Origin: Enterobacteria phage GEC-3S
Direction: 5' to 3' (one strand)
Sequence record: HE978309
Length of the DNA stretch: 64,000 bases
Part shown: positions 1-64,000 of the stretch, piece by piece
Position numbering within the stretch: position 1 is the first letter of the stretch
How the letters are laid out: every line of letters starts with the position of its first letter
Made by a program: the position numbers and the translations under genes
The notes under the pieces: model-generated
What the model saw: the letters and a program-made list of their open reading frames with translations, nothing else
Databases searched by the model: none
Told to the model about the DNA's origin: nothing

Positions 1-2109
1 TTAAAATTTAACATTCTTAACCAGTTTCATAAAGTCTTGTGCGCGTTTGTCATTATGCAGAATACGATACCAGTTATCTACAATATCATACAGTAACGGG
101 CTATTCTCTTTAAACTTCGCACAAACTGCTTTAATTCGTTCGTTTGCTGCCGTGAATTTTTCGTCACAGATCTTTTTAGTTTCTTCGTCCATAATCCAAC
201 GAGTACGAAGGAGTAACTTGGAAACCTCTTTATTATAATGACGACCGTACAGTCTGTCAATAAATTCTGGAATACAGCGTTCTAATTCATCGTCATGAAA
301 CAACATAGTGATCACACCCAGATATTCGCCATACCCCAGATGATTGGTCTTAACCTTCTTAGCCAGACCAGCCAGCTTACCGCGAACAAATTCTAGCGCA
401 CATTCCAATTGTTCGTCAACGAGATATTTTTGTGTCTCGTTTCGAGTAATAATATACTTTGTTACCCCGAAGTAGTCAAGCGCCGTGTGTAATGTATTTT
501 CATTATAGATCGATTGACGGCTACGGCTTTCGAATGCATCACCTACGCGGAACATGTGCAAGCCTGATAACTCGCGAATCTCTGCCGCTTTCATGTGATG
601 GCTGGTTTTATGCCAACTGTCACCAATCTTTTCCATGATATACACGTTAGGCAGCTTGGGAGTAGCTTCACGTTGTGTACGCTCGGTCTTCTCCGGCTTA
701 ACTGCTTTAGCACGCAGATCATCGGCCTCGGACACTTTAATCACGGTCATTTCAGAATCATCATAATACTGTTTGATGTACTCGAAAGTCTCCATATGTT
801 TTTCGTTGTTCTGACGGAACACCAGTACCTTTTTATTGATGCCATATTCCTGGACCATGCCGTTAAGAGTCAGTGCACGCAGTTTCGGTTTATCGGTGTC
901 ATCAATAAGACACGTAATATCTTCTTTATGCATCCATACAAAATGCGTAATGTTGTATTGACTGCTAACGAAAGCAGGGCGCAATTTGCTGATTGTGTGT
1001 CGATGATGATACAGAGTATACACCTGTCCTTCTACGTCATTTGGCGAATCTTTACCCGCATTCACAAACTTATTATAGATTGCTACCGGGTCATCCCACT
1101 GCCCGATCTTACCCATCTTGCTAATAATATTGCGTTGCGTCGATGAATACTCGCTCATAAATTGCGCAAGTTTACGCTCTGTTTCAATGCTGGCGATCTT
1201 TTCTTTAACCTTTTCCAACATCATTTCATTGATTTCTGCAATGCGTTTTTCGATGTTCGCTTTAGTCTCAATTGACAAGTGAACTTCTTCACGCGATGGC
1301 ATCAGGTCCAGATCACCCAACTCAAAATTAATGTAAATGGTCTGGTGCTGTCGGTTTACAGCTTCTAACCATGTTCCGCGAACATATTCATACGGGATCG
1401 GATACTGGATCTTGCCCATGATTGCATATACCACATAGGAATCGTTATCACGTCCATTACACACATAATAATTATCAAAGCTAGGGAAATAATTAATTTC
1501 GATTGCGTTGATATTCGGTTTATGTTCCCCAAAATGACGCAGTACAAACTGTGCTTCTCGATGCCATGTCTGAATGTCTTTTTCTTTCACCGGAATAGTG
1601 ATTTTCAGACCATTGTCTTCATAGGTCGGTTCGTCGAAAATCTGCACCATTTTCGGCATAGAGTTTTGCACGAATGCGGTAAAGCCATAAGCGCGACCAT
1701 TGTAATAGTTTACGATTGTAAAGGTGTCGGTATAGCTATAAGCAGACTTCGCACCCAAACCAAAAGACCCGATATAGTCATTAGTCTGGTCTTTTGTTGA
1801 TTCAAAGTAAACCGTAAACAGTTGTTCTAATTCTTTCTTAGACGGAATACCAGTACCATAATCACGCACAGAAAAATACGGTTCGATTGCAGTCGGTAAA
1901 TGAATATCAAACGGACGATCTAAGGTTCCGGCTTCTTTGTGAGTGTCGGTAGCATTGCACGAATACTCACGGACGCAAGCACGCTCACAATATTGATAAG
2001 TGTTCTTAGAAAGCACCATAAAAGCCTTGCTACTTGCTTTCAGTGAAAAATCAACTGCACCGCTCAGGTCACTACCAAATACTTCTTCATTATCAATATG
2101 CATTTTCAT
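1..2109 (-). CDS. rIIA: rIIA protein (GHKL/Bergerat-fold ATPase-like)
   Basis: 702-aa ORF, ATG with SD GAGGA; N-terminal motifs RDYGTGIP and GSFGLGAKS; sits directly before gp39 as in T4. Confidence 0.8.
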   Translation of the reverse strand: MKMHIDNEEVFGSDLSGAVDFSLKASSKAFMVLSKNTYQYCERACVREYSCNATDTHKEAGTLDRPFDIHLPTAIEPYFSVRDYGTGIPSKKELEQLFTVYFESTKDQTNDYIGSFGLGAKSAYSYTDTFTIVNYYNGRAYGFTAFVQNSMPKMVQIFDEPTYEDNGLKITIPVKEKDIQTWHREAQFVLRHFGEHKPNINAIEINYFPSFDNYYVCNGRDNDSYVVYAIMGKIQYPIPYEYVRGTWLEAVNRQHQTIYINFELGDLDLMPSREEVHLSIETKANIEKRIAEINEMMLEKVKEKIASIETERKLAQFMSEYSSTQRNIISKMGKIGQWDDPVAIYNKFVNAGKDSPNDVEGQVYTLYHHRHTISKLRPAFVSSQYNITHFVWMHKEDITCLIDDTDKPKLRALTLNGMVQEYGINKKVLVFRQNNEKHMETFEYIKQYYDDSEMTVIKVSEADDLRAKAVKPEKTERTQREATPKLPNVYIMEKIGDSWHKTSHHMKAAEIRELSGLHMFRVGDAFESRSRQSIYNENTLHTALDYFGVTKYIITRNETQKYLVDEQLECALEFVRGKLAGLAKKVKTNHLGYGEYLGVITMLFHDDELERCIPEFIDRLYGRHYNKEVSKLLLRTRWIMDEETKKICDEKFTAANERIKAVCAKFKENSPLLYDIVDNWYRILHNDKRAQDFMKLVKNVKF

Positions 2110-2123
2110 AATATAATCCTCAC

Positions 2124-2381
2124 TTAATTAAAATCTTCTTTGTCCATCTCTGCGTAGATTACATCCCACGCCCATAAATCAATAAACGCATTATATGTCA
2201 CGGTGCAATCGTTGTCAATCACTTCTTTCGCATATTTCTTGATGTTTTCGTAGGAAACTTGCGGATCAATTTTGTGTTTACGAAGGTGCGCATATTCATA
2301 TCTCAGACATTTCATAAACAGGTCCATCGATTTCTTTTCTCGATGGTACTTGGCGAACATAAAATCAAAACTTCTATTCAT
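2124..2381 (-). CDS. hypothetical protein (85 aa)
   Basis: ATG preceded by AAGGAG; position of T4 rIIA.1-type small genes. Confidence 0.5.
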   Translation of the reverse strand: MNRSFDFMFAKYHREKKSMDLFMKCLRYEYAHLRKHKIDPQVSYENIKKYAKEVIDNDCTVTYNAFIDLWAWDVIYAEMDKEDFN

Positions 2382-2391
2382 TTTCTACTCC

Positions 2392-2586
2392 TTATACATT
2401 TTCAATCACCCATTGCAGATGGGCTTCTTCGGCAACCAGTTCAGCGCGGCTTTTCTCTAAGCACTTGCTGTATTCTTTACGTTCCCAATCAGCAATTTCG
2501 TTTTTCAGGGCTTCTTCATAGTAAGCAATTACGCCTTTCAGATCGGAAACTCTACGGCTTGCCAGTTCGATGTAATGGTTACGCAT
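2392..2586 (-). CDS. hypothetical protein (64 aa)
   Basis: ATG preceded by AGGAGAATCAAA leader. Confidence 0.5.
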   Translation of the reverse strand: MRNHYIELASRRVSDLKGVIAYYEEALKNEIADWERKEYSKCLEKSRAELVAEEAHLQWVIENV

Positions 2587-2773
2587 TTTGATTCTCCTTT
2601 GTTACTAGATAACGAATTTGGTCTTGCATTGCGATCAGTTCCCAGCGTGCTACTTTCATCATGGAAACTGACTCTTTGAACATAATATTAGCTTTTTCCT
2701 TATCCCCTGTCAAGTAGATTTCTGCAATTTTTTCACAAAATTTTTGAGTTTCTTCATTCTTAAACGGTTTCAT
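2579..2773 (-). CDS. hypothetical protein (64 aa)
   Basis: track start is TTG; first ATG at 2773 (MKPFKNEE...) lies downstream of promoter 2804-2832. Confidence 0.45.
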   Translation of the reverse strand: MKPFKNEETQKFCEKIAEIYLTGDKEKANIMFKESVSMMKVARWELIAMQDQIRYLVTKENQNA

Positions 2774-2803
2774 ATAAGTCAACCTTTTGTTTTCGATGGG
2801 GAT

Positions 2804-2832
2804 ATTATGATATATCCCCGATCCAGTGTCAA
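2804..2832 (-). promoter_or_regulatory. sigma70-type early promoter (TTGACA-N17-CATAAT), -10 inside GGGGATAT/ATATCCCC palindrome
   Basis: read on minus strand; followed by leader ATCGAAAAC...AAGG and ATG 2773. Confidence 0.5.
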
Positions 2833-3140
2833 CAACTTTTTAATCTTTTTTTCAGTGCATCCATTACTCGCTCTGCGATCAGTTCTCGTAAGCACTGATA
2901 ACCATGATATTTGATGGCAATGTCACGCAGATCATTAACCAGTTCCCGTACTTCATGGTCTTTTAGATCGTCTCTATATTTCGATTTAATCGTATCTTTA
3001 GGTGGATTTCGGATAACCTGAAAACCTTGTTCTGCAATCACTGCGGCTTCTCGCTGGCGTTCATGCTGTACTGTATTTTTGATCAGGTCTACTTCCATGA
3101 ACTTTGTCATACTCATCATCATGTTATTCTTTTTTCTCAT
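2829..3140 (-). CDS. hypothetical protein (103 aa)
   Basis: start moved to ATG 3140 (MRKKNN...) with SD GAGGA; the track extension runs through promoter 3175-3202. Confidence 0.5.
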   Translation of the reverse strand: MRKKNNMMMSMTKFMEVDLIKNTVQHERQREAAVIAEQGFQVIRNPPKDTIKSKYRDDLKDHEVRELVNDLRDIAIKYHGYQCLRELIAERVMDALKKRLKSC

Positions 3141-3174
3141 TATTAAATCCTCATAAAAGAAAAGGGAGACTCCC

Positions 3175-3202
3175 ATTATAGAGAATCTCCCTTGTATGTC
3201 AA
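3175..3202 (-). promoter_or_regulatory. early promoter (TTGACA-N16-TATAAT) with flanking GGGAGA/TCTCCC palindrome
   Basis: -35 overlaps last codons of gp39. Confidence 0.5.
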
Positions 3203-3205
3203 GTG

Positions 3206-5029
3206 TTATGATTGCATCCAAATTTTGCGTTGATCTGCATCTTCGCTATAGAGCAAATCGAATAGCTCTTTATAGTTTTCCGGCAACGTGATGATCTCCA
3301 TTACAGGATCGTTGATCACGCGATGATAATCTGATTCTGTAAGAGATGCTAACCCTTTGATATATCTAATGCTATAACCTTTGATATTATCTCGGTCGTT
3401 CTCAAAATCTTCTAGGTCATAATACCATCGAACATCATCACCTTTCTTTGGTTCCGCAATGATAATAGGTGTTTTGACAAACCTGATTCGACCATCTTCG
3501 AACAATTCAGGCCAACGTGCAAAGAAAGAGATCAGACTAGGTTTAATAGACCCGATCCCGTCAGTATCAGCGTCTGTCATAATCGCAATATTTTTGTATT
3601 GCATAACTTCAAGTGCATCAACACCAAATTGCAAGCCAGTGATCGCCATGATGTTAAAAATTTCGGCGTTCTTAACGATCTTTGCCTCCGGTTGTTCCCA
3701 CGTTGTAAGAGTTTTACCTCGCAACGGGAAACCGCCATGTAAATCTTGATCACGTACAGAGATCAGATAGTTGATTGCGGAATCACCTTCCGTCAAAAAC
3801 AGGGTAGTTTCTGCGTCAGTTCCAATAAGGTTAGCTTTAACGTGTTTTGCTACCTTAGCCCGTTTCGCTGCCTTTGCTGCCTTAGTCGCTGCCGCTTTAT
3901 CTGCTGCCTCTTTGCGTGCCAGGACTACAGCAATAATAGGCATGATAATGTTTTCTTTCTTCGCAATGACTTTAGCCAGTTTTTTAAAGTCTAGATCAAT
4001 GTGTCGCTTGATATCACCAGTTGGATTAGTCAAGCGTTCTTTTGTCTGTGAATCAAAACGAAGGTTAGGCAATTCACGAACAATCAAAATACAGGTCAGT
4101 CCAGACTTAACCGCAGCTTTAGTAACATCAACCTTATATTCTTTCTTGATTCGTTTTACAATCTCTTCACAAAGATCATCTGTCACGTAGTCTACGTGTG
4201 TTCCCCCGTTTTTGGTAAACAGACCATTAGCAAAGGATACTGATTTAAAACCTTCTCCCTCGACCGCAGGAACTAGGGCAAGTGAAAAGTTTTTATCTTC
4301 AATGACAAACGGATCATCATTGTATAGTTTAGCATAATCCTTGAACTTACTAACAATACGTTTACCATTAAACTTAAACGTGATCTTAGGAAAGATTACG
4401 CTCAATGATTGCAGACGGTCATGAACAATATCTAAAACAGAGTTGTCCATCATATAACCTTCGAAGTGGTCGAAGTCTGGGCAAAATGTAACCTTTGTTC
4501 CCTTCAATTTTGATGGTTTCGATGACCATGTGATATTTTCAGCACCATTTGTGCATTGTACGGTCATTTCTGTTTCGCCGTCACAAGTTACACCAGTAAA
4601 CCAATCGCTAAAGAAATTTGACAACGACGACCCCACACCGTTCATACCTTGCGTTAATCGATTTGTATCATCAAAGTTAGACCCTGCTTTTGTTCGTGTC
4701 CATGCGGCTACAGGTTGCGGAATCTGCGTGCCCTCTGGGGTAGTAACCATATGTTGAGGAATACCGCGACCATTGTCTGTTACCGTAACAATATTGTTTT
4801 GGATATCGACGCTAATCACATTGGCAAATTCAAAATTAGTGCGGATCGCCTCGTCTACAGAGTTGTCGATGATCTCATCAATGATTTTAACCAGTCCAGG
4901 AACATATGAAATTTTTGTCCATTTACCGAACAGGAAACGTTGATGTTCTTCGTAAGTTGTTGATCCTATATACATTCCTGCACGCTTAAGGACATGTTCA
5001 CGATCAGATAAAATGCGAAACTCACTCAT
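3206..5029 (-). CDS. 39: DNA topoisomerase II large (ATPase) subunit, unsplit gp39
   Basis: 607 aa; GyrB-type N-terminus LSDREHVLKRAGMYIGS and DNGRGIP; ATG with SD GAGG; no gene-60-type split visible. Confidence 0.9.
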   Translation of the reverse strand: MSEFRILSDREHVLKRAGMYIGSTTYEEHQRFLFGKWTKISYVPGLVKIIDEIIDNSVDEAIRTNFEFANVISVDIQNNIVTVTDNGRGIPQHMVTTPEGTQIPQPVAAWTRTKAGSNFDDTNRLTQGMNGVGSSLSNFFSDWFTGVTCDGETEMTVQCTNGAENITWSSKPSKLKGTKVTFCPDFDHFEGYMMDNSVLDIVHDRLQSLSVIFPKITFKFNGKRIVSKFKDYAKLYNDDPFVIEDKNFSLALVPAVEGEGFKSVSFANGLFTKNGGTHVDYVTDDLCEEIVKRIKKEYKVDVTKAAVKSGLTCILIVRELPNLRFDSQTKERLTNPTGDIKRHIDLDFKKLAKVIAKKENIIMPIIAVVLARKEAADKAAATKAAKAAKRAKVAKHVKANLIGTDAETTLFLTEGDSAINYLISVRDQDLHGGFPLRGKTLTTWEQPEAKIVKNAEIFNIMAITGLQFGVDALEVMQYKNIAIMTDADTDGIGSIKPSLISFFARWPELFEDGRIRFVKTPIIIAEPKKGDDVRWYYDLEDFENDRDNIKGYSIRYIKGLASLTESDYHRVINDPVMEIITLPENYKELFDLLYSEDADQRKIWMQS

Positions 5030-5132
5030 TATTAAACCTCTTCATAACATAACCATAACTTACTGCAACCGCCACAAAGACGGCTGCAACAATCATATTA
5101 AAAATTGAGTGATTGTCAAGTATATGACTCAT
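5022..5132 (-). CDS. possible small hydrophobic peptide (36 aa)
   Basis: hand-read ORF MSHILDNHSIFNMIVAAVFVAVAVSYGYVMKRFNNE; ATGA-coupled to upstream stop; no clear SD; not in ORF track. Confidence 0.25.
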   Translation of the reverse strand: MSHILDNHSIFNMIVAAVFVAVAVSYGYVMKRFNNE

Positions 5133-5302
5133 GACACGCGCACATTTTTATCGTAATACCCGCCATTAATCCCGCGCGGGGCAGTTAATCCCTGTTTGCA
5201 TTCTTTACCACATTCAGGACATTCTGCCTTTTCACGCTCGGAAATTTTGCGGATTTTCTGAAATTGACCGTGTTCTTCACAAGAATAATCATATAATGGC
5301 AT
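5129..5302 (-). CDS. zinc-ribbon protein (57 aa)
   Basis: ATG 5302 with SD AAGGGG; CEEHG...CPECG cysteine pairs; track version is an N-terminal extension. Confidence 0.5.
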   Translation of the reverse strand: MPLYDYSCEEHGQFQKIRKISEREKAECPECGKECKQGLTAPRGINGGYYDKNVRVS

Positions 5303-5303
5303 A

Positions 5304-5972
5304 TTATCCCCTTTGTTTCTTAACTGAATTTGGATCTGGATTTTCTGGCAAGTCTTCCAGACCCATAGCATAACGTTGTGCATAGATTAGCATAAGAATA
5401 TCGCGAGCGCAATCATGAATTGCATCATGCGCGATAAATCCGTCTAGCGTACCCATTGGTAACGGGCATTCACACATACCACGATGCATCAATGTACGCT
5501 CAATGGCGGTGCGAACGTCTCGGATGTTCCAGAATCGCACAGGTTCAAGATTGAACGTCTCACGGGTATTGTGTGCGCGGCGGATCATATCAACTAGTAA
5601 CGGAATATCAAACGCATTACCGCGTGACCACATTACTGATTTAACCGGATCTACTCCTACGGATTCACAGAATGCGTTAAAACGCGCTAAACCTTCTTTA
5701 GTTGATACTTCCGTACCATTTGTGATTAATTGCTTTCTCATGCCTTCTGAGGCGGTATTCTTCCACCATTCAACCACACCATGATCAAACACCCTTACAC
5801 CTTTCTGGGAAGGAATATCAAATTTTACCAGAAAGGAATTGTCAACCAGTTCTTTAAATGTAGGTGGGTTGTGCGGATCTTCTTTAAATCCGATTGCCGC
5901 CATATTGATAACCGCCCCATCAGGCGGATAACCTAAACTTTCAAAGTCAATCATTAAATCCACTGGAAGCAT
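5304..5972 (-). CDS. dexA: exonuclease A (DEDDh 3'-5' exonuclease)
   Basis: 222 aa from ATG 5972 with SD GGAGGA; Exo I motif IDFES and Exo III motif HDAIHD; between gp39 and dda as in T4. Confidence 0.8.
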   Translation of the reverse strand: MLPVDLMIDFESLGYPPDGAVINMAAIGFKEDPHNPPTFKELVDNSFLVKFDIPSQKGVRVFDHGVVEWWKNTASEGMRKQLITNGTEVSTKEGLARFNAFCESVGVDPVKSVMWSRGNAFDIPLLVDMIRRAHNTRETFNLEPVRFWNIRDVRTAIERTLMHRGMCECPLPMGTLDGFIAHDAIHDCARDILMLIYAQRYAMGLEDLPENPDPNSVKKQRG

Positions 5973-5973
5973 T

Positions 5974-6216
5974 TTAAATATCCTCCGCGATATGTCGGAA
6001 CAACTCCAGATCGTTTTTATCCAGAATGAAACCGCTACAATCAATAATCCCGTTACCGTAATTATCGGTTAACAGTCGTTCCGTTGCCATGTATGCGCGT
6101 ACTTTGTTGTTAAAATTCATTACATGTTGTGCATAGTCACAATGAATCTTTTGACGCTTCCACGCGACAATTGATTGTAGATGTATTACATTAGCAATAT
6201 TATTAATAACAACCAT
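5974..6216 (-). CDS. hypothetical protein (80 aa)
   Basis: ATG 6216 (MVVINN...) with SD GAGG; stop abuts dexA start. Confidence 0.5.
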   Translation of the reverse strand: MVVINNIANVIHLQSIVAWKRQKIHCDYAQHVMNFNNKVRAYMATERLLTDNYGNGIIDCSGFILDKNDLELFRHIAEDI

Positions 6217-6217
6217 A

Positions 6218-6394
6218 TCAAAAACCTCGCTTAGTGAAATGTTCTGGCATTTTATTGATACATACAGCTTGGTAGTCACGAGATTTTTTTGACGAATTAA
6301 GAGCTACGGCCAAAAAATCCTGTAACTGTTCGTTTGTCATTTTTGGCTTACACCGCGTATCTAAACTCTTCGTTCTTCTAGCTTCATTAGCCAT
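6218..6394 (-). CDS. hypothetical small protein (58 aa), tandem paralog
   Basis: hand-read; C-terminus AVCINKMPEHFTKRGF; stop-T-ATG junction with next gene. Confidence 0.4.
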   Translation of the reverse strand: MANEARRTKSLDTRCKPKMTNEQLQDFLAVALNSSKKSRDYQAVCINKMPEHFTKRGF

Positions 6395-6395
6395 A

Positions 6396-6563
6396 TCAAA
6401 AACCTCGCTTAGTGAAATGCTCGATCATTTTATTGATACATGCAGCTTCACTATCGCCGGACACGTTCCAGCCGTATAGACCCCATCTAAAGCACATGGT
6501 AACAGTTCCATTGTGACGGCTTACCGTCACATCATTAAATTCTGGGATACTTCGCATAATCAT
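6396..6563 (-). CDS. hypothetical small protein (55 aa), tandem paralog
   Basis: hand-read; SD GAGGAA; C-terminus AACINKMIEHFTKRGF nearly identical to the neighbour. Confidence 0.4.
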   Translation of the reverse strand: MIMRSIPEFNDVTVSRHNGTVTMCFRWGLYGWNVSGDSEAACINKMIEHFTKRGF

Positions 6564-6573
6564 AATAATTTCC

Positions 6574-7965
6574 TCAAATATAGTCTACTCGATACCGCGC
6601 ACGGGTAACACCAACATATAATAACTGCATTGCCAATTCAAAGTCAACATTATCTGTACACATGCAAGGAGTATACAGGAACACGCGGTCTACGCTGATC
6701 CCTTGTGACTTATGAATAGTGCAAGCTGGTAATGCTTTTACATTCAAGAACATACGTTTCATAGTCCAGAAAGAGTCCCAATCTGGTTTAAATTTTGGAT
6801 TCTCTTTCTTCATTTCGCGATATTGTCCGGCGACCGTATTCAGATAGATAGAGAAAATGTTCTTCTGACGTTGTTCTGTCAGAATGTTGATTTCTACTAA
6901 ATCTGGTTTATCTGTAGTGATTCCGACTGCATCTAAACCGACTTTCTGATTTAGGATTTCTTTGTCTTCGTCATCATCGACGCTTTCCACTTTCAGAGTA
7001 TAGCCTAAAACTGGTTGCGGATCTACCCCCGTGCAACGTAATGTAAATTCACGCGGGATGACCTCTTTAACTCGGATCATCTCACCATTGTTAAAAATAA
7101 CATTGGGAATCTTCTTCCCGCGTTCATCTCGCATATATTCGATCAACGGTTCCTGAGTAACCAGAATTTCATCTACAATCACTGGTTCATCGGTGTTATA
7201 AACGCGCTTGCGCACAATTTCATTGAGTTTTTCGACGCTCTTGTTAGTGTAAGCCAGAATACGGTTTTCTAGAAGGTCTTCCGGCGTTTTAACGGTTTCG
7301 AAATAATGTTTCATAAACTCCGGCAGAGTTGAGCTATGGAATACACCCTCGTTACCGCACTGCTTTTCGAATACCCATTTACCGTTACGGACAGCGGTCG
7401 CCACATCAATGATCGGTGCATTAGATCGTTTAATTTCTGTCAACTCCACGTTTTGAAAATTTTCATCCGTGAAGAAAGGAGAAATTGACGTTGCACCGCT
7501 CGGATCAACTGGTCGTAACTGGTGCGGATCGCCAACTGCAATAACAACAATTCGACCGTTGATACTCTTCATGAGAATATCAAATAACTTCTTATCGACC
7601 ATACTCGCTTCATCAACAATGATGATCTGAACATCATCTAGCTTAGGAGTATCTTTTTGTTCAAATACTTGAGTATCTTCATAGTTGGTCGGGTTTAGTC
7701 GCAGTAGTGCATGTAAAGTAAATGCTTGACGACCTACCGCTTTACTCAAAACTTTTTTAGCCTGGTGGGTAGGCGTTGCCAAAACCACACCAGTTACACC
7801 ACGGCGGACCATTTCCTGAACAATGAATTTCATCATTGCGGTTTTACCAGTACCCGCCGCACCCCGGACAGTTGTATGCTTCTTTTGTTCAATGCGTTTC
7901 ATTAGAACATCAAAAGCATGTTTTTGCCCGTCTGTTAACATATCGAAAGTTAATACTCTGCTCAT
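6574..7965 (-). CDS. dda: Dda DNA helicase (SF1)
   Basis: 463 aa; Walker A GAAGTGKT, Walker B IIVDEASM; T4 synteny. Confidence 0.85.
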   Translation of the reverse strand: MSRVLTFDMLTDGQKHAFDVLMKRIEQKKHTTVRGAAGTGKTAMMKFIVQEMVRRGVTGVVLATPTHQAKKVLSKAVGRQAFTLHALLRLNPTNYEDTQVFEQKDTPKLDDVQIIIVDEASMVDKKLFDILMKSINGRIVVIAVGDPHQLRPVDPSGATSISPFFTDENFQNVELTEIKRSNAPIIDVATAVRNGKWVFEKQCGNEGVFHSSTLPEFMKHYFETVKTPEDLLENRILAYTNKSVEKLNEIVRKRVYNTDEPVIVDEILVTQEPLIEYMRDERGKKIPNVIFNNGEMIRVKEVIPREFTLRCTGVDPQPVLGYTLKVESVDDDEDKEILNQKVGLDAVGITTDKPDLVEINILTEQRQKNIFSIYLNTVAGQYREMKKENPKFKPDWDSFWTMKRMFLNVKALPACTIHKSQGISVDRVFLYTPCMCTDNVDFELAMQLLYVGVTRARYRVDYI

Positions 7966-8279
7966 TATCCTAAAATCCTCACCTTGCGAACACAGATAGT
8001 ATTGAGTTCTCGCCGTACCCGTTCTTTCTCATATTCAGGAATTTTGTATTCTATACCATCCCGAACAATTTCAGAAGACCGGATTATACCAAATTTTCTT
8101 TTAGGCACAACCTTGTATTTCGGTTCACCTGCCAATAGACTCTCACAATAATCTATCTGATCACACATTGACGCTAACGCAGCATCATGGGTTTCGCAAG
8201 TTAGGACGCGACCTTTCGCGTCCACTGAGTATTGAAAGAATCCGTCTTTATCACGATAACATACAGCAAATACATGCAT
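7965..8279 (-). CDS. hypothetical protein (104 aa)
   Basis: ATG; TAATG overlap with dda start. Confidence 0.5.
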   Translation of the reverse strand: MHVFAVCYRDKDGFFQYSVDAKGRVLTCETHDAALASMCDQIDYCESLLAGEPKYKVVPKRKFGIIRSSEIVRDGIEYKIPEYEKERVRRELNTICVRKVRILG

Positions 8280-9034
8280 TATAAACCTACCTTAGCTTTC
8301 ATCAATTCAATCCACGACGCATCAATCGGAAGCCCGTATTTCACGCGTTCTTTTTGTGCTGGCGTTAAGTTCTCATACTTAGAAAGAGATTCAATCAAAA
8401 CGCTGGTATATTTTAGCACGATTTCGGCATTGTTTGCAATAGCCTTAAGTTTTTCTTCTTTCTTGTTGATTTCGCTAAGTGCTTGCTTGAGATCTGCAAT
8501 TTTCTGATAACGTTCTTCCATACGGAAGAGAGTATTTTTAATCGCTCGCTCTGCTGCCTCTGCTTTCTCTGGTTCGTTGTGCTTTTTGTGGCGCTCGATT
8601 GCTAATTTCTTTTCTTCGATTGCCATTTCCTGATTTTTGATGCGATTCTCGTTAAGTTCGATCCACTCGATGTACTTCGCACGTAGGGCAATTTCATCAT
8701 CAGAAAGTTTACCGTTAGTTCCTAGTTCCTGGATCTCTTTAAGAGATTCGATAGTGTGATTGCCACGGAAAGAATTATATTTCAGTTTAACCGGAATTAC
8801 ATTGCCATCAACATATCCCAGATTGCAATCAATGCGCTCTAATGAGAGTCCGTCATCACCTTCACCGAAAGCCTCACCTGAATAGGCGCAATGAGTCTGA
8901 CGGTAAATGTTACGCACAGTGACTAAGCTCATAGAGAAGTCTTTGTTGCGACGTGAAGCGCCAGCCATGATAGAGTTCAGACGGAAAACAACCAGCGCCA
9001 ATTCTTCGTTAGATTTAAAAGCAAACAGTTTCAT
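8279..9034 (-). CDS. hypothetical protein with C-terminal coiled coil (T4 srd position)
   Basis: 251 aa; ATG with SD AAGGAGA; identity as Srd is positional only. Confidence 0.5.
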   Translation of the reverse strand: MKLFAFKSNEELALVVFRLNSIMAGASRRNKDFSMSLVTVRNIYRQTHCAYSGEAFGEGDDGLSLERIDCNLGYVDGNVIPVKLKYNSFRGNHTIESLKEIQELGTNGKLSDDEIALRAKYIEWIELNENRIKNQEMAIEEKKLAIERHKKHNEPEKAEAAERAIKNTLFRMEERYQKIADLKQALSEINKKEEKLKAIANNAEIVLKYTSVLIESLSKYENLTPAQKERVKYGLPIDASWIELMKAKVGL

Positions 9035-9063
9035 AATTGATTCTCCTTAGTTGGTATGTGTTT

Positions 9064-9092
9064 ATTATTGTCTATCTGGTTTGTGCTGTCAA
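9064..9092 (-). promoter_or_regulatory. early promoter (TTGACA-N17-AATAAT)
   Basis: upstream of ORF 8279-9034 with conserved leader ...AAGGAGAATCAATTATG. Confidence 0.45.
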
Positions 9093-9095
9093 CAC

Positions 9096-9599
9096 TTAAA
9101 TTAAAGAAAATTTGTAAATCTCTATCAGATCGCCGTTACACGCGTAAACTTCCTCGATCTCATCAAGGATCATGGTCGTCCCTGTCTTGTATATGCACTC
9201 TCGCTCATCTGCCAACATAGCATACAAAGACAGTCGAGTAGTCGGATTGTCATACTCTTTAGACACCACTCGGTCAATAGCATGTTCGTAATAATTCATG
9301 CAAGGCTTGGTAGGTTTTATTGCAATAATCTTTCCTGTTGCATAAACATCGGTTGCAAAGTCCTCTGCTGTTGATTGCAGTGGCGTAAAGCTCATAGGAC
9401 GCTCTACAACGAAAGAATCACCTACAATTAAGGTATCCAGCTTACGGCCTTCTCTTTTGCTCACACCGCGATACAAGGCTTCATGATGCACTAATCGCTC
9501 AGTCTTTTCAATCAATCCATTAAGGATCGACATATCGATATTTTCTTTAGAGTTCATCACTTCATCAATGATGTTAAGTTCTTCTGGTGTAAATTGCAT
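9096..9599 (-). CDS. ADP-ribosyltransferase-like protein (ModA/ModB-like)
   Basis: 167 aa; R-S-E type motifs (YRG, QSTAED, DERE); lies between srd-position gene and gp56 as modA/modB do in T4. Confidence 0.45.
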   Translation of the reverse strand: MQFTPEELNIIDEVMNSKENIDMSILNGLIEKTERLVHHEALYRGVSKREGRKLDTLIVGDSFVVERPMSFTPLQSTAEDFATDVYATGKIIAIKPTKPCMNYYEHAIDRVVSKEYDNPTTRLSLYAMLADERECIYKTGTTMILDEIEEVYACNGDLIEIYKFSLI

Positions 9600-9608
9600 A
9601 ATAAAAAA

Positions 9609-9632
9609 GCCTCCAATCTTTCGACGGGAGGC
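9609..9632 (-). terminator. intrinsic terminator hairpin GCCUCC-N12-GGAGGC + U6 that contains the SD of the downstream gene
   Basis: stem then TTTTTTATT running straight into ATG 9599. Confidence 0.5.
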
Positions 9633-9660
9633 ATAATAAAACCATTATAGAGTAGTGTCA
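9633..9660 (-). promoter_or_regulatory. early promoter (TTGACA-N17-TATTAT) abutting the terminator hairpin
   Basis: predicted start falls in or near the hairpin. Confidence 0.4.
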
Positions 9661-9668
9661 ACTAATTT

Positions 9669-10187
9669 TTAGTAGCCGCGTTCTTGACGGGCGAAGTTTT
9701 CAGCATTTTTCAGATAGTACAGAATAAAGAGTTCTTGAGCGTCAATACCCAGCGGGATCATCTTTGACAGAATGAAGTGGATCGCGTCCACAAATTCAAA
9801 TTTCACTTCAAGCTGATCTTCCGGTGACAGTTCAGAGAATTTACGCGCTCGCGCTTCTCCGTGGTTCTTTTTCCACATTTTCCAGATTGCACTTGCATCT
9901 TTACCATTGGACATTCCACCCAGCGATGTGTAAAGCTCTCGTGTTTCGTCTGCGATAGCGTCATCCATCCGTTGCATCCAATCCAGCATTTCACCGCAAG
10001 TCTCTAGCTTAGTTGGATTTGGGACCCAATCAAATTTTTCGGATAATGCAACCTGCAAACCAGTTTGCATTTCGAGCATCACCTGAAACGGATCTTTACC
10101 TTCTGCAATCGCGTGATGATATGCGGCGATAGCCGCGTTAATATCTTTTTCGTTAACCAGACCAGCACAAGAATTAAATTCTGACAT
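9669..10187 (-). CDS. 56: dCTP pyrophosphatase (dCTPase, MazG-like)
   Basis: 172 aa from ATG 10187 with SD GAGGTG; track start is GTG; T4 gp56-like sequence and position before gp61. Confidence 0.75.
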   Translation of the reverse strand: MSEFNSCAGLVNEKDINAAIAAYHHAIAEGKDPFQVMLEMQTGLQVALSEKFDWVPNPTKLETCGEMLDWMQRMDDAIADETRELYTSLGGMSNGKDASAIWKMWKKNHGEARARKFSELSPEDQLEVKFEFVDAIHFILSKMIPLGIDAQELFILYYLKNAENFARQERGY

Positions 10188-10201
10188 ATTCACCTCATTA
10201 A

Positions 10202-11230
10202 TTAAAATTTACAATATTTCATAAACCGCATTTTAGCCATCAGACCTTGTACGGTGTTCTCTTTGATATATTCCATGATCTGGTCGCGTGTAGCGCCCTC
10301 GTCCTGAATCATGGCGTTAACGTCTTTAGAATGCCACGGGCAACGGTCCCACAATACAATCTTTTCCCCTGCATTGATAAACTTTTCCAGTCGGTGCATT
10401 GTATCGGCAGACCGTGGTTCCGCATCAAGTACAAACACTCGCTGGTCTGGGAAAGGGATTTCATCTAATCCCAAAGTACCGCCAGTAATTGCACACCCGT
10501 TATCAATAAACAATGAATCGATCGGACCTTCTAAGAAATACACTGGCCTACTCGGATCGGCGCGTTCAAGACCATAGACCTTACTCGCTAACTCATGAGT
10601 TTTAATCGTCATATATTTGGTCTTTCCGTAATCCTTTCTCAATGCTCGCCCCTGAATGGATTCTATCTTGTTCTCGCGGTTAAAGATAGGAATCACTAAA
10701 CGCGGTTCAGGTTGTGGATTCTTGAAAGTATCAGCTTTAATGTGATTTGCTACCTTTTGCCATTCTCTCGTGAAATACAGAAGATCCCATTTATCGTGGG
10801 GAATGCAACGATCACTGACATACTTTATTATAGGATGATTAGCCGGAAGAGTATCTAACCTCTCGCAGAAAGGCAATGTTTGCACTTTCTTAATCTCCGG
10901 CTTTTCTACCTTTTTCAGTGGCTTGAACGTGGTGTTCTTGTTGTCGCCTTGTTCCTTCCGTCTCTCCATAAGCCATTCCCTGAATAGGTCCGGCTTATAT
11001 TGTTTAAGAAATTCACCTAACGGCTGATTGTAGTTACAGTTGAAGCAACCACAACGCAAACTATCCTTATAGGTATAGATACGGAATCGCGCTTGAGTAT
11101 GATTTTTCTTTGAGTCACCGCAGATCGGACAACTACAGACCAGCGTAAATGAGCTAGTATGCAACCGTTTAAAATTTCGTTCGCCGTATATGGCTTTTTC
11201 CGCTATTTCATAATCTGCGTAGTAAATCAT
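10202..11230 (-). CDS. 61: DNA primase
   Basis: 342 aa; N-terminal zinc-binding CSCPICGD...CGCFNC; TOPRIM-like core; T4 synteny. Confidence 0.85.
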   Translation of the reverse strand: MIYYADYEIAEKAIYGERNFKRLHTSSFTLVCSCPICGDSKKNHTQARFRIYTYKDSLRCGCFNCNYNQPLGEFLKQYKPDLFREWLMERRKEQGDNKNTTFKPLKKVEKPEIKKVQTLPFCERLDTLPANHPIIKYVSDRCIPHDKWDLLYFTREWQKVANHIKADTFKNPQPEPRLVIPIFNRENKIESIQGRALRKDYGKTKYMTIKTHELASKVYGLERADPSRPVYFLEGPIDSLFIDNGCAITGGTLGLDEIPFPDQRVFVLDAEPRSADTMHRLEKFINAGEKIVLWDRCPWHSKDVNAMIQDEGATRDQIMEYIKENTVQGLMAKMRFMKYCKF

Positions 11231-11239
11231 AATAACCTC

Positions 11240-11443
11240 TTATAGCTCAAATTTCATGAAAGTTCCTACACTTTCATTTTCATTCTCTCCGTTCTCATCT
11301 AAGCCAAATTTGTAGACACTACCATCTGGCGATGTGTAAGAGAATACACGAAAACGGCCTACCGGATCAAGTTCTGTAAATTCATATTCTTTTCCGGCTT
11401 CAAAAAGTGCATATGTGCTTTTAAGACATTTTATCGTAATCAT
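11240..11443 (-). CDS. hypothetical protein (67 aa)
   Basis: ATG overlapping upstream stop (ATGA). Confidence 0.5.
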   Translation of the reverse strand: MITIKCLKSTYALFEAGKEYEFTELDPVGRFRVFSYTSPDGSVYKFGLDENGENENESVGTFMKFEL

Positions 11444-11598
11444 TTAAGCGCCACCGATGAGAACATGATAATAATACCAGCATACATAACAGTCTCAGAA
11501 ATTTTTTCTGTTTTTGTCTTATATCCAGATAACCCGAAAAAGACAACACCAGAAATAGCCATCACAAGCCCGATAATGAATACAATAAAACTAACCAT
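11440..11598 (-). CDS. small membrane protein (52 aa)
   Basis: hand-read MVSFIVFIIGLVMAISGVVFFGL...; strong SD AGGAGA; not in track. Confidence 0.4.
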   Translation of the reverse strand: MVSFIVFIIGLVMAISGVVFFGLSGYKTKTEKISETVMYAGIIIMFSSVALK

Positions 11599-11763
11599 TA
11601 TCTTTCTCCTTTTTGCGTTTTTCTTTACCCGCTACACTAGGTCCACGATTGGTAATAGATCCGCTCGTTTCACCTGCTGCGATCTTCTCAGGATTGCCGC
11701 CAGCATCGCCAGCGGTCATATCTTCTTTGAGTTTATTTTCTTCAACAAACTGTTTAAAGCCAA

Positions 11764-12141
11764 TCATAGAATAATCTCTTTCAGTAAGTCAACAATCTGG
11801 TCTTTTGTCAGTTTATCCTGATTCTCTACAATCTTGATAACACAAGCGTTAACATCTTTTCTAGTCACGCGGGAGATCGTTTTAATCCGGTTAAATGGTT
11901 CGTAGAAATATACTGCTTCATTATAGAGAGCGGATACTTTACGACGCATTTGATCTTTATCTGACAAGAAAACAAGTGCTGTTTTATGACCTTCTACACC
12001 CGCCACGTTATATAGTTCAGCAACACCCCAGCGACCTTCCGGTTCAATCATTCCGGCGTGTTTACCGTCGATAAAAATAAGAATATCTCCGTTGAATGCG
12101 GTTTTGAATGCTACATCTTCCGGCGTAATCATATTTTTCAT
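11764..12141 (-). CDS. hypothetical protein (125 aa)
   Basis: ATG with SD AAGGAGA. Confidence 0.5.
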   Translation of the reverse strand: MKNMITPEDVAFKTAFNGDILIFIDGKHAGMIEPEGRWGVAELYNVAGVEGHKTALVFLSDKDQMRRKVSALYNEAVYFYEPFNRIKTISRVTRKDVNACVIKIVENQDKLTKDQIVDLLKEIIL

Positions 12142-12171
12142 AATATAGTCTCCTTAGAGTTTCATTATAGA

Positions 12172-12807
12172 TCAATCGAATGTAGAAAGCAAATGTTTTG
12201 TTTCTTTCAGTTGTCGTTCAAGATTTTTGCGTTTCTCTTTAAGTTGCATTTTAGCATTATTTCGCTCTCTTGTAACCTCTTTATCAATGCTCTTATTCCA
12301 GTTATCAATATCAGAATAAGTTGGCATACCCAATTCTAGACCTAATGCGGTTGGATGCAGGGTAACAGTCCATAAACCGCTAATCTTCTTAAACAGGTCG
12401 GGGTGTAGTGTACTATCTACATCTTCCGGTGTCAACTCTTTTTCTTCTTTCAGTGGTGGGATCTCGTCATATGGTTCCAGTGCATTTACTTTAATATCAG
12501 ATACCTCATCAAAGAATCCGCGTACATCCGCAGGAAATACACAAGCAATTTCCCAACCGCGATCACGCAGAGAAGTAATATTTTTCACTCCCCCACCATG
12601 TGTGATGATTGATGTGACATTGCCATCAAGGTCCACCGAATTTACGAGAAATGGCTTATCGTCTGTCAGATCATTATAAAACTGTGCTTCGGCTGTAGTC
12701 ATCTCCAGAAACAGATCTCGGATCGGACGACCATCAGGTGCGTTACCTTCCTTGAGAGTATAAAAGCGACTTACGATCCATTTTGGCGGTAAAGCATTAG
12801 CGATCAT
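12172..12807 (-). CDS. hypothetical protein (211 aa)
   Basis: ATG with SD TAGGAGA. Confidence 0.55.
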   Translation of the reverse strand: MIANALPPKWIVSRFYTLKEGNAPDGRPIRDLFLEMTTAEAQFYNDLTDDKPFLVNSVDLDGNVTSIITHGGGVKNITSLRDRGWEIACVFPADVRGFFDEVSDIKVNALEPYDEIPPLKEEKELTPEDVDSTLHPDLFKKISGLWTVTLHPTALGLELGMPTYSDIDNWNKSIDKEVTRERNNAKMQLKEKRKNLERQLKETKHLLSTFD

Positions 12808-12835
12808 GTTATATCTCCTATCAAATCATTCATCA

Positions 12836-12851
12836 GCGCCCCGCAGGGCGC
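12836..12851 (-). other. GC hairpin GCGCCC-CGCA-GGGCGC just downstream of gp41 stop
   Basis: perfect 6-bp stem; weak U-tract; possible terminator or stability element. Confidence 0.35.
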
Positions 12852-12857
12852 ATTTTA

Positions 12858-14270
12858 TTAGAAAGTCATGTTATTTGCTAGCTCGTCGAGTTTTTCTCGT
12901 TTCTCGGCTTGCTGTGCGCTTTGCGGTTTAACTTGTGCATTCTCCTGATCTGCGATCTGGTTTGGTACTTCATACCAACGCTGATTGCCTTTTTTCACAC
13001 CAACGTTAAACCGTGAATAATAGTTCTTGTCACCGTAACGAGACTTGATCTGCTTCATGAGTTGAACGCCCATTTTAGCCAGGTCTTCGGTTTCGATAAC
13101 ACCCAACATAAAATCGGCTGTAGCCGGAAGACCTGCTGATTCAGCGGTATCACTCATGTTAAGGTCGGAAGCATCCCAACCCGCGCGGGTAGTCTGTGCC
13201 GCAGTCCAACCAACAACATCCCACTTAACAAAAAATCCTCGCAGTTCTTCCGCAATCGCCTTAACTAGTGTGTAACTATTTTCAGAGTATACACGCAAGC
13301 GAGACGATGCGCAAATCCCCAGATAGTCAACAATCACAACATCAGGTTTAAACTGTTTCTTGAGTCGCAATTCATTCATTAACGCCTCAAAGTGATTGGA
13401 GTTCGCGCCACCAGTCGGATACTGCTTGATCATCAATTTTCCAACCGGACGATCTCCGATCTTCTTATTCTTAACACGCTTCATACGTGCGGAATATTCC
13501 GCAAAAGAAACATTACCATTATCCAATTCATCTAATGTAATGTCAAGCAAGTTTGCGTCGATACGTTTGGCTACGACATGCTCTGCCATCTCCATTGAGA
13601 TATACAATACATCATAACCGCATTCCATATAATCCGCAGCAAGAGAACACAATCCAAGCGATTTACCAACATTTACACCAGCAAGCAACACATTTAGCGT
13701 TTTTCTTTCCGCCCCTCCTTTCGTGATTTTATTCAACATCGGCAGCTTAAACGGGATCTTATTCGCTTTAGTCTGATATAGCAAGAATCGTTTTTCAAAG
13801 TCATTAAACCAGTCATGACCTACATCAGAATCAAACGTAATGGATAGTGCTTCCTGCATGATCTCAGGAATAGCTCCCTCACTCGGCAATTTCTTATTCT
13901 GTTTCTCTTTTGGTAGTTGTGCGTTCGCCTGAATCTCTAGCGCCCGTGACATTGCATTATACATGGCACGGTCACGAATAAATTTTTCGGTTTCCTTCAT
14001 TAACCAATCAAGGTCTTCCGGTGTATTCTCCAGCGAATCGAGAAGAGTTTTAGCCCCTTCATATGTTGTCTGATTGCCTCTCTCCTTGTCCAAAGCAATC
14101 TGTAATGCAGTTGGCGTAGGAATATTGGAATATTCGTCTACGTGCTTTTTAATCAGCTTATAAATCAGTTTTTCTTCGTCTTCGGTGAAGTAGTCCGCTT
14201 TAAGGTGAGGCCATACATTCGTAAAGAATGCGCCATTGTAAATCAACTGTGAAAAGATAGTTTTAATCAT
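12858..14270 (-). CDS. 41: replicative DNA helicase (DnaB-like)
   Basis: 470 aa; Walker A GVNVGKS; T4 gp41-like; ATGA overlap with upstream gene. Confidence 0.9.
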   Translation of the reverse strand: MIKTIFSQLIYNGAFFTNVWPHLKADYFTEDEEKLIYKLIKKHVDEYSNIPTPTALQIALDKERGNQTTYEGAKTLLDSLENTPEDLDWLMKETEKFIRDRAMYNAMSRALEIQANAQLPKEKQNKKLPSEGAIPEIMQEALSITFDSDVGHDWFNDFEKRFLLYQTKANKIPFKLPMLNKITKGGAERKTLNVLLAGVNVGKSLGLCSLAADYMECGYDVLYISMEMAEHVVAKRIDANLLDITLDELDNGNVSFAEYSARMKRVKNKKIGDRPVGKLMIKQYPTGGANSNHFEALMNELRLKKQFKPDVVIVDYLGICASSRLRVYSENSYTLVKAIAEELRGFFVKWDVVGWTAAQTTRAGWDASDLNMSDTAESAGLPATADFMLGVIETEDLAKMGVQLMKQIKSRYGDKNYYSRFNVGVKKGNQRWYEVPNQIADQENAQVKPQSAQQAEKREKLDELANNMTF

Positions 14271-14584
14271 ACATAGCCCCCAACTACACGCATAACAAAG
14301 GTCTTGAGTTTATACCAGAAAGTTTCTTTTTTCAACTTTTCTTCTGCTTCTTTGATCTGCGCGGTTAACGCCTTAATGACGTGTGGATATACCACATCAC
14401 GATCTGACGGCGTGGAGTAGTCGACCACAATACCTTTAGTGTCTGGATCGTATTCAACATTATGAATATAGACAATATGATGTTCTCCCTCTTCATCAAC
14501 AATTATCAATTCCTGAATAACTGTCTTCATTGCTTCTTGAATCAAGCCGTGTGCTTCTTCTAAACTTGTTGGCTTCTTATCCAT
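14267..14584 (-). CDS. hypothetical protein (105 aa; T4 gene 40 position)
   Basis: ATG with SD GAGAGGA. Confidence 0.45.
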   Translation of the reverse strand: MDKKPTSLEEAHGLIQEAMKTVIQELIIVDEEGEHHIVYIHNVEYDPDTKGIVVDYSTPSDRDVVYPHVIKALTAQIKEAEEKLKKETFWYKLKTFVMRVVGGYV

Positions 14585-14606
14585 AATATAATCCTCTCTA
14601 GATATG

Positions 14607-14630
14607 AAAAAGGGGCACGTAGCCCCTTTA
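14607..14630 (-). terminator. intrinsic terminator after uvsX
   Basis: AAAGGGGC-UACGU-GCCCCUUUUU on minus strand. Confidence 0.6.
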
Positions 14631-14639
14631 CTACCATTG

Positions 14640-15710
14640 TTATGCTAACATATCTTCGATTTCTTTGTCAACTGCTTCGTCGCTGATCACTTGCCCCAGC
14701 TTATAATGATCGTTGATCGCTTCGTTAAACTTATCGTTTGTCAGAAGTGGTTTCCAGAACTCAATGCTATTGGTTTCTTTAGCACGGAACTTGCGTTCTT
14801 CGGTTTCCATCTCTCCGGTCTCAGTATTCAGGATTGAACGAGAATACCAGCCGTTTGACGGTTTCACTACCCAGCCTAACTCTACAGCCAACTCCAGCAA
14901 ACCGGAATAAGGATCGATGCCACCGCTAAATGTTACGCTAATAGGGAACTTAGATTTTTCTTTAACGGTTCGTGATTTTTCCGCATTCAGGATAAAATCA
15001 TAACCAGTAATTTCGGTTCCTTCTTTCTGCTGACGACGACCAATAATGAAAACTTCATTGGCTGAATACATCGCGCCAGTACCGCCGGACATAACGGTCT
15101 TACTAAACATTTCTTGCGTTTCGTAAGTGTGGTTAATAGCGATGCACGGGATATCATTCATAGTCAGATACGGCGTAACCATACGGAACAAGCCTTTAAG
15201 TGCTTTAGCTCGCGTCATATCCTGTGCGGATTTCTCATTAATCGCGTCTTCAACTTCTTTTTTGCTTGCTAAGTTACCGATTGAGTCAATAAAGATGATC
15301 ACTTTATCTTCACGGGTAATTTGCTCAAGCTGGTTCATGATTTCAAATTTAAGTTCTTCGATGTTCTTGATTGGAACATGCACCACGCGATCAGGATCTA
15401 CACCCATAGATTCAAGATAAGCGGATGTAATACCGAACTCAGAATCAAAGAACAAACACGCTGCATCAGGATTCTGTTTCATGTATGCACTAACGCAAGT
15501 TAATCCCATGTTTGATTTAAAGTGCTTAGACGGACCAGCAAAGAAAATCAGACCAGATTGAAAGCCTTTTTTAAGATCACCTGAAAACGCAATATTCAGC
15601 ATCGGGATCTTAGTGCGAGTATTTGTTTTTTCGTTAAAGAAGCTGGATTTAGACAGTACCGCAGTAGTTTTCAGGGTAGAGTTCTTTTTCAGTTTTTCCA
15701 GTACAGACAT
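14640..15710 (-). CDS. uvsX: UvsX recombinase (RecA-like)
   Basis: 356 aa; Walker A GPSKHFKS; strong T4 UvsX-like sequence. Confidence 0.9.
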   Translation of the reverse strand: MSVLEKLKKNSTLKTTAVLSKSSFFNEKTNTRTKIPMLNIAFSGDLKKGFQSGLIFFAGPSKHFKSNMGLTCVSAYMKQNPDAACLFFDSEFGITSAYLESMGVDPDRVVHVPIKNIEELKFEIMNQLEQITREDKVIIFIDSIGNLASKKEVEDAINEKSAQDMTRAKALKGLFRMVTPYLTMNDIPCIAINHTYETQEMFSKTVMSGGTGAMYSANEVFIIGRRQQKEGTEITGYDFILNAEKSRTVKEKSKFPISVTFSGGIDPYSGLLELAVELGWVVKPSNGWYSRSILNTETGEMETEERKFRAKETNSIEFWKPLLTNDKFNEAINDHYKLGQVISDEAVDKEIEDMLA

Positions 15711-15721
15711 TATTAATACCT

Positions 15722-15910
15722 CTATTCAGTTAATCCGTAATACTTTAATTGCTTCATTGATATTCGATCTTTGTAGTGCTCTTGAATTAACTTTTTCATC
15801 GCATCAACATCGATCGTCACAAATACTTCGTTGCTGTGATTTCCGTGAACTTTCTTGAAATGCTCTATGCCTTCCTCACGTTCACGTTTAATCTTTTCAA
15901 TGTCTCTCAT
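15722..15910 (-). CDS. hypothetical protein (62 aa)
   Basis: ATG 15910 downstream of promoter 15955-15982. Confidence 0.45.
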   Translation of the reverse strand: MRDIEKIKREREEGIEHFKKVHGNHSNEVFVTIDVDAMKKLIQEHYKDRISMKQLKYYGLTE

Positions 15911-15954
15911 AGTATATTTCTCACGTTGGCGGGTATCGTCACCCAACACCCGCC

Positions 15955-15982
15955 ATTATACACACTCGATCTTAAATGTCAA
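15955..15982 (-). promoter_or_regulatory. early promoter (TTGACA-N16-TATAAT) followed by palindrome GGCGGGT...ACCCGCC
   Basis: -35 lies at the 3' end of gp43. Confidence 0.5.
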
Positions 15983-18650
15983 ACAGGTCCGTAAGCGATG
16001 CCACCTTTTCATATTGCAGCTTTGCAGCCGTGGTAATGTTCTCCAGCGGTTTGACGAAAGTCTTATTAAACAACAAAGGCCAGTCTAACCACTTCAACAC
16101 TTCTGATTCAATTTCTGGTGGAATACGAGTACCAGACAACCAACCAAAACAGATTTCTCCAAACGGATTTCGGTCTTTAAGCGGTACAATCATAACCTTC
16201 TCGCCTTCACGAATCGGATCTAGTCCGAATTTTCTGGCATTACGATTATAACACAATACACTCTTAACCGCATACGGACAACCCTTAATCGGATACCCGT
16301 TTGAATCGCTGTATTTCTGTAGGTTGTTTGCCGATGATACCGCAGCAACCTCAAGATAGTCAAGTTTTCGAAACTCTTGCTCAAAAATACCGTAGTATTC
16401 CTGCAATGACTCTTCCCCTTCCTGCAACATACGGCGAATACATTCTTTCAGTGATTTCTGACATGCTTTAGGTGTAGAACTACGTTGCGTTTCCAAGCCC
16501 ATGATTTTTAGCTTAGGTTCAGCAAAGCGCGTTCCTTCCATATCCCAAACATTAAGAGCATAGCGTTTTTTACCCGTCCAGAATCCACCGATACCCGCAG
16601 ATTTCAACGGAGGACCAGCAATTGCCTCACGGTCCATAAACATCAAGTGCTCATAGTTGTTCATGTACTCGCATAACTCGCGATACCCCTTGTCGATAAT
16701 AGGTTCCATTCTATGCTTACCGAAATTATCAAGGAAGTCAACAAGTTTTTCAGTATCGTCGAAACGGTCTTCCCCGCCAACCTTATCAATAACATTGTTA
16801 ACCAGCACATAAACGGAGTCAGTATCACAATAACGAACATATGCAAAATCGGTTGTTCCGCAAAGCTCGTTTAAGTATTCGTTAATCTTACGCTCAATCC
16901 ACTGAATTGCAAGCTGACCAAACAAGGTGATCGCACTAGCGTTACGGAGATCATAAAAACGGAATTTAGGATTCCCCAACGCACCATAAAGGGAGTTGAT
17001 CAAAACTTTACGAGAAAGCTGGTTTGTATTGCACAAGATCGATTCGTCTTTACATTCTTCCAGCAATTTCTCTAAGGCATCTTTACTTAATTCAGAAAGC
17101 ATCGATTTAAACGCTTCATCGAAGTCGTGACGCACTTCAACGCTATAGCTAATGGTTCCCCCATAAACATGATTTTCATCGTGTAGAATCGCTTTACAGA
17201 GTTCAGCATTGCGATCACATGCCAACATCATGTTTTTATACTGCTTACGCTGATCGAATACCTTTTTAATCTCAATCGGTACGATACCATGAATATCTTT
17301 TCTATACATCCATCCGTTAGGCGAGCAAGAATACTCATCACTCGGACGTGGTGCAGTTTTATTGATATACTCGTGCATCGGTGCAGCATCAAAAGATCCA
17401 GCGATTGTTTCAGGCGAAATATTAACCTGTCGAATAATAGATGGGTACAGACTTGTTAAGTCAAAGCTCATCATCCAACGGTAAGCATTCGGCACAGGTT
17501 CTTTTACGAATGCGCCCGGATAGGTCTGCTTAGGCTGTATCTTGTTCTCTGGTACTACTTTACCCTCAGCTTTCAGAGATCCGAAGATAATAGCATCCCA
17601 TACTTTCATCGGGTTATAAACATGGTTAAATTTAATCTTTGCATAGAAACATAGACTATACACCAGATCGATAAATCCACGCTTTTTATCAATCGCCAGA
17701 ACACGATCAACGTCGCCGATGTTATAATCGATGTAAAGTTGATGGTTGTCATCACGCAATTTCTTTAACGGACCATCATAATCAACCTTACCTATTCCGG
17801 TCTCATATTCAGCAACATAATCTAAGGCATATGTTGGTTGAGTCGTAAAGCTAAATTTCTTGTATAAGTCAATGTAATCAAGGCTTTCGATCCCCATGAT
17901 CGTAAAGGCTTCACGCTCGTTGCCAAAATCATCCTGTGAGATTCGGGATTTAATCTTACCGCACGGGCTTAGACGGTTGGCGGTTCTACTTCCGAACTTA
18001 TTACTGATACGTTTAATGATATACGGAATATCGAATGTTTCTGTGTTCCAGCCAGTGAAACCAACGGGTCGGTTTTCCTCAAAGAATCGGATGTATTCTA
18101 ACAGCAATTCATCTTCTGTGTCATAGACGTTATAAACAACGCGCTCTACAATATCAGGTCGAAGAATAGACTTGCTTGCTTCCCAGATTTCACCGTTTTT
18201 TCCTTTCAAATCAAATACAAAGAAACGATCATGTACGGAATCATAATGCGTAATTGCATCGATAGGATATTTCGCTTCTTCTGGTTTAGGAAATTCCGGT
18301 GCAGTGACCTCGATATCAACCCATGCTACACGGATTTTATTTCGGTCATATCGAATCTCGCCTTTATATGTATCGGACAGATAGGAGATGATAAAATCAT
18401 CCATCCCTAGTGCCTCCTGCCCCATTTCTCCCATCTTTTTACGCCATTTGTTGGCCTCGTTCATAGATGGGAATTTTTTAGCAATGCAAGGCTTGCCATA
18501 GATATCTTTATAATTCGTAACCATACCAGGCGCGGCATGATGAAATAAAGTTGGCGTATATTCAACGTAACGCTCTTGTTCTTGTCCAGCATCATCAATA
18601 TAACGCTCGTAGATCTTATCACCCACTCGCTCACATGACAGAAAATACAT
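15972..18650 (-). CDS. 43: DNA polymerase (family B)
   Basis: 892 aa from ATG 18650 with SD GAAGGAG; exo motifs and polymerase motif YGDTDS present; no intein or intron visible. Confidence 0.95.
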   Translation of the reverse strand: MYFLSCERVGDKIYERYIDDAGQEQERYVEYTPTLFHHAAPGMVTNYKDIYGKPCIAKKFPSMNEANKWRKKMGEMGQEALGMDDFIISYLSDTYKGEIRYDRNKIRVAWVDIEVTAPEFPKPEEAKYPIDAITHYDSVHDRFFVFDLKGKNGEIWEASKSILRPDIVERVVYNVYDTEDELLLEYIRFFEENRPVGFTGWNTETFDIPYIIKRISNKFGSRTANRLSPCGKIKSRISQDDFGNEREAFTIMGIESLDYIDLYKKFSFTTQPTYALDYVAEYETGIGKVDYDGPLKKLRDDNHQLYIDYNIGDVDRVLAIDKKRGFIDLVYSLCFYAKIKFNHVYNPMKVWDAIIFGSLKAEGKVVPENKIQPKQTYPGAFVKEPVPNAYRWMMSFDLTSLYPSIIRQVNISPETIAGSFDAAPMHEYINKTAPRPSDEYSCSPNGWMYRKDIHGIVPIEIKKVFDQRKQYKNMMLACDRNAELCKAILHDENHVYGGTISYSVEVRHDFDEAFKSMLSELSKDALEKLLEECKDESILCNTNQLSRKVLINSLYGALGNPKFRFYDLRNASAITLFGQLAIQWIERKINEYLNELCGTTDFAYVRYCDTDSVYVLVNNVIDKVGGEDRFDDTEKLVDFLDNFGKHRMEPIIDKGYRELCEYMNNYEHLMFMDREAIAGPPLKSAGIGGFWTGKKRYALNVWDMEGTRFAEPKLKIMGLETQRSSTPKACQKSLKECIRRMLQEGEESLQEYYGIFEQEFRKLDYLEVAAVSSANNLQKYSDSNGYPIKGCPYAVKSVLCYNRNARKFGLDPIREGEKVMIVPLKDRNPFGEICFGWLSGTRIPPEIESEVLKWLDWPLLFNKTFVKPLENITTAAKLQYEKVASLTDLFDI

Positions 18651-18682
18651 AATATAAACTCCTTCACTTACGAAAGACACTC

Positions 18683-18711
18683 ATTATAGGGGAATCAACT
18701 TAGTTTGTCAA
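18683..18711 (-). promoter_or_regulatory. early promoter (TTGACA-N17-TATAAT) upstream of gp43
   Basis: minus-strand read; flanked by ATAGGGG/CCCCTAT inverted repeat. Confidence 0.55.
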
Positions 18712-18732
18712 TACCCCTATCCCATCAGTATC

Positions 18733-19095
18733 TTAGCGTCCGATCTGATATTTCTCGATCAGCGTCCACTCTTCTTTCTGTTTGAAAGACAGTACACGGA
18801 AATTATTAACTTCGGTAGTTTCAAAATCACTATCAATCAGGGTACACAGATTCCACTGCGCAAGAAGTTTTGCAATGTTATTACGGCGCAATTCATCTTC
18901 CCACGTCATCTTAACACTACGACCATCTAATTTCAACAACTCCTTGAAATGAACGATGTAATAGCGCCCCTTCTTCTGGAGAATATGACAAGACTGATAC
19001 AGCGTCTTGTCTCGATTGTTGGCAATACCGCAGCGGGTTAAAGTTTCCTTAATTTTAAGGAAGTTTTCAGGACTAATCAAATTAATTTCAATCAT
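18733..19095 (-). CDS. regA: RegA translational repressor
   Basis: 120 aa; near-identical blocks to T4 RegA (KETLTRCGIANN, LYQSCHILQKKG). Confidence 0.9.
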   Translation of the reverse strand: MIEINLISPENFLKIKETLTRCGIANNRDKTLYQSCHILQKKGRYYIVHFKELLKLDGRSVKMTWEDELRRNNIAKLLAQWNLCTLIDSDFETTEVNNFRVLSFKQKEEWTLIEKYQIGR

Positions 19096-19096
19096 T

Positions 19097-19675
19097 TTAC
19101 CACCTTTCTATAATCTTTTTAAGTCGTTTCCTTTCTGTCTGATTCTTAGTAACACCCGCCAAAAGTTCATCGGTCGCATACGGTTTAATGTGCTTCAATA
19201 ACTTGTCCATATATCCCTTTTCATTAGCCAAATCGAGATAAAACCGGGCGTCATCCATATTTACACAATATGCTTTCGCCACTGCCATTAAAACCAATTT
19301 TTGGTCCAATTCTTCTGTTAGTTTAGCCCATTTACCGTATCGTTTCCCCTTAGAAATACTCTGTAAGAGATAATCAAAATGCATTTGATCTGGGAGGCCA
19401 TGACCGATTAAATTCATCACATACGCGCTATATAGACAATCTGCGTGCTGGGAAAGAGCGGTGTTAATCCATCTCTGGTTATATGCAGAATTGTTTCCCA
19501 CATTAACGCGCTGTTTATCTAAGGTGATATGATCCATCAGAGCAAATAATGCATTGTCGGTTTTCTCGGTGAATGTATCCGCTAATTCAGACACCTTTTC
19601 CCAATCACGAGAGCGCCATGCAATTTCATGCTCGTTTAATTGTGTATCATCTTCACCGAAAAATTGACCTAACAT
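19097..19675 (-). CDS. 62: clamp loader small subunit
   Basis: 192 aa; QLNEHEIAW and YGKWAKL blocks as in T4 gp62; TAATG-coupled to gp44. Confidence 0.85.
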   Translation of the reverse strand: MLGQFFGEDDTQLNEHEIAWRSRDWEKVSELADTFTEKTDNALFALMDHITLDKQRVNVGNNSAYNQRWINTALSQHADCLYSAYVMNLIGHGLPDQMHFDYLLQSISKGKRYGKWAKLTEELDQKLVLMAVAKAYCVNMDDARFYLDLANEKGYMDKLLKHIKPYATDELLAGVTKNQTERKRLKKIIERW

Positions 19676-20649
19676 TATACGAACTCCAATTCAACCATTA
19701 ATTGCATTAACAAAAAGACAATGTGAATCTCTTTATCAGCCGCGTGCGCAAACATCTGATTATTTTCACCGATAATCTCAGTGAGACGAATAATAGAAGC
19801 TGGCTTAACTTGAGTATACAACTCATTATAAAGTTTCTTGACAAATTGAGCGTATGTATTGGTATATCGCGGTGCAAGTTTACGTACATTAGCAAACTGT
19901 TTAGTTTTAAGTGCTTCCACCACATCGGTTACTTCGGTATTGCTACTTTCGATAACCATGCTCAATACGCCAGCATCAATTTTACCATGTTTAGCGTAGC
20001 GGTCCAAAAGTTTCATTACGCGTCGGAAGTCTGGGAAGTTCTGCTTAACCAGTTCCGCTAATACGCGCATTTCTTCTACTGGCACACCTTCTTTATCAAG
20101 AATTGCTTTACACCGGACGATCATTTCTTTCATCATGCGAAGCTGATCATCTTTAGTCGGAGATCCAAACGTGATGGGATCAAATCGAGATCGTAACGCT
20201 GGGATAATACCTTCTAGATCGTTTGCTGTGATAATGAATGTCACGTTGTTTGAGTATGCCTCAGAGAAACTACGCAAGTGTCTTTGAGCATCAGCTAGCC
20301 CCGCTCGGTCATACTCATCGATAATAACAACTTTGCCTTTTTCTCGTTTTTCTTCATCGAGTGATACACTCTGCGCAAAGCGTGTAATCTCATCGCGGAT
20401 AAAATCAATCTTACAATCTGCGCCGTTAACAAACAGATAATCAACACCCACATCTTCGCAAAGTGCCTTAGCAACGGTTGTTTTACCAGTACCCGGCGAT
20501 GGGCTATGCAGGATCATAGAAGGGATTCGGCCTTGCTTAACAATCTGCGCGAAGATCTTTTTATCTGCTTCCGGCAGAATACATTCAGAAATTGATTTCG
20601 GACGGTATTTCTGTTCCCACTGAAACTCATTTTCATTAACACTCAGCAT
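19675..20649 (-). CDS. 44: clamp loader large subunit (AAA+)
   Basis: 324 aa from ATG 20649 with SD GAGAGGTG; Walker A SPSPGTGKTT. Confidence 0.9.
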   Translation of the reverse strand: MLSVNENEFQWEQKYRPKSISECILPEADKKIFAQIVKQGRIPSMILHSPSPGTGKTTVAKALCEDVGVDYLFVNGADCKIDFIRDEITRFAQSVSLDEEKREKGKVVIIDEYDRAGLADAQRHLRSFSEAYSNNVTFIITANDLEGIIPALRSRFDPITFGSPTKDDQLRMMKEMIVRCKAILDKEGVPVEEMRVLAELVKQNFPDFRRVMKLLDRYAKHGKIDAGVLSMVIESSNTEVTDVVEALKTKQFANVRKLAPRYTNTYAQFVKKLYNELYTQVKPASIIRLTEIIGENNQMFAHAADKEIHIVFLLMQLMVELEFV

Positions 20650-20682
20650 ATAATCACCTCTCACAAATTACATCATTAAAAT

Positions 20683-20702
20683 GGGGAGTATTTACACTCC
20701 CC
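20683..20702 (-). other. hairpin GGGGAGU-N6-ACUCCCC between gp45 and gp44
   Basis: perfect 7-bp stem; same GGGRGTA/TACYCCC palindrome type seen at many promoters. Confidence 0.4.
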
Positions 20703-20714
20703 ACAAACATTATA

Positions 20715-21401
20715 TTAGTCGGTGTAGCTGGAGTCAAGGTCACACGCGATCATATAAGATACGGTTTCACTTGCCAGCCATACAGCCTTACGGCGAGTGA
20801 AGCTCAGTTTGTAATCGCCGAAGTCAGTAGCAACCAGTTTCATGTTATCTTTACGAATAAAGAAATGGAAGTCTGCGGTTCCGGTATATTCGCCCATATC
20901 AAGACAAAACATCTCATTAGGATTATTTTTGTCAATCTCTTCCCAACCTTTGATCATCAGACGACCATCAATCGGAAGAAATTCAAGGCGATCCACTTTA
21001 AGCTGATTGCTCATTTTCATAAGCTGTTTCAGATCGTCGTTGCTCAGTTCGTAATCTACATCGCTTGCAGGTGGAGTAACTCGGCCTTTCGGTGATACGA
21101 TAGCCGCAGCACTAGCACCAGGATAATTAATTTTCAGACGATCATTAGACACACGAATGTTTCCGGTTCGGTCATCAACCGTAATATCTGCTTCATCGCC
21201 TACCAGATTCAGAATACCCAGGAAAGAGTTAAGATCATAGATCCCAATTTCGTGTTCCAGTTCTTGATTCAGAGTCGCTTCACCATATACAACGTTTGTC
21301 ATGTTTTTGGTGATCAGGACGTTTCCTTTTTTCAGGATGATACCTGGGTTAATAGCGGAAAAGTTTTTCAGGGTAGCAATGGTTTCTTTAGTCAGTTTCA
21401 T
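20715..21401 (-). CDS. 45: sliding clamp
   Basis: 228 aa from ATG 21401 (MKLTKETIATLKNF...) with SD AAAGGTGA; track M1 is TTG. Confidence 0.85.
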   Translation of the reverse strand: MKLTKETIATLKNFSAINPGIILKKGNVLITKNMTNVVYGEATLNQELEHEIGIYDLNSFLGILNLVGDEADITVDDRTGNIRVSNDRLKINYPGASAAAIVSPKGRVTPPASDVDYELSNDDLKQLMKMSNQLKVDRLEFLPIDGRLMIKGWEEIDKNNPNEMFCLDMGEYTGTADFHFFIRKDNMKLVATDFGDYKLSFTRRKAVWLASETVSYMIACDLDSSYTD

Positions 21402-21431
21402 CAAATCACCTTTATCATGTTAATCAATTAA

Positions 21432-21809
21432 TTACGGGTTTACTTCGTGCTCATTTTGAATCTTTAGCATTCTTTCGATAAATTTTTTCTCGGCTTCCTT
21501 GTCGGATGAGTGAGTATACTTCAATCCAATGTAAGCTGTCAAGTATTGTTGCAGAGCATAGACAGTAACAGGATTCTTTGCGGTCTTTTTGCCATCGAGA
21601 TATACCAGATCACCACGAACATCAAACGCAAGTTTACGACGAATCACATCATCAACAAATTTATCTAGGACAAAATACCACTCAATACACTCTATCCCGT
21701 GACGGTAGTTCATTACATCATTATCTTTGATATAGTCAAACGGAATATGACATAATTTACTATTTTGTAGGATGAATAGCATTTGTTCTTTTAAGCTCAT
21801 ACGTTTCAT
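21432..21809 (-). CDS. hypothetical protein (about 125 aa; T4 rpbA position)
   Basis: start chosen at ATG 21809 with SD GGGAAGTGA; identity not established. Confidence 0.4.
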   Translation of the reverse strand: MKRMSLKEQMLFILQNSKLCHIPFDYIKDNDVMNYRHGIECIEWYFVLDKFVDDVIRRKLAFDVRGDLVYLDGKKTAKNPVTVYALQQYLTAYIGLKYTHSSDKEAEKKFIERMLKIQNEHEVNP

Positions 21810-21813
21810 TCTA

Positions 21814-22191
21814 TCACTTCCCATCAGCAATTGCGATCAGACGAGTTACTACTACGCTAGCGGCTTCAATCAGCAGTTCATCGGTGTCAATCTGATAACC
21901 CTTTTCGAGAATATCTTTACCTCGAATAGTTTTAGCGCCTTTAGCAATTGAATCATCGTAATACTTGCGCATTGTAGCGATCCATTCTTTTTGCACCATA
22001 TCATCAATATGCGCGTACAGTTCAAAACGTGCTTGCTGCGGGATAACCTTCATTTTAGCTTTCTCGCTTTCCGGCATTTGTAGTACCCACGCTTTACGGA
22101 TCTTGTTCATTGCTCGGTCAAATTCGAGGCTGGTTTTCTTGTTCTGAATGTCTGCTACAGTAATTTTAGCCAGGTTTGCGGAAGTAGTCAT
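21814..22191 (-). CDS. hypothetical protein (125 aa)
   Basis: ATG 22191 with SD GGAGA. Confidence 0.45.
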   Translation of the reverse strand: MTTSANLAKITVADIQNKKTSLEFDRAMNKIRKAWVLQMPESEKAKMKVIPQQARFELYAHIDDMVQKEWIATMRKYYDDSIAKGAKTIRGKDILEKGYQIDTDELLIEAASVVVTRLIAIADGK

Positions 22192-22221
22192 AATATTAAT
22201 CTCCAAAATAAAATCAGTATA

Positions 22222-22452
22222 TCACGTTCTAAAGTTTGTTGCAACCCCAGCATCAGGGTAATCAAGTTTATCTAAGTTGGGGACCAGCATAAACTCATGA
22301 TGACGACAAGACAACATTTTTGTTATGTCTTCATCGCTGTATATGCTGTTTTTCATATCCCCCATACTAACTACATATTCTTCACCGGAATATAGATTGA
22401 TTAAGGTATACAATTCTAACTCCGGCTGCGTTACTCTGTCAAATGTTAACAT
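22222..22452 (-). CDS. hypothetical protein (76 aa)
   Basis: ATG; overlaps gp46 stop. Confidence 0.45.
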   Translation of the reverse strand: MLTFDRVTQPELELYTLINLYSGEEYVVSMGDMKNSIYSDEDITKMLSCRHHEFMLVPNLDKLDYPDAGVATNFRT

Positions 22453-24121
22453 TCATTTCAGTGAATCGCCCACGTTTAACCATCTTGAGATGACGGCTAA
22501 AATCATCAGGGTTATGGTCACGATGGCTGATAATATACACGTTATCATCTAACTTGTCAATGATGGAATCAAGTGCTTTTACGCCTTGAACGTCCGTAGC
22601 CCCATCATAAATTTCGTCGAGTACCAACAAAGAAATATTAGTACCAGATACTTTACCAGCAACATCACGCCATGTAAAGAGCATCGCAAGGTCAATACGT
22701 GCTTTTTCGCCTTGACTGAATGATGTATACGAAAACGATTCACGCCCCCGTGATTTGATTGTTTCGTTAAACTCTTCATCTAGCGTAAAGATATAATCCG
22801 CTTCCATGATATCAAGATAATACGCAATCCGATCATTGAAATATGGAATATATTTCTTGACGATAGACGCCTTAACACCGGAATCCTTCAACATTTCTGT
22901 TACAAATCCACGGTGATATTTTTCAAGAACTAGCTTTGATTTTTCATTAGTAATCTCTACCAGTTCGTGTTCCAGTTTAGCAAGTTCTTCGGAATTGTCA
23001 ACCCTTTCTTTTTGGAATTCCTGAATTGCTTTCTGGATCTGTTTAGCCCGACCTACAGATGCCGTTAAATTCGCTCTCTGTGACTCTATAGCGCGTTTAA
23101 TTTCCAAGACCTTAGTTTGTGCTGTCTGGAAAGAATTGGCCTTCTCTGCGTATTCTACGCGTTTCTCGTCAATCAGAGACAGTTTATGTTCTGCTTGTGC
23201 TTTTTGTTCGCGTACAGCTTGATCATTACCTTGAATGATCGGTTGTGTGCACGTAGGACAGATCCCGCCTTTCTCATGCATATGAATAACGCGGTCAAAG
23301 TTCTGGATCTGCGCACCAATCTGTGCGATAGCCGTATTAATTTTAGCCAATGCCGCGCTAGGATCTTCCGGCATAACAACAGCCAATAGCTCATCGGTTA
23401 AGCGCGTTTCTTCGGCTTTAAATGCTTTAGCCGATTCTACCTCTTTATCATACATATTCTGTAAACGCTGGAGATTCTCGGCACTCGCCTTGCTAGCGTC
23501 TTCTATGTACTTTTTATGAGTGTTGATTTGTTGCTGAACGTGATTAGCTTTCATTTCCTGCATTTGGATATTCTGGGTAATCTCGCGCACATACGCTTTA
23601 TTCAGTTTATCCATTTCGCCTAGTGTAGCAATATCAAGCAAATCCTCGACCAGTTTACGGCGACCCGCTGCCGGAAGACTCATAAACGGAACATAACCAG
23701 CAGTGCCTAAAACAACGATCTGTTTAAAGCTGGCTAGGTTCATGCCTATGATACCTTCAAAATATTCCTGAAAGTCTTTGGTGCTTGCGCTCTCGTCGAT
23801 CTTTTGACCGTCTCGATGCACTTCGAATACTTCCGGCTTTTGTCCACGTTTAATATAAAATTCTTTCCCGTCCAGTTCAAACCAGACTTCGACTAACAGT
23901 TTCTTTTTGTTGACGCTGTTAATCAATTGGCCTTTCTTGATACTACGAAACGGTTTACCGAACAACACAAAGCAAAGCGCCTCGATCATGGTCGATTTAC
24001 CAGCACCGTTAACACCAGTGATTAGCGTCTTTTTGAATCCGTCTAGCTGAATCTCAACAGGTTCAGCACCCACGCTCATTATATTTTGATAGCGCAAGGT
24101 TTTAAAATTTAACTTTGCCAT
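22439..24121 (-). CDS. 46: recombination endonuclease subunit (Rad50/SbcC-like)
   Basis: 560 aa from ATG 24121 with SD GGAGTGG; Walker A GVNGAGKST, long coiled coil, C-terminal LVLDEIYDG. Confidence 0.9.
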   Translation of the reverse strand: MAKLNFKTLRYQNIMSVGAEPVEIQLDGFKKTLITGVNGAGKSTMIEALCFVLFGKPFRSIKKGQLINSVNKKKLLVEVWFELDGKEFYIKRGQKPEVFEVHRDGQKIDESASTKDFQEYFEGIIGMNLASFKQIVVLGTAGYVPFMSLPAAGRRKLVEDLLDIATLGEMDKLNKAYVREITQNIQMQEMKANHVQQQINTHKKYIEDASKASAENLQRLQNMYDKEVESAKAFKAEETRLTDELLAVVMPEDPSAALAKINTAIAQIGAQIQNFDRVIHMHEKGGICPTCTQPIIQGNDQAVREQKAQAEHKLSLIDEKRVEYAEKANSFQTAQTKVLEIKRAIESQRANLTASVGRAKQIQKAIQEFQKERVDNSEELAKLEHELVEITNEKSKLVLEKYHRGFVTEMLKDSGVKASIVKKYIPYFNDRIAYYLDIMEADYIFTLDEEFNETIKSRGRESFSYTSFSQGEKARIDLAMLFTWRDVAGKVSGTNISLLVLDEIYDGATDVQGVKALDSIIDKLDDNVYIISHRDHNPDDFSRHLKMVKRGRFTEMNVNI

Positions 24122-24365
24122 TAATCCACTCCGCAATCACACATTCCATAATATTAAATGCTAACACATCTTCATCAATGTTGTAAACACTTGCCGCCTT
24201 CACTTTAACTAGTGTGTCTCTGCGATCTGGCAGCATGATCACATAATCCAGTGTCGCAGGATCATATGTCATAAAGGGATCAACATAAATCCCTTTATTC
24301 AATGCCAGATATTCGCGAAGACCTTCTATAACCCTGTGTCTAAGGTAGGTCATCGATAGAATCAT
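24102..24365 (-). CDS. hypothetical protein (87 aa)
   Basis: ATGA overlap with upstream gene. Confidence 0.5.
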   Translation of the reverse strand: MILSMTYLRHRVIEGLREYLALNKGIYVDPFMTYDPATLDYVIMLPDRRDTLVKVKAASVYNIDEDVLAFNIMECVIAEWINGKVKF

Positions 24366-24922
24366 TTTAGTTTATGTTCCTCTAAAAATTCTTCAATTTC
24401 ACCTTGCAGGTCTTCCGCTTGCTGTTCCAGAATATCGCGAAATTCACCTACAGTCAAGCGGTGATCACATTTCACCAGACGATGTGGGAGAATATACCCT
24501 TTATACATTGTCTCTGACGCTTCCAGGAATACCCCACTATGCATGACAGAGATCCAACCTGTTAACGTCAATGGAGTATTCGGAAAATAATACTGGCTGG
24601 ATTGTTTCCACTGGACGAAAGCACCATACACAATAGGATTATATTCACCAACCACACTCTTAATAATGGATTCTACTTTGTCTTTTACAAAGTCGCCAAT
24701 GTCCATAGTTATCATCAACTCTTTTGGATTAATGATTTTAAGGTAACGACGGTAGCCGTCATCATACCACATCTTAACAACTGACCGATCAATATTCGCT
24801 TTCAGATAGCCATAGATCGGATTCTTGTAATATGATTGTTTTAGTGTGTATGTGTGCACCAATTTAATAAAATGTTCCATTACCAACAAATCAGAATCAG
24901 CCGCGACCATAGTCGTATTCAT
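24362..24922 (-). CDS. hypothetical protein (186 aa)
   Basis: start chosen at ATG 24922 with SD GAGGAA. Confidence 0.45.
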   Translation of the reverse strand: MNTTMVAADSDLLVMEHFIKLVHTYTLKQSYYKNPIYGYLKANIDRSVVKMWYDDGYRRYLKIINPKELMITMDIGDFVKDKVESIIKSVVGEYNPIVYGAFVQWKQSSQYYFPNTPLTLTGWISVMHSGVFLEASETMYKGYILPHRLVKCDHRLTVGEFRDILEQQAEDLQGEIEEFLEEHKLK

Positions 24923-25214
24923 AATATGTTCCTCGTTCAATCTCATATTGTTTCAGGTCTTCTAAAAGTTCATCCACTGCTTGTTTCAGCACATGACGCA
25001 GCGTAAAGTAATAGCTTTCATCAAATTCTATTTCCGCGCGAGGAATAGAACGAAACTTACACTTAACAGTAGTATCGGTGAGTCGCTTTTCGACCATCAT
25101 CCGAACTTCTTCATGCTCTTTGGAATACCATACATCAACGGAGATCCCCTTGCGTCGAGCAAACATAGGCAACGCTGCATTAAATTCCATTACTTTTTGT
25201 GCAAGTGTTTTCAT
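24897..25214 (-). CDS. hypothetical protein (105 aa)
   Basis: ATG; ATGA overlap. Confidence 0.5.
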   Translation of the reverse strand: MKTLAQKVMEFNAALPMFARRKGISVDVWYSKEHEEVRMMVEKRLTDTTVKCKFRSIPRAEIEFDESYYFTLRHVLKQAVDELLEDLKQYEIERGTYYEYDYGRG

Positions 25215-25462
25215 CGTACAGACCCCATAGATCCACGCGCAATAACATTCTGGGTAATATCAGCAACCTTACGGGATACGATGTTTGTTAGCCCCTCTTT
25301 GGTGATATTTTCACGATCAAATGGGATTTCGTCATGAGTCCACAAACCATAGTTAGACCGAAATGATAGCATATACTGACCATCTCGCACAACCTCAAAT
25401 ACATGGATCTTAGTGAATTTCGATAAACCTTCGTTGATTTCTTTCAGTGCATTAGTAATCAT
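25211..25462 (-). CDS. hypothetical protein (83 aa)
   Basis: ATG 25462 with SD GGAGG. Confidence 0.5.
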   Translation of the reverse strand: MITNALKEINEGLSKFTKIHVFEVVRDGQYMLSFRSNYGLWTHDEIPFDRENITKEGLTNIVSRKVADITQNVIARGSMGSVR

Positions 25463-25487
25463 AACAACCTCCAATCAATTTTTAGAG

Positions 25488-25516
25488 AGTATAACGGGGA
25501 TTTCTCCCCGCGTCAA
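25488..25516 (-). promoter_or_regulatory. early promoter (TTGACG-N17-TATACT); spacer is palindrome CGGGGA-GAAA-TCCCCG
   Basis: immediately after gp47 stop. Confidence 0.5.
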
Positions 25517-26542
25517 CTAACTTTTTGCGCTATTTACTTCGGCTAAAAGTTCATCAGAAATACGCTTGACCGCCGCAAGTTCTTCCGGTTCTAGGTTTTG
25601 TTCTTCCAGATATTCATAGACCATCTGAATAGTGCTTTTAACTTCAATAACACCTGTTTCCTGTGATGCGCTACTCTCCAGCTTATGGACCACTTTTAGC
25701 TTGTGTACAACGGCCTCTAACGCGCTTTCTAACTTACTTAACCCATTATCAGCAACCGTTGCGATAAGACGCACACTAAGCCCCTTAAAGCGTTCTACAT
25801 CGATTTTATCATCTGACGGGTAAGTGATACGCACATGATAAGTTTTATCATTCTGGATAAACTCTTTTTTGTGTGTATCGGTATCGAATACCCAAAAACC
25901 ACGCGGATCGTTTTCGTCACCCGCCGTTAGTGTGTATGGTGTACCAATATACGTTACGTTACCGCCATCGCTGATAGTATGAAAATGACCAGAAAACACT
26001 TCACGGTATTTCTTGAGGAAGTCCGCACTATAACCTTCGGATTTTAGCCCTTTATAGAAATAGTAACCGGACAATTCCCAATGGCCTACACAATATTCGC
26101 TGAATGAGTTTTGAATAAACTCTAAAATCTCTGATTTGTTATCATCACAAAACCACGGGAACAGATCAAATGATACACCATCAAAGGTAACTGTTTCCGG
26201 CTTATCAATAACTTTAATACAATCATACTGGCTTAACACTTCACGCGGTGCGTTAGGCTGGATCTTGTTTCGTTTAAACATATCATGATTTCCGACCGTG
26301 ATATAACAAGTAATACCAGCCTCTTCCAGTAGCGGGATGACCTTAGTACGGTTAAATTTCATTGTTTCATGAGTTATCGCCTTGCGGCAATCAAACCAAT
26401 CCCCTGTTTGAATCCATGTCTTAATATTATGCTCTTTGGAGTATTCAACCGCTTTCTTGATGGTATCAAGAATATACTCATGCACCCACGGATCATCGCC
26501 ACCGATACCAGTATGCAGATCACCTAAAAGCAAAATTTTCAT
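25517..26542 (-). CDS. 47: recombination endonuclease subunit (Mre11/SbcD-like)
   Basis: 341 aa; calcineurin-type phosphoesterase motifs GDLH, GDWFD, GNHD. Confidence 0.9.
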   Translation of the reverse strand: MKILLLGDLHTGIGGDDPWVHEYILDTIKKAVEYSKEHNIKTWIQTGDWFDCRKAITHETMKFNRTKVIPLLEEAGITCYITVGNHDMFKRNKIQPNAPREVLSQYDCIKVIDKPETVTFDGVSFDLFPWFCDDNKSEILEFIQNSFSEYCVGHWELSGYYFYKGLKSEGYSADFLKKYREVFSGHFHTISDGGNVTYIGTPYTLTAGDENDPRGFWVFDTDTHKKEFIQNDKTYHVRITYPSDDKIDVERFKGLSVRLIATVADNGLSKLESALEAVVHKLKVVHKLESSASQETGVIEVKSTIQMVYEYLEEQNLEPEELAAVKRISDELLAEVNSAKS

Positions 26543-26594
26543 AGTCTCTTCCTCTCTTCGTTTTCGATGCTCTCACTATATCACATAAAAATAA

Positions 26595-26610
26595 AAAGGG
26601 AAACCCCTTT
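26595..26610 (-). terminator. intrinsic terminator
   Basis: AAAGGG-GUUU-CCCUUU followed by UUAUUUUU on minus strand. Confidence 0.5.
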
Positions 26611-26632
26611 CAGAGTCTCCCTTATAAAGCCA

Positions 26633-26920
26633 TTACAGCATACTTAATACCGTTTGCCGTGTACTAATCCACATAGCAGAAAGCAGTTCTGGCGTGTGTG
26701 GCTGTTTGTAGATATCACGTAACTTTCCGATAGCGTAGATATACGCATCACGGTTATCATCGATGATAGCTTGTTCAGCCCACCGCTTAAGGCGTGCAAT
26801 CTCTCGCGAGTTCTTACGCAAGATCTTTTCCGCTTTCTTAGCGGCTTTAGCCTCTAGTTCTGCTTGTACTTTGTCTACTTCATTCACTGCAATCTGGTCA
26901 TGCTGTTCATCGTAAGTCAT
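26633..26920 (-). CDS. hypothetical protein (95 aa)
   Basis: ATG 26920 with SD GGAAGGAAA; track start is TTG. Confidence 0.45.
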   Translation of the reverse strand: MTYDEQHDQIAVNEVDKVQAELEAKAAKKAEKILRKNSREIARLKRWAEQAIIDDNRDAYIYAIGKLRDIYKQPHTPELLSAMWISTRQTVLSML

Positions 26921-26921
26921 G

Positions 26922-27155
26922 TTATTTTCCTTCCGGGATATAGTCAATTATTAAAGAAAATTCATCTTCTGATACATTATAGCTATGTGAGATTGTACCC
27001 GTAAAGACCTCAAGATCCGGTGATTTGATATTGCACGGATCGATAATCACCGGAACGCCGCAATCTCTCAAAAATAATTTGGCGAAATACGGCACAAGGT
27101 CAGTTTCAAACTCTGCTTCTTCCAGCAAACGGGAAATGTTAATTTTCAATCTCAT
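26922..27155 (-). CDS. hypothetical protein (77 aa)
   Basis: ATG; overlaps gp55 stop. Confidence 0.45.
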
Positions 27156-27672
27156 AAAATTGGTCCAGGCTAGGCAATTCCTCGGTTAATACATCTTCAA
27201 CCTTTGGCGCTTTCGGTTTATTGACCGATTCCTCGTAGTTGTTGATTTTATCGTAAATGTCCTGTATGAATGCCTCATCAGCAATCTGGCACATATCAGC
27301 GTCGCGTTCGTCATATACATGATGCACAAAATATTTGTATTTTGCGGCTGTCGCTGTTCTTTCTTTTTTAATGCGCTGCACAAAAGCATTAAAGCACGCT
27401 TGCGTGATGTAAGCATGAGGATTTTTATACTTTGTCTCGTCAAAATTAATCAAACCCTTGACCGCCGCTTCGATTCCGTCGTCGATCATTTCTTCGCGCC
27501 ATGTTTGACTATAACCAGAAAAGTTAAAACGCCGTGATAGATTTTTAGAGATTTGCATAATTGCCAGGCCGATTTGATCGCTCATTGGAACTTGCCGACC
27601 TTCTGCTGCAATTTGTTGTTTCCAACGGCAAATTTCTTCGTAAAGCTCTTTATTGTTTACATAATCAGACAC
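27139..27672 (-). CDS. 55: late-transcription sigma factor
   Basis: 177 aa; long blocks matching T4 gp55 ([29 protein letters not shown]); only in-frame start is GTG with SD GAGGGTG. Confidence 0.9.
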
Positions 27673-27697
27673 TTCGCACCCTCGCTATTATTTAGGA

Positions 27698-27717
27698 AAT
27701 AACCCTTTCGGGCTATT
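27698..27717 (-). other. RNA hairpin with GAAA tetraloop spanning the stop codon of the 489-aa gene
   Basis: AAUAGCCC-GAAA-GGGUUAUU on the minus-strand transcript only; no U-tract. Confidence 0.4.
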
Positions 27718-29182
27718 CCCCATTGCCATTATACTTTCTTTGCTTAGTTATCCACACTCTAACCATCTCTACTGATTCACCGTCAGACGGATCAAGAGTT
27801 TTTCCTTTTTTCTTCATGCGGTACTTAAATCCGTTAAATCTTGCATTCTCTTGCTCGTTAAAGTCGAACATCTTTTTAAATGATTTTCGCCCTTTACGCT
27901 CACCGCATTCTAGCGGAATCATTCGGTCTGTTATTACATTGGCATTAGGTAGAAACGTTTTTAGATAATCCACCAACGCCCAATCAGGAACATATAGATT
28001 AACATTCTCCTTGCTCTCGTTGTCTCTCAGGTTACAACGCAAACATAATTGAAATGCTGGTTCCAGATAATCAGACACATGACGCGCTTTCAAAAACTCG
28101 TTTGTCGGGAGATCGCAACTATTAGCAAGACCTTTTAAAATATCAATCTCCCATCGTTGAGGGTTAAAGCTGAACATCACAGCAACATTTTTATGATGAA
28201 TGTAAGAGTTAAGACCATAAGATCCGTAAGGTATCCGCTCACCAATACCATTTGTGCACGCTTCACGGTCCCGATTCACGGTATAAATGAAGTCATCACC
28301 ACATTCATTTTTAACCATATCAACAAGACGTTCAAAGGTATTGTTTGTTTCTGACTGGTGACGCGACCATCGTTCAGAGTCCGTCATAAGGATGATATTA
28401 ACTCTATCTGTATTTTTATACTCTTTGAAATATAGTCTGGATTCTAGCGCACTCGGAACAAAATCGCAATTTGCATAGTATCGTAGATACTTCCCACTAT
28501 ATGTATCAAAGAGATTTGCACATGCTATCGTAACCTTTTTAAAGTCTCCCCACGTACCGTGTTTGTTATCGTTCAAGAAAACAATTTTCGACCCATTCTT
28601 CCGGTGTCCTTCGTTATGTTTTACCATAACGTTGATTTTCTTCTCTAATAACGCCTCATAAAGCCCTCTAAGAGAAGAATCGATCATATCAGTACCATCC
28701 TTTGCACTTTCTATCTTTTCTTTGATAGCGGCCTTCTCAGAGTCTTTTAGAACTAAGTTCTGTAGGCATTCCGATTCGTCGGCGATTGGTTCGCAATGCT
28801 TCGTGATAAGTTCAAGATTAGACTTAAACGGATACTCATTAAATTCAACCAGTTGAGGAACTTCATCAATGTAAAGAGCATATTCACCAAACATTTTTGA
28901 ACGTTCCATATTAGATAACGCTGTATGTGTAATGAATATCACATCAGCACCGTCTTTAACTGATTGCATTATCGACGCTTGCACTGTCTTAAGGCTTCTT
29001 AGTCTTGTGCTATCAATCAAGACAGCACGACCGCCCATTCTTTTAAACTTATTGTAAGATTGTTCACTTAAAACACGAGATGGCGAAGCAATAACCGCTT
29101 TTTCTTTTGTCTCTAGGACGTGGGAAAGTATAGCATCAGTTTTCCCCGCCGCTGGCAATGCGATTAATGTTTCAATCTTCAT
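27713..29182 (-). CDS. uncharacterised P-loop NTPase (489 aa)
   Basis: ATG with TAATG overlap to upstream gene; Walker A ALPAAGKT at residues 9-16, Walker B-like LYIDEV near residue 105; large Cys/His-containing C-terminal region of unknown fold. Confidence 0.6.
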   Translation of the reverse strand: MKIETLIALPAAGKTDAILSHVLETKEKAVIASPSRVLSEQSYNKFKRMGGRAVLIDSTRLRSLKTVQASIMQSVKDGADVIFITHTALSNMERSKMFGEYALYIDEVPQLVEFNEYPFKSNLELITKHCEPIADESECLQNLVLKDSEKAAIKEKIESAKDGTDMIDSSLRGLYEALLEKKINVMVKHNEGHRKNGSKIVFLNDNKHGTWGDFKKVTIACANLFDTYSGKYLRYYANCDFVPSALESRLYFKEYKNTDRVNIILMTDSERWSRHQSETNNTFERLVDMVKNECGDDFIYTVNRDREACTNGIGERIPYGSYGLNSYIHHKNVAVMFSFNPQRWEIDILKGLANSCDLPTNEFLKARHVSDYLEPAFQLCLRCNLRDNESKENVNLYVPDWALVDYLKTFLPNANVITDRMIPLECGERKGRKSFKKMFDFNEQENARFNGFKYRMKKKGKTLDPSDGESVEMVRVWITKQRKYNGNGE

Positions 29183-29469
29183 TAGAAACCCTTACGTCGT
29201 GCTTTCTGGCATTTCTTGATCATTTTATCAGAAATTTCGCGCTTAGGTGCAATCTCTTTCACACCGAAAGCACTAATGCCAAATTCAGAGAGAATGTATT
29301 CAACCAACAATTCACGCACACGCGCTTTACCGATATTCACGCCGTTATTTTTCAGATATGTCTGGCCTTCGACTTGCATCAGATCTAAATCTGCGTCGGT
29401 AATATTGATTTCTTCCATGCGCCCAAATCGAGAATAAACCATGTGTGCGATTGCATTGTGTACTAACAT
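29182..29469 (-). CDS. hypothetical protein (95 aa)
   Basis: ATG 29469 with SD GAGGAA; stop overlaps start of the NTPase. Confidence 0.5.
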   Translation of the reverse strand: MLVHNAIAHMVYSRFGRMEEINITDADLDLMQVEGQTYLKNNGVNIGKARVRELLVEYILSEFGISAFGVKEIAPKREISDKMIKKCQKARRKGF

Positions 29470-29490
29470 AATATATTCCTCACTCAAGAA

Positions 29491-29649
29491 TTACTTAATG
29501 ATACTTACTTTACCAGATCCATGACAATGAGCGCAACACCCATCACCACGCAATCCTGTTCCGTTACAGTGTTTACACTTCTTCAACGGTAAAGCCATTA
29601 TAGCAAATAAAGCAATAATGAACACCGAAACTAAATTCTCAATAATCAT
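29491..29649 (-). CDS. small membrane-anchored zinc-finger protein (52 aa) with two CxxCxGxG motifs
   Basis: hand-read MIIENLVSVFIIALFAIMALPLKKCKHCNGTGLRGDGCCAHCHGSGKVSIIK; start overlaps end of NrdH-like gene; not in track. Confidence 0.4.
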   Translation of the reverse strand: MIIENLVSVFIIALFAIMALPLKKCKHCNGTGLRGDGCCAHCHGSGKVSIIK

Positions 29650-29908
29650 AAATCGCCCTCAGTTCTTTATAGCCTCCAATGTGCTCGTTGTCAATGAATA
29701 TCTGGGGGTATACATACCGGAGGCTCTTTGAGTTCAGCCTCCCCGCCAGTTCTTCAATCATATCACGGTCGGGAATAATGTCAACCCCGACCTGCTTGAA
29801 TACTGGTTTAAGTGTATACGGAATACCCAGATCATCCAGTAGCTTCATTGCACTAATACAACCATAACAATGATAAGCCTCTTTCGGTATACCGTATATC
29901 TCGATCAT
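29639..29908 (-). CDS. glutaredoxin-like protein (NrdH/NrdC family)
   Basis: 89 aa; CYGC redox motif and C-terminal PQIFID..HIGGY; ATGA overlap with upstream gene. Confidence 0.6.
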   Translation of the reverse strand: MIEIYGIPKEAYHCYGCISAMKLLDDLGIPYTLKPVFKQVGVDIIPDRDMIEELAGRLNSKSLRYVYPQIFIDNEHIGGYKELRAIYDY

Positions 29909-30381
29909 TTCTCAGCCTTTAATCTTTCTAGTTCTTCTTCCAGTTCCTTGATCCGTTGGTCACGTTCAAAGTCACGCTGTAACTTAGTGGCGAATACTCG
30001 TTTAAACTGATTGTAATCATCGATTTTAAACACTTCTTCTTCGCCATAGCGACGCACAGAAACTTCGTAGTTATTGAAGAATTGTTGCATCATTGCTTCG
30101 GATGATAGCTCTGCTGATACCACTTTAAAATATTGATCTTCTGTAGGCGAAAACCAATTACAAGCATAAAGATAAACCTTTTCATTGTCTGGGCACTGGT
30201 AAGCCTTACCATCGATTTCAATCACAGAAACATATTCAGGTATAGTAGATGAATCAATAGCTAAGACTTTAAACTGACGGTCCCCGATAAACTCAGAGAT
30301 CACACGATTCGCATCACTGGTTGCAAAGGCTTTACGCGCTTGTTCGTTTTTCCACTGATAGGTCATACCAACAACAAACAT
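29905..30381 (-). CDS. paralog family A protein (158 aa)
   Basis: start chosen at ATG 30381; N-domain motif GMTYQWK plus C-terminal coiled coil. Confidence 0.45.
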   Translation of the reverse strand: MFVVGMTYQWKNEQARKAFATSDANRVISEFIGDRQFKVLAIDSSTIPEYVSVIEIDGKAYQCPDNEKVYLYACNWFSPTEDQYFKVVSAELSSEAMMQQFFNNYEVSVRRYGEEEVFKIDDYNQFKRVFATKLQRDFERDQRIKELEEELERLKAEK

Positions 30382-30382
30382 A

Positions 30383-31207
30383 TTACCAACCTCGCTCTTT
30401 ACCAATCAAAAATTCAACTTCACGACGTTTAATGTCTTCTTGAAGGTCTTTAATCTTCTGGCGATCTTGCATGATTTCATCCATCTTGTCAAGTGCCGCA
30501 ATGAAATCATCGAAACGTTCAAAGGTTTTACCTTCATTTGCTTCGCCAAATTTAACCATTGTCAGGCCGTAACGACTACTAAACAGACGTTTCAACTGTC
30601 CAACGATTTTAGAATCAGTGGTTATAACTTCCAATTCTTCTACTTCACGAAAGAATTTTCTATCAGAATCAATAAACCAGCTAGTTCCTTTATGGTTACT
30701 ATCTTCGGTTGCACTCATTAGAGTATGGTCTTTACCATCAATTTCAATTACATCAATTTGCCCACATGGACGAACATTTTTAACAGTAAAAGGTCTATAA
30801 TTTATTGCTCGTGCAATAACATAATTAAGATTAGATACGTTTTCAGCATAATGACAGAAGTCGGTCATAGCCTTATCATCTTTCCAAGTATAAGTTTTAC
30901 CAACTTCCCATTTCTGGGGAACTTCTTCAACTTCACGAAAGAATTTTCTATCAAATGGACTAAAGAAATATGTTGCAGTCCAAATGTCTTTTCCTGTAGC
31001 AGTTTTCGCCGTATGATAAACACCGTCTAGCTCTATTGCATCAATCCAACCGTTACCCTCGATCTCGATGATGGTAAATGGCTTGTCACCAATAGCTGCA
31101 CTAATATCGCTGTTAAGTGGAGAAAGAACACCTTCTCCGTTAGTAATAAACTCAGTTTTAGCGTTTACATCTTTCCAAGTGTAAGTTTTACCAATTTCCC
31201 ATTTCAT
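30383..31207 (-). CDS. paralog family A protein with internal tandem duplication (274 aa)
   Basis: ATG with SD AAGGGGA; two copies of W-E-x-GKTYTWKD ... DRKFFREVEE module. Confidence 0.55.
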   Translation of the reverse strand: MKWEIGKTYTWKDVNAKTEFITNGEGVLSPLNSDISAAIGDKPFTIIEIEGNGWIDAIELDGVYHTAKTATGKDIWTATYFFSPFDRKFFREVEEVPQKWEVGKTYTWKDDKAMTDFCHYAENVSNLNYVIARAINYRPFTVKNVRPCGQIDVIEIDGKDHTLMSATEDSNHKGTSWFIDSDRKFFREVEELEVITTDSKIVGQLKRLFSSRYGLTMVKFGEANEGKTFERFDDFIAALDKMDEIMQDRQKIKDLQEDIKRREVEFLIGKERGW

Positions 31208-31219
31208 AATATATTCCCC

Positions 31220-31705
31220 TTAACCGATTTTATCAAGTTCGTTTAATGCTTTCTCAGCTTCCTGTATAGCTTGCACTCTTTCCGGCATTTTGTCAAGAAA
31301 ATCTTTCAACTCTTCAAAACTGGAGATATGACGCAAGGCATTAGCACCGATAGCCGCATGTGATTTGCATTCAAAGCGAATTTTATAATTATCCATAGCC
31401 AATTTGAGAAGGTCTATTAGATCATATTCACGACCAGGCAATAAAACTTCTTTGAAGCACGCTCGGTCGCCATCGGAAAACCATATATTATCACCAACAT
31501 CGATAGAACTAATATAATCCCCTTCGTGATTATAGATTGAACGTACATTACCCCAACGGTCTACAGTAGCGACAGTAAATGGTTTATCTAGATATGTAAA
31601 CACACCATCAATATTAGGTTTTTGTTCGTAACGCCAACAATCACGCAAAATACGCTTTTCGTACTCACCAACCAACTTATATGTCTTCCCTTCTTCCCAT
31701 TTCAT
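31220..31705 (-). CDS. paralog family A protein (161 aa)
   Basis: start chosen at ATG 31705 (MKWEEGKTY...). Confidence 0.5.
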   Translation of the reverse strand: MKWEEGKTYKLVGEYEKRILRDCWRYEQKPNIDGVFTYLDKPFTVATVDRWGNVRSIYNHEGDYISSIDVGDNIWFSDGDRACFKEVLLPGREYDLIDLLKLAMDNYKIRFECKSHAAIGANALRHISSFEELKDFLDKMPERVQAIQEAEKALNELDKIG

Positions 31706-31709
31706 AATA

Positions 31710-32237
31710 TCATCTCTCATTTTTGATACGTGATTCTAATTGGATCATACGGTCGCGCGTTTGCTTATATTCTCGGATATCACCGATCCGGCTAGGCATA
31801 CCATCCAGTACGCTCTTAATCCCTTCTAGGGTAGTGATTTTAGCAATACTATTATGCAATCCCATCTTATCGATTAACTGAATGTCGTAGGCTTCCATAA
31901 GCAGACCCAGACGTTCTAAAGTTAGGTCTTCTTCTTTTTCTTCCGATTCTGGAATCTTAGGTTCAATAGTAACTTCGGTAAAGAAACGACGCTCGCCCGA
32001 CCAAAACCACACACCGGAACAGCCAATAGGGGATTCTTTTAACGTCATAGAGTCGTAACCACTGCCGATAATAGTAATTTCTCTAACATCACCATCATCG
32101 TCAATGTCTTCTACCCTAAACGGGCGACCAGCCAACAGGTCAACAATACATCTGTTAATAGACGACGAAAATTTAGTCAGTTCGGCTTTCGACGCTTCGC
32201 ATTCAATCTTGTAAGTTTTACCAACTTCCCATTCCAT
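31710..32237 (-). CDS. paralog family A protein (175 aa)
   Basis: start at ATG 32237 (MEWEVGKTY...) with SD GAGGTGA. Confidence 0.5.
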   Translation of the reverse strand: MEWEVGKTYKIECEASKAELTKFSSSINRCIVDLLAGRPFRVEDIDDDGDVREITIIGSGYDSMTLKESPIGCSGVWFWSGERRFFTEVTIEPKIPESEEKEEDLTLERLGLLMEAYDIQLIDKMGLHNSIAKITTLEGIKSVLDGMPSRIGDIREYKQTRDRMIQLESRIKNER

Positions 32238-32247
32238 AATAATCACC

Positions 32248-32751
32248 TCAAATAATTTTCACTGGAATACTATTAACAATCTTGTATTGTACTTGATTGT
32301 CAGACCCCCGCCACGGCTTCTTCGTTGGCATATCTTTAATATAACGACCATCGATGAACATGTCAACTGATTCTACAATTTTTCTTTGCTCATCATTCAA
32401 TTGGTCAAGGGTATAACCAGACCATAGCCAAATATCTTTATTTGGCATCCATGATTTTACTTCATCGATGATCCGCTGTACACCCTTTAAATTGCGTTTA
32501 TACAGTGGATCGCCACCTAAGAATGTTAGCCCCTGAATAAAATCAGGTCTAAGCAGATCCAGAATCAATCCCATTGTATCATCGGTGAATGGTTTCCCGT
32601 TCTTAGGATTGAGTATACTGGAATTAAAGCAACCATCACATGCGTGTGAACATCCGGTAACGTAAAGGGAGACTCTCACTCCCTCACCGTTAACCATATC
32701 ACAATCTTTAATATCGGCATAGCGTAGTTTGCCGTATGTATCAGAACTCAT
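32248..32751 (-). CDS. nrdG: anaerobic ribonucleotide reductase activating protein (radical SAM)
   Basis: CSHACDGC (CX3CX2C) cluster; start at ATG 32751; T4 synteny next to nrdD. Confidence 0.85.
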   Translation of the reverse strand: MSSDTYGKLRYADIKDCDMVNGEGVRVSLYVTGCSHACDGCFNSSILNPKNGKPFTDDTMGLILDLLRPDFIQGLTFLGGDPLYKRNLKGVQRIIDEVKSWMPNKDIWLWSGYTLDQLNDEQRKIVESVDMFIDGRYIKDMPTKKPWRGSDNQVQYKIVNSIPVKII

Positions 32752-32893
32752 ATTCAATTACCCCGAACTCGTTTACAATCTGCGCTTTATAGTAACCACC
32801 GCGAGATGCCAATAGATAAGCTGGGCTTAGGTATTCGTATTCACGGATTTCTACTTGTGCGTTTTCAGTTTCCCAAATCAGTAAAGTCCACAT
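32741..32893 (-). CDS. possible small protein (50 aa)
   Basis: hand-read ORF with strong SD AGGAGAATCAAAT, ATGA-coupled to nrdG; downstream of promoter 32936-32964. Confidence 0.3.
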   Translation of the reverse strand: MWTLLIWETENAQVEIREYEYLSPAYLLASRGGYYKAQIVNEFGVIEYEF

Positions 32894-32935
32894 ATTTGAT
32901 TCTCCTGTAAAGTTGTATCTCGTCTTGATGAATAT

Positions 32936-32964
32936 AGTATAGGGGATCTCGCGATCCCCGTCAA
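32936..32964 (-). promoter_or_regulatory. early promoter (TTGACG-N17-TATACT); spacer is palindrome GGGGATC-GCGA-GATCCCC
   Basis: minus-strand read. Confidence 0.5.
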
Positions 32965-32968
32965 GCGT

Positions 32969-33496
32969 TTATTTTAAATTTTTTCGAATGTATTCAGACC
33001 ATTCCTTCCCTGTCATTTCGGACCCGTTCTGGAAACTGAAATATTCATACGGCATCGAGTCAAGATAAAACAGGATCATACATCGCGCCATATAATACCA
33101 ATCACGATTAAAGTAAACTACGTTATCACCAGTACCATCAACCCCTTTATCATAACCATCGCGGGTACGGGCAACCCATTGAATAGTATCATTTTTCTCA
33201 CGGATAGTAACAGGTTCCCAATATCCAGCACATCCAGCATGACCACACGAACAAGTAAGGAAATATTGTCCTTTTGCTTTGTTGTCATCCCATTCACGAT
33301 GGATTGGTTCGATCTCGTGAAACAGTGCCAAACAATCATGATTATGCAACACTGGCTTACCATCAATCAATGCATGGAATGTATACAAACGACCAGTAGA
33401 CAAATAGCTATCCTCACGCTCAACCAGTTCAATAGCAATCTTTTTAGCTCGTTCTTTGTGTCGCTGTGCTTTACGCTTACGGTTTAATGATTTCAT
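32969..33496 (-). CDS. hypothetical protein (175 aa)
   Basis: start at ATG 33496 with SD GAGGTGA. Confidence 0.5.
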   Translation of the reverse strand: MKSLNRKRKAQRHKERAKKIAIELVEREDSYLSTGRLYTFHALIDGKPVLHNHDCLALFHEIEPIHREWDDNKAKGQYFLTCSCGHAGCAGYWEPVTIREKNDTIQWVARTRDGYDKGVDGTGDNVVYFNRDWYYMARCMILFYLDSMPYEYFSFQNGSEMTGKEWSEYIRKNLK

Positions 33497-33513
33497 ATTC
33501 ACCTCACACATTA

Positions 33514-34059
33514 TCAAATGTCGCGATATAGTACATTATGAAAATGAGAACTTGCATTACCAATATTGTAGATAATAAATTCTTCATCCGGCGCTTGCGC
33601 TACAAATTGAGTATGAGCAACCGCCACAACCTTAAAAATACGATCCGTGATCTTGTGTTTAATTTCTGCTCCTACTTCCATAGGAACATATTCATTTGTT
33701 TCTGTTTCAGTCGCAAAACAGCCATCTTCTTCATAAGCACGAACAAATCGATCGCAATCAGTACGCTTAACAAATTCAAGAGTATACAATTCTCGCGAAT
33801 TGTCGGTATAGACCAATACAGAATTATTCTGATAGCGAATCACATACAGGTTATTATCATCGTCAATTACGCAAAAGCTACGGATTTGTGTTCCTTCTCC
33901 TTTACTCCAGCAGATATTAACCACCGTTCCTCTAATAAAAAAACTTTCCTTTAAATTAAAACTAGCCAATGTGCTAGCGTGCATTTTAACAACAACACCA
34001 TCGCCAATTTCCAGTTTACGAAGTTTAACTTCTTTGCTCAGTACACAAAACATCATCAT
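33514..34059 (-). CDS. hypothetical protein (181 aa)
   Basis: three consecutive ATGs after SD GAGAGGA. Confidence 0.5.
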   Translation of the reverse strand: MMMFCVLSKEVKLRKLEIGDGVVVKMHASTLASFNLKESFFIRGTVVNICWSKGEGTQIRSFCVIDDDNNLYVIRYQNNSVLVYTDNSRELYTLEFVKRTDCDRFVRAYEEDGCFATETETNEYVPMEVGAEIKHKITDRIFKVVAVAHTQFVAQAPDEEFIIYNIGNASSHFHNVLYRDI

Positions 34060-34091
34060 TATGTTGTCCTCTCGTTGTTTTCGATGTGAGC

Positions 34092-34119
34092 ATTATACAT
34101 TAGCTAATCATGTTGTCAA
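34092..34119 (-). promoter_or_regulatory. early promoter (TTGACA-N16-TATAAT)
   Basis: directly downstream of terminator 34137-34156. Confidence 0.5.
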
Positions 34120-34136
34120 CACCCCAAAACGAAAAA

Positions 34137-34156
34137 GCCGACCCTTTCGGATCGGC
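34137..34156 (-). terminator. intrinsic terminator after nrdD
   Basis: GCCGAUCC-GAAA-GGGUCGGC then UUUUUCGUUUU on minus strand. Confidence 0.55.
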
Positions 34157-34162
34157 TGAAAA

Positions 34163-36025
34163 TTACATGTGCTTAACGCGGTTTACCATCTCGGAGTGTT
34201 TCCCGTGGTTGAATGGACGCAGATCAACAGATCCAAGATATCCACTAACGCGACGGATAACATTCATCTTTTCCAGATTGTCATTGCCGCAATCAGGGCA
34301 AACAAAACCAGACTCGGTCGCTCTCATTTCCTTAGTAGATCCGCATACATGACATACATCAGAAGGAGTATTAACACCGAAGTAGTGCAATTTATCCATT
34401 GCATAGTCTACTACAGTTTCAAGACCTTTCAGGTTGTTTTTCATGTCTGGGAACTCAACATAAGAGATCATGCCCCCGGACGCCAGCCAGTGATAATCTT
34501 TCTCAAAGTCGATTTTCTCAAATGGAGTGACTTTCCGGTCTACGTCAAGGTGGAATGAGTTGGTGTACCAGTCTTTATCGGTAGCACCCTTAACAATACC
34601 AAATTGCTCTCGGTCCAGTCGATTAAATCGATAGCAAAGGCTCTCGGCTGGCGTACCGTAAAGACTAAACCCAAGTCCAGTTTCGTCCTTCCATTTTTCA
34701 GTATAATGACGCAAGATCTTAAGAATATGTTTACCGTATCGCTGCGCAACTTCCGAATCAAACGGATGAACACCAAACAGGACGCTCAATACCTCATGTA
34801 AACCAATATATCCAAGAGAGATACTAGCTCGACCATCTTTCAACACTTCCAAAATTTCATCGTTTTGATGAATACGGAAAAATGCACCTTCGGTATACAG
34901 TACAGGAGCAACATTGGCTTTAGCCCCTTTTAAAGCGTCTACGCGACTCATGAGCGCATCAAAGCAAATAGGCAGACGATTAGCTAGCTCTTGTTCGAAT
35001 AGCTCAATTCTGCGCATTACAGACGCTTTACCAGCACGACGCGCGGCAATAAGGGCAATACGCGGAAGATTCAGAGTAACAACACCTAAGTTATTACGTC
35101 CGTCTAATACTTCTTCGCCTTTCTCATTATGCCACACACCCAGGAAGCTACGACAACCCATCGGGCTAACCGGAACACTAGATCCAGTGATACTACGGTT
35201 ATTCTTTGCAGAGATATAATCAGGGTAAAGACGCTTACTAGAACATTCCAATGCAAGTTGCTTAATGTCGTAGTTCGGATCTTCCGGTTTAAGGTTTAAT
35301 CCTTCTTCTAAGAACATCACCAGCTTAGGAAACACCGGAGTGATACCATCTTTACCTAAACCTTTAGTTCGAACTTTCAGGATCGCTTTCTGAATCAGTT
35401 TTTCTTCCCAGCTAGTACCCATACCAAATGTTAAAGTCACAAAAGGTGTTTGACCGTTGGTGGAGAACAAAGTGTTGATTTCATATTCTAACGCTTGATA
35501 CCCGTCTAGCGTTTCTTTTTCTGTCTTCTCTTGTGCATAGAGAGTATCAGCTTTGATTCCGTAGGTTTCGGCATCAGCAAGGTGTTTATGATATGTTTTC
35601 TCAACATACGGTGCTAACACCTGATCGATGTTTGCAATTGTGGTCCCGCCATATTGATGACTTGCCACCTGTGCGATAATTTGAGCGGTTACAGCACAAG
35701 CAACGCCGATTGATTTCGGACTTTCGATTTGTGCGCTACCCAATTTAAAACCATTCTCTAGCATGTCTTTTAGATTAACAAGACAGCAGTTAGTAAACGG
35801 CATAGCGGGTGCATAATCCATATCATGATAATGAATATCACCGTCTACATGCGCTTTATAGATGTGCTCAGGTAACACGGTTTTAGCAATCTGTTTAGAC
35901 ACAGCGCCAGCAATCAGATCTCGACGTGTCGGGAATGTTCGCGCGTCTTTGTTCGCGTTCTCTTTGCTTACTTCGTTTTCTTTACCCGTTGCGATCTCTG
36001 TAATGTCTTTGATTAGTTTTTCCAT
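34163..36025 (-). CDS. nrdD: anaerobic ribonucleoside-triphosphate reductase
   Basis: 620 aa; C-terminal glycyl-radical motif RVSGYLG and zinc ribbon CHVCG...CPDCG; ORF is continuous, no intron. Confidence 0.95.
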   Translation of the reverse strand: MEKLIKDITEIATGKENEVSKENANKDARTFPTRRDLIAGAVSKQIAKTVLPEHIYKAHVDGDIHYHDMDYAPAMPFTNCCLVNLKDMLENGFKLGSAQIESPKSIGVACAVTAQIIAQVASHQYGGTTIANIDQVLAPYVEKTYHKHLADAETYGIKADTLYAQEKTEKETLDGYQALEYEINTLFSTNGQTPFVTLTFGMGTSWEEKLIQKAILKVRTKGLGKDGITPVFPKLVMFLEEGLNLKPEDPNYDIKQLALECSSKRLYPDYISAKNNRSITGSSVPVSPMGCRSFLGVWHNEKGEEVLDGRNNLGVVTLNLPRIALIAARRAGKASVMRRIELFEQELANRLPICFDALMSRVDALKGAKANVAPVLYTEGAFFRIHQNDEILEVLKDGRASISLGYIGLHEVLSVLFGVHPFDSEVAQRYGKHILKILRHYTEKWKDETGLGFSLYGTPAESLCYRFNRLDREQFGIVKGATDKDWYTNSFHLDVDRKVTPFEKIDFEKDYHWLASGGMISYVEFPDMKNNLKGLETVVDYAMDKLHYFGVNTPSDVCHVCGSTKEMRATESGFVCPDCGNDNLEKMNVIRRVSGYLGSVDLRPFNHGKHSEMVNRVKHM

Positions 36026-36043
36026 TGTATCACCTATGAAAAA

Positions 36044-36060
36044 GCGGGATTTTCTCCCGC
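36044..36060 (-). terminator. intrinsic terminator
   Basis: GCGGGA-GAAAA-UCCCGC + UUUUUC on minus strand, just upstream of nrdD SD. Confidence 0.55.
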
Positions 36061-36070
36061 TCGTTGATAG

Positions 36071-36565
36071 TTATTTTACCAGTTCTGCTAATTCTTTTTC
36101 TTTAGCTTCCAGTTCAGCCTTAAGCTGTTTAATCTCTTGTCGCTTCTTATTAGCGGCTTCTTGCTTACTATTTCGGATAACCTGATCTAGATACAACTCC
36201 CAATCCTGAATATTTTTGATAATATAACCGTCAACATTAATTGGTCGGATATTTAGTACAGCTTCCAGTTTAGTCGCAAAAACTTTAATTGCTGGGGTGA
36301 AGTATTCATATTCGTTATCTTCAAACCAATAACCTAGACTTGCATTATCAATACGAAGACGAAGTTCAAGATCAAGGTCTTTATCTTCGGTGTAAAGATC
36401 TTTCACCTGACCCAGCGAACTAACAACAACTTTAAAACGAATTTTATCTACACCACCAAACACATCAGTAAGTATACCAGCAATTGAGCTATTAGCGCAA
36501 GATTGGTCGCTGAATGCGTCAAGGTTTTCTTTAGTTACAGTATACCAAACATCTTGTACCCACAT
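36071..36565 (-). CDS. hypothetical protein with C-terminal coiled coil (164 aa)
   Basis: ATG with SD GAGAGGATTATATT. Confidence 0.5.
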   Translation of the reverse strand: MWVQDVWYTVTKENLDAFSDQSCANSSIAGILTDVFGGVDKIRFKVVVSSLGQVKDLYTEDKDLDLELRLRIDNASLGYWFEDNEYEYFTPAIKVFATKLEAVLNIRPINVDGYIIKNIQDWELYLDQVIRNSKQEAANKKRQEIKQLKAELEAKEKELAELVK

Positions 36566-36595
36566 AATATAATCCTCTCGTTGTTAAGTGGGAGT

Positions 36596-36623
36596 ATTAT
36601 AGCATACTCCCTTCGCATGTCAA
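36596..36623 (-). promoter_or_regulatory. early promoter (TTGACA-N16-TATAAT); -10 inside GGGAGTA/TACTCCC palindrome
   Basis: minus-strand read. Confidence 0.55.
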
Positions 36624-37798
36624 GCACTAACTTTTTTCTTTACTGCTTTCACCTTCTGGCGAATTGCTCGAATCTCTTCGATCTCTTTTTCAGTATCTTT
36701 AACAATTTCTTTGCGATTCTGAATATCTTTATCGAGATTATCATCAAGTTTAGGCAGCATGTCAATCAAGAACTTTTTAAGGTCTTTCAGGTTGCGAATA
36801 ACAGTACCTTCACCCATTACCGCCACGCCTACACCATCCGGCAGATCACCAAACAGTTTAACCAGTTCAGACAGATGATCATGATCTTCTAGTGCTTCTT
36901 CCGGTTCAGATGGCAGTTCAACAAAGTAATAACGTTCATCATTGCTGATCAGGTGATACCAGCAAAGCCCAAAAGATTTAGGAGTATATTCTACACCACC
37001 AACTTCAACTGCGTCAACACTTCCGAAAGAATCTACTTTAGTTACCTTAAATCCATGTTCCAGCGTTTTAATAATTTCAATAACATGACTGGATACGGTT
37101 TCAGTATTAAACCAATGAGGCAAATTATGTGGATTTGGCTTGTATCGTTCGCCTACTTTAAATCTCTGACCACGCTCTTGCATACGGACATATTCAACTC
37201 GCGTGATTTCCGCGAAGTATTCAAATTCGCTACCGTCAAACAAGCAATTCCATTGATCACAAAAACGATCCGCCTTGACGGTTTCACCTTTCGCGGTGAT
37301 CATGGTAGCTGATCCGTGCAATTCTTCTTCAACTAAAAAGCCATATTCTACAAAATCAACAAGTTTCATGGCTTCTTTGTGCTCTGGGTCATGCTCTCCC
37401 CAGAATCGCTTAAATTCTTGCAAACCTTCTGGGGTAAACGAATAACATTTACCTTTTTCAAAGTAAGTCGGCATTGCATCCTCTTTCTTGTTCATCGCTT
37501 CGTATGCCTCTTTTGAGATACGTTTAAAGTATTTGCGCTCATTGTGCATAATCATAGTAGCCCAATAATAAACGATATCCTCAGCGGAATAAACTACATC
37601 TCCAGCTTCAATAGTAATAACATGACCGTTGTCATCTTTTTCTAATACTTTAAAGCCCTTTTCTACGATTTCAGCAACCCGAATATGACCACGGCGCGAA
37701 GCATCGGTCAGAATAATTGAATAGCGAGAAAAGTCTAGAAACTCATCTTTACCACCTTCACGGAATGCATAGTAATGACCTTCAAAGAATTTAGCCAT
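36620..37798 (-). CDS. paralog family B protein (392 aa, multi-module)
   Basis: ATG with SD; repeated GFKVL...ERKYFKRI-type modules. Confidence 0.55.
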   Translation of the reverse strand: MAKFFEGHYYAFREGGKDEFLDFSRYSIILTDASRRGHIRVAEIVEKGFKVLEKDDNGHVITIEAGDVVYSAEDIVYYWATMIMHNERKYFKRISKEAYEAMNKKEDAMPTYFEKGKCYSFTPEGLQEFKRFWGEHDPEHKEAMKLVDFVEYGFLVEEELHGSATMITAKGETVKADRFCDQWNCLFDGSEFEYFAEITRVEYVRMQERGQRFKVGERYKPNPHNLPHWFNTETVSSHVIEIIKTLEHGFKVTKVDSFGSVDAVEVGGVEYTPKSFGLCWYHLISNDERYYFVELPSEPEEALEDHDHLSELVKLFGDLPDGVGVAVMGEGTVIRNLKDLKKFLIDMLPKLDDNLDKDIQNRKEIVKDTEKEIEEIRAIRQKVKAVKKKVSA

Positions 37799-37829
37799 AA
37801 TATAATCCTCTCGTTGTTTAGATGGGAGT

Positions 37830-37858
37830 ATCTTACTACTCCCGTTTCATCATGTCAA
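37830..37858 (-). promoter_or_regulatory. early promoter (TTGACA-N17-TAAGAT) inside GGGAGTAG/ACTCCC palindrome
   Basis: minus-strand read. Confidence 0.5.
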
Positions 37859-38421
37859 GCGTTAAATGACTTTTGGATCTCTTTCAGTTCAGCTACTTTA
37901 TAGGCGCTGAATTTAGCGTAGGTATCATGTCGAATAATTTCACTTTCAAGAAAGGTTTCCAGCCGAGATCTATTTTCAATAAGGAACTCTTTCAGGTCTT
38001 CCGCGTTCTTGATAAAGATTTTATTGTCAGTAATGTCATCTTCAATCGCAAAGGAGATAGAGCGAACTTTACCAAACAAGTTAATCAGATCTTCCAGAGA
38101 TTCTTCTTTCTTAACTGGTTTCATTTCTTCAAACTGCTTTTTAGTGATGCGTTTAAAGTATTTGCGCTCGTTTGCAGCAATCAGAACAGATGCACCTTCA
38201 TACCCATGAGTTTCTACCAGATACACACGCCCCATCGCATCAACAGTGAGAACTTTAAAGCCGTTACAAAGCACGTCATACAAGAACTTATTATGTTGCG
38301 GACATCGTTTGATAAATTCTGCGGCTGTTTCTGCACTACGGAAAGTATAGTAACGACCTCGTTCAAAAACAGCATCATTTGAAGACTTAGCCGGATACAC
38401 TTTATACATTTTCTGTACCAT
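37855..38421 (-). CDS. paralog family B protein (188 aa)
   Basis: start at ATG 38421 with SD GAGGATTATATT; motif NERKYFKRITKKQFEEM. Confidence 0.5.
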   Translation of the reverse strand: MVQKMYKVYPAKSSNDAVFERGRYYTFRSAETAAEFIKRCPQHNKFLYDVLCNGFKVLTVDAMGRVYLVETHGYEGASVLIAANERKYFKRITKKQFEEMKPVKKEESLEDLINLFGKVRSISFAIEDDITDNKIFIKNAEDLKEFLIENRSRLETFLESEIIRHDTYAKFSAYKVAELKEIQKSFNA

Positions 38422-38435
38422 AATATAATCCTCTA

Positions 38436-38708
38436 TCATTTCACTAATTGAACAGCACGAAACAGAATGCGGTCACACGGAAGCAGCATAAATTCCCAAC
38501 GCGGATCAAAGTCTTTAGCGGTATATGTTTTCCCATCAACCGAGATTTCACTTACATAACCAATAGGTGACACTTTAAGAACAGTAAATCCATTCTTGAT
38601 TGCTTCGTAGGTATCTTTCAGACCTTCGTAGTCGTCCTCTAAGAAGTCTTTATGTGCTTGCTCAGATTTAAAAACATAGGCCACACCGGATTTAAACATC
38701 TTACGCAT
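38436..38708 (-). CDS. paralog family B protein (90 aa)
   Basis: start at ATG 38708 with SD AAGGAGAATCAACA; track extension overlaps promoter. Confidence 0.45.
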   Translation of the reverse strand: MRKMFKSGVAYVFKSEQAHKDFLEDDYEGLKDTYEAIKNGFTVLKVSPIGYVSEISVDGKTYTAKDFDPRWEFMLLPCDRILFRAVQLVK

Positions 38709-38739
38709 TGTTGATTCTCCTTCTTGATTAGATGGGAGC

Positions 38740-38768
38740 ATTTTACTACTCCCATTTCTTATTGTCAA
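38740..38768 (-). promoter_or_regulatory. early promoter (TTGACA-N17-TAAAAT) inside GGGAGTAG/GCTCCC palindrome
   Basis: minus-strand read. Confidence 0.5.
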
Positions 38769-38771
38769 CTA

Positions 38772-39245
38772 CTATCTTAATCTTTGTATGAATTGTTTCT
38801 TATACTTCTTCGTGATTTCTTCTCGTGTATCAGCGTCGCAGTAATCGAAACCTTCTGCGTCCATAATAGCAACCATCTCCGCTCGTGTCAAGCGTGAAAA
38901 TCGTTTTACTTTATCAACAGCATATTGAGGATGTAAATGATTGTTGGTGTAGTCTCCTTTGATGTAATTAACATAGTTTGTAGCCCAAACAACGAAATCA
39001 GCACCTAAAGCACCAACACCAAACCGTTTAAAGTCTCCGGTCAACGATCCTTCTAGGCGGTTGCAACACGAATGAAGCAATCCCCTTACGCGGCCTTGCC
39101 CTTTCCCATCTAGATCGTGGTCGTGGTCAAGATGGTTTTTGCTCATATCCTCAAAAAGTGGCAATTGACAAAGGGGGCAAATGCCCCCCTGTTTTTCGAA
39201 TAGTTCTTGTTTGTACTCTTTAGCACTCTTAGCAGTCAGTAACAT
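38772..39245 (-). CDS. 49: recombination endonuclease VII (Holliday junction resolvase)
   Basis: 157 aa from ATG 39245 with SD GGAGGGTG; zinc site CPLCQ...CCNRLEG and HLDHDHD as in T4 gp49. Confidence 0.85.
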   Translation of the reverse strand: MLLTAKSAKEYKQELFEKQGGICPLCQLPLFEDMSKNHLDHDHDLDGKGQGRVRGLLHSCCNRLEGSLTGDFKRFGVGALGADFVVWATNYVNYIKGDYTNNHLHPQYAVDKVKRFSRLTRAEMVAIMDAEGFDYCDADTREEITKKYKKQFIQRLR

Positions 39246-39269
39246 AAATTCACCCTCCAAAGAAGGTAT

Positions 39270-39551
39270 TTAACCATTAATCTTGTTTTTGACTACAAAG
39301 GATCGGAACTCATCAAAACCACCGATATAATCACCATCATAGAAAATCTGCGGCATGGTGGCAATAACTTCTACCCCTGCGCGATCCTGAATATCGGCAA
39401 TGATAGAATCAATCTTTACCGGGCGACCGTTTTCGTCCACACCATCATTAACCGGAATGTAGATGTAAGGGATCTTACGCGCTTCACAAAGGCGCTTTGC
39501 ATTCTGGCAATACTTACAGTTGTAACCTTCAAAACCAAAAATTTCTACCAT
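39270..39551 (-). CDS. nrdC: thioredoxin/glutaredoxin (NrdC-like)
   Basis: 93 aa from ATG 39551 with SD GAGGT; CKYCQNAKRL redox motif; C-terminal PQIFYDGDYIGGFDEFR. Confidence 0.7.
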   Translation of the reverse strand: MVEIFGFEGYNCKYCQNAKRLCEARKIPYIYIPVNDGVDENGRPVKIDSIIADIQDRAGVEVIATMPQIFYDGDYIGGFDEFRSFVVKNKING

Positions 39552-39552
39552 G

Positions 39553-40308
39553 TTATACCTCATTCAGTTCTATATCAAGTTCATTTTCAATAATATAGGC
39601 ATTAACTGCCCGTGCCGCATCATCTTCTGTGTCAAATCTTCCTATATACACACCGCGAACTTTAGCACCGTAATTACCTTGTTTTGGTACTTTGTAAACG
39701 TATCTATGACGGGAACTTGCTGCTTTTTGGAGCTTCTTGCCATATTCAGACTTTGCATATTCTATATCATCAATCTCGTTTATACAAGACCTATCACCAA
39801 AATGTTTCAACGCTGCAAGATTATATGCATACGCCGCACCGATCTCGGAGGGAAAATATCCTAAATGTATAGACTTCCCATCCAACATTATTGCACCAGT
39901 CCAATAACCTTTATTCTTATTAAACGACACACCTTTATACTTCGAATATGTTTTGCATTTGGTCTTGCTCATATTCATATTATTTTGTTTGCTTGTCGTC
40001 TCTCTAAGGTTTTCAATGCGGCTATTATAACGATCTCGGTCTTTATGATCTATATACTTAGGACAATGACCATGAAACATATGATAGATAACACGGTGCA
40101 TACGTTCGTATCGCTCGCCAGTCCATACAATACGATACCCATCGGGGGTATCACTTCCAGCTAATCCGTTTATAACACCTTTTCGGTGCGGGTGAATCTT
40201 CCACCTAAGAAAACCATCATCATAATAAAACCGTGAATGATATAAATCATATAAACGTTTATCTTCTGGAGTCTTGTGTATAACCTCATATTTTAACATT
40301 GGTGACAT
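39553..40308 (-). CDS. HNH homing endonuclease with AP2-type DNA-binding domains
   Basis: 251 aa; HNH core IDHKDRDRYNSRIENLR; two AP2-like segments; overlaps both neighbours. Confidence 0.7.
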   Translation of the reverse strand: MSPMLKYEVIHKTPEDKRLYDLYHSRFYYDDGFLRWKIHPHRKGVINGLAGSDTPDGYRIVWTGERYERMHRVIYHMFHGHCPKYIDHKDRDRYNSRIENLRETTSKQNNMNMSKTKCKTYSKYKGVSFNKNKGYWTGAIMLDGKSIHLGYFPSEIGAAYAYNLAALKHFGDRSCINEIDDIEYAKSEYGKKLQKAASSRHRYVYKVPKQGNYGAKVRGVYIGRFDTEDDAARAVNAYIIENELDIELNEV

Positions 40309-41101
40309 AAACTTCCTTAGTATCGGATTTTTTACCCCCGCTACGATCTAAACAATATGTTTTATCCAGTTCAACAACAGAAACATCATTACGTTCGATA
40401 AAATCAAGCAAATGGTTGTTAACTTTCCCTTTGTGGTGAGTAACATTGCTTAATCCAAACTTAGCACCGCTAGACATTAATGATTCTATCCACATGTAGA
40501 ATTTAATCTCTTCTTCTTCACTCCAGAACTTATTATATTCTGCCGACGTGATCCAATATGGCGGATCAAGGAAAACGAAATCACCTGGCAAGATCTCGAT
40601 CTCGTCATAGCGACCAGACGTAAAACTGATTCGACCGTCTTTGTTTTCTTCCTTAAAATTCAGGACACGCTCTACCGCGTTTTCGTTAAAAGTCCGGCGA
40701 CCAAAATTAGCATTAAATTCTCCCTTTCGGTTATGGCGGTTAATGTTGCTAAAACTGTGCTGAATCAACACAAACAGCGATAGCGGATCTGGATTCTCGT
40801 TATACTTCTTACGGAATGTCATGTAAGCGTCTTTATCTTCGCGAGACAAACCATTTTCGGCAATAATACGCTTGATCGTAGAAACCGGATCAGGACACTC
40901 GTCAATCGCTTTGTACGCGTCAATTAAGCGGTGATCATAGTCATTAGCCAGCACATCACCTTCGACGTACAGAGACACGCTCAAGCCTCCACAGAAGGCA
41001 TCAACAAAGCGGTTATAGCGCTTAGGGAAATACTTACTAACACCTGGCAATAGCTTTTCCTTATTGCCAGTATAGGGAATTAAACCTAATGCTTTCTTCA
41101 T
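40286..41101 (-). CDS. dam: DNA adenine methyltransferase
   Basis: 271 aa; motif I FVDAFCGGLSV and motif IV DPPY; close to T4 Dam sequence. Confidence 0.9.
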   Translation of the reverse strand: MKKALGLIPYTGNKEKLLPGVSKYFPKRYNRFVDAFCGGLSVSLYVEGDVLANDYDHRLIDAYKAIDECPDPVSTIKRIIAENGLSREDKDAYMTFRKKYNENPDPLSLFVLIQHSFSNINRHNRKGEFNANFGRRTFNENAVERVLNFKEENKDGRISFTSGRYDEIEILPGDFVFLDPPYWITSAEYNKFWSEEEEIKFYMWIESLMSSGAKFGLSNVTHHKGKVNNHLLDFIERNDVSVVELDKTYCLDRSGGKKSDTKEVYVTNVKI

Positions 41102-41532
41102 TATCCCTTCCTCAAATAAGTTCGCTCAATCTCTACCCGTTCGAAAAAATCTTGCCAGTCGCAAGGAAAATTGCAGTTTCCGAAATGATCCTCTTTGTAA
41201 AGTTCTTTACCGGATGGCAGCTTAATATCTGTTACGCTGTAGTATCCGCAACAATCGCAATCACCATCTGTATATTCTGTTTTGGTAGGAATATCCATCA
41301 TTGCCAGATACAAAGGTACATCGTCTTGCTCAAAGTTCATGTAACCTTCATGGTCGAATGAAACAAAGTTATCATCGCCACCGAAAGGGATATAATGGTC
41401 ATAATCGGTTACAGGTTGACCGTGCAATTCCCATTCTACAATTTTAACATTACCGCTAAACTTGATACCCATAATTTCAACAAGAAAATGAGTATCGTCA
41501 ATGTAAATCTTACTAGGAGTTGGATAACCCAT
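41101..41532 (-). CDS. hypothetical Cys-rich protein (143 aa)
   Basis: ATG with SD GAGGATTATATA. Confidence 0.5.
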   Translation of the reverse strand: MGYPTPSKIYIDDTHFLVEIMGIKFSGNVKIVEWELHGQPVTDYDHYIPFGGDDNFVSFDHEGYMNFEQDDVPLYLAMMDIPTKTEYTDGDCDCCGYYSVTDIKLPSGKELYKEDHFGNCNFPCDWQDFFERVEIERTYLRKG

Positions 41533-41542
41533 TATATAATCC

Positions 41543-41836
41543 TCATATCTCAGAGAATAGAATCTCTGTTAGCTTCACTGACTGCTCTCTGAATGTTAGC
41601 GTATACTCGAAAGGAAAGTCAACACCCAACTTCAAAAGAGAATAGCCTACCGCCTCTTTATGCTTATCGGTTAGGGCGATCCTAACCAATTCCCGTTGAA
41701 TCTCTTTAGGCGGTGAATGGATAGTAACACGGGTATCATGTAATGTCCAGTCACCATTTCGAATTAAGATTAACGGTTTATCATCATTGAAGATCACCGA
41801 CCCCTTTCCGGTCGGTGAGTGTTTTATACTAATCAT
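41543..41836 (-). CDS. hypothetical protein (97 aa)
   Basis: ATG 41836; track M1 is TTG. Confidence 0.45.
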   Translation of the reverse strand: MISIKHSPTGKGSVIFNDDKPLILIRNGDWTLHDTRVTIHSPPKEIQRELVRIALTDKHKEAVGYSLLKLGVDFPFEYTLTFREQSVKLTEILFSEI

Positions 41837-42050
41837 CAAATTCTAAGAAATATTCTGGAACGATATAACCGTTAAAGTCATTGCACTTATAAAAATGTGG
41901 TGCATTTAATGCTGGATGAGCATTAGTAAAGAGTTTACCCTCTAGAAACAGAATGTAATTAATCGGTCTAATACCGACAGAATCAGGGTCTAAACCTTTT
42001 TCTTTCAGTTCAGCCAGCGTTAAAACTCGTCCAGATCTTAACTTAGCCAT
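41829..42050 (-). CDS. hypothetical protein (73 aa)
   Basis: ATG; overlaps neighbours. Confidence 0.45.
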   Translation of the reverse strand: MAKLRSGRVLTLAELKEKGLDPDSVGIRPINYILFLEGKLFTNAHPALNAPHFYKCNDFNGYIVPEYFLEFDD

Positions 42051-42336
42051 GATTTACCCCCAATTCATCAAGATTATGTCGCAGCATTTCAGAGTATTTT
42101 TCTACTTCCTTAATCTTAGTGTGGATCTCCACGATCTCATCCACACTATCAGAAATTTTAATGGCATTCGCGAGCGTGCTTTTACCCGCTTTCACAGTCT
42201 CTTTCATTTCAACCAACATGTCCGCGTGTTTCAATAGTAATTCTTCACGTCGAACATAAGCGGCGGTCAAAGCCTCATCAGCGATTTCTAAAGCATTTTC
42301 AGCGACACCAACAACCATTTTACGAGTAGACAGCAT
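42043..42336 (-). CDS. hypothetical protein (97 aa)
   Basis: ATG with SD GAGGTGA. Confidence 0.45.
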   Translation of the reverse strand: MLSTRKMVVGVAENALEIADEALTAAYVRREELLLKHADMLVEMKETVKAGKSTLANAIKISDSVDEIVEIHTKIKEVEKYSEMLRHNLDELGVNHG

Positions 42337-42350
42337 AAATTCACCTCACA

Positions 42351-42659
42351 TTATTTCACGTTAACGCCGTCATCAATCCAGCCGACGCTATTTGGTTTAA
42401 CAGTTTTACCATAGGATGCATACTTAATCAAGCATGGTTTAACATCATTATCAAATCTTCCTAAACGTACTCCCAAATCAGGAATATCCATGTATGCGGC
42501 TTTATATCCCCATGTGCCATATTCAGAATCAATCTCAACCGGACGGCCTTTAAAAGCATACACTACACCGTGACGGTCAACGATAACATAGCAATAGCCA
42601 GCCGGAAGATACACCGTTTCTCCGTAAACTTTAACTGGAGTAGCAGAAGAGATAAACAT
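42351..42659 (-). CDS. hypothetical protein (102 aa)
   Basis: ATG with conserved leader GAGGATTATATT. Confidence 0.5.
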   Translation of the reverse strand: MFISSATPVKVYGETVYLPAGYCYVIVDRHGVVYAFKGRPVEIDSEYGTWGYKAAYMDIPDLGVRLGRFDNDVKPCLIKYASYGKTVKPNSVGWIDDGVNVK

Positions 42660-42693
42660 AATATAATCCTCACATCGTTCATTTGATGCGGTT

Positions 42694-42722
42694 ATTATAG
42701 GATAACCGCATTTTCATGTCAA
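42694..42722 (-). promoter_or_regulatory. early promoter (TTGACA-N17-TATAAT)
   Basis: minus-strand read. Confidence 0.5.
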
Positions 42723-42729
42723 CAGTTTT

Positions 42730-43038
42730 TTAAAAATCTTCTTCCGGTTTATATCGACCGTCATCGACTGGTTTTGGACTGAATCCTTTATGCGTGCGCG
42801 GCTTCGCTTCCGGTTTCCCCGCGATCGACAGTCCAAGCCATTTAAGAAGTTTGTATGAGTAAGCGATGATCACAACTACCCACGTTAAAGGCCATACAAT
42901 AGAACAAATGGCATATGCTCCGGTATCGACCTCTTTGGTGTCCTTGTCGAATCTGGCATACAAGCAAATTATAAGATAGGTGATCATTGCACCAGTAGGC
43001 CAAATATAAAGCACATTAACAATATCTTGTGTTGTCAC
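42730..43038 (-). CDS. membrane protein (about 102 aa)
   Basis: start placed at GTG 43038 behind a perfect SD AAGGAGGA; two hydrophobic helices. Confidence 0.4.
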   Translation of the reverse strand: MTTQDIVNVLYIWPTGAMITYLIICLYARFDKDTKEVDTGAYAICSIVWPLTWVVVIIAYSYKLLKWLGLSIAGKPEAKPRTHKGFSPKPVDDGRYKPEEDF

Positions 43039-43048
43039 GTTATCCTCC

Positions 43049-43327
43049 TTACATGTCTTGCAGTGCATAAAAGCATTTTTCTTCGTAGTCATAGAAAATG
43101 TCAAAGTATGCTTTTTCTACATACTCACCATTGATCCAAGCGGCAGTAACAATCAGAGTGGTCCAGTTAGATCCGCTCTCAACGGTAAAGGTTTTAATAC
43201 CCAGCTTCGCTGCTAAGTCGAACGCAAACCGGACACAACCACGGCAGGAAGTGATATTGGAAGTTTTGATTTTAATGCCACCGCGAGTTTTAGAAATTTC
43301 TACTTTAGCGAAAGACAGGTTGCTCAT
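43049..43327 (-). CDS. hypothetical protein (92 aa)
   Basis: ATG with leader CTTAAGGAGAATCAAA. Confidence 0.5.
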   Translation of the reverse strand: MSNLSFAKVEISKTRGGIKIKTSNITSCRGCVRFAFDLAAKLGIKTFTVESGSNWTTLIVTAAWINGEYVEKAYFDIFYDYEEKCFYALQDM

Positions 43328-43369
43328 TTTGATTCTCCTTAAGAAAGTGTGTTTCGTTTTGATGTGTTT

Positions 43370-43398
43370 AGTATAGGGGATACGTGATCCCCTGTCAA
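43370..43398 (-). promoter_or_regulatory. early promoter (TTGACA-N17-TATACT); spacer palindrome GGGGAT-ACGTG-ATCCCC
   Basis: minus-strand read. Confidence 0.5.
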
Positions 43399-43414
43399 CA
43401 ACTTTTTTATGATT

Positions 43415-43735
43415 TTAGTGAATTAACTCTACACCAAAATGAGGCACAGAGAACGCCTTACGAAACACATATTCATCATGTTTAGGAATCGCCCCTAACC
43501 GCTCTATTTCGCTCGCTGACACGATAAACCGCTTATCTGGTGCATTTACCTTATATGCTTCAACAACGCACGGAAAACGCGTTTTATCGAGTTCTGGATA
43601 GTTTTCCGAATCCATCAGGACAATGAATACCCTATTACATTGATTGTAGAATCCTGTTTTTGATTTCATCAAGTTTTCTTCTATGTTCAAGTCGTGCAAT
43701 CTTCTTTTCATGATTTCGTTGGTTCTTGTCTTCAC
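43415..43735 (-). CDS. hypothetical protein (start uncertain)
   Basis: overlaps the upstream ORF by about 100 nt in another frame; could be a shorter gene or a frameshifted continuation. Confidence 0.3.
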   Translation of the reverse strand: MKTRTNEIMKRRLHDLNIEENLMKSKTGFYNQCNRVFIVLMDSENYPELDKTRFPCVVEAYKVNAPDKRFIVSASEIERLGAIPKHDEYVFRKAFSVPHFGVELIH

Positions 43736-43973
43736 AGTTTACCCACTCAACAAGATCTTTACCTAACTCGAAAGCCCATTCTCGGTCCTGCTTTACGTTT
43801 TGTAGGTATGGACTTTCCGACACTCGACGAAGTGATGTTGTCGTAACAAGAATGATCCCAGGAATGTTCGGATGTTCCTTTCCATATACAATAGGACGCG
43901 AGTCACTATCAATACCTTGTAAGAAGGTGTATCCTGAATCACTTAGAATCATATACTTTTTCATTTCACACAT
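43635..43973 (-). CDS. hypothetical protein (112 aa)
   Basis: ATG 43973 with SD GAGGAA. Confidence 0.45.
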   Translation of the reverse strand: MCEMKKYMILSDSGYTFLQGIDSDSRPIVYGKEHPNIPGIILVTTTSLRRVSESPYLQNVKQDREWAFELGKDLVEWVNCEDKNQRNHEKKIARLEHRRKLDEIKNRILQSM

Positions 43974-44230
43974 CACAGTTTCCTCAACCAGTTATTAAAG
44001 CTAGCAAACCATGATGCTTTTCGTGCTTCTTTGACTTTATGTGCACGTAAACCACTGAAACACCATTCATAATCATCACTGAAACATGATTCAACAGGAA
44101 CACCCGCATTTCGTAGTTCTCTGGTCGTTATCATGAATCCTTGACATAATGGGCGACCTTCAACAATGATAGGAAGTTTAACTTTTTCCATGAAAGTATA
44201 CCCAGCACGGTCAATAATTTCAATCTTCAT
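43973..44230 (-). CDS. paralog family C protein (85 aa)
   Basis: MKIEIIDRAGYTFM...; ATG with SD GAGGATTATATT. Confidence 0.5.
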   Translation of the reverse strand: MKIEIIDRAGYTFMEKVKLPIIVEGRPLCQGFMITTRELRNAGVPVESCFSDDYEWCFSGLRAHKVKEARKASWFASFNNWLRKL

Positions 44231-44248
44231 AATATAATCCTCAATTAG

Positions 44249-44446
44249 TTATACCGCCCAGGCTTCATTTGCACGAAAACACCATTCATATTCAGGAAAA
44301 TAACCTTTAATTGGTACGCCAGCTTTTTGTAGTTCCTGCGTTTCTACAAGATAATCAAGCCCATAACGACGACCTTCCACGATGATCGGAAGTTTAACGC
44401 CATTCATGAAAGAAAATCCACCGTCATCAATAATTTCAATTTTCAT
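44249..44446 (-). CDS. paralog family C protein (65 aa)
   Basis: MKIEIIDDGGFSFM...; SD GGAGA. Confidence 0.5.
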   Translation of the reverse strand: MKIEIIDDGGFSFMNGVKLPIIVEGRRYGLDYLVETQELQKAGVPIKGYFPEYEWCFRANEAWAV

Positions 44447-44690
44447 TTACATTATCTCCATAGATCTTTCCAGCAATATCAATTTCACCAGCGCGAACAT
44501 CTAGGATAAGATGCGGTAGGTGTATGCAGTTTTCCCACCCCACGCGCTTCATTTCTTCTACGGTAACGTAAGCCCACCCGTTCGCTGTAATAAAGTCTAC
44601 TTCAACCTTGAGAGGAAAGCAAGACTTTTCTATGTCTTCGAATCCGACAATATGTTTTGTTGTTGAATATGGAATATATCCGGTGATCAT
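44436..44690 (-). CDS. hypothetical protein (84 aa)
   Basis: ATGA overlap. Confidence 0.45.
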   Translation of the reverse strand: MITGYIPYSTTKHIVGFEDIEKSCFPLKVEVDFITANGWAYVTVEEMKRVGWENCIHLPHLILDVRAGEIDIAGKIYGDNVNEN

Positions 44691-45121
44691 TTTGTGATCT
44701 CCTTATACTCAACACACCATAAGCGGGTAGCCCATGATAAACGCTCATAACGCTGGCAGAAATCGGACCATAGATATTGTGTACCGTCTTGCATAGTTGA
44801 AATATGCGTTTTCTCGCCCACTTTCACGAAAGATGTATTTGACTTCGTGATCACGACCGGAGTATATCCGAAAGCGGGTTCCAACTCAACATCTGAACTA
44901 AATGCCAATTTAACAGAATTTGTTTTTCTGACCGCTGTCCGGTTTCCTTCTGGGTATAGCACAGCAGGTTTAGCTCCTAAGCGGATAAACTCAGTGTTTT
45001 TAATGAACAGAATATCATGATAACCGTCATATTCCGACACTTCCATAGTAACAGGAAAATCGATATGTGCTAAACCTGGTAGATCTCGCATATCATGAAA
45101 TGTAGCCATAATCTTTTTCAT
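44687..45121 (-). CDS. hypothetical protein (144 aa)
   Basis: start chosen at ATG 45121 with SD GTGAGGAA. Confidence 0.45.
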   Translation of the reverse strand: MKKIMATFHDMRDLPGLAHIDFPVTMEVSEYDGYHDILFIKNTEFIRLGAKPAVLYPEGNRTAVRKTNSVKLAFSSDVELEPAFGYTPVVITKSNTSFVKVGEKTHISTMQDGTQYLWSDFCQRYERLSWATRLWCVEYKEITK

Positions 45122-45131
45122 TCTATATTCC

Positions 45132-45329
45132 TCACTCTTCTGTTTCATTTCTTTTATATGGTACTATAACAGGATTAATACAGCAAGCACCAATTACGTT
45201 ATGAGCACCACAATTTAAGCATTTATAATCATGGAACTTATTAAGGAATCGACCAAACTCATAACCGACTAGCGCCGCTTGTACTTGAGTCTCGATCTCA
45301 TCCATATCAGCCAATGTTTTAACCTTCAT
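45132..45329 (-). CDS. hypothetical Cys-rich protein (65 aa)
   Basis: ATG with SD GAGGATTATACT; CLNCG...CC motif. Confidence 0.45.
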   Translation of the reverse strand: MKVKTLADMDEIETQVQAALVGYEFGRFLNKFHDYKCLNCGAHNVIGACCINPVIVPYKRNETEE

Positions 45330-45339
45330 AGTATAATCC

Positions 45340-45624
45340 TCAAATGGTAGTTTTGCGAAGATGGTCGTTACATGCTTTTAATGCATCAGTCGCGGTGTCA
45401 TAGCGAGTATTATCATAGCACCAGTAACCATCTGTCAACTGATAAATCAATCCATCTTTTTTAGCTTCGATGAAAGATAACTCTTTGAAAGTTTCTACTT
45501 TCTTTGCTGATACTCCACGGCGTTTATAGAGTTTAGCTAAAATGCGTTCAGCTTGTTCCTCTTTATCACCAGACAGATCCCAGATGATGTTTCGGATATG
45601 CTTGATTAATTGTTCAGTGGTCAT
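45340..45624 (-). CDS. hypothetical protein (94 aa)
   Basis: ATG with leader AAGGAGAATCAAAG. Confidence 0.5.
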   Translation of the reverse strand: MTTEQLIKHIRNIIWDLSGDKEEQAERILAKLYKRRGVSAKKVETFKELSFIEAKKDGLIYQLTDGYWCYDNTRYDTATDALKACNDHLRKTTI

Positions 45625-45653
45625 CTTTGATTCTCCTTAGTTGGTATGCGTGC

Positions 45654-45681
45654 ATTATAGCATTGTGATTATCTTTGTCAA
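45654..45681 (-). promoter_or_regulatory. early promoter (TTGACA-N16-TATAAT)
   Basis: directly downstream of terminator 45699-45718. Confidence 0.5.
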
Positions 45682-45698
45682 CACCCAAAAACAAAAAA

Positions 45699-45718
45699 GG
45701 CTACCCCGAAGGATAGCC
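45699..45718 (-). terminator. intrinsic terminator after the glycine-rich gene
   Basis: GGCUAUCC-UUCG-GGGUAGCC + UUUUUUGUUUUU on minus strand. Confidence 0.55.
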
Positions 45719-45725
45719 CATAAAA

Positions 45726-46505
45726 TTACACGCGAGCACCGTAGATCGTGCCTACTTTATCCCAGCGAGGGGCATTGCCAGTAACAGCCTTACCAGCCGC
45801 ACCACCGTTATATTCCGATCCCTGTCCACGGATATTACATTTACCACCAGCACCACCAGCATCACCACCGTTACCGCCATTATATACACCGTTTACAGAC
45901 CCTTTACCTGGCGCGGAAATAGTACCAGCAGTAGCACCCTGTTCCATATTAGCAGACCCACCGGCAGCACCAAACGGACGCCCACCGCCACCGCCAAAGG
46001 TTAATCTCATTTGTGAAAAAGGAGAATAATACCCACCGCCGCCGCCGCCACCACCACCGCAAATAGCGCCGTTATTTGTGATGCGTAAGCGTGTGCCTAT
46101 ACCGTTGTTAATTGCATTACCACCAGCGCCACCAGCGGAGTTATTGCCACCATTACCACCACGCCCCCAAACATGAACACCTGGGTTAATGATCAATGTT
46201 ACATATTCGTTTGTTAACGAGCTAGGGAAGTCAAGACAAGGAACTCCAGTAGATTGGGAAACAATATTACCCGTGATAGTAATTACTACCGGAGTAGATC
46301 CCTGTGCTTTCATCCAGTTAATAAGAGTGTCTTTATTGTAAGAGTTACTAGCACCAATGCTATAATGAATCTCTTTAGAGCGTCCGACCATTGCCGACAT
46401 ATACGCCGGACGACCTAAGCGAACAGCTTGCATTGCGGCGCTCATCCACCGTTGACCAGTCTCGGACACCGCAGATGATCCTACCCATCCAGAAGATATT
46501 GCCAT
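45726..46505 (-). CDS. glycine-rich protein (259 aa)
   Basis: ATG with SD GAGGAA; C-terminal two thirds dominated by GGxGG repeats including G9; function unknown. Confidence 0.6.
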   Translation of the reverse strand: MAISSGWVGSSAVSETGQRWMSAAMQAVRLGRPAYMSAMVGRSKEIHYSIGASNSYNKDTLINWMKAQGSTPVVITITGNIVSQSTGVPCLDFPSSLTNEYVTLIINPGVHVWGRGGNGGNNSAGGAGGNAINNGIGTRLRITNNGAICGGGGGGGGGYYSPFSQMRLTFGGGGGRPFGAAGGSANMEQGATAGTISAPGKGSVNGVYNGGNGGDAGGAGGKCNIRGQGSEYNGGAAGKAVTGNAPRWDKVGTIYGARV

Positions 46506-46521
46506 AAAATTTCCTCACAAG

Positions 46522-46541
46522 AAAAGCCCCAATTAAGGGGC
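46522..46541 (-). terminator. intrinsic terminator just upstream of the glycine-rich gene SD
   Basis: GCCCC-UUAAUU-GGGGC + UUUUCUU on minus strand. Confidence 0.5.
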
Positions 46542-46559
46542 ATTGATTGATAATATTAC

Positions 46560-46781
46560 TTAGATGACCTCTGCTTCACCATCCAGGAAGAAAGACCATG
46601 TTTTGTTAGGATAGCGAAGCGCCCATGATTCAGCAGTTTTAACACCAGCTTCGAACAATTGACGGCTGGTTACTTTAGCCATACCATCTTCGATGGCAAC
46701 GTTTTCAATAATCATCGGGTACTTAGCGCCACGCATGAAACCGAAACCAGCGGAAGATTTGATAATTTTAACAGTTGCCAT
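46560..46781 (-). CDS. paralog family C-like protein (73 aa)
   Basis: MATVKIIKSSAGFGFM...; leader GGAGAATCAAAA. Confidence 0.5.
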   Translation of the reverse strand: MATVKIIKSSAGFGFMRGAKYPMIIENVAIEDGMAKVTSRQLFEAGVKTAESWALRYPNKTWSFFLDGEAEVI

Positions 46782-46822
46782 TTTTGATTCTCCTAGAAAG
46801 TGTATCTCGTTTCGATGTGTGT

Positions 46823-46851
46823 ATTATGCAATAACACCGGAACGCTGTCAA
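46823..46851 (-). promoter_or_regulatory. early promoter (TTGACA-N17-CATAAT)
   Basis: followed by leader ACACACATCGAAACGAG. Confidence 0.5.
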
Positions 46852-46869
46852 CACTTTCTAAGAAAAATT

Positions 46870-47154
46870 TTAAACTAATCGAATGTAACCCAAAATTTCA
46901 GCACTTTTAGCCAGATCTAAAATTTCCCATTCAAGATCGCCGTAGTCATAATTTGCAACCATCAACTGACCATTTTTCATGCAGCAATCATGAGAGAAAA
47001 TTTGCCCCGCATAAACTACGATAGTGATAAACTTTCCTGATTCTGGCGGTGTGGAAGACAAAGCGACCATATGACCATTCAGCTTAGTCACCAGTGATGG
47101 AACAATAAAATTCGGGCTTACCTTAATACCGTTAAATTCGTTTGTGTCTTTCAT
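46870..47154 (-). CDS. hypothetical protein (94 aa)
   Basis: ATGA overlap. Confidence 0.45.
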   Translation of the reverse strand: MKDTNEFNGIKVSPNFIVPSLVTKLNGHMVALSSTPPESGKFITIVVYAGQIFSHDCCMKNGQLMVANYDYGDLEWEILDLAKSAEILGYIRLV

Positions 47155-47501
47155 GCCAGACCTCGCAAAACACTAATAGCATAATCATGCTGGTTATTCA
47201 TAATATCAATTGCATTGTGATAACGAGCTAAACCATCAAGGATAAATTCTTGTTTATCCTGTTTCAGTTTGGTATCACGCGCAGCCATAAGAGCATCGAG
47301 AACAGGTCCAAAGTGATTATCTAATTCATCTTCGGTTGCAATGTTTCCTATTGCCTCGTCGATCCGTGATTCTAATGCTTGCTTTTCGTTGATCACTTGC
47401 TGGGTATATTCCAACACATCAAGAATATCGCGGGTAACGTCGCCATGATAAGGTATTCCCGCATGAAGATGATCAATTAATCGCTGAATATCAATGTTCA
47501 T
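47151..47501 (-). CDS. hypothetical protein (116 aa)
   Basis: ATGA overlap. Confidence 0.45.
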   Translation of the reverse strand: MNIDIQRLIDHLHAGIPYHGDVTRDILDVLEYTQQVINEKQALESRIDEAIGNIATEDELDNHFGPVLDALMAARDTKLKQDKQEFILDGLARYHNAIDIMNNQHDYAISVLRGLA

Positions 47502-47836
47502 TTGTAACCCTCCTCTGAAAGCACATCCCAGATCGTTGAGTCAAGGTGCATTAAATTCCACATAATAGAGTCATAACTACCGAAGCCAGAAGTAAAAATT
47601 ACATCACACTGGCGATAGGTCTTATGAAAATCGGTGGCTGTCTCTGCATCAATCGGCATATCGTCACCAGAAAGCACCAGACATTTAAGAATCATAACTC
47701 TGTTAGCCGTTGGCGCTTGCTTAGTCTTTTCAGCATATTTTTCGATGATCCGTTTTGCCTTTTCTTCTTTGATACGTCCAGACCAAATCCGGTTTCGGTA
47801 TTGATTCATAATAATTTCAATCACATCATTTTGCAT
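47498..47836 (-). CDS. hypothetical protein (112 aa)
   Basis: ATG; SD GGAGA. Confidence 0.45.
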   Translation of the reverse strand: MQNDVIEIIMNQYRNRIWSGRIKEEKAKRIIEKYAEKTKQAPTANRVMILKCLVLSGDDMPIDAETATDFHKTYRQCDVIFTSGFGSYDSIMWNLMHLDSTIWDVLSEEGYK

Positions 47837-55691: not shown

Positions 55692-55907
55692 TTATTTTCC
55701 TTTTCTCTGTTTACGTTTATAAAAGTAATACATTACCTCATCACATCCGGTGATCCAACATGCTATGGCAGTAAACAGGTTTACAATTCCCAACACACCT
55801 ACTGACGCGGCGCTGTCAACAGACATAGGAACAGTAAAGGCCATAGCTAACATAGCAACGCCACAAATGACATTAAGCACCATTATAATAAGACCGAAGA
55901 AAACCAT
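55692..55907 (-). CDS. small membrane protein (71 aa)
   Basis: start at ATG 55907 behind SD GGAGGA. Confidence 0.45.
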   Translation of the reverse strand: MVFFGLIIMVLNVICGVAMLAMAFTVPMSVDSAASVGVLGIVNLFTAIACWITGCDEVMYYFYKRKQRKGK

Positions 55908-55909
55908 TG

Positions 55910-56089
55910 TCAATCCTCCGACACAAGAAAACCAACAATCACGCCAGTGATAAGACATGATGCGCCGCTAATCAGACAACCCGCACCAAGTGATTCCCAC
56001 CAGATCAGAGAAGCGACAATAACACAGAATCCCCATACTACCGCAATCACAACATAGGCAAGGGTCGCCCAAAACATATATTTGTTCAT
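55910..56089 (-). CDS. small membrane protein (59 aa)
   Basis: start at ATG 56089, ATGA-coupled. Confidence 0.45.
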   Translation of the reverse strand: MNKYMFWATLAYVVIAVVWGFCVIVASLIWWESLGAGCLISGASCLITGVIVGFLVSED

Positions 56090-56274
56090 AATAAATCCCA
56101 TTCACCAAACAAATAAGAAAAAAGCCATATCAACAGAAACGAGGCAATTGATCCGGCAAGCAAAATGATATTAGAGAATCCGCCGTCTATCCAGGCGACA
56201 AAACAGAATACGCCAGTATAGAAGCATAAACCCATTACAAAGCATACTATAAGCAACCATAGACAAAACTCCAT
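56086..56274 (-). CDS. small membrane protein (62 aa)
   Basis: ATG with SD GGAGGG. Confidence 0.5.
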   Translation of the reverse strand: MEFCLWLLIVCFVMGLCFYTGVFCFVAWIDGGFSNIILLAGSIASFLLIWLFSYLFGEWDLL

Positions 56275-56335
56275 AGAAAGCCCTCCATCGAGATAAATTA
56301 GTACGGGTAGGGGACTGCACTACCCGCTTTGTTAA

Positions 56336-56494
56336 TCAACGCAGAGCTTCTTCTAGCGCGATCCCAAACCATCCACAAACAACGCCCATACAGACAGCTA
56401 CAAGAAGATTCATTCTCTCTTTAGGGATCATTGCAATCATAACAACAACCATACAGAAAGCCATTACCATTGATGTTAACATTTGTTCAACCAT
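56336..56494 (-). CDS. small membrane protein (52 aa)
   Basis: hand-read MVEQMLTSMVMAFCMVVVMIAMIP...; SD AAGGTG; not in track. Confidence 0.4.
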   Translation of the reverse strand: MVEQMLTSMVMAFCMVVVMIAMIPKERMNLLVAVCMGVVCGWFGIALEEALR

Positions 56495-56496
56495 TA

Positions 56497-56829
56497 TCAC
56501 ACCTTTAAAGTCATAGACGCATAAACATTAATGCCAGGCCAGTTAGGATCGCAATTATACTCAACATCCCACAAATAAAGCGGTTTAGATGTATCAGCCA
56601 AGTTTTTAAAATCTTCTACCCACATTTCAAGGCTATATGATGGATAAACTAGGCTATCATATCCGCCGTAACGTTGGCCTACTGGTCGGTCAGTAAAAAC
56701 TACCTCAAGATCCGGTAATTCTTTTTCAAGGATAACCGCCAGCGCATAAATCAGACGGTCTTCCTTGTTACGCTGCCGAAGGACCGTTGTCAGTTGGTTT
56801 TTCTGGTTCACTAGCAAGCACCTCCACAT
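56497..56829 (-). CDS. hypothetical protein (110 aa; possible frameshifted continuation of upstream ORF)
   Basis: no SD at its ATG; overlaps upstream ORF by about 62 nt in the +1 frame. Confidence 0.35.
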   Translation of the reverse strand: MWRCLLVNQKNQLTTVLRQRNKEDRLIYALAVILEKELPDLEVVFTDRPVGQRYGGYDSLVYPSYSLEMWVEDFKNLADTSKPLYLWDVEYNCDPNWPGINVYASMTLKV

Positions 56830-57088
56830 TTTCACAGAATGAAATTTTCACAGACACAATTTTACCATAAGTGAAGAATGAATATACATTATCGAGATAT
56901 TCAACGTCACCTACAATCACATCAAACTGCGGATCAGCCACTGCCGCAACATATTCTACCAGTTCATCAAGAGAATGCAACTTAATTTCATCAATTCGGC
57001 TGTATTTGGTTGCATCTTTGATTTTAAAACCACGTTCTTTCAGCTTATCAATTAGAATTTCACGCGGAGTTTCAAACAGTTTGCTCAT
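56768..57088 (-). CDS. hypothetical protein (106 aa)
   Basis: ATG with SD GTGAGGATTATATT. Confidence 0.45.
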   Translation of the reverse strand: MSKLFETPREILIDKLKERGFKIKDATKYSRIDEIKLHSLDELVEYVAAVADPQFDVIVGDVEYLDNVYSFFTYGKIVSVKISFCENVEVLASEPEKPTDNGPSAA

Positions 57089-57109
57089 AATATAATCCTC
57101 ACATTAAAT

Positions 57110-57307
57110 CTAAAATTTGTTAACGACGAATTGCATAATTAGACTAATCACAAACATTGCAAACCAAGTATAAATGCAACAGATAAAAGCTACATACAAT
57201 TCAATCTGGTCAGAGAATACACCGGGTAAAAGCATTAGCAAAATAAAAACAGTAAAGACGCTAGCGATACCCGCAACAAAACCAATATCATTTTTACTAA
57301 TCGTCAT
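57110..57307 (-). CDS. small membrane protein (65 aa)
   Basis: ATG 57307, ATGA-coupled. Confidence 0.45.
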   Translation of the reverse strand: MTISKNDIGFVAGIASVFTVFILLMLLPGVFSDQIELYVAFICCIYTWFAMFVISLIMQFVVNKF

Positions 57308-57516
57308 CAAGTCACCGTTTTGTAAAGAAACACAATAAAATCCAAGACAAGAAAGACAGTGTAAATGATCATCGTCAAGACAGTAAACATTGTCAAATTT
57401 TCATCGTTAGTTAATTCATAGTCGCCCATCCATACAATCACAAGATATAGCATTGAAAGAATGGAAGCACCTACGAAGTTAAAAAACATATTCTTGAGCG
57501 TCATATTAACAACCAT
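57307..57516 (-). CDS. small membrane protein (69 aa; start may be 57504)
   Basis: two TM helices. Confidence 0.45.
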   Translation of the reverse strand: MVVNMTLKNMFFNFVGASILSMLYLVIVWMGDYELTNDENLTMFTVLTMIIYTVFLVLDFIVFLYKTVT

Positions 57517-57688
57517 CGCGGCTTAAGTCAACAGCAATTGCATACAGCATAATGAATATGCTAGCAGATCCAAGAATCAATACACCCTCACATTTTGAAA
57601 CTCGCTCATCAAAATGTAACATTATCCATCCGAGGATGTTAAAGGCGCAGACCGCGCCTATGTTCGCTAACCAATTAATCTTTTTCAT
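57506..57688 (-). CDS. small membrane protein (60 aa)
   Basis: ATG with SD TAAGGTA. Confidence 0.45.
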   Translation of the reverse strand: MKKINWLANIGAVCAFNILGWIMLHFDERVSKCEGVLILGSASIFIMLYAIAVDLSRDGC

Positions 57689-57696
57689 AATATACC

Positions 57697-58023
57697 TTAG
57701 AAAGAAACAGTTTTCAAGAAATCCAGATTTTCAGTACCGAAAACAGAAAAGTAGTGTTTTCCTTTTTCGGTTTTAGAGAAAGCGATTGTCTTCTCTACAT
57801 GGTGACGGAAGCCCGACAGACGATCACCCAGGTCAAGGCGGCAAGCGTAAGTAGTGCCGTTTTCGAAAGTAACCTCGATTTGAGTTTTGTCATATTCGCT
57901 TTCATAGGCTTTTGCTGCCGCGTCCTGTGCTTTACGCTCGAAGTCTTCGAAGTGGAATACTTCGTTTGCGTTAGCGAATACAGAAGATTCAGAGAAGATA
58001 ACTTTAACAGATACTGGTTTCAT
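57697..58023 (-). CDS. hypothetical protein (108 aa)
   Basis: leader AAGGAGTATCAAAATG. Confidence 0.5.
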   Translation of the reverse strand: MKPVSVKVIFSESSVFANANEVFHFEDFERKAQDAAAKAYESEYDKTQIEVTFENGTTYACRLDLGDRLSGFRHHVEKTIAFSKTEKGKHYFSVFGTENLDFLKTVSF

Positions 58024-58065
58024 TTTGATACTCCTTAGTAGTTCGTGTTTCGTTTCGATGGGTGT

Positions 58066-58094
58066 ATTATGCTATACACCCTCTCGCGTGTCAA
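58066..58094 (-). promoter_or_regulatory. early promoter (TTGACA-N17-CATAAT) inside GGGTGTAT/ATACACCC palindrome
   Basis: followed by leader CATCGAAACGAAACAC. Confidence 0.55.
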
Positions 58095-58102
58095 CAACTT
58101 TT

Positions 58103-58291
58103 TTAGTCTTTTTTCATAATTTCTAGAGCAGTTTCTACAGCACCTTTCCAACCCTCCCACATAATGGACATAGTAATGAAGTTAAAGCACCCGCAGGAAT
58201 CAACCTTTTTAGAGATAAACCATTCTACAAACGCTTCGCTCATACCATGCTCTTTAGCGGATTCGCGTAATTGTTCAATTTGGTCTTCCAT
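58103..58291 (-). CDS. hypothetical protein (62 aa)
   Basis: SD GAGGTGA. Confidence 0.45.
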   Translation of the reverse strand: MEDQIEQLRESAKEHGMSEAFVEWFISKKVDSCGCFNFITMSIMWEGWKGAVETALEIMKKD

Positions 58292-58300
58292 AGTATCACC

Positions 58301-58489
58301 TCAACACTTAACGTTATTCAAACGATTTTGAAAGTACATATAGCAAGCATAATTTTGTTTTGGCTGTACCGTATCAGATAAGCACGCTTTTACAGCCTCG
58401 CGGTCCGATGGATCTACGCCCTCAGCGTTAAGCAATGCTAAGATCTGATAATAGCGTACTCTCAGTTGCGTTAATGGTTTCTCTCCCAT
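58301..58489 (-). CDS. hypothetical protein (62 aa)
   Basis: start at ATG 58489 behind SD GGAGGG. Confidence 0.45.
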   Translation of the reverse strand: MGEKPLTQLRVRYYQILALLNAEGVDPSDREAVKACLSDTVQPKQNYACYMYFQNRLNNVKC

Positions 58490-58501
58490 AAAACCCTCCA
58501 A

Positions 58502-58729
58502 TTAAAGTTGTTCTGCAATGTATGCGGTGCATTTACGGAGTTTAGCCATCGCACCACCTTTCATGTCGCTTGCACCTACAAGGTTCATGATCTCTAAGCG
58601 GTCAGTCGGATTCAGTCTAGTAGCCCAGATCTGGTTAGCCAGTTCCATTTTACCCATCTGCGGTTCCATCTCAAACAGTTCGCGCTCAAAGTCGATAATT
58701 TCTTTTGCTGCGTCTTTAAAGTTAATCAT
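58502..58729 (-). CDS. hypothetical protein (75 aa)
   Basis: leader GGGAGAATCAAAATG. Confidence 0.45.
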   Translation of the reverse strand: MINFKDAAKEIIDFERELFEMEPQMGKMELANQIWATRLNPTDRLEIMNLVGASDMKGGAMAKLRKCTAYIAEQL

Positions 58730-58758
58730 TTTGATTCTCCCGTTTCGTTGATGGTTGT

Positions 58759-58787
58759 ATTGTAGGGGAGTTATCCTCCCCTGTCAA
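58759..58787 (-). promoter_or_regulatory. early promoter (TTGACA-N17-TACAAT); spacer palindrome GGGGAG-GATAA-CTCCCC
   Basis: minus-strand read. Confidence 0.5.
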
Positions 58788-58795
58788 CACTTTTA

Positions 58796-58981
58796 TCAGA
58801 AATATGCAATATAGTTTGCCAGTCCTACAGAGTCATCATTCGGCATTGCTTTTACTGCCAGTTCAAACCCTGCTTCAACTTTCTGTTTAGCGGATTCTTC
58901 GTTATAACCCCAGATTACCAGAATAGCTACTACGTTTTCTTTGCTTACTGCTTTCAGTGCTTTAGTGATGCGACGTGCCAT
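58796..58981 (-). CDS. hypothetical protein (61 aa)
   Basis: leader GGAGAATCAAATTATG. Confidence 0.45.
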   Translation of the reverse strand: MARRITKALKAVSKENVVAILVIWGYNEESAKQKVEAGFELAVKAMPNDDSVGLANYIAYF

Positions 58982-59027
58982 AATTTGATTCTCCGTTTAA
59001 GAAAGTGTGTTTCGTTTCGATGGGTGT

Positions 59028-59056
59028 ATTATGCTATAGGCCGGATCTGGTGTCAA
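59028..59056 (-). promoter_or_regulatory. early promoter (TTGACA-N17-CATAAT)
   Basis: directly downstream of terminator 59090-59107. Confidence 0.5.
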
Positions 59057-59089
59057 CAACTTTTTTAAAAAATTTTAGGCAATAAAAAA

Positions 59090-59107
59090 GCCACTCCGAA
59101 GAGTGGC
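59090..59107 (-). terminator. intrinsic terminator with UUCG tetraloop
   Basis: GCCACUC-UUCG-GAGUGGC + UUUUUUAUU on minus strand. Confidence 0.65.
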
Positions 59108-59245
59108 TTATAGGGAAGGTAGCGAATCTTCCTTGTCTCCAACCTGCTAGCGGCCTAGCAAGTGAATGCTTTAGCGTACCGGATCGCCCACATACGCTGT
59201 AATAAATGCGGCTAGGTGACGTCCAAATCATTCTAACCGCGCTGT
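59108..59245 (-). ncRNA. candidate small non-coding RNA (about 135 nt) from late-type promoter to intrinsic terminator
   Basis: TATAAATA at 59250-59257 then hairpin-rich sequence ending in the terminator; the only ORF here runs through promoter and terminator. Confidence 0.35.
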
Positions 59246-59249
59246 CTTT

Positions 59250-59257
59250 AGTTCACT
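59250..59257 (-). promoter_or_regulatory. T4 late promoter core TATAAATA (exact consensus)
   Basis: immediately after stop of ORF 59259-59477. Confidence 0.4.
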
Positions 59258-59258
59258 A

Positions 59259-59477
59259 TTATTTATATCGCTTTCTCTCGCGACGTTTTTGATCTTCTTC
59301 CTTGATAGAGTTAAATGCATCAAAAAGACACATGACACTGATAATGAACATAACCGTATTTTCTACGATATCCCACGGCTTCGCATCAGTACAGATCCCC
59401 CAAACGGTAAGAAATGCAAATAAGGCAGAAGAGATCACAAGCATGATACTTGCTAAGATATAAAAAGTCATTTTCAT
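59259..59477 (-). CDS. small membrane protein (72 aa)
   Basis: ATGA-coupled. Confidence 0.45.
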   Translation of the reverse strand: MKMTFYILASIMLVISSALFAFLTVWGICTDAKPWDIVENTVMFIISVMCLFDAFNSIKEEDQKRRERKRYK

Positions 59478-59656
59478 GGTTTTACCTCAATTCTTCGATA
59501 TTCATCACACATCCACGCAGTAAGCAAGAATCCCAACACATAAGCAACAAAATACGTTAATGCTTCTTCTGGTTCGGTGCTATGCGCCATCATCAGACCA
59601 GCGAGAAAGGTCTTAACAATTACATTTAAAATAATTAGCCACGCAAATAATTTCAT
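59474..59656 (-). CDS. small membrane protein (60 aa)
   Basis: start at ATG 59656, ATGA-coupled. Confidence 0.45.
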   Translation of the reverse strand: MKLFAWLIILNVIVKTFLAGLMMAHSTEPEEALTYFVAYVLGFLLTAWMCDEYRRIEVKP

Positions 59657-59877
59657 CGTTTGCCCCATTTCGGACGAGTCTTTTCAAACTTATACATTAC
59701 GCAACAATCTCGAATCATCCACGTAACAAGAGCACCAGTCAACACAGACAACACACAGAAGAAGTAAAACGGTCCGGTTGCATTATCAACATGAGCAAGC
59801 CATGTAAAGAAAACACATGCAAGGAATGTAAAGAACATCATAAAACACAAGAAAGCAAAATATTTTATGCTACTCAT
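59653..59877 (-). CDS. small membrane protein (74 aa)
   Basis: start at ATG 59877, ATGA-coupled. Confidence 0.45.
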   Translation of the reverse strand: MSSIKYFAFLCFMMFFTFLACVFFTWLAHVDNATGPFYFFCVLSVLTGALVTWMIRDCCVMYKFEKTRPKWGKR

Positions 59878-59984
59878 AGCGCCACCATACAACAGATCAT
59901 AAGAAAACCCAACGCAATAAGAATTGCATCAAATTTAGTGAACTCCGGTCCACCTATCAACATCATTCGTTCCTGTTCAGTCAT
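59874..59984 (-). CDS. possible small membrane peptide (36 aa)
   Basis: hand-read; ATGA overlaps at both ends; not in track. Confidence 0.3.
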   Translation of the reverse strand: MTEQERMMLIGGPEFTKFDAILIALGFLMICCMVAL

Positions 59985-60178
59985 AGATCACAGAGCCATC
60001 TTAAAGCACCACATAAAGCGAGCAGAATACTAGGTATAAACGAGATCAAAACAAGTTGGCAAAAATCATCTAAGGTAACACCGGAATAGCTACCTACTGT
60101 AACAACACCGATCATCAGACACAGAAAGAAAACAAATGCAACCAGAAACAAAGTATTGCTAAACAGTTTAGTGATCAT
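59981..60178 (-). CDS. small membrane protein (65 aa)
   Basis: start chosen at ATG 60178 with SD GGGGTG. Confidence 0.4.
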   Translation of the reverse strand: MITKLFSNTLFLVAFVFFLCLMIGVVTVGSYSGVTLDDFCQLVLISFIPSILLALCGALRWLCDL

Positions 60179-60371
60179 TAGACACCCCACGACGATCAAT
60201 TTCAAAAACTTTTTTATCATCAACGAAGCATGTCACAACTGCCTCGTTGACTTCCGCAAATTGTTGTGTTACCCACTTAAGGTCAGAGCGAAACAATGTT
60301 CTATTAATAACAAATGCTTTACCGATCTTATCCTTACCCATAAATTTTGCTTTAACCATATCCAATTCCAT
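60168..60371 (-). CDS. dmd: Dmd-like antitoxin (inhibitor of RnlA/LsoA-type toxins)
   Basis: 67 aa; MEL..V.F.G...K...D..W.TQQFAEVN.A.V..FVDDKKV.E.D.RG pattern matches T4 Dmd as I recall it. Confidence 0.45.
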   Translation of the reverse strand: MELDMVKAKFMGKDKIGKAFVINRTLFRSDLKWVTQQFAEVNEAVVTCFVDDKKVFEIDRRGVSNDH

Positions 60372-60380
60372 ATTATCACC

Positions 60381-60539
60381 TTATTTGCTAATCGCTAAAC
60401 CCAATCCGAAGAGAGCACCCGATGCTACAGTATACCCGAAAGTTTCAAATGCAGTAAAGATATCTAAGCCACCAGCTAACAGAGTTGCAGTAAACAGAGT
60501 ACCAGCTACGAACATAAAAGTTTTACCGATAAATTTCAT
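60381..60539 (-). CDS. small membrane protein (52 aa)
   Basis: hand-read; leader GGAGAATCAAAATG; not in track. Confidence 0.4.
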   Translation of the reverse strand: MKFIGKTFMFVAGTLFTATLLAGGLDIFTAFETFGYTVASGALFGLGLAISK

Positions 60540-60570
60540 TTTGATTCTCCTTTCGTTTGTTTGTGGGGGT

Positions 60571-60599
60571 ATCTTACTACCCCCGTTTCATGTTGTCAA
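60571..60599 (-). promoter_or_regulatory. early promoter (TTGACA-N17-TAAGAT) inside GGGGGTAG/ACCCCC palindrome
   Basis: minus-strand read. Confidence 0.5.
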
Positions 60600-60605
60600 C
60601 TATTT

Positions 60606-60980
60606 TTAAGAATATTTTACTTCGTCTACAATGTCTTTCATGACATTGATTTCCATTCCGGTCAGAACACGTTGGAACATGTGCTGCACATACGCTTTCA
60701 GGTATTCATTTGATGGCTTGCTATCGAAAGTCTTTTTAGTGTAGTAGTCATCACCGAAAGCTACTGTAATTATATTTTCGTCGTCGTTCCAAGCGATATA
60801 AGCAAATTTGCCGTTATCCCAGAAGCGAGCACTAATTGCTACTTTTGTTGAATCGAATCCTACTTCGCTGTGAGATTCAAGAACTACTTGCGTGCCAGTT
60901 TCTTTATGAATGTAGTAGCGGGATACTAAGTCAAAGTTACGGGTGTAGTGACATTCGAATTTATCTTTAAACATCATCAT
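60606..60980 (-). CDS. hypothetical protein (124 aa)
   Basis: start at triple ATG 60974-60980 behind GGAGAATCAAA; track extension overlaps promoter. Confidence 0.5.
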   Translation of the reverse strand: MMMFKDKFECHYTRNFDLVSRYYIHKETGTQVVLESHSEVGFDSTKVAISARFWDNGKFAYIAWNDDENIITVAFGDDYYTKKTFDSKPSNEYLKAYVQHMFQRVLTGMEINVMKDIVDEVKYS

Positions 60981-61017
60981 TTTGATTCTCCTAAGTGTGT
61001 TTCGTTTCGATATGTGC

Positions 61018-61046
61018 ATTATTCTATAGTCGTTTATGGTTGTCAA
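61018..61046 (-). promoter_or_regulatory. early promoter (TTGACA-N17-AATAAT)
   Basis: directly downstream of terminator 61064-61082. Confidence 0.45.
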
Positions 61047-61063
61047 CACCTAAAAACAAAAAA

Positions 61064-61082
61064 CCCCGAAAAATTTTCGGGG
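61064..61082 (-). terminator. intrinsic terminator
   Basis: CCCCGAA-AAUUU-UUCGGGG + UUUUUUGUUUUU on minus strand. Confidence 0.6.
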
Positions 61083-61089
61083 TATAAAA

Positions 61090-61554
61090 TTACAGTTTGG
61101 TCGTCCACTCCAGGTCTAGATCTTCGACATACTCATGAGATCGGACAATCTCTAAATCGAACTCTAGGTCAGTGCCAAATTTACGCGCACCAACATCATA
61201 AGAAAGCGTGATATGCGGTACATATTCAGGATAATCCCACGTCGCACCTAAAGCAGTTCCGATATCGTGTCTGAATTGCATGTAGTCGCTTTCAAATGCC
61301 AACACAAGCGCATTAGTACCGGATTGAGTTTCAAACACTTTCAGATGACACAGAGAGCCTAAAAACTTTTCACCCTCTTCCGGGATAAACGGAACATAGA
61401 CACGAGAATATAAGATAGTGCTATGCAGTTTATCACGAGGAACAGCATTAGGCAGATCGTAGAACTCCTGCAATTTTTCAATGCGGTCTAGTGTATCCTC
61501 AGTGAATTTAACCGCAGCATATGTACCTTTAACGGATTCTCGAAACGGGGTCAT
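61090..61554 (-). CDS. 57B: 2H phosphoesterase (Acb1/57B-like cyclic-nucleotide phosphodiesterase candidate)
   Basis: 154 aa from ATG 61554 with SD GGAGG; two H-x-T/S-x motifs (HSTI, HITL); position downstream of 57A and gene 1 as in T4. Confidence 0.5.
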   Translation of the reverse strand: MTPFRESVKGTYAAVKFTEDTLDRIEKLQEFYDLPNAVPRDKLHSTILYSRVYVPFIPEEGEKFLGSLCHLKVFETQSGTNALVLAFESDYMQFRHDIGTALGATWDYPEYVPHITLSYDVGARKFGTDLEFDLEIVRSHEYVEDLDLEWTTKL

Positions 61555-61556
61555 AA

Positions 61557-61817
61557 TCAAGCCTCCGTGATCAGTTCTACTTCCTCTTTAGCGTCTTCCG
61601 CTGCTTCGTCTTTAGGGAGAAGTGCTTTCACTTCTTCGACAATAGCATCAAGGGAAACAGTGCCGTTTTCGTCTGGCTGAATACCCAGAATGCGTACCAG
61701 TTCCATCAATACACGCTCACGATCTTTCAGTTGGCCTTCTAAGAATGCGGCCTTTTCTTGAGTGTCAAACAGACGTACTTTCAGGACATTAATCATTTGT
61801 TCATGCTGATTGGACAT
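61557..61817 (-). CDS. 57A: gp57A-like coiled-coil protein (tail fibre assembly chaperone candidate)
   Basis: 86 aa from ATG 61817 with SD AGGAGA; acidic C-terminus; positional match. Confidence 0.4.
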   Translation of the reverse strand: MSNQHEQMINVLKVRLFDTQEKAAFLEGQLKDRERVLMELVRILGIQPDENGTVSLDAIVEEVKALLPKDEAAEDAKEEVELITEA

Positions 61818-61849
61818 ATTCACATCTCCTACTTGTTGATAACTTTTTA

Positions 61850-62506
61850 TTAAATGTTCGCGAGAATCGCGCTTTCAAATTCTTCTAATGTGCCATTATT
61901 TATAATGATGGTTTCACCGTCAATAGGCAAAATTCCTTTTTCGGTGGAGTGAGTCGATACAATACCAGTATCACGCTGAATATGCAACACCTTAGCACCC
62001 ATAGCACGCATGAGAGCAATTTCAATAGGCTGACGCACATCAACCACTACAAAATACCCTTCTTCATTTTTGCGCTTCATAAACTCATCCACAAATAGAT
62101 TACACCAATAAAGCGGATTGATCAAGTTAACCATTATATCAGTACCGAGAGTGGTTAACATGAGACGAATAGACCAGACGTTATTATGTTTTTCGCCGAT
62201 CTCATTAACGACCTTGTAAATCTCAGCCAGACGATCACAAGTAAAGGAGCTACCGCCATACTTCGAATCTAGCATAAGCAGACACTGAATAAACCACTTA
62301 TGCGCGGTGTAGGTATCAATACCTAGATCGGCTTCTCTGTCACGCCCTAACCCGTCAAAGTCAAGATAAGTCAGACCTAAGTCTGGTTGACATTCGCATA
62401 AGATTTCTTTGATCGGCGCTGCCAGTTGATAACTGTGTCCATCAATGATTAACGCGGCAGTGTCTTTTCCTACTCGCTTTTTACCACAAAGTGCAATCAA
62501 TTTCAT
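61850..62506 (-). CDS. 1: deoxynucleoside monophosphate kinase
   Basis: 218 aa; P-loop GKKRVGKDT; long blocks matching T4 gp1 (LGTD, DVRQ, AMGA). Confidence 0.85.
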   Translation of the reverse strand: MKLIALCGKKRVGKDTAALIIDGHSYQLAAPIKEILCECQPDLGLTYLDFDGLGRDREADLGIDTYTAHKWFIQCLLMLDSKYGGSSFTCDRLAEIYKVVNEIGEKHNNVWSIRLMLTTLGTDIMVNLINPLYWCNLFVDEFMKRKNEEGYFVVVDVRQPIEIALMRAMGAKVLHIQRDTGIVSTHSTEKGILPIDGETIIINNGTLEEFESAILANI

Positions 62507-62521
62507 TATATAAGCCTCTTA

Positions 62522-63112
62522 TTACTTTCTAAAAGCAGGGTGCATAGCTTTAATACCTTCCACCCGCTGACGATCCGCCGCCTGAATTGCTGGGCGAGGA
62601 ACGATCAGTTGGCCATCACGTTCAATGCTCATTGTTTTAAATGGAAGAATTGCAGTACACACCAGAGATTCATGCATATCATCGGTGTATGTTAACTCAA
62701 GTTCCCCCAATTGTGAACACCAACAACCATAAAAGTTAAAGGTGCAAACAATGTTACGGCGTTCATTGTCCATCATGTGAACTTGAACGGCTTCCGGCAT
62801 TGAATCCTTCCACGCTGTGGAGTTACCGTTATTGTAGTCTACTATAGAAAGCATCCATGTGTAAAGGTTTAGATAACTTTCCAAATGCTCATCGACAATA
62901 AACCGGACTACCAACGGGTCAAACTCCACATGACTAGAAGGATAATCAGCAACCGCCAAACCATATTGGCCAGCAACTTGCTTAGTCGGTGGAATGGTTA
63001 TAGCAGGAAGTGTAACACCTTGAGCATTTAAAGTAAAGCCTTTTGTTAGTTGTCCATCTGGAATATTGATCTGCCAGTTGCTAGGGTTAGCATAGTTAAA
63101 GAGATTAGACAT
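62522..63112 (-). CDS. hypothetical late protein (196 aa; T4 gene 3 position)
   Basis: ATG with SD GAGGAA; late-promoter-like AATAAATA upstream; identity not established. Confidence 0.4.
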   Translation of the reverse strand: MSNLFNYANPSNWQINIPDGQLTKGFTLNAQGVTLPAITIPPTKQVAGQYGLAVADYPSSHVEFDPLVVRFIVDEHLESYLNLYTWMLSIVDYNNGNSTAWKDSMPEAVQVHMMDNERRNIVCTFNFYGCWCSQLGELELTYTDDMHESLVCTAILPFKTMSIERDGQLIVPRPAIQAADRQRVEGIKAMHPAFRK

Positions 63113-63132
63113 TACTGATTCCTCAAATGAAA

Positions 63133-63142
63133 ATATTTATTA
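63133..63142 (-). promoter_or_regulatory. possible late promoter (TAATAAATAT, 7/8 match to TATAAATA)
   Basis: about 25 nt upstream of ATG 63112. Confidence 0.3.
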
Positions 63143-63266
63143 ACAATTGTCGCTTTGCGACGTGCCGTAGGCACTGACTACTTTTTAACCGAAACAAATT
63201 TTTATTATTCTAAAGATCTTTCTTCGTTTTGGTTATGTTTTAACCAATAACTATATTTTTATACAG

Positions 63267-63275
63267 TAATAAATA
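63267..63275 (+). promoter_or_regulatory. possible late promoter (TAATAAATA) for plus-strand gene
   Basis: about 26 nt upstream of ATG 63302; SD GAGGA. Confidence 0.3.
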
Positions 63276-63301
63276 AAACGGGTACTATACGAGGACTTCT
63301 T

Positions 63302-63556
63302 ATGACAGAAGACATTTTGTTAAAACTCTATGATCGTTTGGATAACGAATTAGCAACATTGCGGGGTGAAGTTCTCTATTTGTCTAAATGCAATACAGAT
63401 CTGCTTAAGCAGATTGCAGAAAGGGATGATCAAATAAAATCCCTTTCAGGTGCATTACGTGATCGCGACAAGGCATTAGAGATTTTACAGCGTGTTACCA
63501 ATAAGGAAGAATTAAAAGACTTCTTACATGGTTATGCTCATGCCATCGATCTATAA
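63302..63556 (+). CDS. hypothetical coiled-coil protein (84 aa), the only plus-strand gene
   Basis: ATG with SD GAGGA; ends at a bidirectional terminator. Confidence 0.45.
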   Translation: MTEDILLKLYDRLDNELATLRGEVLYLSKCNTDLLKQIAERDDQIKSLSGALRDRDKALEILQRVTNKEELKDFLHGYAHAIDL

Positions 63557-63561
63557 TAAAA

Positions 63562-63578
63562 AAGCCCGTCATTGACGG
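63562..63578. terminator. bidirectional intrinsic terminator between convergent genes
   Basis: GCCCGTC-ATT-GACGGGC flanked by A6 and T-rich tract. Confidence 0.55.
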
Positions 63579-63586
63579 GCTTAATC

Positions 63587-63991
63587 TTATGCATCCTTCC
63601 AAACTTTCCTTGCGTCGTATTTCTTGCCTTTTGACATAAACTGATATGTAGGCATATAGATAATATTGCTCCAGTCTTTCGGGCTAATCTCAACAAGTTT
63701 TGTTTTAATGTGTCCCGGTAGATATGCTTTGATCATGTGGTCACTACCACGCATACCTTTTACATCGCTCCATTTGATTTTTAAGCGTGTTTTATTGCTC
63801 AAGGTAGGAGTAGATGCATATTGCTTTAAAAGTGCCTCTAAAAACTGCTGACGGGCTTTAGGAGTTACATAGTGTAAGTTAAGACCCAACATTACAGTAT
63901 TACCCGCCTTTGTCTTAGAATCACCCAGACAAATGATCAGCGGGAAAACATCCCAATATGGCAAAGTGTCTTTATACTTCGCATCATACAT
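63587..63991 (-). CDS. hypothetical protein, N-terminus probably beyond window edge
   Basis: reading frame stays open to position 64000. Confidence 0.4.
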
Positions 63992-64000
63992 AAAGGTATA

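Follow-up and report, generated by a model that had tools for sequence, protein, structure and literature searches.

To our knowledge, the characterised small RNAs of phages come nearly all from temperate phages and prophages, and the only named small RNAs of T4-type phages are rnaC and rnaD, which have been known since the 1970s and are still without a function. Functional small RNAs are scarce in strictly lytic coliphages. T4 rnaC (species 1, 139 nt) and rnaD (species 2, 119 nt) are located in the tRNA cluster, where rnaD abuts tRNA-Arg, and rnaC has a tRNA-like T-arm (GGGUUCGAAUCCC). The 3'-UTR-derived small RNAs of enterobacteria, e.g. CpxQ, SroC, DapZ and MicL, are bounded by a terminator, and their 5' end is produced either by processing of the mRNA or by initiation at a promoter within the last part of the gene; a U-rich stretch usually precedes the terminator hairpin of small RNAs. 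The promoter-early stem-loop (PeSL), a terminator with an early promoter behind it, is a cassette of RB49/Phi1-type phages (PMC2839356, PMC4122927). PeSLs are short, have a variable spacer and occur in many copies per genome.

The element described here is located on the minus strand (59254-59084) of a 64-kb window, the whole stretch of DNA that was analysed, which belongs to an RB49/Phi1-type (Krischvirus) T4-type coliphage; the genes of this region are on the same strand. The element is predicted to encode an RNA domain of approximately 145 nt with four hairpins and invariant single-stranded linkers, followed by an intrinsic terminator. Like T4 rnaC and rnaD, it would be a small non-coding RNA of a T4-type phage, and it shares with them the early strand and a position a few kb downstream of gene 57B. 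However, neither its sequence, nor a tRNA-like domain, nor a tRNA-cluster context supports the kinship with the small stable RNAs of T4 that was suggested in the earlier note. Local alignment of the element to rnaC and rnaD gave scores of 13 and 16, as against shuffle means of 15.2 and 15.0; the element lacks a GGUUCGAAUCC-type arm and, unlike rnaC and rnaD, ends at an intrinsic terminator. The tRNA region near which it had been placed is also missing, the 64-kb window being without any tRNA gene. A better fit is the known class of terminator-bounded small RNAs of the 3'-UTR type, of which the element is a candidate member. Like these, it is found at the end of an mRNA, shares the intrinsic terminator and U-tail, and is more conserved than its neighbours. 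Unlike these, it is encoded by a virulent T4-type phage rather than by the host; it is longer and more uniformly conserved than the typical small RNA composed of seed and terminator, and the U-rich stretch before the terminator hairpin is weak (CCCUAUAAG). ColE1 RNAI (RF00106) likewise has three consecutive hairpins, the last being the terminator, and its alignment to the element spans the full model, but the match is driven by generic hairpins and the element has no replication-primer context. The terminator (59109-59088) and the promoter that follows it (59056-59028) form a typical PeSL, whereas the 145 nt upstream of the terminator are single-copy and far more conserved, and are not part of the repeated cassette. 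The gap that holds the element is not mentioned in the papers on PeSLs (PMC2839356, PMC4122927).

In the annotation of Phi1 the element appears as a gap on the minus strand between ORF118 and ORF117, downstream of 57A, 57B, ORF125, ORF124, dmd and ORF122-119. With 278 nt, this gap is the largest annotated intergenic one in Phi1 coordinates 30-66 kb, and the distance from gene stop to PeSL terminator is approximately 150 nt at the element versus 7-19 nt for the other genes of that region. The phage encodes RegB and Dmd. The ORF118 homologue (59259-59477, minus strand) is a two-helix hydrophobic protein of 72 aa that matched no Pfam family, and closes the early operon ORF124-dmd-ORF122...ORF118. 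Three successive in-frame stops, TAA TAG TGA (59261-59253), mark its end, and read-through from it is therefore unlikely. The downstream ORF117 homologue (58796-58981, minus strand) belongs to Pfam DUF7421 and is conserved along with the element. The GC content of the element is 49% (window mean 40%), within the top 1.8% of 150-nt windows. The 1 kb around the element matches 57 phage records at 97-99% identity, and every record that bears a taxonomy is a Krischvirus (RB49, Phi1, JSE group). The element itself is single-copy in all 57 of these (96-100% identity) and is also present in nine metagenome or virome loci, the known sequences being 93-100% identical. None of the records examined has an RNA feature annotated at the element; one record marks the terminator only.

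All parts of the element are on the minus strand. The 5' segment GAACUAAAGACAGC (59241-59254) is predicted to be single-stranded and is variable at 59246 (G, A or deleted). Hairpin H1 (59208-59240) has stems of 8 bp and 4 bp, both invariant, and a loop UUGGAC, in which one substitution is found, at 59221. Hairpin H2 (59173-59198) has a lower stem of 7 bp and a hypervariable apex (59180-59191) with indels of 1-2 nt. Hairpin H3 (59143-59162), CUUGCUAG-GCCG-CUAGCAGG, comprises 8 bp and is invariant. It is followed by the linker UUGGAGACAA (59133-59142), which is invariant, predicted to be single-stranded, and contains GGAG at 59137-59140. GGAG is the tetranucleotide cut by RegB, and its presence in the linker, together with the RegB of the phage, suggests a candidate processing step. 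Hairpin H4 (59114-59132) reads GGAAG-9 nt-CUUCC and shows one change from A-U to G-U, at 59130. The intrinsic terminator (59084-59109) is the stem-loop half of the PeSL and consists of a 9-bp stem with a UUCG loop (59109-59088) and a U6 tail; the tail, UUUUUUAUU, has the six or more U at the 3' end expected of a Rho-independent terminator. Three features of the earlier note were thus recovered, namely the hairpin GCTAG-GCCG-CTAGC inside 59143-59162, the hairpin GGAAG...CTTCC at 59114-59132, and a strong intrinsic terminator with a UUCG loop, 9 bp at 59109-59088 and then six T. The terminator sets the 3' end of the RNA. The early sigma-70-type promoter (59028-59056, minus strand; TTGACA, 17 nt, CATAAT), which is the promoter half of the PeSL, drives the ORF117 homologue and is outside the RNA. 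An RNA that starts at 59254 is predicted to fold with a free 5' end of 14 nt, then H1 to H4; a start upstream of 59254 brings a competing long-range pairing, 59250-59258 with 59120-59129, into the prediction.

The stretch is non-coding. An ATG at 59231 opens a frame of 65 aa (59034-59231), but this spans the terminator and the downstream early promoter, in keeping with the earlier statement that the only ORF crosses both. Coding potential was assessed in an alignment of 25 copies, which include 15 GenBank genomes chosen across the identity range and the nine metagenome or virome loci. No frame on either strand is intact in all 25, every ORF being broken in relatives by indels of 1-2 nt and a stop codon, so that the non-coding character proposed in the earlier note holds. 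Indels of -1 and -2 nt are located in the H2 apex (59185-59191) in many lineages, 59246 is deleted in two lineages, and IMG/VR contig L004 has a TAA within the 65-aa frame. The 65-aa translation matched no Pfam family. A shared peptide, LAGWRQG, was considered as a sign of a decayed gene and rejected, the frame not being conserved in Krischvirus relatives. The GenBank CDS calls over the element differ between records and cross the terminator and promoter. A hidden small protein is hardly credible on these grounds, although the ATG at 59231, the 65-aa frame and the CDSs called in some GenBank records speak for it, and we place at the same very low level a decayed tRNA and a relative of T4 rnaC or rnaD. 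Part of H1, CGGUUAGAAU, resembles the D-arm of E. coli tRNA-Asp, a match that we take to be at chance level; by our own estimate, a 10-mer match to some tRNA is expected approximately 0.5 times by chance. T4 rnaC and rnaD are likewise downstream of 57B, but their alignment scores are those of shuffled sequences (see above). ARAGORN, at default thresholds and with these lowered to 80%, found no tRNA in the window, in agreement with the absence of a cloverleaf noted before, and the Rfam tRNA model gave no match on the element. At 75% of the thresholds or below, ARAGORN matches were as frequent in shuffled sequences, and the stray calls in some relatives are near the shuffled-sequence rate.

The main new result is the constraint on the element. 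In the 20 genomes with the complete block, variation outside the H2 apex affects 13 of 137 sites (9.5%), three of them solely through one deletion. The proportion is 58% (42/72) for the third codon positions of ORF118 (Fisher p = 7e-14 versus the element), 26% (16/61) for those of ORF117 (p = 0.004), and 41% (12/29 sites) for the PeSL spacer (p = 1e-4); the early promoter varies at 8 of 29 sites (p = 0.014). The H2 apex, which is inside the element, is variable at 58% of its sites, which shows that the lineages have had time to diverge. A metagenome contig of 170 kb, the most divergent of the genomes, is 88% identical to the window in ORF119, 83% in ORF118 and 78% in ORF116, as against 97-98% in the element and 100% in the terminator. 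The element is under purifying selection, and the silent sites of the neighbouring genes evolve several times faster than it does.

The element and ORF117 are conserved as one block, and part of the low diversity of the element could come from a history shared with ORF117. The extreme form of this explanation is that the element has no function of its own and is carried in a recently spread block (element, PeSL and ORF117) that is exchanged among Krischviruses by PeSL recombination. ORF117 and the element are 97-99% conserved where the flanking ORF118 and ORF116 are 78-83% conserved in the same genomes. PeSL cassettes are documented points of exchange (PMC2839356, PMC4122927), and relatives of ORF117 with approximately 80% amino acid identity are found in unrelated viral genomes of about 50 kb, which indicates that ORF117 is mobile. 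However, a shared block history is insufficient, because within the same block the third positions of ORF117, the spacer and the H2 apex vary far more than the element (26%, 41% and 58% versus 9.5%). The element is also retained in 57 genomes and nine metagenome loci in a region known for gene turnover. Hitch-hiking as the whole explanation is accordingly considered highly improbable.

The structure was derived with RNAalifold and explicit pair counts, which gave the four hairpins and the terminator. Variable pairs are confined to H2 and to one pair of H4; H1, H3 and the terminator never vary and therefore give no structural information. In H2, the pair 59197/59174 occurs as G-C, A-U and G-U, 59198/59173 as A-U and G-U, 59195/59176 as G-C and G-U, and the apical pair as G-U, A-U and G-C; in H4, 59130/59116 occurs as A-U and G-U. 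All substitutions in the core stems keep the pairing of the minus strand, with one compensatory change (G-C to A-U) and four independent wobble changes. H2 thus has one compensatory and three wobble-varying pairs, H4 has one wobble pair, and no core stem is broken. Of the covariance in relatives that the earlier note had proposed to examine, there are suggestive signs in H2 and the one pair of H4; the remaining helices are too invariant to contribute. One pair outside the core stems, in the extended base of H3, is broken in kaaroe by a C>A substitution at 59164. By our own estimate, the chance that five independent changes are all compatible with pairing is about 1 in 32, which is suggestive but not decisive. 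The covariation score was reached by 3-4 of 500 shuffles, a frequency that is not a strict probability for related sequences. The folding energy has a z of -3.0 with the terminator, to which most of this signal is due; without it, z is -1.8 for the minus strand and -0.7 for the plus strand, and 29 of 500 dinucleotide shuffles are at least as stable, so that the internal hairpins are not thermodynamically exceptional.

Each of the wobble changes would be an A-C mismatch if read on the plus strand. Paired cells amount to 99.8% when the alignment is read as minus-strand RNA and to 85.8% when it is read as the plus-strand complement, a comparison that is biased to the minus strand since the structure was derived from that strand and contains invariant G-U pairs. 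We consider that the element is best read as a minus-strand RNA, a reading for which the support is moderate. The observations bear as well on a site that acts as DNA, in which the inverted repeats (GCGGTTAG...CTAGCCGC and TGCTAG-GCCG-CTAGCA) would serve in the binding of a phage or host protein, in recombination or as part of a replication origin. The motif CTAG(G)CCGC is present in both H1 and H3, and three CTAG are found within 70 nt, the densest cluster of the window for a tetranucleotide that is two-fold under-represented in the genome; after correction this cluster is not significant, 0.33 such windows being expected. The element adjoins the PeSL recombination cassette (PMC2839356), but is itself single-copy and outside the repeated PeSL. 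Sequence conservation outweighs the structural evidence, which favours a DNA site. On the other hand, the repeats are imperfect as DNA and pair as minus-strand RNA through G-U, all five informative substitutions keep the RNA pairing and would break its plus-strand or cruciform equivalent, and the GC-rich sequence is unlike a DNA-unwinding element. A DNA-level site is thus judged to be improbable, and the element is probably an unannotated functional RNA, as far as can be read from its sequence.

Rfam 15, which the earlier note had recommended, gave no hits in the whole window at gathering thresholds. At permissive E-values, sub-stretches of 501 nt and 151 nt yielded only sub-threshold matches driven by the terminator; the best were RNAI (22.8 bits, gathering threshold 47) and EF3314_EF3315 (21.5 bits, threshold 100), both terminator-driven. 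In BLAST searches with the element, 50,697 phage genomes gave matches only in Krischviruses, besides terminator matches of 25-35 nt, 5,426 E. coli genomes matched only the 24-nt terminator, and 72,556 plasmids gave no match. Exact and gapped pattern scans of IMG/VR returned two loci only, both Krischvirus-like, and two pattern scans of the GTDB genomes returned none. A 20-mer scan of metagenomes gave eight loci, of which six match by chance. In five of these the match is to large transporter-like ORFs, at the coding motif DFLVSNLL, and in the sixth, on a contig of 102 kb, to an ORF beside tRNA-Arg. A covariance model (R1) built from the element minus its terminator matched only the element itself when run against the window, the tRNA/rnaC/rnaD region of T4 and Phi1 30-66 kb, and matched nothing beyond the element at 16 loci with ORF117 homologues; a match of 15 bits at 63303-63447 was rejected, being inside a coding ORF. 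These results suggest a candidate RNA family that is restricted so far to Krischvirus. Complementarity to the rest of the 64-kb window is at chance level (best 12 nt, with about one such match expected). The resemblance of H3 to the type I-F CRISPR repeat (TTCACT + hairpin + TT.GA.A) is presumably also at chance level. A riboswitch or attenuator is unlikely, given that inspection showed no alternative, antiterminator-type partner for the 5' arm of the terminator and that Rfam gave no hit. A literature search found no RNA-seq or transcriptome study of an RB49-type phage.

The only minus-strand terminators in 61083-59088 are two PeSL stem-loops, and promoter-like sites are located at 61046 and 60599. 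It follows from this map that an early mRNA has the element at its 3' end, whatever other transcripts there may be. The polycistronic mRNA would start at the promoter near 60599, comprise the ORF124 homologue, dmd and the ORF122-118 homologues, and end at the terminator 59109-59088. Upstream of the element, at 59260-59267 on the minus strand, the octamer TATAAATA matches exactly the core motif of a late (gp55) promoter. The earlier note had placed the motif just after the stop of the preceding gene; the exact octamer is there, but inside the end of the gene, where it spans the last two sense codons of ORF118 (59259-59477) and runs two bases into its stop codon (TAT AAA TAA). In T4, the late-promoter octamer is at -13 to -6 (PMC1524935), and the start predicted from TATAAATA, if the motif is used, is G59254. 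No late gene is present between the octamer and the terminator.

The earlier note assigned the 5' end to this promoter, and an independent small RNA gene of approximately 170 nt could be proposed on that basis, with TATAAATA as its sole promoter, a transcription start near G59254 and the terminator as its end. The octamer agrees exactly with the T4-type late core (PMC1524935) and is retained by 24 of the 25 sequences, even at three third positions that could change synonymously, while 58% of the third positions of ORF118 vary. It is not over-abundant in the window, and one of the two other copies, at 49086-49093 and approximately 30 nt before a gene, is a published RB49 late promoter (PMC1524935). 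The predicted fold of an RNA from 59254, with a free 14-nt 5' end before H1-H4, is also compatible with such a gene. However, the three copies of the octamer in the 64-kb window compare with 5.65 expected by chance, so that its presence is not above chance, and the site is absent from the published list of 17 predicted late promoters of RB49 (PMC1524935, supplementary file 5). The conservation of TAT AAA TAA can also be explained by coding (p ~0.07 for the three third positions), and the upstream early promoters transcribe the segment anyway. In L043 (MAVA01000028.1), the one sequence without the octamer, a 14-nt deletion removes the motif together with the stop codon, and a TGA restores the stop; the element is nevertheless identical base for base, save for the H2 apex. 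Given this deletion, the late promoter is dispensable for retention of the element, at least over short periods. Of the late-promoter claim, the exact core stands, and a role in setting the 5' end is no more than possible, the motif being at chance frequency, off the published list and lost in L043. An exclusively late small RNA gene is therefore regarded as distinctly unlikely. A second, late transcription start at G59254 from TATAAATA is possible, but the RNA would be made more economically as the 3' UTR of the upstream gene, an alternative that the earlier note itself had raised.

The reading that we favour, at about even confidence, is that the element is a functional non-coding RNA domain which forms the terminator-protected 3' end of an early transcript and acts by sequence-specific contacts. 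The terminator hairpin and U-tail would protect the 3' domain, and a stable RNA of approximately 150-175 nt would persist, made either by cleavage from the mRNA or by late initiation at G59254. The RNA most likely works by sequence-specific contacts because nearly all bases outside the H2 apex are fixed, in stems as in linkers, a degree of fixation that is not accounted for by a structure with a purely stabilising role. Such contacts may consist of base-pairing through the invariant linkers, with several pairing surfaces, or of the binding of a host or phage protein. That the RNA is a discrete and stable species, how its 5' end arises, its action in trans and any target are matters that we infer.

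An action in cis alone is rather unlikely in our estimate. The element would then be a 3'-UTR feature that affects the decay, the processing (by RNase E, or by RegB at GGAG 59137-59140) or the termination and read-through of the early dmd-ORF118 mRNA. Its position at the 3' end of the operon, with no other minus-strand terminator from 61063 to 59088 than the one directly after it, is consistent with this, as are the invariant GGAG in a linker predicted to be single-stranded and the presence in the phage of both RegB and Dmd, which indicates that control of mRNA decay matters in the system. A terminator hairpin or a short site would suffice for these roles, however, and about 130 near-invariant bases, with both arms of three helices, are left unexplained; elsewhere in the region, operons lack such an element and their terminators follow at 7-19 nt, and inspection revealed no antiterminator that would pair with the terminator's 5' arm.

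Tentatively, and with much reserve, the functional domain may further be read as a regulatory or decoy RNA that acts in trans, released from the 3' end of the early operon and expressed again late from the gp55 promoter in the last codons of the upstream gene. The linkers and hairpins would in that case bind a host factor, an RNA chaperone, a nuclease, a defence component or specific mRNAs, and the fast-evolving H2 apex might reflect adaptation to different hosts.

The element is a constrained, single-copy non-coding stretch that is present in every sampled Krischvirus, in a region otherwise of rapid gene turnover. The spurious protein genes that several GenBank records place over the element, the terminator and the promoter could be replaced by a non-coding RNA or regulatory feature. 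The element is an easily deleted candidate for control at the RNA level in lytic infection. If the trans-acting reading is true, it would be the first functionally constrained small RNA family of RB49-type phages, and a rare one for a strictly lytic coliphage.

The ORF118 homologue, which lies 5' of the conserved non-coding element (window 59254-59084, minus strand), ends in three successive in-frame stops of all three kinds, TAA, TAG and TGA (window 59253-59261). A natural variant of this gene end is found in the retrieved locus L043 (MAVA01000028.1), where the A-run of ORF118 carries a 2-nt insertion and a further 14 nt are deleted (aligned to window 59256-59269). The deletion removes TATAAATA, the core octamer of T4-type late promoters, together with the TAA and TAG stops, and ORF118 stops at TGA, the third of the series; the element 3' of the altered gene end is kept intact. 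The third TATAAATA of the window is located at 61897-61904 on the minus strand, within a coding region and about 80 nt upstream of an ATG at 61816. Like the copy beside the element (59260-59267, minus strand), it is absent from the published list of RB49 late promoters (PMC1524935, supplementary file 5). Three CTAG tetranucleotides within 70 nt (window 59147-59215) form the densest such cluster in the window, in which CTAG is two-fold under-represented (112 observed versus 227 expected), a cluster that is not significant once corrected for the number of windows.

The element is followed by the repeated PeSL cassette, composed of a terminator (59109-59088) and an early promoter (59056-59028), both on the minus strand. 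In phage FL15 (L023) the terminator hairpin has an inverted apex, with CCGAAG in place of CTTCGG (aligned to window 59096-59101) and CGAA as the loop instead of UUCG; the sequence has flipped between the two arms of the inverted repeat, and the stem is preserved. The GenBank records of FL15, SFHK24, UPWr_E1 and Delraymugoa (L023, L024, L026 and L030) carry 'hypothetical protein' CDSs at about window 58985-59177 (aligned). These CDSs disagree among the records, are placed on either strand and cross both terminator and early promoter, and they have the look of gene-caller artefacts. Five metagenome contigs (L004, L046-L049) end approximately 170-250 nt past the ORF118 homologue, at or just beyond PeSL, consistent with assembly breaks at the repeated cassette. 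Two more annotated gaps of more than 170 nt are present in this part of the genome according to the Phi1 record (L052), one between ORF084.1 and rI.-1 (Phi1 47529-47702, roughly window 48190-48370) and one between gene 3 and ORF130, which has the opposite orientation (Phi1 62451-62639, roughly window 63115-63300).

The 20-mer AGCAGGTTGGAGACAAGGAA of the element has exact matches in five metagenome contigs (L037, L039-L042), within large ORFs encoding the peptide DFLVSNLL, and in the 102-kb contig L038, 72 nt downstream of a tRNA-Arg and within a 95-aa ORF whose product has a YRPCKNCKP motif at its C-terminus. All of these matches are due to chance and bear no relation to the element. Relatives of the downstream gene, the Phi1 ORF117 homologue (58796-58981; Pfam DUF7421), occur in 16 IMG/VR viral genomes (L007-L022) and are 75-80% identical to it in amino acids; a covariance-model search detected no copy of the element in these loci. 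The 16 genomes are about 50 kb each, far below the size of T4-type genomes, and the ORF117-type small gene is therefore common to very different phages.

Follow-up and report, generated by a model that had tools for sequence, protein, structure and literature searches.

Dmd of bacteriophage T4 (gene 61.5) is a well-studied phage antitoxin. It binds a groove between the TBP2/NRD and HEPN domains of its toxin and thereby blocks the toxin (PMC8266594). Because Escherichia coli K-12 expresses RnlAB, T4 dmd is conditionally essential on this host (bioRxiv 10.1101/2025.11.20.689424; PMC8266594). The T4 gene is driven by an early promoter (PMC9391042) and lies in the order uvsX-40-41-dmd-61.4(tifA)-sp-61.2-61.1-61, as part of the "anti-TA island" dmd-tifA-(sp)-adfA(61.2) between genes 41 and 61 (Srikant et al., 2022, PMC9391042). 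The host antitoxins RnlB and LsoB presumably share with Dmd both targets, RnlA and LsoA, and net effect. They are, however, unrelated to Dmd in sequence and encoded beside their toxin, whereas Dmd is an orphan borne by the phage, and they are reported to inhibit by a mechanism other than that of Dmd (PMC8266594). The second described system that bears on the locus analyzed here is the promoter-early stem-loop (PeSL) of the phages RB49 and Phi1. In Phi1, 52 PeSLs are listed, a stem-loop lying over the -10 box is one of the two commonest arrangements, and promoter and terminator activity has been shown experimentally for PeSLs other than the one described below (Arbiol et al., 2010, PMC2839356).

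The DNA analyzed here (the window) is a stretch of 64,000 nucleotides from Enterobacteria phage GEC-3S (HE978309). Its positions 59000-62600 are matched over the full length, at 95-99% identity, by 57 Krischvirus genomes (RB49, Phi1, JSE, ECD7, and others), and the same 57 genomes match the region of genes 41 and 61 at 90-99% (50 at 95-99% and 7 at 90-95%). These matches over both regions identify the window, by sequence, as the initial 64 kb of the genome of an RB49/Phi1-like, "pseudo-T-even" coliphage of the genus Krischvirus. All genes treated here are on the minus strand, and the transcription order runs from gene 3 through gene 1 (dNMP kinase), 57A, 57B, and ORF125 to the unit that contains dmd. 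The features of this region, in the direction of transcription, are as follows.

61090-61554, minus strand: gene 57B (labelled so in Phi1), encoding a member of the Acb1 anti-CBASS phosphodiesterase family (Pfam PF23474, 174 bits)
60606-60980, minus strand: ORF125 homologue, soluble, 124 aa, last gene of the upstream unit (PHROG 15253)
60540-60605, minus strand: candidate PeSL-type regulatory cassette of 66 nt between ORF125 and ORF124 (promoter scan, MFE folding, conservation)
60381-60539, minus strand: ORF124 homologue, 52 aa, two predicted transmembrane segments, rich in Gly, Ala, and Thr (PHROG 16462, function not assigned)
60168-60371, minus strand: dmd, encoding a 67-aa Dmd antitoxin orthologue (matches in PDB, Pfam, PHROG, and AF2/Foldseek)
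59981-60178, minus strand: ORF122 homologue, 65 aa, two transmembrane segments (PHROG 17225)
59874-59984, minus strand: ORF121, 36 aa, hydrophobic
59653-59877, minus strand: ORF120, 74 aa, hydrophobic
59474-59656, minus strand: ORF119, 60 aa, hydrophobic
59259-59477, minus strand: ORF118, 72 aa, hydrophobic
59109-59088, minus strand: terminator-like hairpin with T-run at the end of the unit, followed by an early promoter, TTGACA-17-CATAAT, at 59056-59028

The known counter-defence neighbor of dmd is 57B (Acb1), about 0.7 kb upstream. 57B is a conserved core-flank gene, and the hyperplastic region with dmd begins there. ORF125 has a terminator/promoter cassette of its own (61018-61083) and shows only a sub-threshold likeness to T4 Gp30.7 (E 0.0086). 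A search for known RNA families between 57 and 63 kb returned none.

The preliminary description, made from the sequence alone, had recognized a Dmd in the 67-aa protein, and this identification is borne out. A phmmer search of all PDB chains returned just two sequences, both of them Dmd. T4 Dmd from its complex with LsoA (5hy3_B) aligns over the full length (E 7.9e-13, window residues 4-62 against 2-60), and the other match (5i8j, E 1.3e-9) is RB69 Dmd, as identified via Foldseek. The protein scores 57 bits against the Pfam family PF17587 "Dmd", over profile positions 2-60 of 60 and with a cut-off of 27 bits, and it matches PHROG 2102 with an E-value of 1.3e-30. Its identity is 47% to T4 Dmd and 45% to RB69 Dmd. 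An AF2 model computed from 15 Krischvirus-type sequences (pLDDT 90) has a beta-beta-alpha-beta-beta topology, with strands at residues 5-14, 19-27, 44-50, and 53-59 and a helix at residues 28-42. The best three Foldseek matches of the model are 5i8j_A/B and 5hy3_B (TM 0.82-0.96), and the next has an E-value of 0.12. The rmsd is 0.5 Å to LsoA-bound T4 Dmd 5hy3_B (TM 0.96 on target) and 1.1 Å to RB69 5i8j. In an alignment of eight sequences that covers all five of the locus types described below, the sole invariant block is D-x2-W-x3-Q-x-AEVN in the helix (D30, W33, Q37, and A39-N42 of the window protein), and the two N-terminal strands are poorly conserved between locus types. W33 and N42 align with W31 and N40 of T4 Dmd, two residues that Wan et al. 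reportedly found in 2016 to be required for LsoA binding. Sequence and predicted structure thus agree in identifying the 67-aa protein as a genuine Dmd, far beyond chance. It shares with the T4 (5HY3 chain B) and RB69 (5I8J) proteins the PF17587 family, a similar length, the fold, the helix motif, a single gene copy, and an early sigma-70-type promoter, which in the window is predicted. Unlike these two proteins, the window copy has five extra residues at its C-terminus, VSNDH, which form a non-conserved tail arising from the overlap with the next ORF (ORF122). Across Krischvirus the tail is either VSNDH or GV, as set by the length of a G-run.

The same locus is already labelled "dmd" or "Dmd discriminator of mRNA degradation" in RB49 (AY343333), Phi1 (EF437941, phi1p123), ECD7, JSE-like phages, and many recent isolates, and dmd is present in 57 of 57 Krischvirus genomes, with one copy each among the matches listed. 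This annotation and distribution mark the window dmd as a known gene, with, at the sequence level, allelic differences only from the RB49, Phi1, and ECD7 copies, and the novelty attributed to the locus has to be given up. A tblastn search with the window Dmd yielded 57 records above 80% identity, all from Krischvirus (39 at 95-99%, 16 at 90-95%, and 2 at 80-90%), and 741 further records below 60%, in T4-type phages; among the matches listed, the Krischvirus Dmd proteins are 92.9-97% identical. In a few isolates (MIZ4, MIZ5, FL15), the dmd allele is frameshifted and encodes 56 aa; should this frameshift be real, dmd would be dispensable on some hosts. Neither experiments on a Krischvirus Dmd nor papers on its function or position were found in the searchable literature. 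By itself the finding is of minor weight, as a recognized and annotated orthologue of a known antitoxin, and its added value is comparative.

The comparison concerns first the place of the gene. The T4 arrangement of 41 and dmd is shared by two Dhakavirus genomes and 13 T4-type contigs from IMG/VR, some of which have an extra ORF between the two genes. The corresponding region of the window consists of three parts.

12858-14270, minus strand: gene 41
11231-12857, minus strand: interval between genes 61 and 41, with ORFs of 211, 125, 58 (61.1), 52, and 67 aa
10202-11230, minus strand: gene 61

Only the 58-aa ORF of this interval (11591-11767) has a T4 counterpart, 61.1, with 48% identity by tblastn. 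When T4 Dmd, TifA, Sp, and 61.2 served as tblastn queries against the whole 64-kb window, the dmd gene at 60.2 kb was the sole match, and a second copy or a remnant of dmd was not detected in the window, the 41-61 interval included, at E-values up to 10. The window dmd therefore does not lie between 41 and 61.4/tifA, in agreement with the earlier observation that T4 dmd sits between 61 and 41 and that this interval lacks it here. Like the T4 anti-TA island, the dmd-containing unit of the window is a cluster of small accessory genes, predicted to be early; it differs from the island in that homologues of tifA, sp, and 61.2/adfA are absent from the 64 kb. The window dmd also differs from that of T4 and RB69 in its location, downstream of 57B/acb1, and in its partners, six membrane mini-proteins in place of TifA.

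Dmd-family genes occupy still other positions. The Klebsiella phages of the Marfa/F48 group (25 records) encode a 63-aa Dmd (29.9 bits) in the order mrh-x-modA-dmd-srd-dda.1-dda. In the Erwinia phage Cronus (Roskildevirus), a 66-aa Dmd-family protein (29.1 bits) is encoded in the order rIIB, denB, ORF, Dmd-like, ORF, ndd; in the database this protein is mis-annotated as "mRNA endoribonuclease LsoA". The nearest Dmd outside the Krischvirus-like clade is P0020, a 65-aa protein that shares 63% identity with the Dmd of the window. It is encoded on L024, a metagenomic contig of 32.7 kb from a more distant uncultured relative of Krischvirus, in the order rI, …, C5-methylase, 106-aa ORF, 69-aa ORF, Dmd, 72-aa ORF, …, nrdC, 49, nrdD, and it was not found in IMG/VR. 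The four-gene dmd unit of L024 is bracketed by PeSL-like promoter/stem-loop cassettes that share the AAGGAGAATCAA-ATG leader of the window. Only three clusters came out of an exhaustive phmmer search for Dmd over 1.84 billion cluster representatives: P0020 is one of them, and another, a protein of 1,940 aa with tandem repeats (P0022), was rejected as a summed-repeat artefact. A word-indexed search for distant relatives recovered close ones only. Among phage records, about 830 matched a Dmd-family query.

The locus types are accordingly 41|dmd|tifA in Tevenvirinae, downstream of 57B in Krischvirus, modA|dmd|srd in Marfavirus, rIIB|denB|x|dmd|x|ndd in Cronus, and the tk-nrdC region in L024. Three contexts in addition to those of T4 and Krischvirus pass the Pfam threshold for Dmd, which, as judged from profile scores, places Dmd-family genes at at least five loci in Straboviridae. 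With PF17587-positive members at five loci, synteny is not a defining property of the family. The number of loci across T4-like phages supports, by sequence comparison, a relocation of dmd on the evolutionary scale. The preliminary description went too far in calling the gene "displaced" from its T4 position, since this treats the locus found in T4 as the original one, whereas any of the loci may be ancestral. T4-like genomes thus have Dmd-family genes at no fewer than five unrelated sites, with the invariant helix motif kept throughout, and in at least two lineages dmd sits within early transcription units bounded by promoter/stem-loop cassettes. This makes dmd a handy marker for the shuffling of counter-defence genes among hyperplastic regions. 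It also calls for caution: T4 synteny is an unsafe guide for finding or dismissing anti-defence genes in other genera.

In the window, the gene belongs to a predicted unit of seven genes, in the order ORF124 (52 aa), dmd, ORF122, ORF121, ORF120, ORF119, and ORF118. Both the 67-aa and the 52-aa ORF exist as first described; the product of ORF124 is hydrophobic (GRAVY 1.11). The stop codon of ORF124 precedes the dmd ATG by a gap that holds AAGGTG, an SD-like sequence 5-6 nt 5' of the ATG. The ORF122 ATG sits within the final 11 nt of dmd, and ORF121, ORF120, ORF119, and ORF118 are joined by successive 4-nt overlaps (ATGA). Dmd is the sole soluble product of the unit, and the other six proteins have one or two predicted transmembrane segments each, so that the placing of dmd amid membrane mini-proteins is well founded. 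Pfam gave no match above threshold for ORF124 or the other mini-proteins, and no toxin family was matched among the ORFs neighboring dmd in Pfam or PHROG. Classical type II toxin-antitoxin operons have the gene of the antitoxin beside that of its cognate toxin, which is not the case for the window dmd; by analogy with T4, the product of dmd is best regarded as an orphan phage antitoxin aimed at host toxins.

The cassette upstream of this unit has a sigma-70-like promoter, which scored 10/12 in the promoter scan, with a -35 box TTGACA (60599-60594), a 17-nt spacer, and a -10 box TAAGAT (60576-60571). A 7-bp stem-loop, GGGGGTA/TACCCCC (60563-60586; MFE z -2.7), overlaps the -10 box, an AT-rich tract, AAAATATTCTTAAAAATA, lies upstream of the promoter, and an SD sequence, GGAG, lies downstream. 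The cassette is nearly invariant across five Krischvirus-like sequences, including that of the divergent contig L007. It shares with the PeSLs of RB49 and Phi1 (PMC2839356; Comeau et al., 2014, PMC4122927) the -35/-10 consensus, the AT-rich tract, and the polyG/polyC stem-loop over the -10 box. Like them, it is intergenic in a hyperplastic region and upstream of an ORFan, is followed by an SD sequence and a start codon, and has a sequence-mosaic breakpoint adjoining it. Unlike them, it is flanked by genes that are fixed, not variable, across the genus. By these features the cassette matches the description of a PeSL, and a strong early promoter is predicted. The preliminary description had assigned dmd its own promoter cassette. 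A cassette does lie upstream, but the promoter precedes ORF124 and, from the gene arrangement, belongs to the entire seven-gene unit and not to dmd alone; ORF124 is the first gene and dmd the second.

The explanation that best accounts for these observations, and that we hold with considerable confidence, is that the 67-aa ORF is the Krischvirus orthologue of T4 Dmd, that it acts as an early-expressed blocker of RnlA/LsoA, and that its locus results from the shuffling of accessory genes. Host RNA polymerase would transcribe dmd at once after infection from the strong sigma-70-type PeSL promoter, the early timing being judged from the promoter sequence, and dmd would be expressed as the second cistron of a tightly coupled early operon of seven genes. 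By analogy with T4, the shut-off of host expression by the phage would let the labile RnlB or LsoB decay and so free the HEPN endoribonucleases RnlA and LsoA, which would then degrade phage mRNA. Dmd would bind in the groove that separates the toxin's second TBP-like domain from its HEPN domain, and so block the toxin; both the binding and the target are taken over from the T4 protein. The position downstream of 1-57A-57B(acb1), and not beside 41, would be the genus-specific outcome of accessory-gene shuffling among hyperplastic regions. K-12 strains of E. coli served as isolation hosts for many Krischvirus phages, which makes it plausible that Krischvirus has the same need as T4 for Dmd against the RnlAB of K-12.

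With no more than 47% identity to T4 Dmd, the window protein may differ from it in target specificity. It is conceivable, though we consider it unlikely, that a Dmd fold of diverged specificity is aimed at a different RnlA/LsoA-family toxin, or another HEPN toxin, of the natural E. coli hosts and not, or not only, at K-12 RnlA or pOSAK1 LsoA. Together with the low identity, the poor conservation of the two N-terminal strands points in this direction, and homologues of TifA are "tuned" to particular toxins (PMC9391042). The substitution pattern is also of interest in this respect. Relative to L007, dN/dS is 0.40 for dmd, 0.45 for ORF124, and 0.51 for ORF122, as against 0.06-0.18 for ORF118 to ORF121, all from small counts. 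The value for dmd is that of a real gene under purifying selection, as far as sequence divergence can tell; its excess over the flanking genes fits an arms race, and the raised values of dmd, ORF124, and ORF122 could reflect either relaxed constraint or such an arms race. Against a change of target, the window Dmd retains every residue of the invariant helix motif of the family, and the model superposes closely on the LsoA-bound form of T4 Dmd. Moreover, T4 Dmd already handles two toxins, and Krischviruses grow on K-12, which expresses RnlAB.

A broader proposal would make Dmd one passenger of early cassettes that are bounded by PeSLs and carry accessory counter-defence genes from one hyperplastic region of T4-like genomes to another, with ORF124, or all six mini-proteins, providing a second counter-defence or exclusion function at the membrane that is selected for co-expression with Dmd. 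We regard this combination as improbable.

More improbable still is that ORF124 and dmd function together as a mobile counter-defence module of two genes, as was implied when the 67-aa and 52-aa proteins were described as paired and the anti-toxin module as mobile. The two genes are 9 nt apart under one common promoter. Their adjacency holds throughout the Krischvirus-like sequences examined, at identities as low as 82% for ORF124 and 80% for Dmd; ORF124 is present in 57 of 57 Krischvirus genomes, and in all contigs where it is divergent (85% and 82% identity) dmd follows directly. In L007, the divergence of the two genes is likewise joint. Across 57B, ORF125, and the full length of the PeSL, the DNA of L007 is about 98% identical to that of the window, a break follows just past the PeSL, and ORF124, dmd, ORF122, and ORF121 diverge together at 72-87%. 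The rate of synonymous substitution (dS) climbs from 0.044 in ORF125 to 0.245 in ORF124. Because the fall in identity and the rise in dS lie directly 3' of the PeSL, a recombination boundary at the conserved cassette is indicated by the L007 comparison, and it is consistent with PeSL-mediated exchange. The low-identity tract, however, spans four genes and not two, since it includes ORF122 and ORF121, and identity recovers to 96% in ORF120 before a second drop in ORF119 and ORF118, and no cassette lies between. The idea that every mosaic break falls at a PeSL was rejected on account of this rise and fall inside the ORF121-ORF118 chain. Since the co-divergence reaches ORF122 and ORF121 and mosaic breaks occur without a cassette, the tracts are those of ordinary recombination.

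The distribution of ORF124 likewise speaks against a module. Relatives outside the Krischvirus-like phages were found neither in 50,697 phage records nor in an index of 5.8 billion proteins, where ORF124 forms 3 clusters, all from Krischvirus-like phages. Co-occurrence beyond one genus, which a two-gene module would be expected to show, was not seen: ORF124 is absent from the four other Dmd contexts, and the Dmd genes of Tevenvirinae, Marfavirus, Roskildevirus, and L024 have other neighbors. P0020 has unrelated, soluble neighbors, whose homologues in the window are ORFs at 41.5-48 kb and not ORF124 or ORF122. In addition, T4 Dmd acts alone, on a cytoplasmic toxin. Of the mobility that had been proposed, the relocation of the gene itself among five loci therefore stands, and the two-gene module with the 52-aa protein, which is confined to Krischvirus-like phages, does not. 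From these distributions ORF124 appears to be a genus-specific, co-transcribed neighbor and not a demonstrable partner of dmd, and a functional pairing, though conceivable, is not indicated.

A recent horizontal transfer of dmd into Krischvirus from a T4-type phage, for which one might cite its non-syntenic location in a hyperplastic region rich in recombinogenic PeSLs, is scarcely credible, because the identity between the window and T4 is no higher for Dmd (47%) than for the core proteins gp41 (57%) and gp61 (52%) or for 61.1 (48%), and the exhaustive search returned no intermediate Dmd sequences except P0020, which is closer to the Krischvirus type. The pattern of identities fits an old presence of dmd in this lineage followed by relocation, or an old acquisition.

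By sequence, gene 57B is clearly a member of the Acb1 family. A stretch of ~1.4 kb of the window therefore holds two genes for counter-defence, acb1 and dmd, with ORF125, ORF124 and a pair of promoter cassettes between them. The features flanking dmd are:

61090-61554, minus strand: gene 57B, of the anti-CBASS family Acb1 (174 bits against Pfam PF23474)
60606-60980, minus strand: ORF125, a soluble protein of 124 aa
59259-60178, minus strand: a single chain of five tiny hydrophobic ORFs 3' of dmd (65, 36, 74, 60 and 72 aa)

The resemblance of ORF125 to T4 Gp30.7 (Pfam PF06919) is below threshold (E 0.0086; 16 bits, cut-off 27), and the protein is 98% conserved even against the divergent Krischvirus-like contig L007. 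Each of the five mini-ORFs after dmd has one or two predicted transmembrane segments. The first is overlapped by dmd over 11 nt, ATGA overlaps join the remainder, and dN/dS values of 0.06-0.51 indicate purifying selection on all five.

Comparison of L007 (IMGVR_UViG_3300005711_000030) with window 59000-62600 revealed a mosaic of divergence. DNA identity is ~98% in 57B from ~61225 towards its 3' end, in ORF125 and in PeSL, the promoter/stem-loop cassette heading the dmd operon, and is lower in the remainder of 57B (~88-97%, dS 0.26). It is 72-87% from ORF124 to ORF121, 92-97% in ORF120 and ~80% in ORF119 and ORF118. Another low-identity patch is found in 57A (79% at the amino acid level).

The 3' end of dmd itself varies with homopolymer length (window 60168-60185, minus strand; 832-925 in phage MIZ4, L032). 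The G4 allele encodes the tail VSNDH and produces the 11-nt overlap with ORF122, and the G5 allele, found in Dmd protein clusters P0013, P0016 and P0017, encodes the tail GV and has a TAATG junction. A change from A6 to A7 in MIZ4, MIZ5 and FL15 yields a 56-aa protein that lacks the last strand, which may reflect either true gene loss or a sequencing error.

The interval between genes 41 and 61 (window 11231-12857, minus strand) lacks the entire T4 "anti-TA island" of dmd, tifA, sp and 61.2/adfA, and 61.1 (11591-11767) is the only T4 gene kept there. Two other ORFs of this interval, of 211 and 125 aa, had no match in Pfam. It also contains:

11440-11598, minus strand: a second, unrelated 52-aa ORF with two transmembrane segments

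Window coordinates agree with those of phage Phi1 at ~10-14 kb and are ~664 bp ahead by 59 kb; relative to Phi1, the window therefore has a net insertion of ~0.66 kb somewhere within ~14400-59000.

Dmd-family proteins were also found in more distant phages:

1984-2184, Erwinia phage Cronus (L033, NC_055743): a Dmd-family member 66 aa long (29.1 bits in Pfam against a threshold of 27)
~3935-4126, Klebsiella phages EI, F48 and kv_tblp2 (L021-L023): a divergent 63-aa Dmd-family protein (Pfam 29.9 bits)

The Cronus gene has rIIB and denB upstream, with one ORF intervening, and ndd downstream. Its product carries the annotation "mRNA endoribonuclease LsoA", which names the toxin and not the antitoxin, a label probably transferred from the 5HY3 complex. 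A predicted protein of 1,940 aa (P0022) consists of ~8 almost identical tandem repeats, whose weak matches to Dmd add up to E 4.7e-7. It was rejected as a relative, as it has the look of a repeat that was concatenated or wrongly assembled. The 63-aa gene occupies the modA-srd interval in 25 records of Marfavirus-type Klebsiella phages, and its presence implies that RnlA/LsoA-like toxins act as a selective pressure in Klebsiella.

Follow-up and report, generated by a model that had tools for sequence, protein, structure and literature searches.

The minus-strand gene at 61090..61554 of the DNA analyzed here, a window of 64,000 nt from Enterobacteria phage GEC-3S (sequence record HE978309), is, with high confidence, a Krischvirus (RB49-type) ortholog of gp57B from phage T4, the nuclease Acb1 that counters CBASS. 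The acb1 gene of RB49-type phages is an already known gene, and its protein is identical to the RB49 GenBank entry. Where does the window itself belong? Its last 4 kb share 98.5% nucleotide identity with Escherichia phage RB49 and are matched at 95-99% by 57 phage records. Its first 25 kb align with phages Phi1 and Whisky, starting at base 1 of both. From the RB49 match and the base-1 alignment, the window can be placed at the start of a genome of the genus Krischvirus (family Straboviridae), of which it covers the first 64 kb.

The open reading frame that the first-pass annotation proposed at this position is real, and its location on the minus strand can now be added. It encodes 154 amino acids, beginning with an ATG at 61554-61552 and ending with a TAA at 61092-61090. 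The program-made list of reading frames opens it two codons earlier, taking the TTG at 61560 as its first codon; the annotation of RB49 has the ATG as the start, and this ATG is preceded, 7 nt on its 5' side, by the Shine-Dalgarno sequence GGAGG. Read directly from the minus strand, this element occupies 61562..61566 and overlaps the final codons of 57A, a gene that stops with the TGA at 61559-61557. At the other end of the gene, a terminator scan identified an intrinsic-terminator-like hairpin, ACCCCGAAAATTTTTCGGGGT followed by TTTTTTGTTTT (61053..61083, minus strand), which is GC-rich, has 9 bp, and begins 7 nt past the acb1 stop codon. Phage G2494 has the same element, and its annotation calls it a terminator. 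The 3-1-57A-57B transcription unit ends with this hairpin.

What identifies the product as Acb1? The first-pass annotation had pointed to two short motifs, HSTI and HITL, and both are present, at residues 44-47 and 114-117, respectively, with no H-x-T/S beyond these two. At least two H-x-T/S also occur in 6 of 103 segments of 154 amino acids taken from long open reading frames in the window (about 6%), and in 1362 of 10000 shuffles of the acb1 product (14%). The pair by itself is not beyond chance and is weak evidence. The identification therefore rests on matches to profiles and structures.

The profile match is to the Pfam family PF23474, “Anti-CBASS protein Acb1.” With a cut-off of 27, the product reaches 174.4 bits, and the match runs from residue 9 to residue 152 and from position 1 to position 143 of the 144-position profile. 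The sole match in a sequence search of the PDB was the Acb1 of Erwinia phage FBB1 (7T26/7T27; E = 1.8e-43). Alignment to T4 57B, which had been suggested as a check, bears out the relationship: by BLASTP, 72 of 154 residues are identical to T4 gp57B (NP_049750.1) in a match that runs end to end (47%; E = 3e-47). In a three-way alignment, the identity is 47.7% with T4 Acb1 and 52.8% with FBB1 Acb1. All 64 homologues drawn from a collection of 5.8 billion proteins carry PF23474, and some of the relatives bear the UniRef name “Anti-CBASS protein Acb1.” No NCBIfam model matches the product.

The residues that matter for catalysis and binding were defined in T4 Acb1 by Hobbs et al. (2022; PMC9117128). 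The catalytic tetrad is H44/T46/H113/T115, the base-stacking residues are Y12, W74, F107, and W147, and E141 contacts adenine N6, a contact that underlies the need for at least one adenosine in the substrate. In the window protein, the tetrad aligns as H44, T46, H114, and T116, and the stacking residues as Y12, F74, Y108, and W150. The adenine-contacting glutamate becomes E144, in a column whose conservation across the family alignment is 90% or more. All nine catalytic or substrate-binding residues are conserved, two of them aromatic-for-aromatic. Those two, F74 and Y108, are the same residues as in FBB1 Acb1, which was crystallized with 3'3'-cGAMP hydrolyzed in its active site (PMC9117128). 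Among 62 homologues, the invariant columns (numbered as in the window protein) are H44, T46, S50, H114, T116, L117, and Y119, and those at least 90% conserved include G10, T11, Y12, E141, Y142, and E144. The three-way alignment also reveals a 2-residue insertion in the window protein, in the strand pair preceding the lid. Given this insertion and an identity of about 47-53% to the tested enzymes, the substrate range could differ in detail.

An AlphaFold2 model of the product, built on the 62-sequence alignment, has a mean pLDDT of 91.6 and a pTM of 0.84. Low confidence is confined to the first 5 and last 4 residues, the last 4 having pLDDT values below 50; the low-confidence C-terminal part of the model would fit the mobile lid that Acb1 is described as having (PMC9117128). 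When this predicted model was compared with the PDB by Foldseek, 7T26 ranked first (target-normalized TM of 0.97, RMSD of 0.9 Å, 138 columns) and 7T27 second (RMSD of 2.0 Å). The predicted fold is that of a compact 2H phosphoesterase with a central beta-sheet pocket and, probably, a flexible C-terminal lid. The next match is the phosphodiesterase of Burkholderia phage BCSR5 (9Q2Y/9Q2G; TM of ~0.7, 16-18% identity), for which a literature search found no paper. LigT and CPDase structures are matched with TM values of 0.45-0.63, RMSDs of 4.5-7.8 Å, and 10-17% identity, a likeness at the level of the superfamily. The earlier proposal of a 2H phosphoesterase homologous to T4 57B/Acb1 thus stands, on the Pfam score, the FBB1 match, and a model 0.9 Å from 7T26. 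Low similarity together with a different active-site geometry had been named as one ground for abandoning it. Neither was seen, with 47% identity to T4, nine key residues kept, and a predicted structure that fits at 0.9 Å.

Could the gene nevertheless encode a LigT-like 2'-5' RNA ligase, or a 2',3'-cyclic phosphodiesterase acting in RNA/tRNA repair, and not a nuclease of cyclic oligonucleotides? The 2H superfamily is common to both, LigT structures are among the distant fold matches, and PHROG 755 and many GenBank records carry the label “RNA ligase,” although that label is older than the 2022 characterization. Weak Pfam matches to 2_5_RNA_ligase2 (PF13563) and LigT_PEase (PF02834) point the same way, but their scores of 19.4 and 14.1 bits fall short of the respective cut-offs of 27 and 23.3, whereas Acb1 reaches 174 bits. 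With the predicted model, LigT fits at a TM of about 0.5 and an RMSD of 6-7 Å with 11-12% identity, compared with 0.9 Å for Acb1. Moreover, the product retains the Acb1-specific stacking residues together with the glutamate that reads adenine and the tryptophan of the lid. Membership in the LigT/2'-5' RNA ligase families was rejected on the subthreshold scores and the poor structural fit, and an RNA repair enzyme is hardly credible here.

A different question is whether a true Acb1 enzyme of the Krischvirus clade might have a shifted substrate range or main target, for example, type III CRISPR cA3, 3'2'-cGAMP, or 2'3'-c-di-AMP in place of the canonical 3'3' signals of CBASS. Both cA3 and 2'3'-c-di-AMP are already in vitro substrates of T4 Acb1 (PMC13577387; PMC12657230), identity to the characterized enzymes is only 47-53%, two residues are inserted before the lid, and neither the window nor the remainder of RB49 yielded a T4-type Acb2. 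Nonetheless, every ligand contact defined by crystallography is conserved, both substitutions are those of the FBB1 enzyme crystallized with 3'3'-cGAMP, and all nine of the additional, diverse homologues assayed by Hobbs et al. cleaved both 3'3'-cGAMP and cAAA (PMC9117128), so that a shift of this kind is very improbable. The divergence of ~50%, the insertion next to the lid, and the lack of a detected T4-type Acb2 also motivate the related conjecture of an altered substrate spectrum in the Krischvirus clade, such as efficient 3'2'-cGAMP cleavage or the sparing of Panoptes decoys. This is unlikely; if true, it would change which CBASS/Panoptes systems restrict RB49-type phages.

An inactive relic, also considered as a candidate, conflicts with the intact state of the catalytic tetrad and with the almost entirely synonymous divergence. 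How has the Acb1 gene fared within the genus? The acb1 genes of RB49 and the window, one gene in sister isolates, differ by 6 nt, all synonymous. Between G2494 and the window, 12 codons differ by one nucleotide each; 11 of these changes are synonymous, and the other gives D129N. In PHB13 and Skers, DNA identity is 97.2-97.6% (97.2% in PHB13) and protein identity is 100%. The gene is intact over its full length in 57 of 57 Krischvirus records. Together with the nearly all-synonymous differences, this indicates purifying selection, as judged from sequence comparison, on what is probably a functional protein.

For an Acb1 of this kind, the most likely function would be to cleave, without metal, cyclic di- and trinucleotides that contain adenosine and thereby to block CBASS effectors. 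Judged from its T4 and FBB1 homologues, the enzyme would hold a cyclic di- or trinucleotide signal (3'3'-cGAMP, cUA, cAAA, or cAAG) in a U-shaped pocket. The bases of the signal would be stacked by Y12, F74, Y108, and W150, with E144 reading the adenine N6, and a closing C-terminal lid would cover the ligand. The H44-x-T46/H114-x-T116 tetrad would then help the adenosine 2'-OH to attack the 3'-5' bond, with no metal required. Cleavage 3' of the adenosine, via a 2',3'-cyclic phosphate intermediate, would leave a linear signal. With the signal linearized, CBASS effectors would stay off, and the infected cell would be spared suicide.

By the definition of the Acb1 family used here, the activity should be metal independent, should extend to 3'3'-cGAMP, cUA, cAAA, and cAAG, cut 3' of adenosine, and should leave cGG and cA4 uncleaved. 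A T4 Δacb1 mutant has a >300-fold defect under CBASS, and protection in vivo is known for T4 only (PMC9117128). As for the phages closest to the window, vB_EcoM-G2494 (Escherichia phage RB49) appears in the 57-phage lysate panel of Hobbs et al. in their Supplementary Table 1 (PMC9117128), and its Acb1 is one residue, D129N, away from the window protein. A search of the literature found no paper joining RB49 or Krischvirus with Acb1, and the Acb4 paper does not mention a result for an RB49-type Acb1 or for G2494.

Destroying a signal can also carry a price. The Acb1 activity of T4-like phages sets off type I and type II Panoptes guards, which fire once decoy cyclic nucleotides are depleted, and phages escape Panoptes through inactivation of acb1 (PMC12657230; PMC13577387). 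The same trade-off between CBASS and Panoptes would be expected for an RB49-type phage. Does such a phage have a second countermeasure? T4 has the Acb2 sponge (vs.4), whereas no homologue was detected in the window or in RB49 64000-163999; the best tblastn hit with T4 Vs.4 had an E value of 1.7, in a single-query test that is weak for a small, divergent family. Nor was a second Acb1-like copy found. Since no Acb2 was detected, Acb1 may carry the whole load against cyclic-oligonucleotide signaling, and RB49-type phages may rely on it alone.

The gene sits in a leftward block with a familiar order. The block opens with gene 3, for the tail completion/sheath stabilizer protein (62522..63112, minus strand; PHROG 45, 4.9e-43; Pfam gp19-like, 31.4 bits), followed by gene 1, for the dNMP kinase (61850..62506, minus strand; Pfam DNMK, 229.8 bits). 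Directly upstream of acb1 is the homologue of the tail-fiber assembly chaperone 57A (61557..61817, minus strand), 86 amino acids long from its ATG (PHROG 1002, 3.2e-26; Pfam GP57, 27.4 bits). All three assignments agree with the annotation of RB49. The position downstream of 57A and gene 1, which the first-pass annotation had likened to the 57B slot of T4, is indeed that slot, the order 3-1-57A-57B being shared with T4. This synteny is supportive of membership in Acb1, not defining. A T4-type late-promoter motif, TATAAATA, lies at 61904-61897 (minus strand), inside the 3' end of gene 1 and ~80 nt upstream of the 57A ATG. The motif occurs 3 times in the window compared with 5.65 expected by chance, and because its count is below expectation, it is not evidence by itself. 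It could drive late transcription of 57A-57B, and it is only a hint.

Past acb1, the order is terminator, sigma-70-like promoter match, 125-amino-acid gene, 52-amino-acid open reading frame, and Dmd homologue. The promoter match is strong, TTGACA-17-AATAAT (61046-61018, minus strand; 11 of 12 positions), and stands before the 125-amino-acid gene. In T4, the gene downstream of 57B is ipI, an anti-GmrSD factor, whereas the window has in that slot an unrelated protein of 125 amino acids (60609-60983, minus strand; phrog_15253, 1.9e-87), which shows a weak, subthreshold Pfam match to T4 Gp30.7 and has no NCBIfam match. The Dmd antitoxin homologue (60168-60371, minus strand; PF17587, 57 bits) is annotated dmd in RB49 and lies ~0.7 kb, or three genes, downstream of acb1; the dmd of T4 is located elsewhere. 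A lineage-specific neighborhood of anti-defense genes may lie in the stretch past 57B.

Some further features of this end of the window can be described briefly. Between 56000 and 64000, no tRNA and no Rfam family were found. At 58982-59258 there is a 277-nt stretch that lacks an annotated gene in RB49. On its minus strand, ~140 nt of predicted structure end in a terminator-like hairpin, AAGCCACUCUUCGGAGUGGCUUUUUUAUU, which is followed by a TTGACA promoter-like site. The stretch has no tRNA or Rfam match and a fold z-score of only -1.9, and may represent either a small RNA or a 3' UTR. T4 carries stable RNAs in this general region. Two small open reading frames of the same leftward block also match domain families: the product of 57697-58023 (minus strand) matches LPD25 (“large polyvalent protein associated domain 25”) at 53.8 bits, and that of 58796-58981 (minus strand) matches DUF7421 at 136 bits.

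Of what use is the identification? The name Acb1 is used for the gene in none of the 57 Krischvirus GenBank records. The labels they use are “hypothetical protein,” “RNA ligase,” “putative RNA 2...,” and “gp57B conserved hypothetical protein,” and the PHROG 755 label “RNA ligase” is outdated. The sole practical gain is one of annotation, in that Krischvirus records mislabel acb1, and no new biology is implied. Read as Acb1, the gene suggests that RB49-type coliphages should be able to break down CBASS signals that contain adenosine and, on the reasoning of recent Panoptes studies, should be open to attack by guards that sense such depletion. Both points are relevant to the prediction of host range and to the choice of therapeutic phages.

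Overall, how does the window protein compare with its named relatives? The most distant are E. coli LigT, the Deinococcus CPDase, and the BCSR5 phosphodiesterase, which have the superfamily fold and two HxT/S motifs in common with it and, as a group, 11-18% identity, with a TM of 0.5-0.7 and an RMSD of 3-7 Å against the model. T4 Acb1, the founding member, has been characterized both biochemically and genetically. It occupies the same position after 57A and has the same HxT/HxT, E, and W; it has W74/F107 where the window protein has F74/Y108. FBB1 Acb1, whose structures are 7T26 (apo) and 7T27 (with 3'3'-cGAMP), comes from a phage of a different host genus, is 53% identical, and falls in the same length class. 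Its tetrad, stacking aromatics (F74/Y108 included), glutamate, and lid tryptophan are identical to those of the window protein, which differs from it by two added residues in the strand pair ahead of the C-terminal lid and by an N-terminal tail that is longer. The nearest relative is gp57B of RB49 (NP_891697.1), with a protein that is 100% identical, a gene with 98.7% nucleotide identity, and the same neighbors.
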